32,035 nucleotides of DNA. It comes from a virus (Duplodnaviria; Heunggongvirae; Uroviricota; Caudoviricetes). The notes beneath the pieces are model-generated. The model was given only the letters and a program-made list of their open reading frames with translations, made no database searches and was not told the DNA's origin. How positions within the stretch are numbered: the stretch's first letter is position 1; the number at the start of each line of letters is the position of its first letter. Made by a program: the position numbers and the translations under genes. The stretch spans positions 1 through 32,035 of the IMG/VR virus record IMGVR_UViG_2690316263_000015; one strand, 5' to 3'. Below are positions 1-32,035 of the stretch, piece after piece.

Positions 1-558
1 GGTTTTCACCCGTCAGAATCTGGCGGGGATCCGTCAGTAAAATCAAAACATGATCCGTCAGATAAAAAACCTTCTCGTCCGGACGCTTCGCAACCGGACA
101 CGCAGACGGCTGAACAGGATTTTTTAACTCGCCATCCTGATGCGGTTGTATTCAGCCCTAAAAAGCGCCAGTGGGGAACGCAGGATGATTTGACCTGCGC
201 ACAGTGGCTCTGGAAAAAAATCATTGCCCTGTACGAGCAGGCCGCCGAATGTGACGGCGAGGTGGTTCGTCCCAAAGAACCGAACTGGACAGCATGGGCA
301 AACGAAATTCGCCTGATGTGTGTGCAGGATGGTCGTACTCACAAACAAATCTGCGAGATGTACAGCCGCGTCAGCCGCGATCCGTTCTGGTGCCGTAACG
401 TGCTCAGCCCGTCGAAGTTGCGGGAAAAATGGGATGAGCTTTCCCTGCGCTTATCGCCGTCCGTCAGCACGCACACAGAAAAACGTGAAGACCCGTACTT
501 CAAAGCCAGTTACGACAACGTGGACTACAGCCAGATCCCGGCAGGATTCAGGGGGTGA
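1..558 (+). CDS. phage early-region protein, 5'-truncated at window edge; function unresolved (possibly replication-associated)
   Basis: Frame 1 is open from nt 1 with no stop until TGA 556-558, so the gene starts upstream of the window. Lies upstream of ninR-type genes. Family not recognised with certainty. Confidence 0.5.
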   Translation, partial: GFHPSESGGDPSVKSKHDPSDKKPSRPDASQPDTQTAEQDFLTRHPDAVVFSPKKRQWGTQDDLTCAQWLWKKIIALYEQAAECDGEVVRPKEPNWTAWANEIRLMCVQDGRTHKQICEMYSRVSRDPFWCRNVLSPSKLREKWDELSLRLSPSVSTHTEKREDPYFKASYDNVDYSQIPAGFRG

Positions 559-560
559 TC

Positions 561-1049
561 ATGAGTCTTTTGAATGACGTTCAGAAATTCATTGAAGCCC
601 ATCCGGGCTGTACTTCCGGAGACATTGCAGATGCTTTTGCTGGTTACTCACGGCAGCGCGTTCTGCAGTCAGCAAGCAAGTTACGTCAGAGTGGGCGTGT
701 GGCTCACCGTTGTGAAGGAGATACACGCAGACATTTCCCGCGCCTGACTGAGAGAGCGCAGGAGCCGGAACCACAATCTGTTCGTGAAACCAGACCTGTG
801 CGCAATTTCTATGTCGGCACTAACGATCCCCGGGTGATTTTGTGCCTGACCCGCCAGGCTGAAGAGCTGGAGTCCAGGGGCTTATACCGTCGTGCTGCAA
901 CGGTGTGGATGGCGGCATTCCGTGAAAGTCACTCCCAGCCAGAACGAAACAACTTTCTGGCGCGTCGAGAGCGGTGCTTACGGAAAAGCAGCAAGCGCGC
1001 TGTATCGGGTGATGAATGGTATCTGTCAGGGAATTACGTGGGGGCTTAA
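561..1049 (+). CDS. PerC-like transcriptional activator family protein
   Basis: ATG 561 preceded by GGGGG (551-555); the ORF-track GTG 555 start is less likely. C-terminal segment AEELESRGLYRRAATVWMAAF recalls the PerC-family signature; the N-terminal part looks like a small DNA-binding domain. Confidence 0.45.
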   Translation: MSLLNDVQKFIEAHPGCTSGDIADAFAGYSRQRVLQSASKLRQSGRVAHRCEGDTRRHFPRLTERAQEPEPQSVRETRPVRNFYVGTNDPRVILCLTRQAEELESRGLYRRAATVWMAAFRESHSQPERNNFLARRERCLRKSSKRAVSGDEWYLSGNYVGA

Positions 1050-1375
1050 TGACGACGTTAACTCAGTGTCAGCAGCAGGTGCTGGATATGCTGATTTCTT
1101 ATCAGAAAGAACGTGGCTTCCCGCCAACCAATCAGGAGGTGGCAACCATGCTGGGATACCGTTCAGTGAATGCAGCGGTGGAGCATCTTCGCGCACTGGA
1201 GAAAAAAGGCGTCATCACGATAAAGCGTGGCGTGGCCCGGGGCATCACGCTTCATACCGCGGTGAAGGACGACGACAGCGAGGCGGTCGGGATTATCCGC
1301 TCACTGCTTGCCGGTGAGGAAAACGCAAGGCTGCGTGCAACCCACTGGTTACATGAGAGGGGCCTGAAAGTATGA
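1049..1375 (+). CDS. LexA-type N-terminal DNA-binding domain protein (no peptidase domain)
   Basis: ATG 1049 overlaps the upstream stop (TAATG). LTQCQQQVLDMLISYQKERGFPPTNQEVATMLGYRSVNAAVEHLRALEKKGVI parallels the LexA winged-helix DNA-binding domain; protein ends after about 109 aa without the Ser/Lys autopeptidase domain. Confidence 0.6.
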   Translation: MTTLTQCQQQVLDMLISYQKERGFPPTNQEVATMLGYRSVNAAVEHLRALEKKGVITIKRGVARGITLHTAVKDDDSEAVGIIRSLLAGEENARLRATHWLHERGLKV

Positions 1376-1761
1376 AGCTGATCCTGCCTTTTCCGCCCAG
1401 CGTGAACACGTACTGGCGACACCCCAACAAAGGGGCGTTTGCTGGTAAGAGCCTGATAAGCGCGGCGGGGCGAAAATTCCAGAGCGCGGCGTGCGCAGCA
1501 ATAGTTGAGCAGTTACGTCGTCTGCCGAAACCAACGTCGGCACCTGCTTCAGTAGAGATTGTGTTGTTTCCTCCGGATAACAGGATCCGCGATCTGGACA
1601 ACTATAACAAGGCGCTGTTTGACGTTCTGACCCACGCGGGTGTGTGGGAAGACGACAGCCAGGTGAAAAGAATGCTGGTGGAGTGGGGACCGGTTATCCC
1701 GGAAGGGAAGGTCGAGATCACTATCAGTAAGTACGAGAAAACGGCGGGTGCAGACGCCTGA
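1372..1761 (+). CDS. rusA: RusA-family Holliday junction resolvase
   Basis: 129 aa; LPFPPSVNTYWRH ... RIRDLDNYNKALFDVLTHAGVWEDDSQV matches the RusA pattern including the catalytic acidic cluster; typical ninR-region position. Confidence 0.85.
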   Translation: MKLILPFPPSVNTYWRHPNKGAFAGKSLISAAGRKFQSAACAAIVEQLRRLPKPTSAPASVEIVLFPPDNRIRDLDNYNKALFDVLTHAGVWEDDSQVKRMLVEWGPVIPEGKVEITISKYEKTAGADA

Positions 1762-1780
1762 GCAAAAGGAGAAACGAAGT

Positions 1781-2590
1781 ATGAATAATCTGATGGTCAT
1801 TGATGGTATTGAAGTTCGTCGTGATGCTTATGGGCGTTACAGCCTGAACGATCTGCATCGTGCAGCAGTAGCATCTGGTGCAAATGCCAGAACCAAGGAG
1901 CCAGGAAAGTTTCTTTCCAGCCAACAAACTGTTGAACTTGTTCATGAATTGACCAACACCCAGAATTTGGGTGTTGACCCGGTGAGTGTGATTCATGGGG
2001 GAAATGAACGGGGAACTTATGTCTGCAAGGAACTGGTGTATGCCTATGCAATGTGGATCAGCCCGTCATTCCATCTGAAGGTGATCCGTACTTTCGATAT
2101 GGTAACCAGCGCACCGGAAAAATTATCCGGGCAGGCTGCTGACAAGATGCAGGCTGGAGTGATTCTGCTGGACTTTATGCGCCGGGAGTTAAATCTGTCT
2201 AACTCATCAGTGCTTGGTGCCTGTCAGAAACTTCAGGAGGCTGTTGGCTTACCGAATCTGGCACCGCGCTATGCCATTGATGCTCCTGCTGATGCACACG
2301 ATGGCTCAAGTCGCCCGACACTGTCACTGAGTGCACTGCTGAAACAGTATGGTATCCGCCTGACGGCTAATCAGGCATATCACCAGATGGTGAAGCTGGG
2401 GATCGTCGAGCAGCGTGAACGATACAGCCGTACCGCGATTAACAACATCAAAAAATTCTGGTCGCTGACAGCGAAAGGTTGCATGTTCGGCAAGAACATC
2501 ACCAGTCCCGCAAATCCGCGCGAGACGCAGCCGCATTTCTTCGAATCCCGATTCCCTGAGCTGTTAAAGCTGCTCGATACCGTTCATTGA
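1781..2590 (+). CDS. KilA-N domain protein (antirepressor-like)
   Basis: ATG 1781 preceded by AAGGAG. N-terminal MNNLMVIDGIEVR ... GTYVCKELVYAYAMWISPSFHLKVI is a KilA-N DNA-binding domain signature. Confidence 0.65.
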   Translation: MNNLMVIDGIEVRRDAYGRYSLNDLHRAAVASGANARTKEPGKFLSSQQTVELVHELTNTQNLGVDPVSVIHGGNERGTYVCKELVYAYAMWISPSFHLKVIRTFDMVTSAPEKLSGQAADKMQAGVILLDFMRRELNLSNSSVLGACQKLQEAVGLPNLAPRYAIDAPADAHDGSSRPTLSLSALLKQYGIRLTANQAYHQMVKLGIVEQRERYSRTAINNIKKFWSLTAKGCMFGKNITSPANPRETQPHFFESRFPELLKLLDTVH

Positions 2591-2591
2591 G

Positions 2592-3587
2592 GTGACCGTG
2601 AGAGCACTACTGACCCCTGAAATTGCCCCGCGTATGGGGATCGTATTGTTCAGGCCAGGTTCAGAGCTGATGCCCCTGTTTATGCAGGGGCGTGTCCTGC
2701 TGGAGCCTGAGCCGGAACGTTACTCATCTTTCGCCAGTGGTGCCGTTCCGGCGGCATCACAACCGCTGGCGGATGATCCTGCCGTTCGGGCCGTGTTCCG
2801 CAATGAGGCAGTGATCCGTCGTGCTGGTGGCGTGGAATGTCTTGAAAGCTGGTTACTTCGTGAAAAAGGCTGCCAGTGGCCTCATTCCGACTGGCACAGC
2901 GAGAACATGACCACAATGCGACACGCTCCGGGCGCAATCCGTCTGTGCTGGCACTGCGATAACCAGCTGCGCGATCAGTTCACGGAACGGCTGGAATCAA
3001 TGGCAACGGATAACTGTGCCCGCTGGGTGTTGTCTGTTGTGCGTCGGGATCTCGGTTTTGATGACAGTCACGTTGTGACAATGCCGGAACTGTGCTGGTG
3101 GCTGATTCGTAATGATCTGGCGGATGCCTTACCGGAAAGTGCAGCCCGTAAGGCACTGAGATTACCGAAGCCTGTTGTGCCATCTGTCACCCGGGAAAGT
3201 GACCTTGTGCCTTCGGTTCCTGCCACCAGCATCATCCAGGATAAAGCAAAAAAGGTGCTGGCGCTGAAAGTGGATCCGGAGTCGCCGGAGTCTTTTATGT
3301 TACGCCCAAAACGTCGCCGCTGGGTTAATGAAAAGTACACGCGCTGGGTTAAGACACAGCCGTGTGCATGTTGTGGAAAGCCCGCTGATGATCCCCACCA
3401 CCTGATAGGTCACGGTCAGGGTGGAATGGGAACAAAAGCGCATGACCTCTTTGTGTTGCCTTTGTGCAGAAAGCATCACGACGAGCTGCATGCGGATACC
3501 GTGGCATTTGAAGAGAAGTATGGCTCCCAGCTGGAGCTGATATTTCGTTTTATCGATCGTGCGCTGGCAATAGGCGTACTGGCGTAA
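2592..3587 (+). CDS. DUF968 (YdfU-like) protein with C-terminal Cys/His metal-binding motif
   Basis: 331-aa ORF; C-terminus CACCGKPADDPHHLIGHG ... LCRKHHDELH resembles DUF968 proteins found upstream of Q in lambdoid prophages. Start ambiguous (GTG 2592 or GTG 2598 after GAGGTG). Confidence 0.55.
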   Translation: MTVRALLTPEIAPRMGIVLFRPGSELMPLFMQGRVLLEPEPERYSSFASGAVPAASQPLADDPAVRAVFRNEAVIRRAGGVECLESWLLREKGCQWPHSDWHSENMTTMRHAPGAIRLCWHCDNQLRDQFTERLESMATDNCARWVLSVVRRDLGFDDSHVVTMPELCWWLIRNDLADALPESAARKALRLPKPVVPSVTRESDLVPSVPATSIIQDKAKKVLALKVDPESPESFMLRPKRRRWVNEKYTRWVKTQPCACCGKPADDPHHLIGHGQGGMGTKAHDLFVLPLCRKHHDELHADTVAFEEKYGSQLELIFRFIDRALAIGVLA

Positions 3588-3600
3588 GTGGAGAACGAGC

Positions 3601-4353
3601 ATGAACCTTGAAGCCTTACCGAAATATTACTCCCCAAAATCTCCAAAATTGAGCGATGACGCACCGACGACAGGCTCTGGTGGTTTAACAATTACGGATG
3701 TAATGGCTGCGCAGGGGATGGTGCAGTCGAAAGCACCGCTTGGGTTTGCCTTATTCCTGGCAAAAGTTGGTGTTCAGGATCCTCAATTTGCGATTGAAGG
3801 TCTGCTCAATTACGCGATGGCACTGGATAACCCGACATTGAACAAATTGAGTGAAGAAACCCGGTTACAGATCATCCCTTACCTTGTGAATTTTGCCTTT
3901 GCTGATTATTCCAGGTCTGCGGCAAGTAAGGCTCGCTGTGAGCATTGTGCTGGTACTGGATTTCATAATGTATTGCGCGAAGTGGTGAAACACTCCAGAA
4001 GCGGGGAATCTGTTATCAAGGAAGAGTGGGTGAAGGAACTATGTCAGCATTGTCATGGTAAGGGAGAAGTCAGCACAGCGTGCAGAGGGTGTAAGGGTAA
4101 AGGTATTGTCCTGGATGAAAAAAGGACCCGGCTTCATGGCACGCCTGTTTATAAGATTTGTGGGCGTTGCAATGGAAACCGGTTTAGCCGTTTACCAACC
4201 ACACTGGCGCGGCATCATGTCCAGAAGCTGGTACCAGACCTGACAGATTATCAGTGGTACAAAGGATATGCAGATGTCATTGATAAACTGGTTACAAAGT
4301 GCTGGCAGGAAGAAGCATATGCTGAGGCGCAATTAAGAAAAGTGACGAGATAA
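3601..4353 (+). CDS. antitermination protein Q-like late-gene regulator
   Basis: ATG 3601 after GGAGAA. 250 aa with paired Cys motifs (CEHCAGTG ... CQHCHGKG ... CRGCKGKG ... CGRCNG) as in Q-family antiterminators; followed by a promoter plus terminator pair. Confidence 0.7.
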   Translation: MNLEALPKYYSPKSPKLSDDAPTTGSGGLTITDVMAAQGMVQSKAPLGFALFLAKVGVQDPQFAIEGLLNYAMALDNPTLNKLSEETRLQIIPYLVNFAFADYSRSAASKARCEHCAGTGFHNVLREVVKHSRSGESVIKEEWVKELCQHCHGKGEVSTACRGCKGKGIVLDEKRTRLHGTPVYKICGRCNGNRFSRLPTTLARHHVQKLVPDLTDYQWYKGYADVIDKLVTKCWQEEAYAEAQLRKVTR

Positions 4354-4384
4354 ATGATTTTCGCCGAAGATGGCGACATAATGC

Positions 4385-4413
4385 TTGCATTTTTCAAAAA
4401 ATATGGATAAGAT
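4385..4413 (+). promoter_or_regulatory. putative Q-dependent late promoter (PR'-like)
   Basis: TTGCAT (4385-4390), 17-nt spacer, TAAGAT (4408-4413), about 30 nt downstream of the Q stop and about 45 nt upstream of an intrinsic terminator. The arrangement mimics lambda PR'/tR'. Confidence 0.35.
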
Positions 4414-4458
4414 TTTTCCAACGATGGGCTTTGTATGTCTACCGTTGATAAGATTTAA

Positions 4459-4486
4459 GAACCCGCCACTGAGCGGGTTTTTTTAT
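4459..4486 (+). terminator. intrinsic terminator (tR'-like)
   Basis: ACCCGC-cactga-GCGGGT stem-loop followed by a T7-8 run (aacccgccactgagcgggttttttta). Confidence 0.6.
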
Positions 4487-4606
4487 GCCTGAAAAACGGT
4501 ACAGGACGTTAAACGCGCTGGTGGTTGCGAATATTGGTCTTTCGGCTTGTATTTTTGTAAATCGATATATACTTATCTTGTGACCAGTAATGTCAGGGCA
4601 ATTGAT

Positions 4607-5350
4607 ATGAATGAAGCTTGTTCTGTTGTTTTTGTTCATTCCCCGTTTGTTGTGCTCTTTGAAGGAAAAGAGCTCTCTCTGGAAAGTGGTAGTGCACTTC
4701 TTGTCAGGGGGGGAGCTGGATCGTTATTGCCCTTTTCGGAATGTTTTCGGCGAATAAGTCTCAGTGAATCGACAATTATCCGTTACCTGTTGTGTGGAGA
4801 CGAAAAACAGGATGTAGTTTTAGTCCGGCAAATACCACGATATCTTTGCGTGAGTTTTCCCAAGGCAGAATTGATGGGCATCCTGATTGATTATCTTTGT
4901 GAGGAAAAGATTCATACGGACAATTTAGCGGAAATGCTTTCCTTTTCGTGTCTGGCGTTTTTCTCATCAGAGAAAATGTTTTCGTCGTTTCTGACCGCGT
5001 GTATTGGCAATATTAGTGACAGGCTTAGTGCATTGTTTCGTACGGACATTGCAGCAAACTGGACTCTGAGAGATGTGTCTTCGCGGTTATGTATCAGTGA
5101 AAGTTTGTTAAAAAAAAGACTGAAAGAAGAAGGCACCTGTTTCAGTGAGTTGTTGCTTACAGAGAGAATGAGAATGGCAGCAATGCTGTTGAATCAATCT
5201 CGTTGCGCCATCAACAGAATCGCTGCTCAGTGTGGCTATAATTTTACATCTTATTTTATCAGCGTATTCAGGAGTTATTTTGGTGTTACACCGGCAGGTT
5301 ACAGGATGGCTGCATTCAATGAGATGAGTTTAAGTGTTACTCAAGAATAA
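4607..5350 (+). CDS. AraC-family transcriptional regulator, AppY/EnvY-like (moron)
   Basis: ATG 4607. C-terminal double helix-turn-helix (WTLRDVSSRLCISESLLKKRLKEEGTCFSELLLTERMRMAAMLL ... AAQCGYNFTSYFISVFRSYFGVTPAGY); the N-terminal CSVVF motif recalls AppY. Gene is visibly AT-rich relative to neighbours and followed by its own terminator. Confidence 0.8.
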   Translation: MNEACSVVFVHSPFVVLFEGKELSLESGSALLVRGGAGSLLPFSECFRRISLSESTIIRYLLCGDEKQDVVLVRQIPRYLCVSFPKAELMGILIDYLCEEKIHTDNLAEMLSFSCLAFFSSEKMFSSFLTACIGNISDRLSALFRTDIAANWTLRDVSSRLCISESLLKKRLKEEGTCFSELLLTERMRMAAMLLNQSRCAINRIAAQCGYNFTSYFISVFRSYFGVTPAGYRMAAFNEMSLSVTQE

Positions 5351-5374
5351 TTGAATTTTGCACTCATTGAAAAC

Positions 5375-5399
5375 AGGCTCGCTGCGGCGGGCCTTTTTT
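5375..5399 (+). terminator. intrinsic terminator after the AraC-family gene
   Basis: AGGCTCGC-tgcg-GCGGGCCT hairpin followed by TTTTTTAT. Confidence 0.55.
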
Positions 5400-5537
5400 A
5401 TATCCGCGCCACGTCCGGCGCACATCAAAAAAACCACAGAGCCTTTCAGGGGTGAGCTTACGGGATGGTCAGTGTGACTTTCTCTGTGGGCTGGTCACCC
5501 CCGGGCGCAGGCTCACCCACTAAAAGGAAAAGTCACG

Positions 5538-5963
5538 ATGTTTGGTATTTTCAAAAAGAAAACCCGCAAGGCCATTACTGAAGTGAAGAAGATGGAGAAC
5601 CGCGACGCAGTGGAGGCGACCGTCTGGGGCGCGTATTCCATAGCATTCGCCGACGGCACCTGTGATGCGAAAGAAATCGCTGTACTGGAAAAAACCATTG
5701 CAGCACTTCCTGCCTTTGCGCCGTTCTCCGGTGAGATTGCACAAATGAGTGCAAATATCCGCGCCCGTTATGAAGCGTCACCTCGTAGTGCGAATGCTCA
5801 GGCTTTGCGTGAACTGGCTGATGTGGCAGGAACCGCCGAAGCGGTTGATGTGCTGTGCCTGTGTCTCGATATTGCTGACCAGGATGGCATTGGTCCGGAT
5901 GAAGAAGCGCAGCTCAAGAAAATTGCTCAGGCGCTGCAGTTGCCGCTGGAGCAGTACCTGTGA
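5538..5963 (+). CDS. TerB-family (tellurite-resistance TerB-like) protein
   Basis: ATG 5538 after AAAGGAAAAG. 141 aa; the fold pattern (VWGAYSIAFADGTCDAKEIAVLEK ... VLCLCLDIADQDGIGPDEEAQLKKIAQALQL) parallels the two DG-containing helical repeats of TerB. Confidence 0.65.
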   Translation: MFGIFKKKTRKAITEVKKMENRDAVEATVWGAYSIAFADGTCDAKEIAVLEKTIAALPAFAPFSGEIAQMSANIRARYEASPRSANAQALRELADVAGTAEAVDVLCLCLDIADQDGIGPDEEAQLKKIAQALQLPLEQYL

Positions 5964-6112
5964 AAAGTGCGCGCCTTGTGCTGGCTGCCATCCTGCTGTT
6001 TCTGGTAGTGGCGGTGGATTTCACCGGACGGCTGATGTCGGTGCTGGCAGATGGTGTGCTGGTGGCGATGGCGCTGGCCGTACTCTGGCCTTTACTGCGT
6101 AAATCTGAATAA
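5960..6112 (+). CDS. small hydrophobic protein (50 aa), hypothetical
   Basis: GTG 5960 overlaps the TerB stop (GTGA). Translation VKSARLVLAAILLFLVVAVDFTGRLMSVLADGVLVAMALAVLWPLLRKSE is almost entirely one or two transmembrane helices. Too short for the ORF track. Confidence 0.3.
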   Translation: MKSARLVLAAILLFLVVAVDFTGRLMSVLADGVLVAMALAVLWPLLRKSE

Positions 6113-6199
6113 CACCACACAAAAGGTATCTGCGGGTGCCTTTGACGGGTGTTTTTTACGGGTCGTTGGTGGCCCTTTTTTATTTACAGGAGAAAAAGT

Positions 6200-6592
6200 A
6201 TGTCTGAACCCTTGTCCGGTTCCGGTACGGCTGCGGCGCTCGGCGGGGCGACGGTATTCGGGCTGTTTACCGGAACGGATTTCGGGATTGTGTTTGGGGC
6301 GTTCGCTGGGGCGTTATTTGTGGCAACGATGCCGCAGGCGCTTTCAGCCTGGCGTGTGGCGGCGCATTTTCTGGTGTCGTTTATCGTTGGCGTGCTGGGT
6401 GCGCATGTGCTGTCAGCCTGGATTGCATCAAAAACAGGTTATGACGGTACATCGGCGGATGCACTGTGTGCGGTGCTGGTGGCGGTGGTGTCGGTGAAGA
6501 TTCTCTCGTTCATCCACCAGCAGGATATTGCATCGCTGGTGTCCGGCCTGTTCTCCCGCCTGCGGGGTGGAGGAGGCGGCAATGTTAAGTAA
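6200..6592 (+). CDS. putative holin (multi-transmembrane lysis protein)
   Basis: ATG 6200 after AGGAG (6188-6192). 130 aa with Gly/Ala-rich hydrophobic segments and a charged C-terminus; two genes upstream of the endolysin. Confidence 0.45.
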   Translation: MSEPLSGSGTAAALGGATVFGLFTGTDFGIVFGAFAGALFVATMPQALSAWRVAAHFLVSFIVGVLGAHVLSAWIASKTGYDGTSADALCAVLVAVVSVKILSFIHQQDIASLVSGLFSRLRGGGGGNVK

Positions 6593-6857
6593 CCTTCCCG
6601 GATTGCTGAATGTGGCGTTATGCACGGTTATCGTGCTGACGCTCTTTTTTTATCGTCGTCGTGATTCCAGACATAAACCGCTGATGTCATGGCTGGCCTG
6701 GTTGCTGATGCTGCTGTATGCCTTTGCGCCCCTCAGCTATCTGTGTGGTCGCCCGTTAGCAACGGGCTGGCTGGAAGTGTTTTTTAATCTGCTGTTCTGC
6801 GTGCTGGTGATACGCGCGCGCGGGAACGTCACAAAAATCTTTCCATTATTGAGGTGA
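6582..6857 (+). CDS. lysis-cassette membrane protein (holin/antiholin-like)
   Basis: ATG 6582 after GGAGGAGG, overlapping the upstream stop. 91 aa with about three hydrophobic helices (LLNVALCTVIVLTLFFY, WLAWLLMLLYAFAPL, VFFNLLFCVLVI). Stop overlaps the endolysin SD. Confidence 0.4.
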   Translation: MLSNLPGLLNVALCTVIVLTLFFYRRRDSRHKPLMSWLAWLLMLLYAFAPLSYLCGRPLATGWLEVFFNLLFCVLVIRARGNVTKIFPLLR

Positions 6858-6859
6858 AT

Positions 6860-7237
6860 ATGTCGGGTAAATTCAGATTCAGTCGTCGCAGCGAAAAGAA
6901 TCTGGAGGGCGTTAAACCACAGCTGGTTGCTGTCGTTCGCCGTGCGCTGGAGCTGACGGAGGTTGATTTCGGTATTACGGAAGGGCTGCGCACGAAAGAA
7001 CGCCAGAAACAGCTGGTCGCGGAAGGGAAAAGCCAGACCATGAACAGCCGCCACCTGACCGGTGATGCGGTGGATGTTGTTGCCTGGGTTGGCAGCCAGG
7101 TGTCATGGGACTGGCCTCTGTACGAGAAAATCGCGCAGGCATTTAAGCAGGCTGCCGCAGAGCTGGGAACAGCCATCGAATGGGGCGGGGACTGGCGGAC
7201 GCTTAAAGACGGCCCACATTTTCAATTGAAGCGATAG
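6860..7237 (+). CDS. endolysin, M15-family peptidase (L-alanyl-D-glutamate endopeptidase-like)
   Basis: ATG 6860 after GAGGTG. 125 aa; segments GLRTKERQKQLVAEGKSQTMNSRHLTGDAVDV and GGDWRTLKDGPHFQL match the VanY/M15 Zn-peptidase endolysin pattern. Confidence 0.75.
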   Translation: MSGKFRFSRRSEKNLEGVKPQLVAVVRRALELTEVDFGITEGLRTKERQKQLVAEGKSQTMNSRHLTGDAVDVVAWVGSQVSWDWPLYEKIAQAFKQAAAELGTAIEWGGDWRTLKDGPHFQLKR

Positions 7238-7253
7238 CTTGCAAAACATACAG

Positions 7254-7276
7254 GGCCGCCATGAGCGGCTTTTTTA
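7254..7276 (+). terminator. intrinsic terminator after the endolysin gene
   Basis: GCCGC-catga-GCGGC followed by TTTTTTATT. Confidence 0.5.
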
Positions 7277-7307
7277 TTGCTCAAAAAACGAAAGAACGGA
7301 GGTACGT

Positions 7308-7589
7308 ATGTACGCGCTGAAAAAAATCACGGTAACGGAAGATGGGCGCCAGGTTGAAGAAGTGCATGTTCTGGGGAATATGTATCGCCTGGAATTTTAC
7401 CCGCGCAACACTCACCTTGCTGCCCTGGTGGAGTATTGCCTGGATGGAAATGTACCATGCATTTCGGTGGAAAAAACGGATGAGGCCTACATCACTACGC
7501 TGGCGGGTGACACGGTTCGTTGTATCTGTCGCGGTGACACTAAAGCCAGGAATGAAATAGCCAGATGCCGCACCCAGGGCAGTAAATAA
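7308..7589 (+). CDS. hypothetical Cys-rich protein (93 aa)
   Basis: ATG 7308 after GGAGG. No transmembrane segment; six Cys residues. Bracketed by terminators on both sides. No family recognised. Confidence 0.4.
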   Translation: MYALKKITVTEDGRQVEEVHVLGNMYRLEFYPRNTHLAALVEYCLDGNVPCISVEKTDEAYITTLAGDTVRCICRGDTKARNEIARCRTQGSK

Positions 7590-7596
7590 AAAAACA

Positions 7597-7630
7597 AAAC
7601 CCCGGCTGCTGGAACAGTCCGGGGTTTTTA
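7597..7630 (+). terminator. intrinsic terminator
   Basis: CCCCGGCTG ... CAGTCCGGGG stem followed by TTTTTAGTTTT. Confidence 0.6.
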
Positions 7631-7720
7631 GTTTTCACGTCAAAGAGGAAATTGTGAGTAGTGAGTACGGAGAAAATCCTCGTGGGAAAGTATAAAAGAT
7701 TCTTTTTGAGGTTGTCCATT

Positions 7721-7834
7721 ATGAAAGGTATTGAAGTGGAAACTCCCGCGAGCCTTGATTTGACAAGGGCTGCGGCCTTTGCAATTCGCCTTGTGGCGGT
7801 CGCTGTTCTGATTTGGGCTGTGCGTTGGTGGTGA
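7721..7834 (+). CDS. small single-transmembrane protein (37 aa), hypothetical
   Basis: ATG 7721. Translation MKGIEVETPASLDLTRAAAFAIRLVAVAVLIWAVRWW. Stop TGA 7832-7834 sits 1 nt before the next ATG. Confidence 0.25.
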   Translation: MKGIEVETPASLDLTRAAAFAIRLVAVAVLIWAVRWW

Positions 7835-7835
7835 T

Positions 7836-8018
7836 ATGACGCGAAAACACTGGACACACAGAATGCCGCGAACGGCGGTGAAATGGGCACTGGTAGCGAT
7901 ACTGGTGCCTTTTTTCCTGGTGGGCTGCGTCAGCCTGGATAAGGCGCGCCAGCTTTTCGATACAGCTTCTCAGGTCTGTGAAATTGTTGATAGTGTCCGG
8001 CAGTGTATGCAGAACTGA
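7836..8018 (+). CDS. small lipoprotein (60 aa; lipobox LVGC), hypothetical
   Basis: Signal peptide with basic N-region, hydrophobic core WALVAILVPFFLVG, then Cys. Predicted mature peptide about 29 aa (CVSLDKARQLFDTASQVCEIVDSVRQCMQN). Confidence 0.4.
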   Translation: MTRKHWTHRMPRTAVKWALVAILVPFFLVGCVSLDKARQLFDTASQVCEIVDSVRQCMQN

Positions 8019-8060
8019 CCGACGGTGAGAGCAGAATATTTTTTAGAGGAGCGAAATTCT

Positions 8061-8411
8061 ATGCCATCACAAATCCCTCGTGCATGCCGTAAGCGAGGCT
8101 GTGCAGGCACAACGACGGACAGTTCTGGCTACTGCGATAAGCATCGCGGCGAAGGTTGGACACAACATCAACGCGGACTGAGCCGCCACCAGCGTGGCTA
8201 TGGCTCGAAATGGGATGCCATACGTGCGCGCATACTGAAGCGTGATAATCATTTGTGTCAGAACTGCCTGCGCAATGGGAGAGCCGTTGAAGCCAGAACT
8301 GTGGACCACATCATTCCGAAAGCGCATGGCGGTACGGATGCAGACGGTAATCTGCAGAGCCTGTGCTGGCCATGCCACAAGGCGAAGACGGCCCGTGAAC
8401 GGCTTAAGTGA
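8061..8411 (+). CDS. HNH endonuclease (packaging-associated)
   Basis: ATG 8061 after GAGGAG. Cys pairs (CRKRGCAG, CDKH) plus HNH core (VDHIIPKAHGG ... GNLQSLCWPCH); sits directly upstream of terminase small subunit, as in HK97-type packaging modules. Confidence 0.8.
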   Translation: MPSQIPRACRKRGCAGTTTDSSGYCDKHRGEGWTQHQRGLSRHQRGYGSKWDAIRARILKRDNHLCQNCLRNGRAVEARTVDHIIPKAHGGTDADGNLQSLCWPCHKAKTARERLK

Positions 8412-8535
8412 TAATGATTCTCAACTGCCAGAGGGGAGGGCAGGTCAAATCCCTGTGACCTGACGTCTTCCGGACTGCCCGCCCCATCGTTTTTTTATAC
8501 CCGCGAAAAATGAAATTTAACCAGGAGTGCCGCAT

Positions 8536-9030
8536 ATGGCTGGAACGGCGGGGCGTTCCGGGCGTCGCCCCAAGCCAACGGCGCGCAAGGTGCTGGCCGG
8601 AAACCCCGGCAAGCGAGCCCTGAATAAAGATGAACCTGTTTTTACGCCCATCAAAGGTGTTGAGCCACCGGAGTGGTTCGCTGAAGAAGATCTCCCTCTC
8701 GCCACGACCATGTGGCAACTGACAACCAAAGAACTCTGCGGTCAGGGCCTGCTGTGCGTGACTGACCTTGCGGTGCTTGAGCGGTGGTGTGTGGCCTATG
8801 AGTTCTGGCGGCGTGCCGTGAAAAATATTGCCAGACAGGGCAACACCATCACTGGTGCAATGGGCGGCAGGGTCAAAAATCCGGAGCTGACCGCCAAAAA
8901 AGAACAGGAGTCCGAGATGAGCAGCACGGGGGCAATGCTCGGACTCGACCCCAGCAGCCGCCAGCGTCTGATTGGCCTGGCGGGGCAGAAGAAAGCCACT
9001 AACCCGTTTCTGAAAATCATCGAGTCATGA
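8536..9030 (+). CDS. terminase small subunit (P27-family type)
   Basis: ATG 8536. N-terminal [30 protein letters not shown] is characteristic of P27-family small terminase subunits; overlaps the large subunit start (ATGA). Confidence 0.8.
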
Positions 9031-10760
9031 GCCGGAAATCTTACCCCAACGTAAATGCTGCCAATCAGTATGCCCGTGATGTCGTGCGCGGAAAGATTGT
9101 GGCCTGCCAGTTTGTGATTCAGGCCTGCCAGCGCCATCTTGATGACCTGATGGCGGAAAAAAGTAAGTCGTTTCGTTACCGCTTCGACAAGGACCTGGCT
9201 GAACGGGCCGCCAAATTTATTCAGCTGTTGCCGCACACCAAGGGTGAGTGGGCATTTAAGAGGATGCCCATCACGCTGGAGCCGTGGCAGCTCTTTGTGA
9301 TCTGCTGCGCGTTTGGCTGGGTCAATAAAGGCTCCCGGCTGCGCCGCTTCCGTGAGGTGTATACCGAAATCCCCCGTAAGAACGGCAAATCAGCAATCTC
9401 TGCCGGTGTTGCCCTGTATTGTTTTGCCTGTGATAACGAGTTTGGCGCGGAAGTGTATTCCGGTGCCACGACAGAGAAACAGGCGTGGGAAGTCTTTCGC
9501 CCGGCGCGACTGATGTGTAAACGCACACCCATGCTGACGGAAGCGTTCGGGATTGAGGTTAACGCCTCAAACATGAACCGTCCGGAGGATGGCGCGCGGT
9601 TTGAACCGCTGATCGGTAACCCCGGTGATGGTTCATCACCCCACTGTGCGGTGGTGGATGAATATCACGAGCACGCCACCGATGCGCTTTATACCACGAT
9701 GCTTACCGGGATGGGGGCGCGACGTCAGCCACTGATGTGGGCCATCACCACCGCCGGGTACAACATTGAGGGGCCGTGCTACGACAAGCGGCGGGAAGTT
9801 ATCGAGATGCTCAACGGTTCGGTACCCAACGATGAACTGTTCGGGATCATCTATACCGTTGACGAAGGCGATGACTGGACCGACCCGCAGGTGCTGGAAA
9901 AAGCCAACCCGAATATTGGCGTGTCGGTTTATCGCGAATTTTTGTTAAGTCAGCAGCAGCGTGCGAAAAATAACGCCCGTCTGGCAAACGTCTTTAAAAC
10001 AAAACACCTCAATATCTGGGTGTCGGCGCGTTCGGCGTATTTCAACCTGGTGAGCTGGCAGAGCTGCGAGGATAAATCACTGACCCTTGAGCAGTTCGAG
10101 GGGCAGCCGTGCATTCTGGCCTTTGACCTGGCGCGTAAGCTGGATATGAACAGCATGGCGCGACTTTATACCCGCGAGATTGACGGTAAAACGCATTACT
10201 ACAGTGTGGCCCCGCGTTTCTGGGTACCGTATGACACGGTGTACAGCGTCGAGAAAAATGAAGATCGCCGGACAGCCGAACGCTTTCAGAAATGGGTGGA
10301 AATGGGCGTTCTGACTGTTACCGCTGGTGCGGAGGTGGATTATCGCTACATCCTCGAGGAGGCCAAAGCGGCGAACAAAATCAGCCCGGTCAGTGAGTCA
10401 CCCATCGACCCCTTCGGGGCGACCGGGCTGTCGCATGACCTTGCTGATGAAGACCTGAACCCCATCACCATCATTCAGAACTACACCAACATGTCCGATC
10501 CGATGAAAGAGCTGGAAGCGGCGATTGAATCGGGGCGCTTTCATCATGACGGCAATCCCATCATGACCTGGTGTATCGGCAACGTGGTCGGCAAAACCAT
10601 TCCGGGTAACGATGATGTGGTGAAGCCTGTCAAGGAGCAGGCGGAAAACAAAATCGATGGTGCGGTTGCACTGATTATGGCGATCGGTCGGGCAATGCTC
10701 AAAGAACCCGACGATTTCCTCTCATCTCTTGATCCGGACGATGCTCTCTTAATTCTATGA
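9027..10760 (+). CDS. terminase large subunit
   Basis: 577 aa. ATPase region ([25 protein letters not shown], Walker-A-like) and C-terminal nuclease region; position and size typical of HK97-type TerL. Confidence 0.9.
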
Positions 10761-10918
10761 AATCACTAATTGCTGATGTTATCGGGTTGGCTGGTTTTGG
10801 CCTGCTTACGTGCGGGTTTTACCTGCAGTTTGGTATGGCTCCGGCTCTGATGCTGTCCGGCGGTTTACTGCTGGTGGGCGCACTGGCTATGGCCAGAAGG
10901 GGGACGCGTGCTGCTTGA
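10757..10918 (+). CDS. small hydrophobic protein (53 aa), hypothetical
   Basis: ATG 10757 overlaps the TerL stop. Translation [53 protein letters not shown]. Ends just inside the portal gene start. Not in ORF track. Confidence 0.25.
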
Positions 10919-12134
10919 TGCTCTGTTCAGAAGTAAATCACTGGAGAATCCTTCCACCCCGATAACCGGGGATGCCGTTGATACTGATGGGCTGTTCCGG
11001 GCAGACGTTTATGTCAGTCCTGAAACTGCGATGAAACTGGCTGCGGTGTATTCCTGTATCTATGTCCTGTCTTCCAGCCTTGCCCAGATGCCGTTGCATG
11101 TTATGCGCAGGCACAATGGGAAGGTTGAGCCCGCACGCGATCATCCGGCGTTTTATCTGGTTCATGATGAGCCCAATACCTGGCAAACCAGTTACAAATG
11201 GCGCGAACTGAAGCAACGTCACATCCTTGGCTGGGGGAATGGGTATACCTGGGTGAAACGTAATCGTCGCGGTGAAGTCATATCCCTGGATTGCTGTATG
11301 CCGTGGGAAACGACGCTGATGAATACTGGTGGCCGATACACCTACGGTTTGTACAACGAATATGGGGCGTTTGCGATCAGCCCCGACGATATGATCCACA
11401 TCCGTGCGCTGGGTAATAATCAGAAGATGGGGCTGAGTCCGATTATGCAACATGCCGAAACAATAGGCATGGGGATGAGCGGTCAGAAATACACAGAAAG
11501 CTTCTTCAGCGGTAATGCCCGTCCGGCGGGGATAGTATCCGTTAAAAGCGGACTCAATAAGGACAGCTGGGGCTGGCTTAAAGATCAGTGGCAGAAGGCA
11601 TCGCAGGCGTTACGCAGCCAGGAAAACAAAACCATGCTGCTGCCAGCCGATCTGGATTACAAGGCACTGACTGTGTCGCCAGTTGACGCTCAGATCATTG
11701 ACATGATGAAACTGAACCGTTCAATGATTGCCGGTATTTTCAATATTCCTGCGCACATGATTAATGACCTCGAAAAAGCCACCTTCTCCAATATTTCTGC
11801 GCAGGCGATTCAGTTTGTCCGCTACACGATGATGCCGTGGGTGACGAACTGGGAGCAGGAGCTTAACCGTCGCTTGTTTACCCGCGCTGAGTTAGCCGCC
11901 GGGTATTACGTCAGGTTCAATCTGACGGGGCTTTTACGCGGAACTCCGCAGGAGCGCGCGCAATTCTATCACTTCGCTATTACCGATGGATGGATGAGCC
12001 GTAATGAGGCCCGCGCATTCGAGGATATGAATCCGGTTGAAGGGCTGGATGAGATGCTGGTAAGCGTGAATGCTGCTAACCCGGCAGGAGATTTTAAGCC
12101 CCCAAAAAATGATGAGGGAAAAACCAATGAATGA
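10908..12134 (+). CDS. portal protein (HK97 family)
   Basis: GTG 10908 after AAGGGGG. 408 aa; size and position (after TerL, before prohead protease) fit HK97-family portal; C-terminal acidic tail. Confidence 0.85.
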   Translation: MLLDALFRSKSLENPSTPITGDAVDTDGLFRADVYVSPETAMKLAAVYSCIYVLSSSLAQMPLHVMRRHNGKVEPARDHPAFYLVHDEPNTWQTSYKWRELKQRHILGWGNGYTWVKRNRRGEVISLDCCMPWETTLMNTGGRYTYGLYNEYGAFAISPDDMIHIRALGNNQKMGLSPIMQHAETIGMGMSGQKYTESFFSGNARPAGIVSVKSGLNKDSWGWLKDQWQKASQALRSQENKTMLLPADLDYKALTVSPVDAQIIDMMKLNRSMIAGIFNIPAHMINDLEKATFSNISAQAIQFVRYTMMPWVTNWEQELNRRLFTRAELAAGYYVRFNLTGLLRGTPQERAQFYHFAITDGWMSRNEARAFEDMNPVEGLDEMLVSVNAANPAGDFKPPKNDEGKTNE

Positions 12135-12729
12135 CCGTGAAATCCGTTGTTACAGCGGTGAGGTGCGTGCTGAGCGGCATGACGATAACCCTGCGCACAT
12201 TATCGGTTATGGATCGGTGTTTGACTGTCGTTCTGAGCTGATATTTGGTTCATTCCGCGAAATCATCCGGCCCGGCGCTTTTGACGATGTGCTTGGTGAT
12301 GATGTACGCGCACTGTTTAACCACGATCCTAATTTTATTCTTGGGCGTAGTGCAGCAGGCACGCTGAATCTTTCAGTTGATGAGCGCGGATTGCGCTATG
12401 ACATCCAGGCTCCGGAGACACAGACCATTCGTGATCTGGTGCTGGCCCCGATGCAACGTGGAGATATTAACCAGTCATCTTTTGCTTTCCGTGTCGCCCG
12501 TGACGGCGAGGAGTGGTATCAGGATGAGGACGGGGTTGTTATTCGCGAGATAACCCGCTTTTCCCGTCTGCTGGATGTCAGTCCTGTGACATATCCTGCC
12601 TATCAGGAGGCTGACTCGGCTGTTCGCTCCATGAAAGCATGGCAGGAGGCGCGCAACAGCGGCGCGCTACAGAAAGCCATTAATCAACGTATGGCGCGTG
12701 AGCGCGTCCTGACCCTTCTTAACGCGTAA
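12127..12729 (+). CDS. prohead maturation protease (HK97/S78 family)
   Basis: ATG 12127 after GAGGGA. 200 aa, sits between portal and major capsid genes as in HK97-type head modules; assignment is by position and overall resemblance, catalytic residues not mapped. Confidence 0.85.
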   Translation: MNDREIRCYSGEVRAERHDDNPAHIIGYGSVFDCRSELIFGSFREIIRPGAFDDVLGDDVRALFNHDPNFILGRSAAGTLNLSVDERGLRYDIQAPETQTIRDLVLAPMQRGDINQSSFAFRVARDGEEWYQDEDGVVIREITRFSRLLDVSPVTYPAYQEADSAVRSMKAWQEARNSGALQKAINQRMARERVLTLLNA

Positions 12730-12739
12730 AGGAAACATC

Positions 12740-13969
12740 ATGAAACTGCATGAACTGAAACAGAAACGTAATACTATCGCAACTGACATGCGTGCCCTGA
12801 ATGAAAAAATTGGTGATAACGCATGGACGGAAGAGCAGCGCACTGAGTGGAACAAAGCAAAATCCGAACTGGAAGCGCTTGATGAACGAATTGCACGCGA
12901 AGAAGAACTGCGTCGTCAGGATCAGGCGTACATTGAAAGCAATGAGGAAGAGCAGCGTCAGAATCTTGATCCGGAAAACAATCCGCAACAGGATGAGAAA
13001 CGAGCTCAGGTTTTTGATAAGTGGATGCGTCACGGTGCCAGTGAGCTGACATCAGAAGAACGAAAGGCGTTGCGTGAACTTCGTGCCCAGGGCGTAGCTC
13101 AGGATGAAAAGGGCGGATATACCGTACCAGAAACATTCCTGGCGAAAGTTGTTGAGAAGATGAAATCCTACGGTGGCATCGCCAGTGTGGCGCAGATTCT
13201 TACCACTTCTGACGGTCGCACTATGGAGTGGGCAACAGCTGATGGTACTTCCGAAGTTGGTGTTCTGCTGGGCGAAAATGAAGAAGCCGGTGAAGAAGAC
13301 ACCGATTTCGGTATGGGAAGCCTTGGGGCGCTCAAAATGACATCGAAAATAATTCGTGTGTCTAATGAGTTGCTGCAGGACAGTGCGATCGATATGGAAG
13401 CTTATCTTGCCCGTCGCATTGCTGAACGTATTGGTCGTGGTGAAGCCCGTTATCTGATTCAGGGGACGGGGGCTGGTACGCCTAAACAACCCAAAGGGCT
13501 GGCAGCATCAGTGACCGGCACAACACAGACTGCCGCGGCAAATGCGGTGAAGTGGCAGGAAATTCTGGCTCTGAAACACAGCATTGATCCTGCATATCGT
13601 CGCGGACCGAAATTCCGCCTGGCGTTTAACGATAATACGCTGAAACTGATCAGTGAGATGGAAGACGGTCAGGGACGCCCTTTATGGTTGCCGGATATTG
13701 TTGGTGTGGCACCTGCTTCAGTGTTGAATGTACCGTATGTCATTGATCAGGAAATTGATGATATCGGGGCGGGTAAAAAATTCATGTTCTGTGGTGACTT
13801 TGATCGCTTCATTATCCGTCGTGTGCGATACATGATTCTTAAACGTCTGGTTGAGCGTTACGCGGAATATGATCAGACCGGTTTTCTGGCCTTCCATCGT
13901 TTTGACTGTATCCTGGAAGACACCTCTGCCATTAAAGCGCTGGTGGGGAAAGGTAGCGTTGGTGGTTGA
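12740..13969 (+). CDS. major capsid protein (HK97 family, with N-terminal delta/scaffold domain)
   Basis: 409 aa. N-terminal coiled-coil-like charged region (EEQRTEWNKAKSELEALDERIAREEELRRQ) followed by a capsid core; immediately after the prohead protease. Confidence 0.9.
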   Translation: MKLHELKQKRNTIATDMRALNEKIGDNAWTEEQRTEWNKAKSELEALDERIAREEELRRQDQAYIESNEEEQRQNLDPENNPQQDEKRAQVFDKWMRHGASELTSEERKALRELRAQGVAQDEKGGYTVPETFLAKVVEKMKSYGGIASVAQILTTSDGRTMEWATADGTSEVGVLLGENEEAGEEDTDFGMGSLGALKMTSKIIRVSNELLQDSAIDMEAYLARRIAERIGRGEARYLIQGTGAGTPKQPKGLAASVTGTTQTAAANAVKWQEILALKHSIDPAYRRGPKFRLAFNDNTLKLISEMEDGQGRPLWLPDIVGVAPASVLNVPYVIDQEIDDIGAGKKFMFCGDFDRFIIRRVRYMILKRLVERYAEYDQTGFLAFHRFDCILEDTSAIKALVGKGSVGG

Positions 13970-13994
13970 TTAGTCTTTTTACGTAATACAGCAC

Positions 13995-14037
13995 GCCGCG
14001 TAATGCGGTTTTTTTGTGCCCGCGTTCTGGCGGGCAC
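13995..14037 (+). terminator. two hairpins after the capsid gene (weak terminator/attenuator plus structured leader)
   Basis: CCGC-gtaat-GCGG followed by T7, then GTGCCCGC-gttctg-GCGGGCAC immediately before the SD of the next gene. Confidence 0.35.
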
Positions 14038-14047
14038 AGGAGGTTTT

Positions 14048-14371
14048 ATGCTGTTAAAAATGGAAGAGATTAAGCTTCAGCTTCGTCTGGATGATGATTT
14101 CTCTGATGAAGATGAGTTGCTTGAACTACTTGGGAAGGCCGCTCAGAGTCGGACGGAAAACTTCCTTAACCGTACGTTGTATGCAACCGCAGATGACAAG
14201 CCTGCGGATGATCCTGATGGGCTTGTGATATCTGATGATGTGAAGCTGGCGCTCCTGCTACTTGTCAGCCATTTCTACGAAAATCGCTCAACGGTTACAG
14301 ACGTTGAGAAAATGGAGTTGCCAATGAGCTTTAACTGGTTGGTTGCTCCTTATCGCCTTATACCACTATGA
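14048..14371 (+). CDS. head-tail connector protein (gp6-like)
   Basis: ATG 14048 after GGAGG. 107 aa, acidic, first gene after the capsid gene; typical of gp6-like head-tail connectors. Confidence 0.6.
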   Translation: MLLKMEEIKLQLRLDDDFSDEDELLELLGKAAQSRTENFLNRTLYATADDKPADDPDGLVISDDVKLALLLLVSHFYENRSTVTDVEKMELPMSFNWLVAPYRLIPL

Positions 14372-14778
14372 AAATTCGTCAGGCGCAGACCAGCGCAACC
14401 TACATTCTGCCTGACCCAGGCGAGCTGAATAAACGCGTCCTGATCCGCCAGCGGGTGGATATGCCCGCGGATAACTTTGGCGTGGAGCCTCAATACCCGG
14501 TTGCGTTCCGGGCATGGGCGAAGGTTATCCAGACCAGTGCCACCACCTGGCAGGAAACCGCGCAGATCGGAGATGCCATCACCCATTACATCACCATTCG
14601 CTACCGCCGGGGGATCACTGCTGATTATGAGGTGGTCTGTGATGACAGTGTGTACCGGGTGAAACGTCAGCGTGATCTGAACGGGGCGCGGCGCTTTCTG
14701 CTGCTGGAGTGTACGGAACTGGGTGCCGAAGAACAAATGGGAGGACGCAGTGGAGCAGACAGCATTTTTACACGTTGA
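14368..14778 (+). CDS. head-tail adaptor / head closure protein
   Basis: ATGA overlap with the previous gene. 136 aa; position between connector and gp10-like protein. Confidence 0.55.
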   Translation: MKIRQAQTSATYILPDPGELNKRVLIRQRVDMPADNFGVEPQYPVAFRAWAKVIQTSATTWQETAQIGDAITHYITIRYRRGITADYEVVCDDSVYRVKRQRDLNGARRFLLLECTELGAEEQMGGRSGADSIFTR

Positions 14779-15274
14779 TTTCAAACAACCGGAGGAGATG
14801 GAGTTTAATCGTGCCAGGCTCCGAAGGGCATTTGTTCAAATCGGGCGTGTCTATATGCGTGATGCCCGGCGGCTGGTGATGCGACGTGGTCGGTCTGCTC
14901 CAGGTGAAAACCCCGGCTATCAGACCGGACGACTTGCGCGTTCTATAGGTTATTACGTCCCCCGTAAAAGCTCCCGTCGTTCTGGCCTGATGGTCAGGAT
15001 TTCCCCTAACCAGAAAAACGGGCAGGGTAACCGGCGTTTTCCTGAAGGTTCTGCGTATTATCCGGCGTTTCTGTATTACGGTGTGCGTCATGCCGCATAC
15101 GGGATGAGCAAAAAGGATAAGCGCCAGAAAAAGCAGCATTCATCCCGCTGGCGGCTGGCACCACGTAATAACTTTATGGCTGATGTCATCGACCAGCGTC
15201 GTTACTGGACACAAAAGTTACTGTCCCGTGAGTTACAGCGGTCATTACGTCCTGTAAGAAGGAAAAAAACATGA
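14750..15274 (+). CDS. HK97 gp10-family tail/neck component
   Basis: Probable GTG 14750 after GGGAGGA (the ORF track starts at 14723 and overlaps the previous gene by 56 nt). Basic protein; position after head-tail adaptor. Confidence 0.5.
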   Translation: MEQTAFLHVDFKQPEEMEFNRARLRRAFVQIGRVYMRDARRLVMRRGRSAPGENPGYQTGRLARSIGYYVPRKSSRRSGLMVRISPNQKNGQGNRRFPEGSAYYPAFLYYGVRHAAYGMSKKDKRQKKQHSSRWRLAPRNNFMADVIDQRRYWTQKLLSRELQRSLRPVRRKKT

Positions 15275-15831
15275 AACTGACGCCTGTTATTGCTGCGCTG
15301 CGTGCCCGCTGCCCGTATTTTGAAAACCGGGTGGCAGGTGCGGCCCAGTTCAAAAATCTGCCGGAGGTCGGAAAGCTGAAACTCCCGGCGGCATATGTGG
15401 TACCGGGGGATGATTCTCCGGGAGAAAACAAAAGCCAGACCGACTACTGGCAGGAACTGAAAGAGGGCTTCTCCGTGATTGTCATACTGAGTAACGGGCG
15501 TGATGAGCGCGGTCAGTTTGCCTCGTATGATGTGGTGGGCGATGTCCGGCAGATGCTCTTTAAGGCCCTGCTGGGCTGGAACCCGGAAGCGTGCGGTAAC
15601 CCGATTACCTATGACGGCGGCACGCTGCTGGATCTGAATCGTCATGAGCTGATTTATCAGTTCGATTTTTCGGTCATCAGCGAGCTGACCGAAGACGATA
15701 CCCGCCAGCAGGATGAGCTGAACAGTCTGGATGAACTGCGAACGCTGGCGATTGATGTTGATTATCTCGATCCCGGTAACGGGCCTGACGGCGATATCGA
15801 ACATCACACCGAAATAACCCTTCCTTCCTGA
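15271..15831 (+). CDS. tail-associated protein upstream of sheath (tail completion/terminator-like), function uncertain
   Basis: ATGA overlap with the previous gene. 186 aa acidic protein immediately upstream of the sheath gene cluster. Confidence 0.4.
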   Translation: MKLTPVIAALRARCPYFENRVAGAAQFKNLPEVGKLKLPAAYVVPGDDSPGENKSQTDYWQELKEGFSVIVILSNGRDERGQFASYDVVGDVRQMLFKALLGWNPEACGNPITYDGGTLLDLNRHELIYQFDFSVISELTEDDTRQQDELNSLDELRTLAIDVDYLDPGNGPDGDIEHHTEITLPS

Positions 15832-15839
15832 GAATCTTC

Positions 15840-16010
15840 ATGTTTGTGAAACCTGTTAAAGGGCGGTCAGTGCCTGACCCTGCCCGCGGTGACCTTTTGC
15901 CCACCGAAGGGCGAAATGTTGATGAGAACAACTACTGGCTGCGCCGTGAAGCAGCGGGTGATATCCGGCGCGTGAATAAAAAGGTGAACACCGATGACGA
16001 TAAGCTTTAA
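15840..16010 (+). CDS. small protein (56 aa) preceding the sheath gene, hypothetical
   Basis: ATG 15840. Translation MFVKPVKGRSVPDPARGDLLPTEGRNVDENNYWLRREAAGDIRRVNKKVNTDDDKL. Overlaps the sheath start by 17 nt. Not in ORF track. Confidence 0.3.
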   Translation: MFVKPVKGRSVPDPARGDLLPTEGRNVDENNYWLRREAAGDIRRVNKKVNTDDDKL

Positions 16011-17490
16011 CACCATTCCGTCGAATACGCTGGTTCCGCTGTTTTATGCGGAAATGGATAACTCGGCGGCGAATACTGCACAGGACAGCGGGGCATCGTT
16101 GCTGATTGGTCACGCCAATAACGGTGCAGAGATTGTTGCCAACAGTCTGGTGCTGATGCCGTCGGCAGACTATGCACGCCAGATTTGTGGTGCGGGAAGT
16201 CAGCTGGCGCGTATGGTCGAGGCTTATCGCCAGACCGATCCGTTTGGCGAGCTGTATGTGATTGCCGTTCCGGAAGCCACAGGCGCGGCGGCAACGGTTA
16301 CGCTGACGGTGACCGGAGCAGCAACCGAAACCGGCACGGTGAATGTTTATGTGGGACGTACCCGCGTGCAGGCACCGGTGACCAACGGCGATAACGTCAC
16401 GACGATTGCCAGCAGTATCCAGGATGCCATCAATGCCGTTCCGGCCCTGCCGTTTACGGCCTCATCTTCGGCAGGCGTGGTCACGCTGACCGCGCGTCAT
16501 AAGGGGCTTTGCGGGAATGAAATTCCTGTCAGCCTCAATTACTACGGCTTTGGTGGGGGCGAAGTGCTGCCAGCGGGCGTACAGATTGCCGTGGCGACGG
16601 GGAGCGCCGGAACGGGCGCTCCGGTTCTCACCGGTGCGGTGGCTGCAATGGCGGATGAGCCGTTTGATTATATTGGCTTGCCGTTCAACGACACGGCCTC
16701 CGTTAACACGCTGGTGACCGAGATGAACGATACCAGCGGTCGCTGGAGCTATGCGCGTCAGCTGTATGGTCATGTGTATACGGCAAAGATCGGCACGCTG
16801 TCAGAACTGGTGACCGCAGGTGACCAGTTTAACCAGCAGCACATTACCCTGGCGGGATACGAAAAAGACACTCAGACGCCAGCCGACGAGCTGGCGGCAA
16901 GCCGTACCGCCCGCGCAGCGGTGTTTATTCGCAACGATCCGGCACGTCCCACGCAGACCGGTGAGCTGGTGGGTATGCTGCCTGCACCGAAGGGGAAACG
17001 GTTCACGATGACCGAGCAACAGACCCTGCTGTCTCATGGCGTGGCAACGGCGTATGTCGAAAGTGGGGTACTGCGCATTCAGCGTGATGTCACCACGTAC
17101 AGGAAAAACGCTTACGGGGTTGCGGATAACAGCTACCTCGACAGTGAGACGCTGCATACCAGCGCGTATGTACTGCGCAAACTGAAATCCGTCATTACCA
17201 GTAAGTACGGGCGTCACAAGCTTGCCAGTGACGGTACCCGCTTTGGTCCCGGTCAGGCGATTGTCACCCCGGCGGTGATCAAAGGGGAACTGCTGGCAAC
17301 CTACCGTCAGCTTGAGCGTGCGGGGATCGTGGAAAACTACGAACTGTTTAAGCAGTACCTGGTTGTGGAGCGTGATGCCAGCGATCCGAACCGCCTGAAC
17401 ACGCTGTTCCCGCCTGACTATGTTAACCAGTTGCGTGTCTTTGCCGTGGTTAACCAGTTCCGTCTTCAGTATTCAGAGGAGTCTGCATAA
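15994..17490 (+). CDS. contractile tail sheath protein (Mu gpL-like)
   Basis: ATG 15994 after AAGGTG. 498 aa; size and position (before tube and chaperone) typical of myovirus sheath. Confidence 0.85.
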   Translation: MTISFNTIPSNTLVPLFYAEMDNSAANTAQDSGASLLIGHANNGAEIVANSLVLMPSADYARQICGAGSQLARMVEAYRQTDPFGELYVIAVPEATGAAATVTLTVTGAATETGTVNVYVGRTRVQAPVTNGDNVTTIASSIQDAINAVPALPFTASSSAGVVTLTARHKGLCGNEIPVSLNYYGFGGGEVLPAGVQIAVATGSAGTGAPVLTGAVAAMADEPFDYIGLPFNDTASVNTLVTEMNDTSGRWSYARQLYGHVYTAKIGTLSELVTAGDQFNQQHITLAGYEKDTQTPADELAASRTARAAVFIRNDPARPTQTGELVGMLPAPKGKRFTMTEQQTLLSHGVATAYVESGVLRIQRDVTTYRKNAYGVADNSYLDSETLHTSAYVLRKLKSVITSKYGRHKLASDGTRFGPGQAIVTPAVIKGELLATYRQLERAGIVENYELFKQYLVVERDASDPNRLNTLFPPDYVNQLRVFAVVNQFRLQYSEESA

Positions 17491-17846
17491 TGGCCCGTAT
17501 CGGGGGAACCTGTTATTTCAAAATTGACGGTCAGCAGCTATCGCTGACCGGCGGCATTGAGGTGCCCATGAACAGGACGGTCAATGATGACATCATCGGC
17601 CTGGACGGTTCAGTGGACCGCAAGGAAACTCACCGTGCACCTTATGTCAAAGGGACCTTCAAGGTGCCGAAGAATTTTCCGGTGAGCAAAATCACCTCGT
17701 CTGATGAGATGACCATCACTGCCGAGCTGGCGAACGGTCAGGTCTATGTATTGTCGTCCGCCTGGCTGCACGGTGAAGCGAACCATAATGCCGAAGAAGG
17801 CACGGTTGATCTTGAGTTCCACGGTGAAGAAGGGGATTACCAGTGA
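17490..17846 (+). CDS. tail tube protein (Mu gpM-like)
   Basis: 118 aa directly after the sheath gene (TAATG overlap). Confidence 0.7.
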   Translation: MARIGGTCYFKIDGQQLSLTGGIEVPMNRTVNDDIIGLDGSVDRKETHRAPYVKGTFKVPKNFPVSKITSSDEMTITAELANGQVYVLSSAWLHGEANHNAEEGTVDLEFHGEEGDYQ

Positions 17847-18166
17847 TTGAGCTTGTACTTAAAAAACCGATCATCGCCCACAAAGAAACACTGCATGTGC
17901 TGGAAATACGTGAGCCTACGTATGACGAGATTGAGGCGCTGGGGTTCCCTTTCTCTGTTTCGCCTGATGGTGGTATGAAAATGGACAGTCAGGTGGCGCT
18001 GAAATATATCCCGCTTCTGGCCGGGATCCCGCGCTCGTCTGCAGCGCAGATGACGAAGCTGGATATTTTCAAGGCAGGCATGATTGTAATGCGTTTTTTT
18101 ACCGGCTTGGAGACGGAAGAGACCTCCGGAAGCGATTCTACAATGTCGCGTGGTTCTGGAAATTAA
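17843..18166 (+). CDS. tail assembly chaperone (G-like; candidate -1 frameshift site near its 3' end)
   Basis: GTG 17843. 107 aa between tube and tape-measure genes. Slippery T-TTT-TTT at 18094-18100 with the -1 frame open to 18257. Confidence 0.55.
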   Translation: MIELVLKKPIIAHKETLHVLEIREPTYDEIEALGFPFSVSPDGGMKMDSQVALKYIPLLAGIPRSSAAQMTKLDIFKAGMIVMRFFTGLETEETSGSDSTMSRGSGN

Positions 18167-18250
18167 ACCCCCTTGAACTTCGCCGGACGGCTATTTCCCA
18201 CTTTGCTGATCTGGAGGCAGAGGCCGTCCGTATAAATGAGGAGATGAAGC

Positions 18251-20158
18251 ATGGCTGATAATTTTCAGCTGAAAGCCATCATCACCGCCGTTGACAGGCT
18301 ATCCGGCCCGCTTAAAGGTATGCAGCGTCAGCTTAAGGGATTTCAGAAAGAAGTCTCCAGCCTTGCTCTGGGCGCTGCCGGGGCGGGTACTGCAATAATG
18401 GGGGCACTGGTACTCCCTGTAAAATCAGCCATCACCCTTGAATCGAAGATGGCTGATGTCCGCAAAGTGGTGGACGGTCTGGATACGCCGGATGCGTTTA
18501 AGGCCATGACGGAGCAGGTGCGTGACCTGTCAACCGAACTGCCTATGTCGGCGGAAGGTATCGCTGAAATCGTGGCGGCGGGTGGTCAGGCCGGGATTGC
18601 ACGTGATGAACTGATGCAGTTTGCCACTGATGCGGTGAAGATGGGCGTGGCCTTTGATACCACGGCTGAAGAGTCCGGGCAGATGATGGCCCAGTGGCGT
18701 ACTGCGTTTAATATGACGCAGGATGAAGTGGCCGGGCTGGCTGACAAAATCAACTACCTTGGTAATACCGGCCCGGCGAACGCGAAGAAAATCTCCGATA
18801 TTGTTACGCGTATTGGTCCTTTAGGTGGTGTTGCAGGTGTGGCTTCCGGCGAAATCGCGGCAATGGGGGCAACCATTGCCGGGATGGGCGTGGAGTCAGA
18901 AATTGCCGCCACAGGGATCAAGAACTTCATGCTTTCCCTGACCGCGGGAAATTCTGCGACAAAATCGCAGAAACAGGCATTGCGTTTTCTGCGGATCAAT
19001 CCGAAGAAATTAGCTGCTGATATGCAGAAAGATGCCCGGGGCACCATGCTGTCTGTACTGGATGCGATGGCTAAAGTGCCTAAAGAAAAACAGGCAGCTG
19101 TGCTGAATGCCCTGTTCGGGAAAGAGTCTCTGGGCGCGATAGCACCTCTGCTGACTAACCTTGATTTGTTGCGTACCAACTTCAGGCGGGTTGCGGATTC
19201 CCAGCAGTATGGCAGTTCGATGCAGAAGGAATATGCTTCGAGGGCAGCGACGACGGAAAACCAGCTTTTACTTCTGCAAAATCAACTTGATGCCATTTCT
19301 TCCACGCTGGGGGAAACGTTTTTTCCTGAGGTTAATGATGGTCTTGAAGCGGTAAAACCGCTCCTTGAGGAAGTGAGAACGTTTGTCCGTGAAAACCCGG
19401 AGCTCGTTAAGACCATTGCTAAAATCGGTCTGGCCTTACTGACGGTGGGAGCCGCTGCAGGCTCTTTGTCCAGAATTATGAAAGTTCTCGGCGGTGTGAT
19501 GAATATGACGCCTGCTAAGGGGCTGATTGCTCTTCTGGTTGGTGGCGCTTACCTCATTATTGATAACTGGGAAACCGTAGGTCCTGTCATAAAAAAAGTC
19601 TGGCACGTGATGGATGAAACGGCGCAGGCGATGGGGGGATGGGAAACTGTTCTGAAAGCGATTGCCCTGTTTATGGCAACCAAATGGGTTGCTGACGTTA
19701 CCAAATCCATTACCGCAGTGACCAGAGAGATGCGTACGCTGGGGAAGGTATCGGCAGAAACGGGATTGATGGGGAAAGGCCGCGGCTTTATCGGGAAGGC
19801 CGGGGTATATGGTTTTCTGGGAACCCTGATGTATGAGCCGGTTAAAGATACTCTGGAAAGTGTTGTTCCTGAAGATACGGTTAACTGGCTGGATAATAAA
19901 GGGCTGTTTCTGGCTTCAGACTGGACGCCTTTTTTTGATCGTAAAGAGTACGAGCAATATCAGGCCAGCCTGAGTCAGTACAAACCCAATGTTCCGCTGT
20001 TGAATCCATCTTCTTCCATGACACAGCACAGCGAGCTGAAAGTCACGTTCGAGAATGCTCCGCCAGGTATGAAGATAATTGATGTACCGGACAAAGCCGA
20101 TCCCCTGATGAAAATCACGCACGATGTGGGGTATTCCCCTTTTCGTTTTCCACGATAA
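18251..20158 (+). CDS. tail tape measure protein
   Basis: ATG 18251 after GAGGAG. 635 aa, alpha-helical, Ala/Gly-rich with hydrophobic internal segments; canonical position. Confidence 0.85.
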   Translation: MADNFQLKAIITAVDRLSGPLKGMQRQLKGFQKEVSSLALGAAGAGTAIMGALVLPVKSAITLESKMADVRKVVDGLDTPDAFKAMTEQVRDLSTELPMSAEGIAEIVAAGGQAGIARDELMQFATDAVKMGVAFDTTAEESGQMMAQWRTAFNMTQDEVAGLADKINYLGNTGPANAKKISDIVTRIGPLGGVAGVASGEIAAMGATIAGMGVESEIAATGIKNFMLSLTAGNSATKSQKQALRFLRINPKKLAADMQKDARGTMLSVLDAMAKVPKEKQAAVLNALFGKESLGAIAPLLTNLDLLRTNFRRVADSQQYGSSMQKEYASRAATTENQLLLLQNQLDAISSTLGETFFPEVNDGLEAVKPLLEEVRTFVRENPELVKTIAKIGLALLTVGAAAGSLSRIMKVLGGVMNMTPAKGLIALLVGGAYLIIDNWETVGPVIKKVWHVMDETAQAMGGWETVLKAIALFMATKWVADVTKSITAVTREMRTLGKVSAETGLMGKGRGFIGKAGVYGFLGTLMYEPVKDTLESVVPEDTVNWLDNKGLFLASDWTPFFDRKEYEQYQASLSQYKPNVPLLNPSSSMTQHSELKVTFENAPPGMKIIDVPDKADPLMKITHDVGYSPFRFPR

Positions 20159-20182
20159 CGCAGTCCTTTTTGAGGTCAGTCT

Positions 20183-21559
20183 ATGGATTTATCCTCATTT
20201 CCCACCCGACCTTCATTACTTTCGTCGTCTTCAGGCTGGCGTGACAGACTTCAGGACGCGTCATTTCGCGGCGTATCGTTTAAGGTTGAAGAAGAAAGTG
20301 CGGGAACCGGTCGCCGTGTGGAAACACACGAATACCCGAACCGCGACAAACCCTATACCGAAGACCTGGGGAAAATCACTTTCCGCCCGTCCATCACAGC
20401 TTATGTGGTGGGAGATGACTGCTTTGACCAGCGCGATCGCCTGATTGAAGCGCTGAATAAACCCGGTCCCGGCACGCTTGTCCATCCGACTTACGGTGAG
20501 CTGAAAGTCTGTGTTGACGGGGAAGTTCGGGTCAGCACATCGAAGAGTGAAGGGCGTATTGTCCGCTTTGACCTGAAGTTTGTCGAAGCGGGAGAACTCT
20601 CTTACCCCACTTCAGGTGCGGCGACGGCGCAGACGCTGATGTCATCCTGTTCTGCACTGGATGACTGCATCAGTGACAGCTTCAGTGGTTTCAGTATCGA
20701 TGGCGTGGCAGATTTTGTGCAGAACGACGTTATTGGTAATGCCAGCATAATGCTGGGGTATGTTTCTGATACGATGAAAGTGGTGGATTCTGCCGTATCG
20801 GATGCTGCCAGGCTGTTGCAGGGGGATATCTCGGTACTTCTGCCGCCGCCATCGTCAGGCAAAAATTTCGTTGAGCAGGTGCAGAAAATGTGGCGTACCG
20901 GGAAACGCCTTTATGGTAACGCCAGCGACCTGGTCACCATGATCAAAACGCTTTCCGGTGTCAGCCTCGGCAGCGATCTGCAACCGCGCGGCGTCTGGAA
21001 AACGGACAGTAAAACCACCGCCACGGCGACGCAGCAGCGTAACGTGGTTGCCAGCACCCTTCGTACGACCGCAATCAGCGAAGCGGCGTATGCCGTCACA
21101 CGATTGCCTGCGCCAACAACTTCCGCGGTGATGCAGAATGCCACAGTGGGGCAGTCAACAACACCCGCGCAGAGCACCGGCTGGCCTTCTGTCACGCATC
21201 CGGCACTGAACAATGCACCGGCGGTGAAAAACACGGTTGACCTGCCAACGTGGGAAGAACTGACCGACATTCGCGACACACTGAATACGGCAATTGATAA
21301 GGAGTTGTCCCGTACAACCAGTGATGCGCTGTTTCTGGCGCTGCGCCGGGTGAAAGCAGATCTGAATGCGGATATCAACACGCGCCTTGAACAGTCTGCA
21401 CGGATCATTCAGCGCACACCGGATGAGGTTTTACCCGCGCTGGTGCTGGCGGCGACCTGGTTTGATAACGCGGCGCGTGACGCGGACATTATCCGGCGTA
21501 ATGCCATTACGCATCCCGGCTTTGTGCCGGTGATCCCTCTGAAGGTGCCAGTGCAATGA
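20183..21559 (+). CDS. DNA circularisation protein (Mu gpN-like)
   Basis: ATG 20183 after GAGGT. 458 aa; the N-terminal region (RDRLQDASFRGVSFKVEEESAGTGRRVETHEYPNRDKPYTEDLGK) is typical of the Mu N-type domain. Confidence 0.7.
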   Translation: MDLSSFPTRPSLLSSSSGWRDRLQDASFRGVSFKVEEESAGTGRRVETHEYPNRDKPYTEDLGKITFRPSITAYVVGDDCFDQRDRLIEALNKPGPGTLVHPTYGELKVCVDGEVRVSTSKSEGRIVRFDLKFVEAGELSYPTSGAATAQTLMSSCSALDDCISDSFSGFSIDGVADFVQNDVIGNASIMLGYVSDTMKVVDSAVSDAARLLQGDISVLLPPPSSGKNFVEQVQKMWRTGKRLYGNASDLVTMIKTLSGVSLGSDLQPRGVWKTDSKTTATATQQRNVVASTLRTTAISEAAYAVTRLPAPTTSAVMQNATVGQSTTPAQSTGWPSVTHPALNNAPAVKNTVDLPTWEELTDIRDTLNTAIDKELSRTTSDALFLALRRVKADLNADINTRLEQSARIIQRTPDEVLPALVLAATWFDNAARDADIIRRNAITHPGFVPVIPLKVPVQ

Positions 21560-22635
21560 ACGATAACGTCACGCTACGGGTAAATGGCCGGGAGTGGAAT
21601 GGCTGGACATCGGTGCGCATCGGTGCCGGTATTGAACGGCTGGCGCGGGATTTCAGTGTGGAGATCACCCGCCAGTGGCCGGGAGATGAGGGTATCACCA
21701 CGCTTCAGCCGCGCATTAAAAACGGTTCAAAAGTGGAAGTGCTGATTGGTGATGAGCTGGTGATCACCGGCTGGGTGGAGGCGACGCCCGTTCGTTACGA
21801 TGCCCGTTCGGTCAGCACCGGTATTGCCGGACGCAGTCTGACCGCTGACCTGATTGATTGTGCAGCCGAACCGACACAATTTAACGGACGATCGCTGGTA
21901 CAGATTGCGCAGGCGCTTGCTGCGCCTTTCGGCATTGAGGTGGTGAACAGCGGTGCGCCGTCGGGTGTTATTCCGGATGTCCAGCCTGATCACGGTGAAA
22001 CGGTGATCGAGGTGATCAACAAAATACTCGGTCAGCAGCAGGCGCTGGCTTATGACGACCCGCACGGCAGGCTGGTGATTGGTTGTATTGGCTCAACGCG
22101 GGCACATACCGCGCTGGTACTTGGGGAAAACATCCTTTCCTGTGATACGGAGAAGAGTATCCGGGAGCGGTTTTCAGTTTACCAGGTGGCGGGGCAGCGT
22201 GCCGGAAACGACGATGATTTCGGTGAGGCCACCACCACCGCGCTGCGGGCCCGCACAGAGGACGCATTTATTGCCCGTTACCGTCCGATGTATATCAGGC
22301 AGACAGGGCAGGCTACGGGGGCAGGCTGTATTGCCCGTGCTGACTTTGAAGCCCGACAACGGGCGGCGCGGACGGATGAAACCACCTATGTGGTGCAGGG
22401 CTGGCGACAGGGTAACGGTACGCTGTGGCAGCCCAACCAGCGGGTGATTGTCTTCGATCCGGTCTGTGGTTTCGACAATACCGAACTGCTTGTCTCGGAA
22501 GTCACGTTTACTCAGGACCAGAACGGCACCCTGACGGAAATCCGTGTCGGCCCGCCTGATGCTTATCTGCCTGAACCCGAAGCCCCCGGCGCGCGGAAAA
22601 AGAAAAAAGCCAGAGTACAGGAGGACCCGTTCTGA
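21556..22635 (+). CDS. baseplate hub / tail protein (Mu gpP-like)
   Basis: 359 aa, ATGA-coupled to the upstream gene; position between the N-like and V-like genes. Confidence 0.65.
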   Translation: MNDNVTLRVNGREWNGWTSVRIGAGIERLARDFSVEITRQWPGDEGITTLQPRIKNGSKVEVLIGDELVITGWVEATPVRYDARSVSTGIAGRSLTADLIDCAAEPTQFNGRSLVQIAQALAAPFGIEVVNSGAPSGVIPDVQPDHGETVIEVINKILGQQQALAYDDPHGRLVIGCIGSTRAHTALVLGENILSCDTEKSIRERFSVYQVAGQRAGNDDDFGEATTTALRARTEDAFIARYRPMYIRQTGQATGAGCIARADFEARQRAARTDETTYVVQGWRQGNGTLWQPNQRVIVFDPVCGFDNTELLVSEVTFTQDQNGTLTEIRVGPPDAYLPEPEAPGARKKKKARVQEDPF

Positions 22636-23183
22636 TGAGGACGATTGAAGCCATGCAGCGACAACTCCTCGGCCTGATTGGGCGGGCCGTGGTAAAAAGC
22701 ATCAGTGCCGCCACGAAATGTCAGACCGTGGATGTGTCCCTGATTGCCGGTGAACCCAAAGCCGGGGTTGAACATCTTGAACCCTACGGTTTTACCGCAA
22801 GGGCAAACAGCGGTGCGGAAGCGGTGGTGTTGTTTCCGGATGGCGACCGTTCTCATGCGGTGGTTGTTACGGTGTCGGACCGTCGCTACCGGCTGAAAGG
22901 GCTGCAGACGGGTGAGGTGGCTGTCTATGACGATCAGGGGCAGTCCGTGACGCTGACCCGGGAGGGGATCGTGGTGGACGGTGCAGGTAAAACGATCACG
23001 TTTCGCAATGCACCTGAAGCACGTTTTGAAATGGACCTGGAAGTGACAGGACAGGTGAAAGACCTGTGCGACTCCGGCGGCACCACCATGTCAGCGATGC
23101 GGCTTGCCTATAACGGGCATCGTCACAGAGAGAACGGTCAGGGCAGTAACACCGACAAACCGGATAAAGCGATGGAGGCATGA
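22635..23183 (+). CDS. baseplate assembly protein V (spike, Mu gp45-like)
   Basis: 182 aa; position directly after the P-like hub gene. Confidence 0.7.
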   Translation: MRTIEAMQRQLLGLIGRAVVKSISAATKCQTVDVSLIAGEPKAGVEHLEPYGFTARANSGAEAVVLFPDGDRSHAVVVTVSDRRYRLKGLQTGEVAVYDDQGQSVTLTREGIVVDGAGKTITFRNAPEARFEMDLEVTGQVKDLCDSGGTTMSAMRLAYNGHRHRENGQGSNTDKPDKAMEA

Positions 23184-23608
23184 TGGAACTGTGGCTGACG
23201 GTGAACGGTAAACGCACCTGCGCCAGCGCACCGCTGGATCCGCTGACCCGCGCCGTGGTGATTTCCCTGTTTACCTGGCGGCGGGCGGAGCCTGATGACA
23301 ACGCCGACGTCCCGATGGGATGGTGGGGGGATACCTGGCCTGCGGTACAGAATGACCGTTACGGCTCCCGACTGTGGCTGCTTCAGCGCAGCAAACTGAC
23401 CAATCAGCTGGTGCAGACGGTAAGGGGGTATATCCGCGAATGCCTGCAATGGATGATTGATGATGGCGTGGTGTCCCGTATTGATCTGGATATCCGCCGC
23501 ACCGGGATTAATGAACTGGGTAACAGTATCACTCTCTGGCGTCGTGACGGACCGGTAATGATTTCTTTTGATGATCTGTGGAGTGCGATAACGCATGGCG
23601 GACAGTGA
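23180..23608 (+). CDS. baseplate protein (Mu gp46-like)
   Basis: 142 aa; position between the V-like and J-like baseplate genes. Confidence 0.55.
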   Translation: MMELWLTVNGKRTCASAPLDPLTRAVVISLFTWRRAEPDDNADVPMGWWGDTWPAVQNDRYGSRLWLLQRSKLTNQLVQTVRGYIRECLQWMIDDGVVSRIDLDIRRTGINELGNSITLWRRDGPVMISFDDLWSAITHGGQ

Positions 23609-24653
23609 ATTTCAGCGCCCGACGCTGGCAGAAAATATCAGTATGCTCCGTAACGATGTATTCGCCAGGCTGGACGTCAGCGACACGCTCCGGCGCATGG
23701 ATGAAGACGTGCGGGCAAAGGTGTATGCGGCGGCGCTGCATACGGTTTACGGTTACATCGATTATCTGGCAATGAACATGCTGCCTGACCTGTGCGATGA
23801 GTCCTGGCTGGCGCGACATGCTGCGATGAAACGGTGTCCGCGCAAGGGGGCCACGGCTGCCAGCGGGTATATGCGCTGGGGAGGTGTCAGCGATGGCCTG
23901 AAGGTGACTGCCGGGAGCGTGATTCAGCGCGATGACCTGGTTCAGTACACGGCAACTGCTGATGCAACCAGCTCCGGTGGTGTCCTGCGCGTGCCGATCA
24001 CTTGCTCAAGTGCAGGCGCGGTCGGTAACGCTGACGACGGTACGGCATTAATCCTGGTCACGCCGGTGAATGGTCTGCCGTCTTCCGGTGTTGCAGATAC
24101 CCTGACTGGCGGATTCGATACTGAAGATCTGGAAACGTGGCGCGCCCGCGTCATTGAGCGGTATTACTGGACGCCTCAGGGCGGGGCTGACGGGGACTAT
24201 GTCGTCTGGGCTAAAGAAGTGCCCGGCATTACCCGCGCATGGACATACCGTCACTGGATGGGAACGGGAACTGTCGGTGTGATGATTGCCAGCAGTGACC
24301 TGATTAATCCCATTCCGGAAGAATCAACGGAAACGGCGGCAAGACAACACATTGAGCCACTGGCCCCGGTGGCAGGCTCTGATTTGTATGTATTCAGGCC
24401 GGTGGCACATACGGTGGATTTTCATATCCGCGTGACGCCGGACACACCGGAAATACGGGCTGCCATCACCGCGGAGTTGCGTTCGTTCCTGCTGCGTGAT
24501 GGTTATCCGCAGGGAGAACTGAAGGTATCGCGTATCAGTGAGGCGATTTCCGGTGCGAACGGGGAATACAGCCATCAGTTGCTTGCACCAGCAGACAATA
24601 TCTCCATTGCGAAAAATGAACTGGCGGTTCTGGGGGCGATTTCATGGACGTGA
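23595..24653 (+). CDS. baseplate J-like protein (Mu gp47-like)
   Basis: 352 aa; size and position match baseplate J. Confidence 0.75.
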
Positions 24654-25228
24654 CAAACGATGATTACATCCGTCTGTTGTCGGCACTGCTGCCCCCTGGT
24701 CCGGCGTGGTCAGCCAGCGATCCGGCGATTGCCGGTGCGGCACCGTCATTAACCCGCGTTCATCAGCGTGCGGATGCCCTGATGCGGGAGCTGGATCCGC
24801 GCACCACCACCGAACTGATAAATCGCTGGGAGCGTCTGTGCGGCCTGCCGGATGAATGTATTCCCGCAGGGACACAGACCCTTCGCCAGCGTCAGCAACG
24901 ACTGGATGCGAAGGTTAACCTGGCGGGCGGCATCAACGAGGATTTTTACCTTGCACAGCTTGCTGCCCTGGGCAGACCAGACGCTACCATCACGCGATAC
25001 GACAAAAGCACGTTCACCTGCTCATCGGCCTGTACTGACGCGGTGAATGCGCCGGAATGGCGGTATTACTGGCAGGTCAACATGCCAGCCGCCACCAACA
25101 CCACCTGGATGACATGTGGCGATCCCTGTGATTCCGCACTGCGTATCTGGGGCGACACCGTTGTCGAGTGCGTGCTTAACAAACTCTGCCCGTCGCATAC
25201 CTACGTAATTTTTAAATATCCGGAGTAA
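24644..25228 (+). CDS. tail protein, DUF2313 / Mu gp48-like (YmfQ-like)
   Basis: 194 aa, Cys-containing C-terminus; located between baseplate J and the tail fibre, as in Mu-like and e14-type modules. Confidence 0.65.
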
Positions 25229-25231
25229 TCC

Positions 25232-26059
25232 ATGCATCGTATAGACACGAAAACCGCGCAGAAGGATAAGTTCGGCGCGGGTAAGAACGGTTTTACCCGT
25301 GGTAACCCCCAGACTGGCACGCCTGCCACCGATCTGGATGATGACTACTTTGACATGTTGCAGGAAGAACTTTGTAGCGTGGTGGAGGCATCCGGTGCCA
25401 GTCTGGAGAAGGCGCGGCACGACCAGCTGCTTACCGCGCTTCGTGCGCTGCTGTTAAGCCGCAAGAATCCGTTTGGCGATATCAAATCGGATGGCACGGT
25501 GAAAACGGCTCTCGAAAACCTTGGTTTGGGAGAAGGTTCAGCATTACCCGTTGGCGTGCCTGTTCCGTGGCCTTCCGCCACTCCGCCAACAGGCTGGCTG
25601 AAATGCAACGGTGCCGCTTTTTCTGCAGAAGAATACCCGGAACTGGCAAAGGCTTACCCGACCAATAAATTGCCTGATTTACGCGGTGAATTTATTCGTG
25701 GCTGGGATGATGGACGTGGAGTGGATGCGGGGCGAGCCTTGCTAAGTCTTCAGGATGACTCTTTTGAAGCTCACAGACATGAGTCCTTTTTTTACGCGGG
25801 TATTTCACGCAATGAAACACCATTAAAAAATCTTCCAAGTTCAGACGAGATGCTGACTTTAAGTTCCACAACTAATGCCTTGTCCCCGGACAGTATTGAT
25901 GCCACCAATTCGTTAATTGGTAATGATGATTACAACTGTCTGATTGAAGGAAATAAAAATAACAAACGAACGGCAACGGGGTTGAGTACCAGTATTGTCG
26001 GTGCAGCAGAGACACGCCCACGTAATATTTCATTTAATTACATTGTGAGGGCTGCATGA
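25232..26059 (+). CDS. tail fibre protein: constant N-terminal part fused to the currently expressed variable C-terminal part with a tail-collar-like receptor-binding region
   Basis: ATG 25232 after GGAG. N-terminus [29 protein letters not shown] typical of Mu S / side-tail-fibre N-termini; collar-like motif [33 protein letters not shown]; crossover site inside the gene at 25509-25534. Confidence 0.8.
25509..25534. repeat. left recombination site of invertible segment (hix/gix-like, 26 bp)
   Basis: CTCTCGAAAACC-TT-GGTTTGGGAGAA resembles Hin/Gin crossover sites and is an imperfect inverted repeat of 27459-27484. Confidence 0.6.
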
Positions 26060-26661
26060 TGTATAACGCCATCTTAAATAATAAATTTATTGCCACAAAG
26101 GCAGGAGAGATTACCGTTTATAACTATGACAGTGAGACACGGGAGTATATTTCTGCATCAATTGAATATCTTGCTGTGGGTGTCGGTATCCCCGCATATT
26201 CCTGTTTAGATGCTCCTGGCACACATAAGGTTGGTTATGCAATCTGCCGTTCGGCAGATTTAAACTCATGGGAATATGTGCCAGACCATCGCGGTGAAGT
26301 TGTCTATAACACCGAAACGGGAGAATCAAAAGAAATCACAGCTCCGTGTGATTACCCTGAAAATACAACCACTATCGTCCCGTTAACGCCATACGATAAA
26401 TGGGATGGTGAGAAATGGGTGACAGATACTGAGGCACAGCATAGTGCCGCAGTAGACGCGGCAGAAGCACAGCGCCAGTCGCTGATTGATGCTGCAATGG
26501 CTTCCATCAGTCTGATTCAACTGAAATTACAGGCCGGGCGGAAGCTGACGCAGGCAGAAACAACCCGACTTAACGCCGTGCTGGATTACATTGACGCGGT
26601 GACGGTAACAGATACCAGCACCGCGCCGGATGTCATCTGGCCTGAACTGCCGGAGGCGTAG
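26056..26661 (+). CDS. tail fibre assembly protein (Tfa)
   Basis: 201 aa, ATGA-coupled to the fibre gene; the C-terminal region ([62 protein letters not shown]) is a typical Tfa chaperone domain. Confidence 0.75.
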
Positions 26662-27076
26662 GCCATTCAATATCGGGGGCTGTTGAAGTATCAACACGCA
26701 TCAGCAGCACACGGTATTTCTTCCATTGGGTGAGAGTTGAAGTTTCTTCATCAGTTGCAATGCCCGCATCAACAGCATCCTGACGCCAGGATATTTCACT
26801 GTCAGCTTTTGCACGAAATGTGGCTTTCATGTTTTCTGCATCTGATATTTTCTGTTCTGGTGAAAGCGGCGGCTCATCAACCCATGCAAGGGCCCCTGAA
26901 ACCATTCCCAGCATTTTTCCTGTTGGCTTATTTCCCCCATTAAATCTGACAGCATCCTCATCGCTGATTTCAATACCATCCTGCGGCCATGTCCCCTCCT
27001 TGATATAACTTTCGTATAGCGCTGCGTTGTAGATTGCATTTTCGGAAGGGCTGTAAACACTTTTAACTTTATTCAT
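26633..27076 (-). CDS. alternative tail fibre assembly protein (Tfa')
   Basis: 147 aa on the minus strand; the C-terminal region (SPEQKISDAENMKATFRAKADSEISWRQDAVDAGIATDEETSTLTQWKKYRVLLMRVD) parallels the Tfa chaperone domain. SD GGGAGA upstream of ATG. Convergent with tfa, 3' ends overlapping 26633-26661. Confidence 0.7.
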   Translation of the reverse strand: MNKVKSVYSPSENAIYNAALYESYIKEGTWPQDGIEISDEDAVRFNGGNKPTGKMLGMVSGALAWVDEPPLSPEQKISDAENMKATFRAKADSEISWRQDAVDAGIATDEETSTLTQWKKYRVLLMRVDTSTAPDIEWPTPPAVQAR

Positions 27077-27080
27077 TCTG

Positions 27081-27458
27081 TTATCTCCCTTTCGCTATAT
27101 AGCAAAGATTAAACCCACCGCTACCTGACATACGGGCTGTAAAACCCGTTCTTGAAGTACCAGTTGAGTTAACTCCATAAGCAGGCATGGTTGTTGGAGA
27201 AAGCAGAGACTCCTGGATATCTGCCATTGTCAGTGTAATTGATTCGACCCGCGCGGGGAAAGGTAGCGGGAAAACAACATTCGTCCCTGTCTGTCCAACG
27301 GGGAAACCGAAAATACCCCATTGTGTAATTACCCCATCCGGCCCCTTACTCCATCCAGATTTAGGATTCGGCCAGTCTGCTGCTCCAGAGTGCCCCGTTG
27401 TAAAACTACTCATATCTGGTACTTGCCCGGTATCCGTTCCGACGTTCCTCGTTGCCGC
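27081..27458 (-). CDS. alternative promoterless tail-fibre C-terminal segment (Sv'-like), expressed only after inversion
   Basis: Minus-strand frame is open from the right crossover site to TAA (27081-27083), 4 nt before tfa'; it shares the crossover-encoded GLGE junction with the fibre gene. The N-terminal 'MMPFARY' part of the ORF-track call lies across the recombination site and is probably not coding. Confidence 0.6.
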   Translation of the reverse strand, partial: AATRNVGTDTGQVPDMSSFTTGHSGAADWPNPKSGWSKGPDGVITQWGIFGFPVGQTGTNVVFPLPFPARVESITLTMADIQESLLSPTTMPAYGVNSTGTSRTGFTARMSGSGGFNLCYIAKGR

Positions 27459-27484
27459 TTCTCCCAAACCAACGTTTATGAAAA
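27459..27484. repeat. right recombination site of invertible segment (hix/gix-like, inverted)
   Basis: Its reverse complement TTTTCATAAACG-TT-GGTTTGGGAGAA matches the left site over the GGTTTGGGAGAA half-site and the central TT. Confidence 0.6.
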
Positions 27485-27538
27485 TGCAGAAATAACGAGC
27501 AAATGGCATCATTCCTGCTTTTGTCAGGGGGATCTACC

Positions 27539-27667
27539 ATGCTTATTGGCTATGTACGCGTATCAACAAATGACCAGAACACAGATCTACAACGTAATGC
27601 GCTGAACTGTGCAGGATGCGAGCTGATTTTTGAAAACAAGATAAGCGGTACAAAGTCCGAGACCTAG
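27539..27667 (+). pseudogene. Pin/Gin/Hin-family serine DNA invertase, truncated after about 40 codons
   Basis: MLIGYVRVSTNDQNTDLQRNALNCAGCELIFENKISGT matches the invertase N-terminus nearly residue for residue (catalytic Ser in VRVSTNDQ), then diverges (KSET) and stops at TAG 27665-27667. The remainder of the gene is absent from the window. Confidence 0.8.
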
Positions 27668-27714
27668 GGCTGACATTGCTGTTCTTGATGCAAATTAAAG
27701 TATTTAATAGTGAG

Positions 27715-27742
27715 TAGCGGCCTTACTAAGGTAAGGCCGCTA
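27715..27742. other. perfect 12-bp stem hairpin at the prophage/islet junction (possible bidirectional terminator or recombination scar)
   Basis: TAGCGGCCTTAC-taag-GTAAGGCCGCTA; lies between the invertase remnant and the 3' end of the minus-strand DUF262 gene; no clean T-run on either side. Confidence 0.35.
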
Positions 27743-27762
27743 TAATCATTTTATTAATTGCA

Positions 27763-29712
27763 TTAATCGTGTTTTGGCCATACTTTCAATGCAATTTCCC
27801 CCAACTTTTTACCCCGCTCCAGGATTTCATCCTCATCCCATTTATCCTTAACTATAAGTGGAATGTTCAGTCGTAGATTGGTGTGGACGATGAGAGCATC
27901 ACGTTTTTTCAGAAATACAGCATTCTGAACAGAACGGTTTACGCTAAGGTTAAGCAAAGTTAGATTTCCCAAAGTAGCTATCGCTTGTTGCCGTTTCCTT
28001 ACCAGTAGCTGTTCAGGGGTAAGATCGGTTCCAGACAGAACAATTTGGTTCAATACCGTAGCATCTGAATTTGTCACCATACGACCATTTTCGAGAGGCC
28101 AACAGGAATACCAACTTTGGGGCATAAGATGATCGATATCGAGATTAGAAAGATTTGGAACATCAGGCTTTTCGGTCTTCACTTGGCGACAAAGTTCTCT
28201 TTCAAGTTCCGTTAACATTGAGCGCATTTTCGGTGCGTCGAGCCTGCCAGGATAAAGTGGAGCATTGATGCAAGCGTTGAGAAATTCTGAGTCACCAGGC
28301 CAACGTGAGGCTTCGCCATTTAAGTTATTGAGGATATTACGTAACTCAACACTGGAAATTTCCGTTTTAGCCAAGTGCCGCAATACATTCATAAATACAT
28401 TGTTGTAATTCTTTGGCGTCAGGCCACATACGGCTCTTCGTACTACGTAGGAGACAAGATCATTATACATGACTGCTTTCTCATCATCAGCGATGTTAGC
28501 TATCGAAATGAACAAAGCAAGCGGATAAAGTGTCGTCACATCATAGTCTGCGATGCGATATCCAAAGTGTGAGATGGGGGTTGTGCCAAAACCATCAACC
28601 AATTCTTTATATTGTAATGCATATTGTTTGAGGCGCTTTACTTGCAGATCTGCTCGTTGTGAAGACAAGTCCTTACTTACATAATCACGATACTCATTGT
28701 AAAGACGAGACAGATCAATTTCACGCTGCCTTTCTGATTGCAATGTCGCATGTACTAGCCACTCCATGCGTGGTTTATTAATACGTCCACGGCGTTGTTT
28801 TTCCGACCAGTATTTATCTTCAAAGCTCTTCCACTCATTTTCATATAATTCAATAGCATTAATATTTTCATGCTCTGCGCACATAAAGATATAGTTGCGA
28901 ATAAGATCCGTAGCATGAAGTTCCGCCCCTCGCCCATTTAATGTTTCAAAAATTATTTGGGCATCATCTTCAGCTTCGAGAAATATGCTTACCAGTTTCA
29001 GATCTGTTAAGACAGCCTCAATTAGAGCTACAGCATTTTCTTGTGGTGAGTGGTTTTCTATTTTAATCCATTTTATAAAGGCTTTAGTAAAAAAACATAA
29101 TGCTTCTAGTGATGGCGGGTGATTAAAACGCTTACGCAACGTACCATGCTGCGTGAAACTATCAGAGAATACGTCCCGGAGATCGTCAATCTTTTCAACA
29201 TTAAAACTTTGAATAAAATGAGTTTGATCCCGAAAAGTTGGCCACAGTTTGAAGCGTTCTACTTCTTTATTTCGCATTGTGTCTTCGTTTGAGTTTTTCA
29301 GGCAAGGCGAAATGAGAGCCTCTAAGCTGGAAAGATCCGTAGCACGTAATGCTAATCGGATGGATGCCAGAACATATTGAAGAGTGGTCAATCGTTGCTG
29401 ACCATCAATAATATGTATGGAATCTACACCTAATAATCCTTTTTTTGATTGAGGTTCCAGTACAACCGCACCAAGGAAATGGGGAGTTGGTTTTGTACCC
29501 GAGAGCCGGGATTGTGCTTTCTCTAGGATATCCTCCAGTAGAGCTGACCATTGGTCTTGCTGAGTCCATACATAGGCACGTTGATAGAATGGAACACAGT
29601 ATTGTCGGCGGTCTTGAAAAAGTTGTTGGACAGTTAGCGTCTCGGATTTCATGGTATACCTGTAAGCGACATTGTACAAAAGTGAGGAGTTAATCTGATT
29701 TAGAACAATCAT
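27763..29712 (-). CDS. DUF262-DUF1524 nuclease, GmrSD-like (type IV modification-dependent restriction candidate)
   Basis: 649-aa minus-strand ORF. N-terminal DUF262 motifs (FYQRAYVWTQ, IIDGQQRLTTL, FETLNGRGAELHATDLIRNY) and C-terminal DUF1524 His-Me finger (DIDHLMPQSW, GNLTLLNLSVNRSVQN). Likely true start at internal ATG 29652 (MKSETL). Gene is AT-rich. Confidence 0.8.
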   Translation of the reverse strand: MIVLNQINSSLLYNVAYRYTMKSETLTVQQLFQDRRQYCVPFYQRAYVWTQQDQWSALLEDILEKAQSRLSGTKPTPHFLGAVVLEPQSKKGLLGVDSIHIIDGQQRLTTLQYVLASIRLALRATDLSSLEALISPCLKNSNEDTMRNKEVERFKLWPTFRDQTHFIQSFNVEKIDDLRDVFSDSFTQHGTLRKRFNHPPSLEALCFFTKAFIKWIKIENHSPQENAVALIEAVLTDLKLVSIFLEAEDDAQIIFETLNGRGAELHATDLIRNYIFMCAEHENINAIELYENEWKSFEDKYWSEKQRRGRINKPRMEWLVHATLQSERQREIDLSRLYNEYRDYVSKDLSSQRADLQVKRLKQYALQYKELVDGFGTTPISHFGYRIADYDVTTLYPLALFISIANIADDEKAVMYNDLVSYVVRRAVCGLTPKNYNNVFMNVLRHLAKTEISSVELRNILNNLNGEASRWPGDSEFLNACINAPLYPGRLDAPKMRSMLTELERELCRQVKTEKPDVPNLSNLDIDHLMPQSWYSCWPLENGRMVTNSDATVLNQIVLSGTDLTPEQLLVRKRQQAIATLGNLTLLNLSVNRSVQNAVFLKKRDALIVHTNLRLNIPLIVKDKWDEDEILERGKKLGEIALKVWPKHD

Positions 29713-30495
29713 TTTATTCTGCTATGATACAACGTATTTGTTACCGGTTAAGTAAAAAACGCGTCTGAACGCTGACGTTTTAGGGCTTTACTGGTTATTC
29801 TTTCTTATCTCTTCATCATCCCATCGGCATCCTGTCGAGGTTGTTGACTTGTTGTTATTTATTTTGTCTAGGCGCTGTTTAATTATTATTGATAGAACTG
29901 ATGGTGAGAGGTGATTGAAATTGTAGGCACGTCGTTTGCAAGGACGTGCTACGACTGGCTGGTGAACTTCCGATAGTGCGAGTATTGAATGATTTCCTAC
30001 GTGCTAACTAGTGAACAAACAACTCTTCAGTAGACTCTCAGGTATCATTCAGAGTTTCCTGAACGAAAGTTTTAGCTCAATCTTTATCTGCAGTATGTCT
30101 AACTGAAAAACTATCGTTGCTGGTGGCTTTTACGATCATCTCCACATCGTCATAACGCTTGCCAATGTGTTGGGTTAACTCTTCCTTTAACGCGTCCACA
30201 GCGCCATTTGGCATTTGGTCATTTTGTCTTTGGTTATGGAGATCTCAATACGCATAACACTTCTTTTGTACTGCGTTTGTAGACAGTATTATTCTTATCT
30301 GTGTAAATAAACAGTATCAAGACTTCGTTTTAGCTGCATAAGAAAAAAGAGATGGATACATTCGGAAAGATTTTGATGGTGGTAGGCTAAGTGAATAGCC
30401 TAAAGGTGTTTTACCCCAATTATTCCCCGGTATTTCTCCGCATAAAAAACAATCATAAAAAACCAGCCATAATAGGCTGGTTCTTAAGGGATTTT

Positions 30496-30544
30496 TGGTC
30501 GCACGAGAGGATTTGAACCTCCGACCCCCGACACCCCATGATGG
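30496..30544 (-). other. orphan 3' fragment of a tRNA-Pro gene (about 49 nt, T-arm and acceptor 3' strand with CCA); not a complete tRNA
   Basis: Minus-strand reading CATCATGGGGTGTCGGGGGTCGGAGGTTCAAATCCTCTCGTGCGACCA matches, from recall, the 3' part of enterobacterial tRNA-Pro (proM-like). No matching 5' acceptor strand or D-arm upstream. Confidence 0.6.
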
Positions 30545-31465
30545 TTATGATAGACCGTAGTATTTTTTCAGAGCCGCTGTAGCTGCTTGAGTTGCAGCAG
30601 CTATTCCTATGCCCAAAGTACCATGGGCTGCTTTACTCGCAATATTTGCCAACCATTTACTAACAGATTGACCATATTCACCACGTTTGTTAGCTATCGG
30701 GCCATCTTCACCAATAGCAATTTCTAAATCGTTAACATCAGATTTAGGGAACCCCTGAGCTGAGAGAAACTCTTTTAATGACTCAGTGTCGTTTTTTACG
30801 ACGTGGTTATTCACAGAAAATGAGTTTTCATTTCCGAAGTTTATGACAGTATTGTCTCCAAAAATTGAGTTATGGAATAATGAAGACGTGTCGATATTTT
30901 TAAGTTTTTCTGTCATGTTTTTCTCATCTGGTATTTCAGAAACTTGATCAGAAAGTTCAAGTATAAAATCAAGTAGCCGTGACCTGACCTGAGTTAAGAT
31001 GGAAGTAAAGTTATGTAGTGCGATCTCTTTATAACAGCGTGTTAACTCATAGCCTTTATCGATACCTTTGCAGTACTTAACTAACGCGTAATCTAAAGGA
31101 ATTGGCTGCTGAAGAGCATGGCTATCACCAGCATTGGTTACTAGTTCTTCGATTTGACTGATTGAAAGCCTCACATTACTGGTTGTAGCATCTTCATAGT
31201 CATCTTCACTTAGATAGCCAATCGGTAACGGAAAAGCTCTATATAGGCGAACGCCGTTGTTCAGATCTGCAAGAATTCTTGTGCCAACAATTCTATAATC
31301 TGGAAGGGAAACTGAATCAGGATAACCGTTTATCTCATGATTTACCCATGCAGCAAGCTCCTTTTTCCCGATAGAGAAAAGAAGGATCTTCGTTTTTATG
31401 AGAGCATTTGTTGTGCCTTCATCACCAGTACTTAGTATCTGAATGATTTCTTGCAGTTGGTTCAT
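30545..31465 (-). CDS. abortive-infection-like protein (AbiTii-type N-terminal domain suspected)
   Basis: 306-aa minus-strand ORF. N-terminus (LQEIIQILSTGDEGTTNALIKTKILLFSIGKKELAAWVNHEINGY) resembles AbiTii-domain proteins as I recall them; C-terminus has an Ala/Gly-rich amphipathic tail. AT-rich. Family call unverified. Confidence 0.45.
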   Translation of the reverse strand: MNQLQEIIQILSTGDEGTTNALIKTKILLFSIGKKELAAWVNHEINGYPDSVSLPDYRIVGTRILADLNNGVRLYRAFPLPIGYLSEDDYEDATTSNVRLSISQIEELVTNAGDSHALQQPIPLDYALVKYCKGIDKGYELTRCYKEIALHNFTSILTQVRSRLLDFILELSDQVSEIPDEKNMTEKLKNIDTSSLFHNSIFGDNTVINFGNENSFSVNNHVVKNDTESLKEFLSAQGFPKSDVNDLEIAIGEDGPIANKRGEYGQSVSKWLANIASKAAHGTLGIGIAAATQAATAALKKYYGLS

Positions 31466-31479
31466 ATGTCTTATCCCAT

Positions 31480-31505
31480 AAAAAAAGCCCGCATTAGCGG
31501 GCTTT
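31480..31505 (-). terminator. intrinsic terminator on the minus strand downstream of ssrA
   Basis: Minus-strand GCCCGC-taat-GCGGGC followed by T7; about 130 nt beyond the tmRNA 3' CCA and 14 nt before the Abi-like ATG. Confidence 0.55.
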
Positions 31506-31633
31506 CATGTAACTAAAGAGCCGCGGCTCCTTTGCGTATCCTTTTTTGTCCCCTCACCGTCTGGTCGGTGTCCTGCTGAGACTGCTAACTTCCTGTTTTT
31601 ATTGGTGTTGTCCTTACACCGTCCAATCATGAT

Positions 31634-31996
31634 TGGTGGAGCTGGCGGGAGTTGAACCCGCGTCCGAAATTCCTACATCCTCGGTACTACATGCTTAGTC
31701 AGTCTTTACATTCGCTTGCCAGCTGCGGACGGACACGCCACTAACAAACTAGCCTGATTAAGTTTTAACGCTTCAACCCCAGGCAGGGCTTCCACGCGAT
31801 CTCTTTTGGGTTTGACCTCTCTTGATCCCCGTCCTAAGAGCGGAGGCTAGGGAGAGAGGGCTCTAAGCAGGTTATTAAGCTGCTAAAGCGTAGTTTTCGT
31901 CGTTTGCGACTATTTTTTGCGGCTTTTTACGAGGCCAACCGCCCCTCGGCATGCACCTTGGGTTTCGCAAATCCCGTCGAATCCAGAATCAGCCCC
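31634..31996 (-). ncRNA. ssrA: tmRNA (transfer-messenger RNA, SsrA)
   Basis: Reverse complement reads GGGGCTGATTCTGGATTCGACGGG ... GGACGCGGGTTCAACTCCCGCCAGCTCCACCA, 363 nt, with the tag reading frame GCAAACGACGAAAACTACGCTTTAGCAGCTTAA (ANDENYALAA) at 31875-31907. Confidence 0.95.
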
Positions 31997-32035
31997 AATG
32001 TGTAAAGGTAAGTATACCAGATTTATGAGCGCCAT

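Follow-up and report, generated by a model that had tools for sequence, protein, structure and literature searches.

A Pin-type fibre switch in an ssrA prophage whose invertase gene is interrupted by a GmrSD gene may still be flipped in trans

Does the loss of a prophage's own tail-fibre invertase lock its fibre switch? The question is raised by a 32,035-nt stretch of viral DNA (hereafter the window), in which a Pin-type serine invertase gene stops after about 40 codons beside an otherwise complete fibre switch. The window covers the late region, or right arm, of an e14/SfV-like prophage at ssrA with an HK97-type head and a Mu-type contractile tail. It carries genes for terminase, portal, HK97-type capsid, sheath, tape measure, baseplate and fibre, each of them open. 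In the literature, no specific description of the switch of this ssrA prophage was found.

The remnant of the invertase gene, pin', lies on the plus strand at 27539-27667. It runs from the ATG at 27539 to the TAG at 27665-27667, comprising 42 codons with the product MLIGYVRVSTNDQNTDLQRNALNCAGCELIFENKISGTKSET. In Pfam, the product hits the N-terminal domain of Resolvase at E = 4e-8 over profile positions 2-47 of 145; it is 93% identical to PinE residues 1-44 and contains the nucleophilic-serine motif Y-x-R-V-S-T-x-x-Q as VRVST, reading MLIGYVRVSTNDQ. The stub DNA is near-identical to intact 184-aa pinE genes through 27660 (codon 41) in an alignment that included Z0117EC0148 and DP051, and the interval 27458-27660 is 98.0% identical to EC052. 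Past 27660, a stretch of ~28 nt retains weak similarity (17/29 matching positions, ~59%), in which a 1-nt indel creates the TAG; no alignment to intact pinE follows. An intact 184-aa invertase gene occupies the equivalent position in the related prophages EC052 and Z0117EC0148. When intact PinE was searched against the whole 32-kb window by tblastn, the stub was the only match (E = 3e-23, the rest E > 7). The best value for PinE residues 45-184 was E = 7, and the C-terminal helix-turn-helix DNA-binding domain is absent. With 41 homologous codons left, the stub also lacks a complete ~140-aa catalytic domain with its oligomerisation helix. Judged from its sequence, the invertase encoded by the stub gene is certainly non-functional.

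These ORF, Pfam, alignment and tblastn data bear out the original prediction, which described an invertase gene broken off after about 40 codons at these coordinates, with a near-perfect Pin/Gin/Hin N-terminus including the catalytic serine. It had also placed the end of the ORF at the start of an AT-rich islet, in agreement with a GC content of 0.55-0.60 in the structural genes and 0.35-0.44 from ~27600 to 31500. The comparison with related prophages that it proposed gave intact pinE in EC052, Z0117EC0148 and DP051, with the homology of the stub ending at 27660. The truncation itself is not new, as RefSeq already lists a partial recombinase; the RefSeq/PGAP label on the homologous stub is "recombinase family protein, incomplete, missing C-terminus".

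The term "cut off", used in the original prediction, describes the gene only in part. The gene is truncated, but its interior has been exchanged for a GmrSD cassette, and its 3' tip and terminator persist 2.2 kb downstream. Homology to intact pinE loci ends at 27660 and restarts at ~29903-29908. Alignment with the pinE 3' ends of EC052 and Z0117EC0148 identified the surviving 3' tip and the pin terminator hairpin at 29903-29950 on the plus strand. The tip, GGTGAGAGGTGATTGA (29903-29918), consists of the last pinE codons and the stop, amounting to ~15 nt of the gene, with the stop-codon equivalent at 29916-29918. After the terminator hairpin (29926-29950) comes sequence that is found downstream of pinE in EC052. 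The gap in pinE homology thus indicates that ~420 bp of the pin interior (codons ~42-180) was replaced by a cassette of ~2.25 kb on the minus strand (27661-29902), comprising a GmrSD gene together with the upstream region and the terminator that belong to it.

The cassette gene (27763-29652, minus strand) encodes a 629-aa GmrSD-family type IV, modification-dependent restriction enzyme, with Pfam matches to GmrSD_N (3e-34) and GmrSD_C (5e-20). The PADLOC mREase_IV model, for type IV methyl-directed restriction enzymes, covers residues 1-629 of 629 with 1405 bits. The single GmrSD polypeptide is predicted to join an N-terminal DUF262 domain (ParB/Srx-like NTPase) to a C-terminal DUF1524 domain (HNH-type nuclease). 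A terminator scan located a hairpin terminator with a 13-bp stem (27714-27743) between the stub and the GmrSD 3' end, and the fold of 27700-27762 has an energy of -31.3 kcal/mol (z = -7.9). The whole GmrSD gene is nested within the remains of pin, with the 5' stub on one side and the 3' tip and terminator on the other. Outside E. coli, one GmrSD homologue (77% identical) was found, in another enterobacterium and without pin flanks, which is too sparse a record for donor tracing. Its lack of pin flanks shows that the gene exists independently and was captured at pin. Identity is low along the fringes of both junctions, which suggests that the cassette may have come already inside a more divergent invertase gene, and that the 5' stub was perhaps homogenised by recombination after the cassette had arrived.

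To define carriers of the pin'-GmrSD junction, we required at least 80% coverage of 27486-27900. By this threshold the junction is present in 288 of 5426 complete E. coli genomes, among them UTI89, S88, IHE3034, APEC O1, NU14 and the type strain ATCC 11775. A sequencing or assembly artefact, or the rest of pin lying in frame nearby, had been named at the outset as what would speak against a genuine truncation. Both have a negligible probability, since the same junction recurs in 288 complete genomes from many laboratories, and since tblastn detected no further PinE segment in the window, where the last ~15 nt and the terminator lie 2.2 kb downstream. No isolated phage in the phage collection carries the junction, and related phages have an intact invertase. 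In GPEC1189 (L009), the pin'-GmrSD module resides in a prophage next to paoD, a chromosomal site other than ssrA. In PRO_A-2576-6M-A_ESBL (L006), it is likewise next to paoD, with a shorter stub whose match to the window starts at 27593 and which adjoins an integrase fragment of a lambdoid prophage. From these sequences, the module has moved between prophages or sites.

What remains of the switch in cis? Two inverted 26-bp crossover sites are present. The left site (25509-25534) reads CTCTCGAAAACC TT GGTTTGGGAGAA and is identified by repeat search, by identity with e14 and by the inversion joints of related genomes, which fall at this site. The right site (27459-27484) reads TTCTCCCAAACC AA CGTTTATGAAAA and was located by repeat search and a five-sequence alignment of stub-bearing and intact-pinE loci, across which it is invariant. 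In reverse complement, the right site becomes TTTTCATAAACG-TT-GGTTTGGGAGAA, and the TT cores of the two sites match in orientation. The inner half and core of the left site are identical to the e14 P-segment repeat TTGGTTTGGGAGAAGG (repeat as given in PMC12529663). The shared 15-mer TTGGTTTGGGAGAAG has exactly two copies in the window, inverted with respect to each other (25521-25535 and 27458-27472), against 0.08 expected by chance. The perfect inverted repeat measures 15-16 bp, or 20 bp at 95% identity.

The sites enclose an invertible segment of ~1.95 kb from core to core (25523-27470), which holds two convergent cassettes, each with a fibre C-terminus and a tfa gene. In GPEC1189 and EC052 the segment, 97.9-98.8% identical, has the opposite orientation with respect to both flanks, and the same cassette pair occurs in 8 genomes at 98-99%. 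In the current orientation, the tail-fibre gene (25232-26059, plus strand, 275 aa; Pfam Collar 1.6e-15, PHROGs tail fibre) combines a constant N-terminal part of ~100 aa (25232-25520) with a collar-type variable C-terminus within the segment. This currently expressed fibre is served by a tfaE-like tail fibre assembly gene (26056-26661, plus strand, 201 aa; Pfam Caudo_TAP 1.6e-30). The alternative, gp53-like fibre C-terminus (27081-27470, minus strand; Pfam Gp53-like_C 1.4e-10, PHROGs tail fibre) is silent in this orientation and is accompanied by its own tail fibre assembly gene (26633-27076, minus strand, 147 aa; Pfam Caudo_TAP 7.1e-33). Inversion of the segment in silico yields an in-frame gp53-like fibre of 226 aa followed by its own 147-aa Tfa. 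The length of 226 aa equals that of the annotated 681-bp gp53-like gene of GPEC1189, where the segment is flipped. Both the crossover sites and the alternative fibre and tfa cassettes, the latter all open, are therefore intact, as originally predicted.

At the centre of the invertible segment, the 3' ends of the convergent tfa genes share 29 bp (26633-26661). Receptor-binding regions of both cassettes (25727-26030 and 26693-27451) vary among lineages that share the flanks, the stub and the islet (the window, SFE8/WP2 and UTI89). On this sequence comparison, the contents of the fibre cassettes are exchanged between lineages independently of inversion.

A further cis element deserves consideration, as DNA invertases of the Pin/Gin/Hin family require a Fis-bound enhancer in cis. 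From the crossover centre, the stub runs on for 188 bp. Within it are two G-N13-C 15-mers, at 27560-27574 and 27609-27623, at distances of 95.5 and 144.5 bp from that centre; they are weak as Fis motifs and have a CGTAATGCG stretch between them. This part of the stub should be the counterpart of the enhancer region of hin. In Hin, the enhancer measures 65 bp and is ~100 bp away from hixL (PMC3798978), the Fis sites of Mu are within the gin coding region (PMC3378877), and the title of Kahmann et al. 1985 refers to a stimulatory site within the invertase gene. Because the enhancer is in the 5' coding region of invertase genes of this family, the equivalent DNA would be inside the stub and thus spared by the deletion. 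By homology and spacing, we infer that a Fis-dependent recombinational enhancer may be retained at 27560-27623. With ~5% divergence over 64 bp, a conservation test for selection on the stub has no statistical power.

Does the segment still invert? We compared its orientation among genomes with the same truncation. Between UTI89 and IHE3034, the flanks are 100% identical over 5292 and 7346 bp, including the stub and GmrSD, and the segment is inverted. Aligned in inverted orientation over 1939 bp, the two segments differ at just two positions, one per crossover site. Both differences lie in the outer half of the site, which remains with the flank on inversion; the inversion joints fall inside TTGGTTTGGGAGAAG. 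WP2-S18-ESBL-07 and SFE8 also carry the segment in opposite orientations, and their right flanks match at 100% identity over 7579 bp. The window and GPEC1189 share the same two cassettes (98%) and the same stub, and are inverted exactly at 25516-25535 and 27458-27477. Across the 288 carriers, at least 68 are flipped relative to the window, with the collar-type cassette adjoining pin', and a further 133 have the UTI89/window-type arrangement. Four UTI89 assemblies have a single orientation.

The presence of an identical stub in near-identical genome pairs of opposite orientation indicates that inversion has occurred repeatedly after the truncation. As a general statement, the claim that the truncation leaves the fibre switch locked is thus not supported, given three same-stub pairs in opposite orientations and at least 68 of 288 flipped carriers. 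The qualified form of the claim, in which the switch is locked unless an invertase acts in trans, fares better: the hedge about trans action fits the second invertase copies of some carriers, described below, and what lacks support is unconditional locking. A truncated recombinase in one genome does not establish a locked switch, and here the population record contradicts it.

We then propose that the locus is an orphaned Pin-type switch, which has lost its own recombinase and whose segment is still flipped in trans by other invertases when they are present. We give this reading a probability of roughly 70%. In this model, a GmrSD cassette on the opposite strand replaced pin codons ~42-180, leaving the 41-codon 5' stub, ~15 nt of the 3' end and the terminator. 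All cis parts survive, namely both 26-bp sites, both fibre/tfa cassettes and, putatively, the Fis enhancer. The segment would then be an orphan substrate, unable to flip by itself. A compatible serine invertase from another prophage, a plasmid or an infecting phage could flip it in trans, and otherwise it would stay frozen.

One alternative is that the switch is truly locked, with the segment frozen and the differences in orientation either predating the truncation or reflecting imported flipped copies. That the invertase is certainly non-functional, that in many carriers no chromosomal paralogue of the PinE or PinQ type could be detected, and that the four UTI89 assemblies share one orientation would all fit. 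It is nevertheless unlikely, because members of the ST95-type group combine an identical junction, 100% identical flanks and an identical segment with opposite orientations, and two other lineages also contain opposite orientations. Orientation differences older than the truncation would call for independent identical truncations, which are implausible. Given the identical flanks and segments, importing a flipped donor copy by recombination is less parsimonious than inversion in situ, as the segment alone would have to be brought in, flipped and otherwise unchanged. The action of PinQ on the e14 P segment, moreover, is a precedent for inversion in trans.

Flipping could also result from general RecA-dependent recombination between the short inverted repeats, with no invertase involved. 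The joints do fall within the sole sequence common to both segment ends, and some flipped genomes have no detected invertase paralogue. However, efficient RecA recombination in E. coli needs ~23-27 bp of homology. The perfect repeat of 15-16 bp (or 20 bp at 95%) is below this minimum, which favours site-specific exchange, and flips have nonetheless occurred in three lineages and at least 68 of 288 genomes. These repeats are, in addition, genuine Pin crossover sites that match those of e14 exactly. We therefore regard the RecA route as very improbable. Site-specific exchange by a Pin-like enzyme acting in trans would be the economical explanation of the flips.

Which enzymes could flip the orphaned switch? 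Gin, Cin, Pin and Hin are functionally interchangeable by cross-complementation, which has long been known, as have pseudogenised pin genes. PinQ of the Qin prophage, 38% identical to PinE, inverts the e14 P segment, as does PinE (Kirigo et al. 2025, PMC12529663). Chromosomal paralogues were searched for at the DNA level by chimeric queries, each joining a carrier-specific anchor to the missing part of pinE or to K-12 pinQ. These queries revealed one extra PinE-like place in UTI89, IHE3034, NU14 and APEC O18, and an extra PinQ-like place in S88. No second PinE-like or PinQ-like copy was found on the chromosome at the DNA level in PMV-1, ATCC 11775, ZJ3920 and many other carriers. PMV-1 is in the flipped state although no such copy was detected on its chromosome, and its flipping enzyme may be transient, plasmid-borne or too divergent for detection. 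Among the listed ST95-type genomes, the PinE-like second place is found in 8 of 11 flipped genomes and in 9 of the 28 genomes with the UTI89 orientation (Fisher p = 0.03, with phylogeny ignored). The lambdoid prophage at icd of UTI89 contains no invertase in the 85 kb inspected. With a paralogue in some carriers and none detected in others, whether the switch can operate is set by what else the genome encodes. At present it is probably frozen in some strains, and it may be locked in individual strains.

The closest known kind is the e14 P segment with PinE of K-12, grouped with the G/Gin and C/Cin switches of Mu and P1. The window and e14 share genes of the same prophage family (a ymfQ-like baseplate gene, stf/tfa cassettes and pinE), and their crossover repeat is identical, TTGGTTTGGGAGAAG(G). 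They also share the layout, with a constant fibre N-terminus, a segment of two convergent fibre/tfa cassettes and an invertase outside the right site. Unlike e14, a 15-kb remnant at icd, the window prophage is structurally complete and lies at ssrA, and a GmrSD gene has taken the place of its invertase gene, of which 41 codons and the 3' tip are left. The action of PinQ on e14, in which the invertase of one prophage flips the segment of another through the same repeats, resembles what we propose for the window locus. The K-12 target prophage, however, keeps its own PinE, whereas the resident enzyme of the window prophage is gone, so that inversion here would rely wholly on foreign enzymes.

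Another decayed Pin-type gene, the pinH pseudogene of K-12 (b2648; L011 13066-13305), occupies the same ssrA-glaH interval and has the same relative strand. Being 68% identical to PinE residues 38-94, it begins about where the stub ends (codon 41). This correspondence could be a coincidence, or it could mark a shared fragile or recombination point in pin. Unlike the stub, pinH is an internal fragment without sites, cassettes or a 5' stub, and no DNA-level similarity was detected between pinH and 27401-30100 of the window.

These observations do not overturn existing knowledge. The gene is an ordinary pseudogene, and each part of the locus has known counterparts: the invertase pseudogene, the invertible segment left orphaned and the defence hotspot at the prophage end. 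What the locus adds is a switch whose cis parts are probably still usable by the invertases of other mobile elements, and a natural example of a defence gene, GmrSD, gained at the expense of the phage's own host-range recombinase. It also offers a natural system for measuring the cross-talk of prophage invertases, in carriers that include well-studied ExPEC strains (UTI89, S88, IHE3034, APEC O1 and the E. coli type strain). One may speculate further that the stub is kept for its Fis enhancer, with inversion outsourced to invertases that arrive with a co-resident or superinfecting phage or a plasmid, an idea that we consider quite doubtful. When the e14 P segment flips, the chimeric fibre that results blocks the adsorption of T2 (Kirigo et al. 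2025, PMC12529663). If the outsourcing idea were true, an orphan switch beside GmrSD and AbiTii could constitute an infection-triggered change of surface or defence state.

At the right-hand end of the prophage, ssrA (tmRNA; 31634-31996, minus strand; identified by ARAGORN) marks the chromosomal attachment end, with an att-like repeat at 31481-31675. In UTI89, a 185-bp, 91%-identical direct-repeat copy of this att-like region, comprising the ssrA 3' end and downstream sequence, lies beyond the integrase end of the prophage. The UTI89 copies (L001 13852-14036 and L008 31136-31314) bound the whole element. As the UTI89 repeat is three genes beyond the integrase, the prophage may belong to a composite island. 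Within the window no copy of the ssrA 3' end was found; the other end of the element is beyond the window's left edge.

The interval between pin' and ssrA in the window contains GmrSD, a DinI-like remnant and an AbiTii-domain gene (30545-31465, minus strand; Pfam AbiTii 3e-33, PADLOC AbiTii), the last being variable cargo just inside the ssrA-side end. In UTI89, GmrSD and the DinI remnant are joined in this interval by a GIY-YIG gene and two hypothetical genes, and the sequence re-converges with the window at 31481. In relatives with intact pinE, other cargo follows pin, namely a GIY-YIG gene, a restriction-modification pair or other genes. These differences indicate that the stub borders a variable defence-cargo hotspot at the prophage end. 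As in other prophage-end defence hotspots of the moron or cargo type, GmrSD, the DinI remnant and AbiTii sit in the interval from the last tail gene to the attachment site, and cargo is exchanged between otherwise near-identical prophages. Unlike in those hotspots, one cargo gene is nested in a phage gene, pin, which it destroyed, rather than placed between genes.

The ssrA-side cargo has been swapped (window 30545-31480 versus UTI89 L001 11115-13851) between elements that are otherwise 98-99% identical. The AbiTii version is found in the window, WP2 and SFE8, and the version with the GIY-YIG gene and two hypothetical genes in UTI89 and IHE3034. The DinI-like pseudogene occupies ~30038-30255 on the minus strand. 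Homologous loci are annotated as frameshifted with an internal stop, and in the window only a 45-aa ORF (30077-30214) is still open.

Follow-up and report, generated by a model that had tools for sequence, protein, structure and literature searches.

Orphan 3' fragments of tRNA genes are most often the distal direct repeats of islands integrated by tyrosine integrases that target tRNA or tmRNA genes. One such fragment, derived from tRNA-Pro, lies in the window analyzed here, a 32,035-nt stretch of E. coli DNA that covers the smpB-proximal end of a lambdoid prophage. It is found inside the prophage, 1.1 kb from the junction with ssrA, the gene for tmRNA. How did a piece of a tRNA-Pro gene come to lie at this position, and which element does it delimit? 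The original prediction, made from the sequence of the window, regarded the fragment as a trace of a tRNA-targeting integrase, and proposed either that the islet was assembled from an element once integrated at tRNA-Pro or that the fragment marks an internal module boundary. In our reading, the fragment is probably a vestigial half of a proL-type attachment site, carried by a mosaic phage that now uses ssrA.

Identity and extent of the tRNA-Pro fragment

The features of the window to which the text refers are as follows.

1-30404, strand not assigned: body of a lambdoid prophage, the integrase end of which is beyond the window
27763-29712, minus strand: GmrSD, 649 aa, with GmrSD_N and GmrSD_C domains (type IV restriction enzyme; DUF262 in RefSeq)
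30010-30255, minus strand: DinI-like pseudogene with a 1-nt frameshift deletion (RefSeq: DinI-like, frameshifted; alignment)
30405-30432, minus strand: GGGG(A/T)A direct repeats (CGGGGAATAATTGGGGTAAAAC), recognized by motif conservation
30458-30485, minus strand: intrinsic-terminator-like hairpin and T run (AAGAACCAGCCTATTATGGCTGGTTTTT) of the proL type, from a terminator scan
30488-30495, minus strand: the 8 nt past the CCA, AAAATCCC, identical to the sequence downstream of chromosomal proL; end of the att identity block
30496-30544, minus strand: 3' part of proL, tRNA-Pro(GGG), positions 27-76, from alignment with proL, proK, and proM
30545-31465, minus strand: AbiTii-domain gene, 306 aa (open reading frame; PF18864, E = 3e-33)
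31466-31633, minus strand: copy, carried by the phage, of the sequence downstream of ssrA, including a hairpin and T run at about 31480-31505; P side of an ssrA-type att site
31634-31996, minus strand: ssrA (tmRNA), 295.8 bits

The reverse complement of positions 30496-30544 is CCATCATGGGGTGTCGGGGGTCGGAGGTTCAAATCCTCTCGTGCGACCA. It contains the anticodon arm, variable loop, T arm, 3' strand of the acceptor stem, and CCA, and its predicted coordinates were exact. Alignment with the three tRNA-Pro genes of E. coli K-12 revealed that the fragment is specific to proL (anticodon GGG), with identity starting at position 27 and running to the CCA. A total of 48 of 50 positions and 8 flanking bases matched proL (blastn E = 3e-17), and the only differences were the substitution G29>A and the loss of one C from the acceptor strand. 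Mismatches to proK and proM were spread across the anticodon arm, the T-loop, and the acceptor strand. Past the identity block, homology to proL continued at approximately 87-90% through the terminator hairpin to about position 30457. The fragment is the core, or identity block, of a proL-type attachment site.

The 5' half of the tRNA is missing, as had been predicted. Neither ARAGORN nor Rfam at gathering thresholds found a tRNA gene at the fragment, and relaxing the Rfam cutoff to E ≤ 10 for positions 30350-30700 gave none either. The TAA stop of the AbiTii gene (30545-30547) directly abuts the fragment, so that Abi coding sequence stands where the 5' half of a functional tRNA-Pro cloverleaf would be; this 5' flank had no similarity to a tRNA 5' half. 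The tmRNA at 31634-31996 (minus strand) was the sole structured RNA gene in the window. In the E. coli genome N61, which carries the same fragment, a candidate degenerate full-length tRNA-Pro extending 5' of the fragment was rejected, since its score was reached by 672 of 5,000 shuffled sequences.

A 32-nt core probe and the 50-mer each matched the window once, and neither matched any of 100 shuffles. A second copy was found neither in the window, in agreement with the original prediction, nor in the homologous 50-kb locus of E. coli WP2-S18-ESBL-07. It is scarcely conceivable that the fragment is a chance resemblance to proL or a complete but degenerate tRNA gene. The extent of the match, its E value, and the empty shuffles speak against chance; the lack of a cloverleaf in the ARAGORN and Infernal searches and the Abi coding sequence in the 5' flank speak against a degenerate tRNA.

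The ssrA-integrated prophage and its cargo slot

The prophage body in the window comprises replication and early genes, lysis genes, a P27-type terminase, an HK97-type head, a contractile tail, and an invertible tail-fibre segment. The best whole-prophage match among E. coli genomes covered 80% of it. The right end is more closely matched: positions 27458-32035 are 99.65% identical to E. coli WP2-S18-ESBL-07, and the same right end is present in CFT073. In WP2-S18-ESBL-07, the order from smpB is ssrA, a spacer of about 150 nt, AbiTii, the proL fragment, DinI, and GmrSD, followed by the phage body with tail, head, lysis, and early genes, an integrase, and two hypothetical genes. At the far end is a 32-nt copy of the ssrA 3' end, beyond which another integrase island begins. 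One lambdoid prophage thus spans the 41.8 kb from ssrA to the 32-nt repeat, and no long direct repeat other than that of ssrA spans it. The prophage of E. coli AR436 has the same layout, with a lambda-type tail and a 37-nt ssrA repeat.

The integrases of these two relatives are 95% identical to each other. The WP2-S18-ESBL-07 enzyme shares 93% identity with its counterpart in Citrobacter phage phiNP and 87% with the one in the free phage LLS, in whose record an attP is annotated beside int as a 'tmRNA pseudogene'. Because the relatives have ssrA repeats and an integrase of a family with a tmRNA attP, the resident element is an ssrA-integrated prophage. Both ends of such a prophage are seen in WP2-S18-ESBL-07 and AR436; the window shows the ssrA end. 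Since the window stops before the integrase end, its integrase type and far repeat are taken from these relatives, and it would have an ssrA-type integrase and an ssrA repeat at the same far end.

The 32- and 37-nt repeats of the relatives place the att core used by the resident prophage in the 3'-terminal 32-37 nt of ssrA (31634-31670), a sequence with no second copy in the window. In an empty-site strain, the native spacer between ssrA and ypjA matches the approximately 150 nt after ssrA in the window at about 94.5% identity. In K-12 JM109, this flank sequence is present at the distal junction, where it follows an incomplete copy of ssrA beside ypjA. The ssrA cassette and the proL cassette are alike in that each mimics the 3' end of a host gene together with its terminator. 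With regard to the proL fragment, the paired direct repeats of an attL and an attR were not found: the fragment is single in the window and in WP2-S18-ESBL-07, and it is the ssrA repeats of 32-37 nt that bound the relatives. The proposal that the fragment is a duplication bounding the Abi islet was thus not borne out, as the fragment has no partner and the ssrA 3'-end repeats enclose a whole lambdoid prophage.

The phages with which this prophage is best compared are LLS (PQ299149), phiNP (OR565852), the cryptic prophage CP-1639 (AJ304858), and PhiR12_4. The integrase of the window's relatives is 69-93% identical to those of phiNP, LLS, and PhiR12_4. As in the known ssrA phages, the attP includes a 3' piece of ssrA, an intact ssrA stands at the DinI end, and cargo lies between the core and DinI. 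Unlike CP-1639 and LLS, prophages of the window's type have an additional, foreign half-site between the cargo and DinI. A proL fragment is missing from both of these phages and is thus dispensable for integration into ssrA.

AbiTii is the cargo between the ssrA-type att cassette and the proL fragment in the window, CFT073, and AR436. The slot holds a DpnII/MboI-like nuclease, a small hypothetical open reading frame, and a GIY-YIG protein in the E. coli genomes N61 and 729, five other, unrelated genes in LLS, and no gene in CP-1639. The phage body beyond the fragment is variable too, with a Mu-like tail and GmrSD in some prophages and a lambda-like tail and a DEAD/DEAH helicase in others. The fragment is the seam between the DinI end and the variable defence-cargo slot, in accordance with the second option of the original prediction, an internal module boundary. 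The segment with Abi and the fragment may be packaged, as suggested by the geometry of the ssrA repeats and by a permuted arrangement in Enterobacter described below; a tblastn search of 50,697 deposited phage genomes, however, yielded no AbiTii homologue.

Several further observations were made on this part of the prophage. The variable interval from the ssrA-type att core to DinI or the proL fragment corresponds to 31466-31633 in the window, 2110-5000 in locus L007, and 8054-11100 in locus L015. The Abi start codon (31465) is about 15 nt past a GC-rich hairpin and T run (31466-31510) resembling the native ssrA terminator, and no sigma-70-like promoter was predicted on the minus strand between ssrA and Abi. 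Abi may be expressed by read-through from the highly expressed ssrA or from an unrecognised promoter. With GmrSD, encoded between DinI and the tail-fibre genes, this end of the prophage has two defence genes. The segment with tail-fibre and tail-fibre-assembly genes (25516-26692) is inverted relative to the otherwise collinear WP2-S18-ESBL-07 locus (L001 43546-44620), where a truncated, invertase-like gene annotated as 'recombinase family' is adjacent to it; it resembles an invertible host-range segment that is in the opposite state in the window. Next to the ssrA-type integrase of WP2-S18-ESBL-07 are two hypothetical genes of about 270 and 127 aa (L001 7389-8577). In E. coli CCUG 73778, distant homologues of these two genes adjoin a decayed recombinase gene at the distal proL junction (L010 3407-4547); the two genes are a conserved unit that travels with the integrase-proximal att arm.

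Relationship to proL-integrating phages

E. coli CCUG 73778 has a lambdoid prophage in proL. From yejM, the order is intact proL, a terminator like that of the window, GGGG(A/T)A repeats, a frameshifted DinI, and the phage body; at the far end, the integrase is followed by a distal proL fragment that adjoins a remnant of yejO. Both junctions contain the same 54-nt block, which begins with CATGGGG in the anticodon loop and ends with AAAATCCC. Between the fragment and DinI, the window and the proL-proximal junction of CCUG 73778 share approximately 98-99% identity. The CCUG 73778 integrase is 77% identical to those of the phages Eeyore (PP925821) and Flotzy (PP925827), and 19-21% identical to the ssrA type.

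In Eeyore and Flotzy, int is followed after about 140 nt by a 3' piece of proL in the same orientation, and the block identical to proL is 50 nt long. Next come a terminator of the proL type, the GGGG repeats, a UmuD-like gene, DinI, and tail fibres. This layout is the unintegrated attP arrangement, and it predicts the structure of the CCUG 73778 lysogen. In proL phages, int and the P' arm come first, then the 3' part of proL with its terminator, the P arm with its GGGG repeats, DinI, and the tail fibres; because of this order, intact proL adjoins DinI after integration. The window shares with Eeyore, Flotzy, and the CCUG 73778 prophage the same proL block in the same orientation to DinI, extending from the anticodon loop past the 3' end of the gene, and a P arm in which the terminator and the repeats lead to DinI. 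It differs from a proL-phage attP in that a cognate integrase and a P' arm are missing, Abi abuts the core, and the element is in ssrA. The Abi side of the fragment had no similarity to the P' arms of CCUG 73778, Eeyore, or Flotzy; no P' arm is recognisable there because the Abi reading frame abuts the core. In the relatives examined, a proL-type integrase was absent and only the ssrA type, about 20% identical to it, was found; the window itself does not include the integrase end. The search for a cognate integrase suggested by the original prediction therefore did not succeed. Its inference that such fragments are made by tRNA-targeting integrases, and that this one came from an element of a type that integrates at tRNA-Pro, is supported by the CCUG 73778 junctions and the Eeyore and Flotzy attP, which also specify the target as proL. 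The fragment itself goes with the DinI end of the prophage, being contiguous with the terminator, the arm repeats, and DinI, and neither with Abi nor with the ssrA locus.

On the DinI side, the terminator-like hairpin starts 10 nt after the CCA, on the Abi strand. The same terminator (AACCAGCC...GGCTGGTTTTT) is also located downstream of proL in many Enterobacteriaceae. No other minus-strand terminator was predicted by the terminator scan between the Abi stop and the DinI promoter region, and the predicted proL-type terminator probably ends Abi transcription. The GGGG(A/T)A motif is at a constant distance from the core in the window, CCUG 73778, Eeyore, Flotzy, Gifsy-2, and the Enterobacter and Pseudescherichia loci described below; the repeats may be the arm-type integrase binding sites of the proL-type P arm. 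The DinI-like gene is the last conserved gene of the lambdoid right arm.

Two side observations concern this gene. An identical 1-nt DinI frameshift is present in the window (about 30010-30255) and, in loci L006 (4293-4540) and L007 (5292-5509), in CCUG 73778 and N61, and a pseudogene allele is thus common to phages with different integration sites. Motifs resembling a LexA box (TACTGT...ACAG) are located upstream of the DinI-like gene.

These comparisons point to the following course of events. The core and P-arm half of the att site would have come from lambdoid phages that integrate into proL, tRNA-Pro(GGG). The window prophage would have retained the DinI-end module of such a phage, while the integration module was replaced by an ssrA-type integrase and a cassette with the ssrA 3' end and a copy of its downstream flank. 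The prophage would accordingly lie in ssrA, with ssrA 3'-end repeats on both flanks, and the old proL site would have been left behind without its own integrase or a recognisable P' arm. Module replacement may have occurred by recombination between two phages; alternatively, a proL phage may have integrated into an ssrA element, followed by a deletion between the two phage bodies. Both routes would give the same product. Because there is no recognisable P' arm and the relatives have no cognate integrase, the half-site is presumably inert for integration and excision of the prophage that carries it. Observed directly were the proL identity, the position of the fragment adjoining the DinI module, the integrase type and ssrA repeats of the relatives, and the attP arrangement of the free phages; the order of events, the assignment of the arm sites, the role of the terminator, and a far end like that of the relatives are inferred.

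Other elements resemble the fragment in part. As in the usual orphan tRNA repeats, it extends from the anticodon arm to the 3' end and has the orientation of the target gene; unlike them, it lacks both a partner copy and an intact tRNA in the vicinity, and it is internal to an element bounded by ssrA repeats. The right end of the Salmonella lambdoid prophage Gifsy-2 (NC_010393, 44260-44334; L013 1507-1581) has a proL piece from the T arm to the CCA, followed by a proL-type terminator and GGGG repeats, and no tRNA gene was detected at this piece. It is apparently another vestigial proL-type half-site, although it is shorter than that of the window, without the anticodon arm, and is in a different neighbourhood (the sseI side). 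Lambdoid prophages of E. coli carry short attB-like sequences (of yecE, ykgJ/ecpE, and ompW) near their ends, often several side by side, which are conserved among prophages and spread by recombination; these sites are occupied by other phages in a prophage-in-prophage configuration (Nakamura et al., 2021, PLoS Pathog, PMC8112680). The window likewise has a chromosome-like att sequence inside a prophage. The proL fragment differs from those sites in that a search of 5,426 complete E. coli genomes with the CCUG-type P' arm found no occupant and in that it leads into a P arm, making a hybrid phage/host junction and not a bare attB. No description of a proL relic in ssrA prophages was found in the searchable literature, which does not include the most relevant older paper, and nothing specific was found on proL integration sites or on the ssrA prophage of CFT073. 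The underlying biology, tyrosine integrases that target tRNA and tmRNA genes and ordinary lambdoid mosaicism, is already known.

At the chromosomal proL locus, the distal junction of CCUG 73778 (L010 2923-3120) joins about 150 nt of phage-side P' arm, via the proL fragment, to the native flank. Junctions of this type, at 96-97% identity, were found in at least 40 E. coli genomes, among them strains of ST131 and ST167, and remnants of proL-type elements are therefore common at proL.

Distribution, alternative explanations, and significance

Among 5,426 complete E. coli genomes, 30 had Abi and the fragment beside ssrA: 15 were of the window/CFT073 type and at least 16 were of a decayed type represented by AR436. 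The module of DinI and the fragment was present somewhere in 248 genomes of this set. As for the further copies that the original prediction recommended looking for, the genomes with the ssrA-adjacent fragment also have proL, and no other copy was found in them.

In the AR436 lineage, the fragment and DinI are about 70% identical to the window, whereas Abi is about 95% identical. As the divergence changes sharply exactly at the Abi stop, a recombination breakpoint can be placed there. Decay of the fragment and DinI in this lineage is as expected of an unused relic. The changes in AR436 (L002 19650-20053), with at least 16 similar genomes, are mostly G/C-to-A/T substitutions and deletions. The decayed copy still has a hairpin-like GGCCTATTATGGTTGC segment. 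Compensatory conservation of its T stem was considered and rejected, as column-by-column inspection revealed a register-shifted hairpin; the AR436 T stem is therefore not evidence of selection.

The composite of ssrA, Abi, and proL is not a one-off, since it is also found in Enterobacter and Pseudescherichia. In Enterobacter genomosp. O, the unit of ssrA core, spacer, Abi, proL fragment, terminator, and first arm repeats (30414-31648 in the window) is 88% identical; a P'-like sequence and only some 22 nt of ssrA come before it, in what appears to be an attP-like arrangement or a tandem-array permutation. In Pseudescherichia, Abi is 68% identical to that of the window, and its stop again abuts the fragment. 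The fragments are better matched than the genes next to them: identity is 49/49 (to proL, from CATGGGG onward) in Enterobacter and about 93% in Pseudescherichia, against 88% and 68% for the adjacent Abi. In Pseudescherichia, the fragment and terminator are 98.9% identical over 90 nt to proL of the same genome. This contrast suggests re-templating (conversion) against host proL, or continued or recent use, and not pure decay. The four bases 5' of CATGGGG are CCAT in the window and N61, CTGA in Enterobacter, CCGT in Pseudescherichia, and GTGA in a true attP; as they vary, the junction may have come from an attP or from a lysogen junction.

The exact phage-type junction 26-mer had no match in a search of one genome per species. 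A looser junction pattern matched 65 loci, of which 60 were scanned for tRNAs; 45 had an intact proL and 15 were orphans, and no tmRNA was detected within the 60 scanned 8-kb loci. As a separate observation, proL of Kosakonia, Mixta, and some other genera carries a paired anticodon-stem change, C28T and G42A (loci L021, L026, L030, L032, L037, L039, L048, L052, L056, and L068), and the orphan fragments L040 and L063 in such genomes keep the G42A allele (GTCAGG). These fragments could be used to test whether relics track the host proL allele.

The commonest origin of orphan tRNA 3' fragments is the displaced 3' end of the chromosomal gene, here the distal repeat left by an Abi islet or a prophage that entered via tRNA-Pro, and the 15 orphans among the 60 loci of other Enterobacteriaceae are presumably such repeats. 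For the window, this origin is very improbable. Neither a second copy nor an intact tRNA-Pro is present in the window or its 50-kb relative, the sequence downstream of the fragment is a phage P arm with DinI and not the chromosomal yejO-side flank, and the bounding repeats are ssrA 3' ends. Abi, the fragment, and the native proL flank were together in no E. coli genome, by which a variant with Abi as P'-side cargo of a proL-integrated element was also rejected. A phage integrated at the fragment was likewise dismissed, as the far end is an ssrA repeat and not a proL core, and the integrase is of the ssrA type. A more serious contender, to which we would give perhaps a quarter of our belief, is that the terminator is what is retained and the tRNA piece is its passenger. 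The terminator would serve as the 3' end of Abi and would insulate the tail-fibre end from antisense read-through. Its position 10 nt past the CCA on the Abi strand, where no other minus-strand terminator is predicted before the DinI promoter, fits this role, as do the Abi stop that abuts the fragment in E. coli, Enterobacter, and Pseudescherichia and the hairpin-like segment that persists even in AR436. In N61, however, the cargo gene is transcribed away from the fragment and the fragment is kept nonetheless. Retention of the terminator would also leave the origin of the fragment unexplained, and it complements an origin as a relic without replacing it.

The fragment might instead be a live secondary site, an 'attB inside a prophage' at which proL-specific phages of the Eeyore, Flotzy, or CCUG type integrate or their integrase swaps modules. 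This would account for the variation of cargo and phage bodies on both sides, with Abi or a nuclease and GIY-YIG protein on one side and DinI with GmrSD or DinI with an MsgA-like gene on the other. It agrees with an anticodon-arm core that is intact but for one base, with the better preservation of the fragment than its neighbours in Enterobacter and Pseudescherichia, and with the precedent of chromosomal attB-like sequences in E. coli prophages that are used by other phages (PMC8112680). Occupation by another phage was nevertheless not seen: a P'-core-P junction with the CCUG-type P' arm, the one P' type searched, was found in none of the 5,426 complete E. coli genomes, and a nested or tandem proL phage at the fragment was rejected because the reconstructed CCUG-type attP had no full-length match in them. 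Genomes with the ssrA-adjacent fragment have two proL-like places only, proL and the fragment, and the AR436 lineage lets the fragment decay. On this balance, we consider a live site unlikely, and a vestigial proL-type half-site in a phage that has switched to ssrA remains the preferred explanation. The initial observation on this locus was thus confirmed, and its interpretation was supported in part.

For the annotation of such loci, an orphan tRNA fragment near ssrA is here a poor guide to an island boundary. The true boundaries in the close relatives are ssrA repeats about 42 kb apart, and Abi is prophage cargo. The locus offers a clean, datable example of integration-module replacement, that is, attachment-site switching, in lambdoid phages, and the decayed (AR436-type) and well-kept (window and Enterobacter) versions of the seam allow comparison. 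The fragment also delimits a compact ssrA-adjacent slot with strain-specific anti-phage genes. Should the half-site be alive after all, which we doubt, it would frame, together with the ssrA cassette, a defence slot exchanged by recombination, or would be a landing pad for proL phages. It would then be kept matched to host proL through use, as in Pseudescherichia (98.9% over 90 nt). Some lambdoid phages would carry mimics of two target genes and could dock at, or receive partners of, two different RNA genes. If still recombinogenic, the fragment would be a tRNA-derived case of the 'attB-in-prophage' mechanism that builds prophage clusters.

Follow-up and report, generated by a model that had tools for sequence, protein, structure and literature searches.

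Organization of the ssrA-AbiTii locus

The window, i.e., the whole stretch of 32,035 nt that was analyzed, derives from an Escherichia coli chromosome and carries the tmRNA gene ssrA at its right end on the minus strand. Read on that strand, ssrA is followed by a trailer of 128 nt, a hairpin with seven T residues, 14 nt, and the ATG start codon (31465) of an ORF with an AbiTii domain, such that 168 nt separate the 3' end of ssrA from the start codon. The initial annotation had described ssrA, about 130 nt, a GC hairpin with T7, 14 nt, and the ATG of a 306-aa ORF preceded by GGGA, and this geometry proved exact on reading the sequence. The features of the locus are the following:

31634-31996, minus strand: ssrA, tmRNA gene with the tag ANDENYALAA (ARAGORN; Rfam RF00023, 295.8 bits)
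31634-31660, minus strand: att core of 27 nt, CGGGTTCAACTCCCGCCAGCTCCACCA, the 3' end of ssrA (22-nt exact match and junction reading)
31506-31633, minus strand: 128-nt trailer, a prophage-borne copy of the ssrA 3' trailer (sequence comparison)
31480-31505, minus strand: intrinsic-terminator hairpin AAAGCCCGC-TAAT-GCGGGCTTT plus T7, with an A-tract on the 5' side, of the bidirectional type (sequence, fold, and conservation)
31466-31479, minus strand: 14-nt leader ATGGGATAAGACAT with a Shine-Dalgarno-like GGGA and no room for -35 and -10 elements (sequence)
30545-31465, minus strand: AbiTii-domain ORF, 306 aa (ORF call, Pfam, and PADLOC)
30496-30544, minus strand: 3' fragment (about 49-51 nt) of a proL-type tRNA-Pro gene directly after the AbiTii stop codon (BLAST to the E. 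coli proL locus)
30457-30485, minus strand: second intrinsic terminator, AAGAACCAGCC...GGCTGGTTTTT, homologous to the proL trailer (terminator scan and proL comparison)
About 30038-30255: DinI-like pseudogene (sister-genome annotation)
27763-29712, minus strand: type IV methyl-directed restriction enzyme, DUF262/GmrSD-like (PADLOC mREase_IV, 1405 bits)

The trailer contains four GGACA motifs and the palindrome GGAGCCGCGGCTC (31518-31530). A 41-aa ORF called within it (31505-31630) was rejected as spurious, the same frame stopping after four codons in most orthologous trailers (ATG ATT GGA CAG TGA). The hairpin consists of the A-tract AAA, a GCCCGC stem arm (31497-31502), the loop TAAT (31493-31496), a GCGGGC stem arm (31487-31492), and the seven T residues (31480-31486). 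Within the leader, GGGA occupies positions 31474-31477, 8 nt 5' of the start codon, and the hairpin stem ends at least 5 nt upstream of this Shine-Dalgarno motif, which is not occluded by the stem. The ATG at 31465 is the correct start codon, with M1, I7, L11, and S12 invariant in 20 homologues and the Pfam match beginning at residue 4.

The AbiTii-domain protein

Residues 4-192 of the protein matched positions 3-184 of the 189-position Pfam AbiTii profile (PF18864) with E=3e-33 and 116.1 bits, above the curated cut-off of 27.6 bits, and the PADLOC AbiTii model (PDLC02334) gave 4.5e-33 and 113 bits. The assignment to the Abi-like family in the initial annotation consequently stands, while its statement that this rested on N-terminal resemblance only was too cautious, the whole AbiTii domain being matched. 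Beyond the domain the protein has a conserved, family-specific C-terminal region (residues 193-306). A predicted structure model showed mixed helices and strands in residues 1-176, and glutamate E44, invariant in the 20 homologues, probably corresponds to the highly conserved AbiTii glutamate described in the literature. A Pfam search of the protein with E up to 1 returned nothing beyond AbiTii and no effector domain was recognized; neither was a structural match to the C-terminal region found.

[quoted passage not shown] The protein encoded at this locus shares with these families the use of AbiTii as an N-terminal module joined to a different C-terminal module as well as the invariant glutamate, but its C-terminal region lacks a Pfam match, an R-x4-6-H motif, and a structural neighbor and is not a recognizable HEPN fusion; inspection by eye of alignment columns 193-306 in the 20 homologues showed no invariant H or R...H pair. 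The lactococcal abortive-infection system AbiT depends on a gene pair, AbiTi and AbiTii (Bouchard et al., 2002, as summarized in PMC13064643). The domain model derived from that family fits the N-terminal 190 residues, whereas no AbiTi-like ORF (AbiTi is a predicted endoribonuclease of about 127 aa) accompanies the gene here: no co-oriented small ORF was found at the locus, which has the terminator 14 nt upstream and the tRNA-Pro fragment and second terminator directly downstream, leaving a single unit flanked by terminators. Further differences from the lactococcal system are the extra conserved 115-residue C-terminal region and the chromosomal, prophage-borne location in Enterobacterales.

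The gene is thus best described as coding for a single-gene AbiTii-domain protein, for which "Abi" and "toxic" are assumptions. Pairwise dN/dS ratios of 0.09-0.14, from unsaturated pairs, demonstrated purifying selection, and the gene must therefore be expressed somehow. A literature search found no experimental report of toxicity or defense for this AbiTii subfamily, nor any mention of expression of c3143 or of AbiTii in E. coli in indexed paper text, and the idea of the initial annotation that a toxic abortive-infection effector is kept at low dose is speculation.

Structure and origin of the trailer and terminator

RNA folding of the terminator gave a 10-bp stem in which the GCCCGC/GCGGGC arms are extended by A-U pairs and which, with its 4-nt loop and T7, has the features of an intrinsic terminator. 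A consensus terminator scan of the window did not list the hairpin at 31480-31505; this is probably a limit of the tool, as judged from the scan's rule, under which a stem that reaches into the T-run would not keep enough T residues in its tail. The hairpin itself is real according to both folding and conservation. It was 100% paired across 13 sequences, with three pairs changed on both sides (in the K-12 native copy, Buttiauxella, and Yersinia), although this covariation support is modest as an equal number of doubly changed pairs occurred in 16 of 500 shuffles. The loop varies freely (TAAT, TTAT, TGAT, and TAAC), and in 10 ssrA-linked loci folding energies of -15 to -20 kcal/mol were obtained for the 50 nt preceding the start codon. 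With six G-C pairs, the A-U extension, and U7, the hairpin looks like an efficient terminator, and any leak through it may be small.

The trailer is ~91% identical to the native E. coli ssrA trailer, and trailer plus hairpin share 87-89% identity with the attP region in phages LLS, phiNP, and Ayreon. In the LLS genome record, int is followed by a 39-nt fragment of ssrA, then by this trailer and hairpin, and finally by a convergent gene. The prophage integrase shares 87% identity with LLS Int and shows no relationship to the proL-type integrase of phage Flotzy. The native type of trailer occurs in 4206 of the 5426 E. coli genomes, K-12 and one strain without an adjacent prophage among them, and this distribution led to rejection of the trailer as a phage-specific P' arm in which the four GGACA motifs serve as integrase arm sites. 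In K-12 the trailer lies at the far end of CP4-57, where 10 nt separate it from the stop codon of the convergent ypjA, and the hairpin stem is compensatory (GCCCAC/GTGGGC); in an O103:H2 strain the trailer directly follows ssrA; and CFT073 has two trailer copies. These comparisons show that the trailer and terminator adjoining AbiTii are borne by the prophage as a copy of their native ssrA counterparts and form part of the integration module. The terminator is of a bidirectional type, facing a convergent gene in other contexts (that of LLS, and ypjA in K-12). The terminator that the initial annotation assigned to the ssrA side is present, but it is not simply that of the host. A role of the hairpin like that of lambda sib/tI, as an int terminator across attP, was also considered and was weakened by two opposite-strand ORFs between int and the att core.

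Prophage context and downstream flank

Of 5426 complete E. coli genomes, 24 have the AbiTii arrangement. The annotation of a sister genome places the AbiTii gene at one end and the integrase at the far end of a ~40 kb prophage with an HK97-type head, Mu-type baseplate, and lambdoid regulation. Direct repeats of the final 27 nt of ssrA mark both ends of this prophage, with the second copy at the integrase end in the sister genome (22 nt matched exactly at positions 14531-14552 of locus L002 and the full 27 nt were read from the junction sequence). The protein of the window is identical to that of CFT073 (UniProt A0A0H2V9L8), and close relatives are common in Salmonella. By position, the ORF is the first gene of prophage phi-CFT073-smpB, which spans c3143-c3206 (PMC6315130). 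In the CFT073 record NC_004431.1 the interval 3,018,179-3,019,630 contains ssrA and, on the same strand, C_RS14940, which is probably c3143. Beyond AbiTii lie the DinI-like pseudogene, the type IV restriction enzyme, and then convergent tail-fiber genes, and because the restriction enzyme and the pseudogene adjoin it, the AbiTii region represents the att-proximal accessory and defense end of the prophage. A tblastn search of 50,697 GenBank phage records gave zero AbiTii homologues, and therefore no isolated phage is available as a model.

Directly downstream, the same tRNA-Pro fragment that follows the AbiTii stop codon adjoins int in phage Flotzy, and the fragment is the fossil attP of a proL-integrating lambdoid phage; the second terminator closes the AbiTii transcription unit. 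The possibility that AbiTii is a host islet and that the prophage is bounded by the tRNA-Pro fragment was rejected, as the ssrA core forms the direct repeat and the integrase is of the LLS type and not the proL (Flotzy) type; a second tRNA-Pro core sought at the integrase end of the prophage was absent. The fragment persists behind AbiTii in most ssrA-linked loci, and in most loci the trailer (88-92%) and the downstream flank (83-86%) are far better conserved than the coding sequence (64-72%), which suggests that AbiTii alleles have been exchanged as a cassette between conserved anchors.

Conservation of the ssrA linkage

Among homologous loci drawn from genomes and IMG/VR, an intact, co-oriented tmRNA gene ended 165-170 nt before the AbiTii start codon in 18 loci from at least eight genera, including Escherichia, Pseudescherichia, Citrobacter, Klebsiella (K. 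aerogenes), Buttiauxella, Leclercia, Enterobacter (E. hormaechei), and Yersinia (Y. proxima), and because it recurs in this number of loci with such a constant gap the arrangement is not due to chance. The encoded proteins are 49-100% identical, and between genera the synonymous sites are saturated, third codon positions being only 37-44% identical. The hairpin was present in all 11 distinct upstream sequences linked to the ssrA trailer, with 13-17 nt between the T-tract and the start codon, and a G-rich GGGA/GGAG-like Shine-Dalgarno motif was located at the same place in 10 of the 11, Yersinia having only AGG. No insertion, promoter gain, or re-orientation was observed between the T-run and the ATG in any of these sequences. 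Purifying selection together with saturated synonymous sites implies that the gene is functional and has had ample time to gain a promoter or to drift away from the terminator, and neither has happened. Block inheritance instead of selection could nevertheless account for part of the conserved layout.

Distant homologues (33-43% identity, L010-L040) have no tmRNA gene upstream and are preceded by ordinary intergenic regions, which restricts the ssrA linkage to the enterobacterial clade. In five loci (L008, L068-70, and L073) the module is found behind only a 22- or 46-nt ssrA fragment, a displacement caused by later insertion of a CP4-57-like or P2-like element between the module and ssrA in events that may be recent. 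The AbiTii ORF is intact in all five without an intact ssrA adjoining, an observation that runs counter to a need for ssrA transcription.

These data bear on the alternative that the layout is a by-product without regulatory meaning, in which the hairpin serves to terminate ssrA (and a convergent gene in relatives), AbiTii came to abut it via an old recombination junction, and the gene has little or no expression in the lysogen or is transcribed only from the phage side across attP after excision. Such an origin would agree with the same hairpin ending the convergent gene in LLS and ypjA in K-12, with the integrity of the displaced AbiTii copies, and with a gene flanked by two fossil att segments of much higher conservation than its own, as expected for a cassette recombining through its flanks; a weak promoter-like site (TTTACA-16-AATATT) on the integrase-side arm also reads toward the att core. 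However, strong purifying selection implies a gene in use, the distance from T-run to ATG is unchanged in the 11 distinct upstream sequences despite synonymous saturation, the gene is co-oriented with ssrA in 18 of 18 loci, and a transcript from the phage side would meet the same terminator. We regard this explanation as improbable.

Search for promoters

Scans for sigma-70-type promoters, the only consensus covered, revealed no such site between ssrA and the ATG on the minus strand of the window and, in eight of nine ssrA-linked loci, no match of 8/12 or better within 175 nt upstream of the gene. The exception was Yersinia, in which TTGATA-17-TATCAT occurs just after ssrA and upstream of the terminator. 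The earlier proposal that the position leaves no room for an own promoter is thereby borne out by the comparison, considering also the 13-17 nt gap. Homologues that are not ssrA-linked (the Pantoea type; L048, L074, and L075) have no hairpin, several weak promoter-like matches (8/12), and a GGAG Shine-Dalgarno motif, while another occupant of the same slot, a type II restriction endonuclease in O103:H2, has ~75 nt of its own upstream DNA.

An unconventional promoter of the gene itself might escape scans of this kind. It could be weak or depend on an alternative sigma factor and overlap the terminator and T-run, it could yield a transcript that is leaderless or very short, or it could lie in the trailer, with the hairpin acting on its transcripts as an attenuator. 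The AT-rich T-run and the Yersinia site are compatible with such a promoter, but the alignment shows no conserved promoter-like element, the loop of the hairpin, where the -35 element would have to lie for a start near the ATG, varies freely, the best candidate found by eye (GATAAG, preceded at 17 nt by GCTAAT) fits very poorly, and any promoter in the trailer would still lie upstream of the terminator. A promoter of this type therefore seems unlikely.

Proposed expression by read-through from ssrA

The best explanation for these observations, held with evenly balanced confidence, is that AbiTii mRNA arises from ssrA transcripts that escape the terminator and that the gene is the att-proximal cargo of ssrA-integrating phages. 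This family of temperate phages integrates into the 3' end of ssrA by an LLS-type tyrosine integrase, its attP bringing the ssrA core, a copy of the ~150-nt trailer, and the intrinsic terminator, so that integration rebuilds a complete ssrA transcription unit and sets the promoterless AbiTii gene, with its Shine-Dalgarno motif, co-oriented and 168 nt behind ssrA. The ssrA gene is generally considered a stable-RNA gene with very high expression, and as the presumed source of transcription the small fraction of its transcripts that escape would be the most likely origin of the AbiTii mRNA. Expression would be low, constitutive, and, since attP in the free phage has no ssrA promoter upstream, dependent on integration, an outcome suited to a gene that protects the lysogen, possibly by defending it against other phages. 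A counterpoint is that tmRNA 3' processing would sever the mRNA and leave it with a 5'-monophosphate end.

Processing of this kind forms the basis of another reading, in which read-through RNA is cut in the AU-rich trailer during tmRNA maturation and the hairpin functions mainly as a 5' stabilizer that shields the mRNA from RNase E, such that processing and stability, more than leak, would determine the dose. Stem-loops at the 5' end are known to stabilize E. coli mRNAs, as in the ompA leader, and the spacing of the stem from the Shine-Dalgarno motif would leave translation initiation free. A processed speA transcript derived from a bicistronic RNA has been proposed in Streptococcus pyogenes (PMC9951164). 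This reading, which is pure conjecture here and refines the read-through model without replacing it, is considered very unlikely as the main function of the hairpin.

The read-through model can be extended, tentatively and with more doubt than conviction, to an integration-activated defense, in which the promoterless AbiTii cassette would be silent in the free or replicating phage and switched on only after integration behind the ssrA promoter, and the dose would be determined by how much the terminator supplied by the phage leaks. Both conserved non-coding flanks (upstream, the ssrA trailer with its terminator; downstream, the fossil proL attP with a terminator) would act as recombination anchors by which deeply diverged alleles are swapped among phages of different enterobacterial genera.

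Comparison with known integration and cargo systems

The closest precedent is found in S. pyogenes M1/M1UK, in which ssrA terminator read-through of 0.05-0.7% drives the prophage gene speA via a bicistronic RNA as demonstrated by RNA-seq, long-read RNA sequencing, and terminator mutants (Davies et al., 2023; PMC9951164). In both systems a prophage occupies ssrA and its first cargo gene is co-oriented downstream of the intact ssrA, here at 168 nt. The phylum and the phage differ, and speA codes for a superantigen compared to a defense-type gene at the present locus. A putative promoter has been proposed for speA, which lies ~560 nt from ssrA by the coordinates of that study (PMC9951164). In S. 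pyogenes the phage integrated between two host terminators and removed one, whereas the phage studied here brings its own copy of the trailer and terminator with the gene 14 nt further on, and read-through is a proposal.

Several features are shared with phage morons, including an accessory and non-essential gene in an att-proximal position, an adjoining defense gene (the type IV restriction enzyme), and an own downstream terminator. A classical moron carries its own promoter and terminator. The AbiTii unit differs from this in that no promoter is detectable, only 14 nt are available for one, and the upstream element is a terminator.

Elements at ssrA have been catalogued (Williams, 2003, cited in PMC10107115). 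As in the attP of phages that integrate into tRNA or tmRNA genes, such as LLS, the phage supplies the 3' end of ssrA and the gene is intact after integration. The difference is that the shared block runs ~150 nt past the gene through the trailer and terminator and that, in the AbiTii sub-family, a coding gene is fused to the end of this block. New in the present analysis are the phage-borne copy of the trailer and terminator, the ssrA-linked layout across at least eight genera, and the ordinary upstream regions in relatives that do not adjoin ssrA.

Implications for temperate phages and the AbiTii family

The position just behind the ssrA terminator is a variable site for different defense-related genes, being occupied by AbiTii or by a type II restriction-modification pair. 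If read-through is the source of the AbiTii transcript, the locus would provide a second case, in a distant phylum, of prophage cargo expressed via ssrA transcription. Unlike speA, it would be no lineage-specific accident, as the layout has been kept across at least eight genera while the gene diverged to 49% identity. Leak through the terminator of a stable-RNA gene would then constitute a designed route by which temperate phages express lysogen-only functions at low dose, and expression of a defense-type gene would be tied to the integrated state. The arrangement also offers a simple genetic entry to a single-gene AbiTii family that is uncharacterized and occurs widely in E. coli (CFT073 among its strains) and in Salmonella.

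Conserved Flanks and a Diverged AbiTii Gene

The non-coding DNA on either side of AbiTii, the att-proximal cargo gene of the ssrA-integrated prophage, was far more conserved than the coding sequence lying between. Comparison of window positions 30457-31633 with loci L003, L008, L009, L041, L043, L045, L047, L049, and L050 gave 88-92% identity in most loci for the phage-borne ssrA 3' trailer and terminator hairpin, and 83-86% in most for the fragment downstream of the gene, against 64-72% nucleotide identity for the coding sequence and 37-44% at its third codon positions. This pattern suggests cassette exchange of deeply diverged AbiTii alleles between conserved anchor sequences, or homogenization of the flanks through recombination with the ssrA trailer of the host itself.

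The downstream fragment begins immediately past the AbiTii stop codon:

30457-30545, minus strand, proL-type tRNA-Pro remnant (3' 49-51 nt) plus the trailer and terminator of that tRNA

The same proL-type fragment adjoins the integrase of phage Flotzy, identifying the copy behind AbiTii as a fossil attP from a proL-integrating phage. Across genera, most loci with an ssrA-linked AbiTii homologue retained it in partly decayed form.

Native and Phage-Borne Trailer Copies

The trailer upstream of AbiTii carries short sequence motifs:

31506-31633, minus strand, trailer with four GGACA motifs and, at 31518-31530, the conserved palindrome GGAGCCGCGGCTC with TTTAG after it

The GGACA motifs and the palindrome were present in native and phage-borne copies alike, and the palindrome might serve as a weak first terminator or as a protein-binding or processing site. 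A native copy was located in E. coli K-12 at the distal end of CP4-57:

L053 3975-4160, degenerate ssrA core (TTCAGACTCCGCCAGCCCACCA), then native trailer

Compared with the stem in the window, the K-12 terminator stem had A-T in place of a G-C pair, a compensatory change, and the stop codon of the convergent ypjA lay 10 nt past it. In Enterobacter genomosp. O (L008), this same degenerate core stood before the AbiTii module.

Cargo and Alternative Occupants

Within the prophage, AbiTii was adjoined by two cargo features:

27763-29712, minus strand, type IV methyl-directed restriction enzyme, DUF262/GmrSD-like (PADLOC mREase_IV, 1405 bits)
~30038-30255, minus strand, DinI-like pseudogene

The position beside AbiTii held the STM2766/STM2767 helicase pair in the strain 3985 sister prophage and ydfK plus ynaM in that of CFT073. 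The sister prophage of L002 encoded a further gene pair at a different location:

L002 28820-30231, Kiwa KwaAB pair

Tandem arrays at ssrA occurred in L068-L070, L073 (~5670-6000), and L080. An inserted P2-like prophage (CI repressor, integrase) separates ssrA there from the module with AbiTii or the restriction enzyme, and a 46-nt piece of ssrA remains before the trailer; in array genomes with AbiTii, the gene has lost its direct position behind the ssrA promoter. A different module was found directly behind the ssrA trailer and terminator in E. coli O103:H2 (L081) and also in L080:

L081 2501-3943, type II restriction endonuclease and convergent cytosine methyltransferase

In both loci the endonuclease was co-oriented, with ~75 nt of its own upstream DNA. 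The slot that follows the ssrA terminator thus seems to be variable, occupied by differing defense-related genes.
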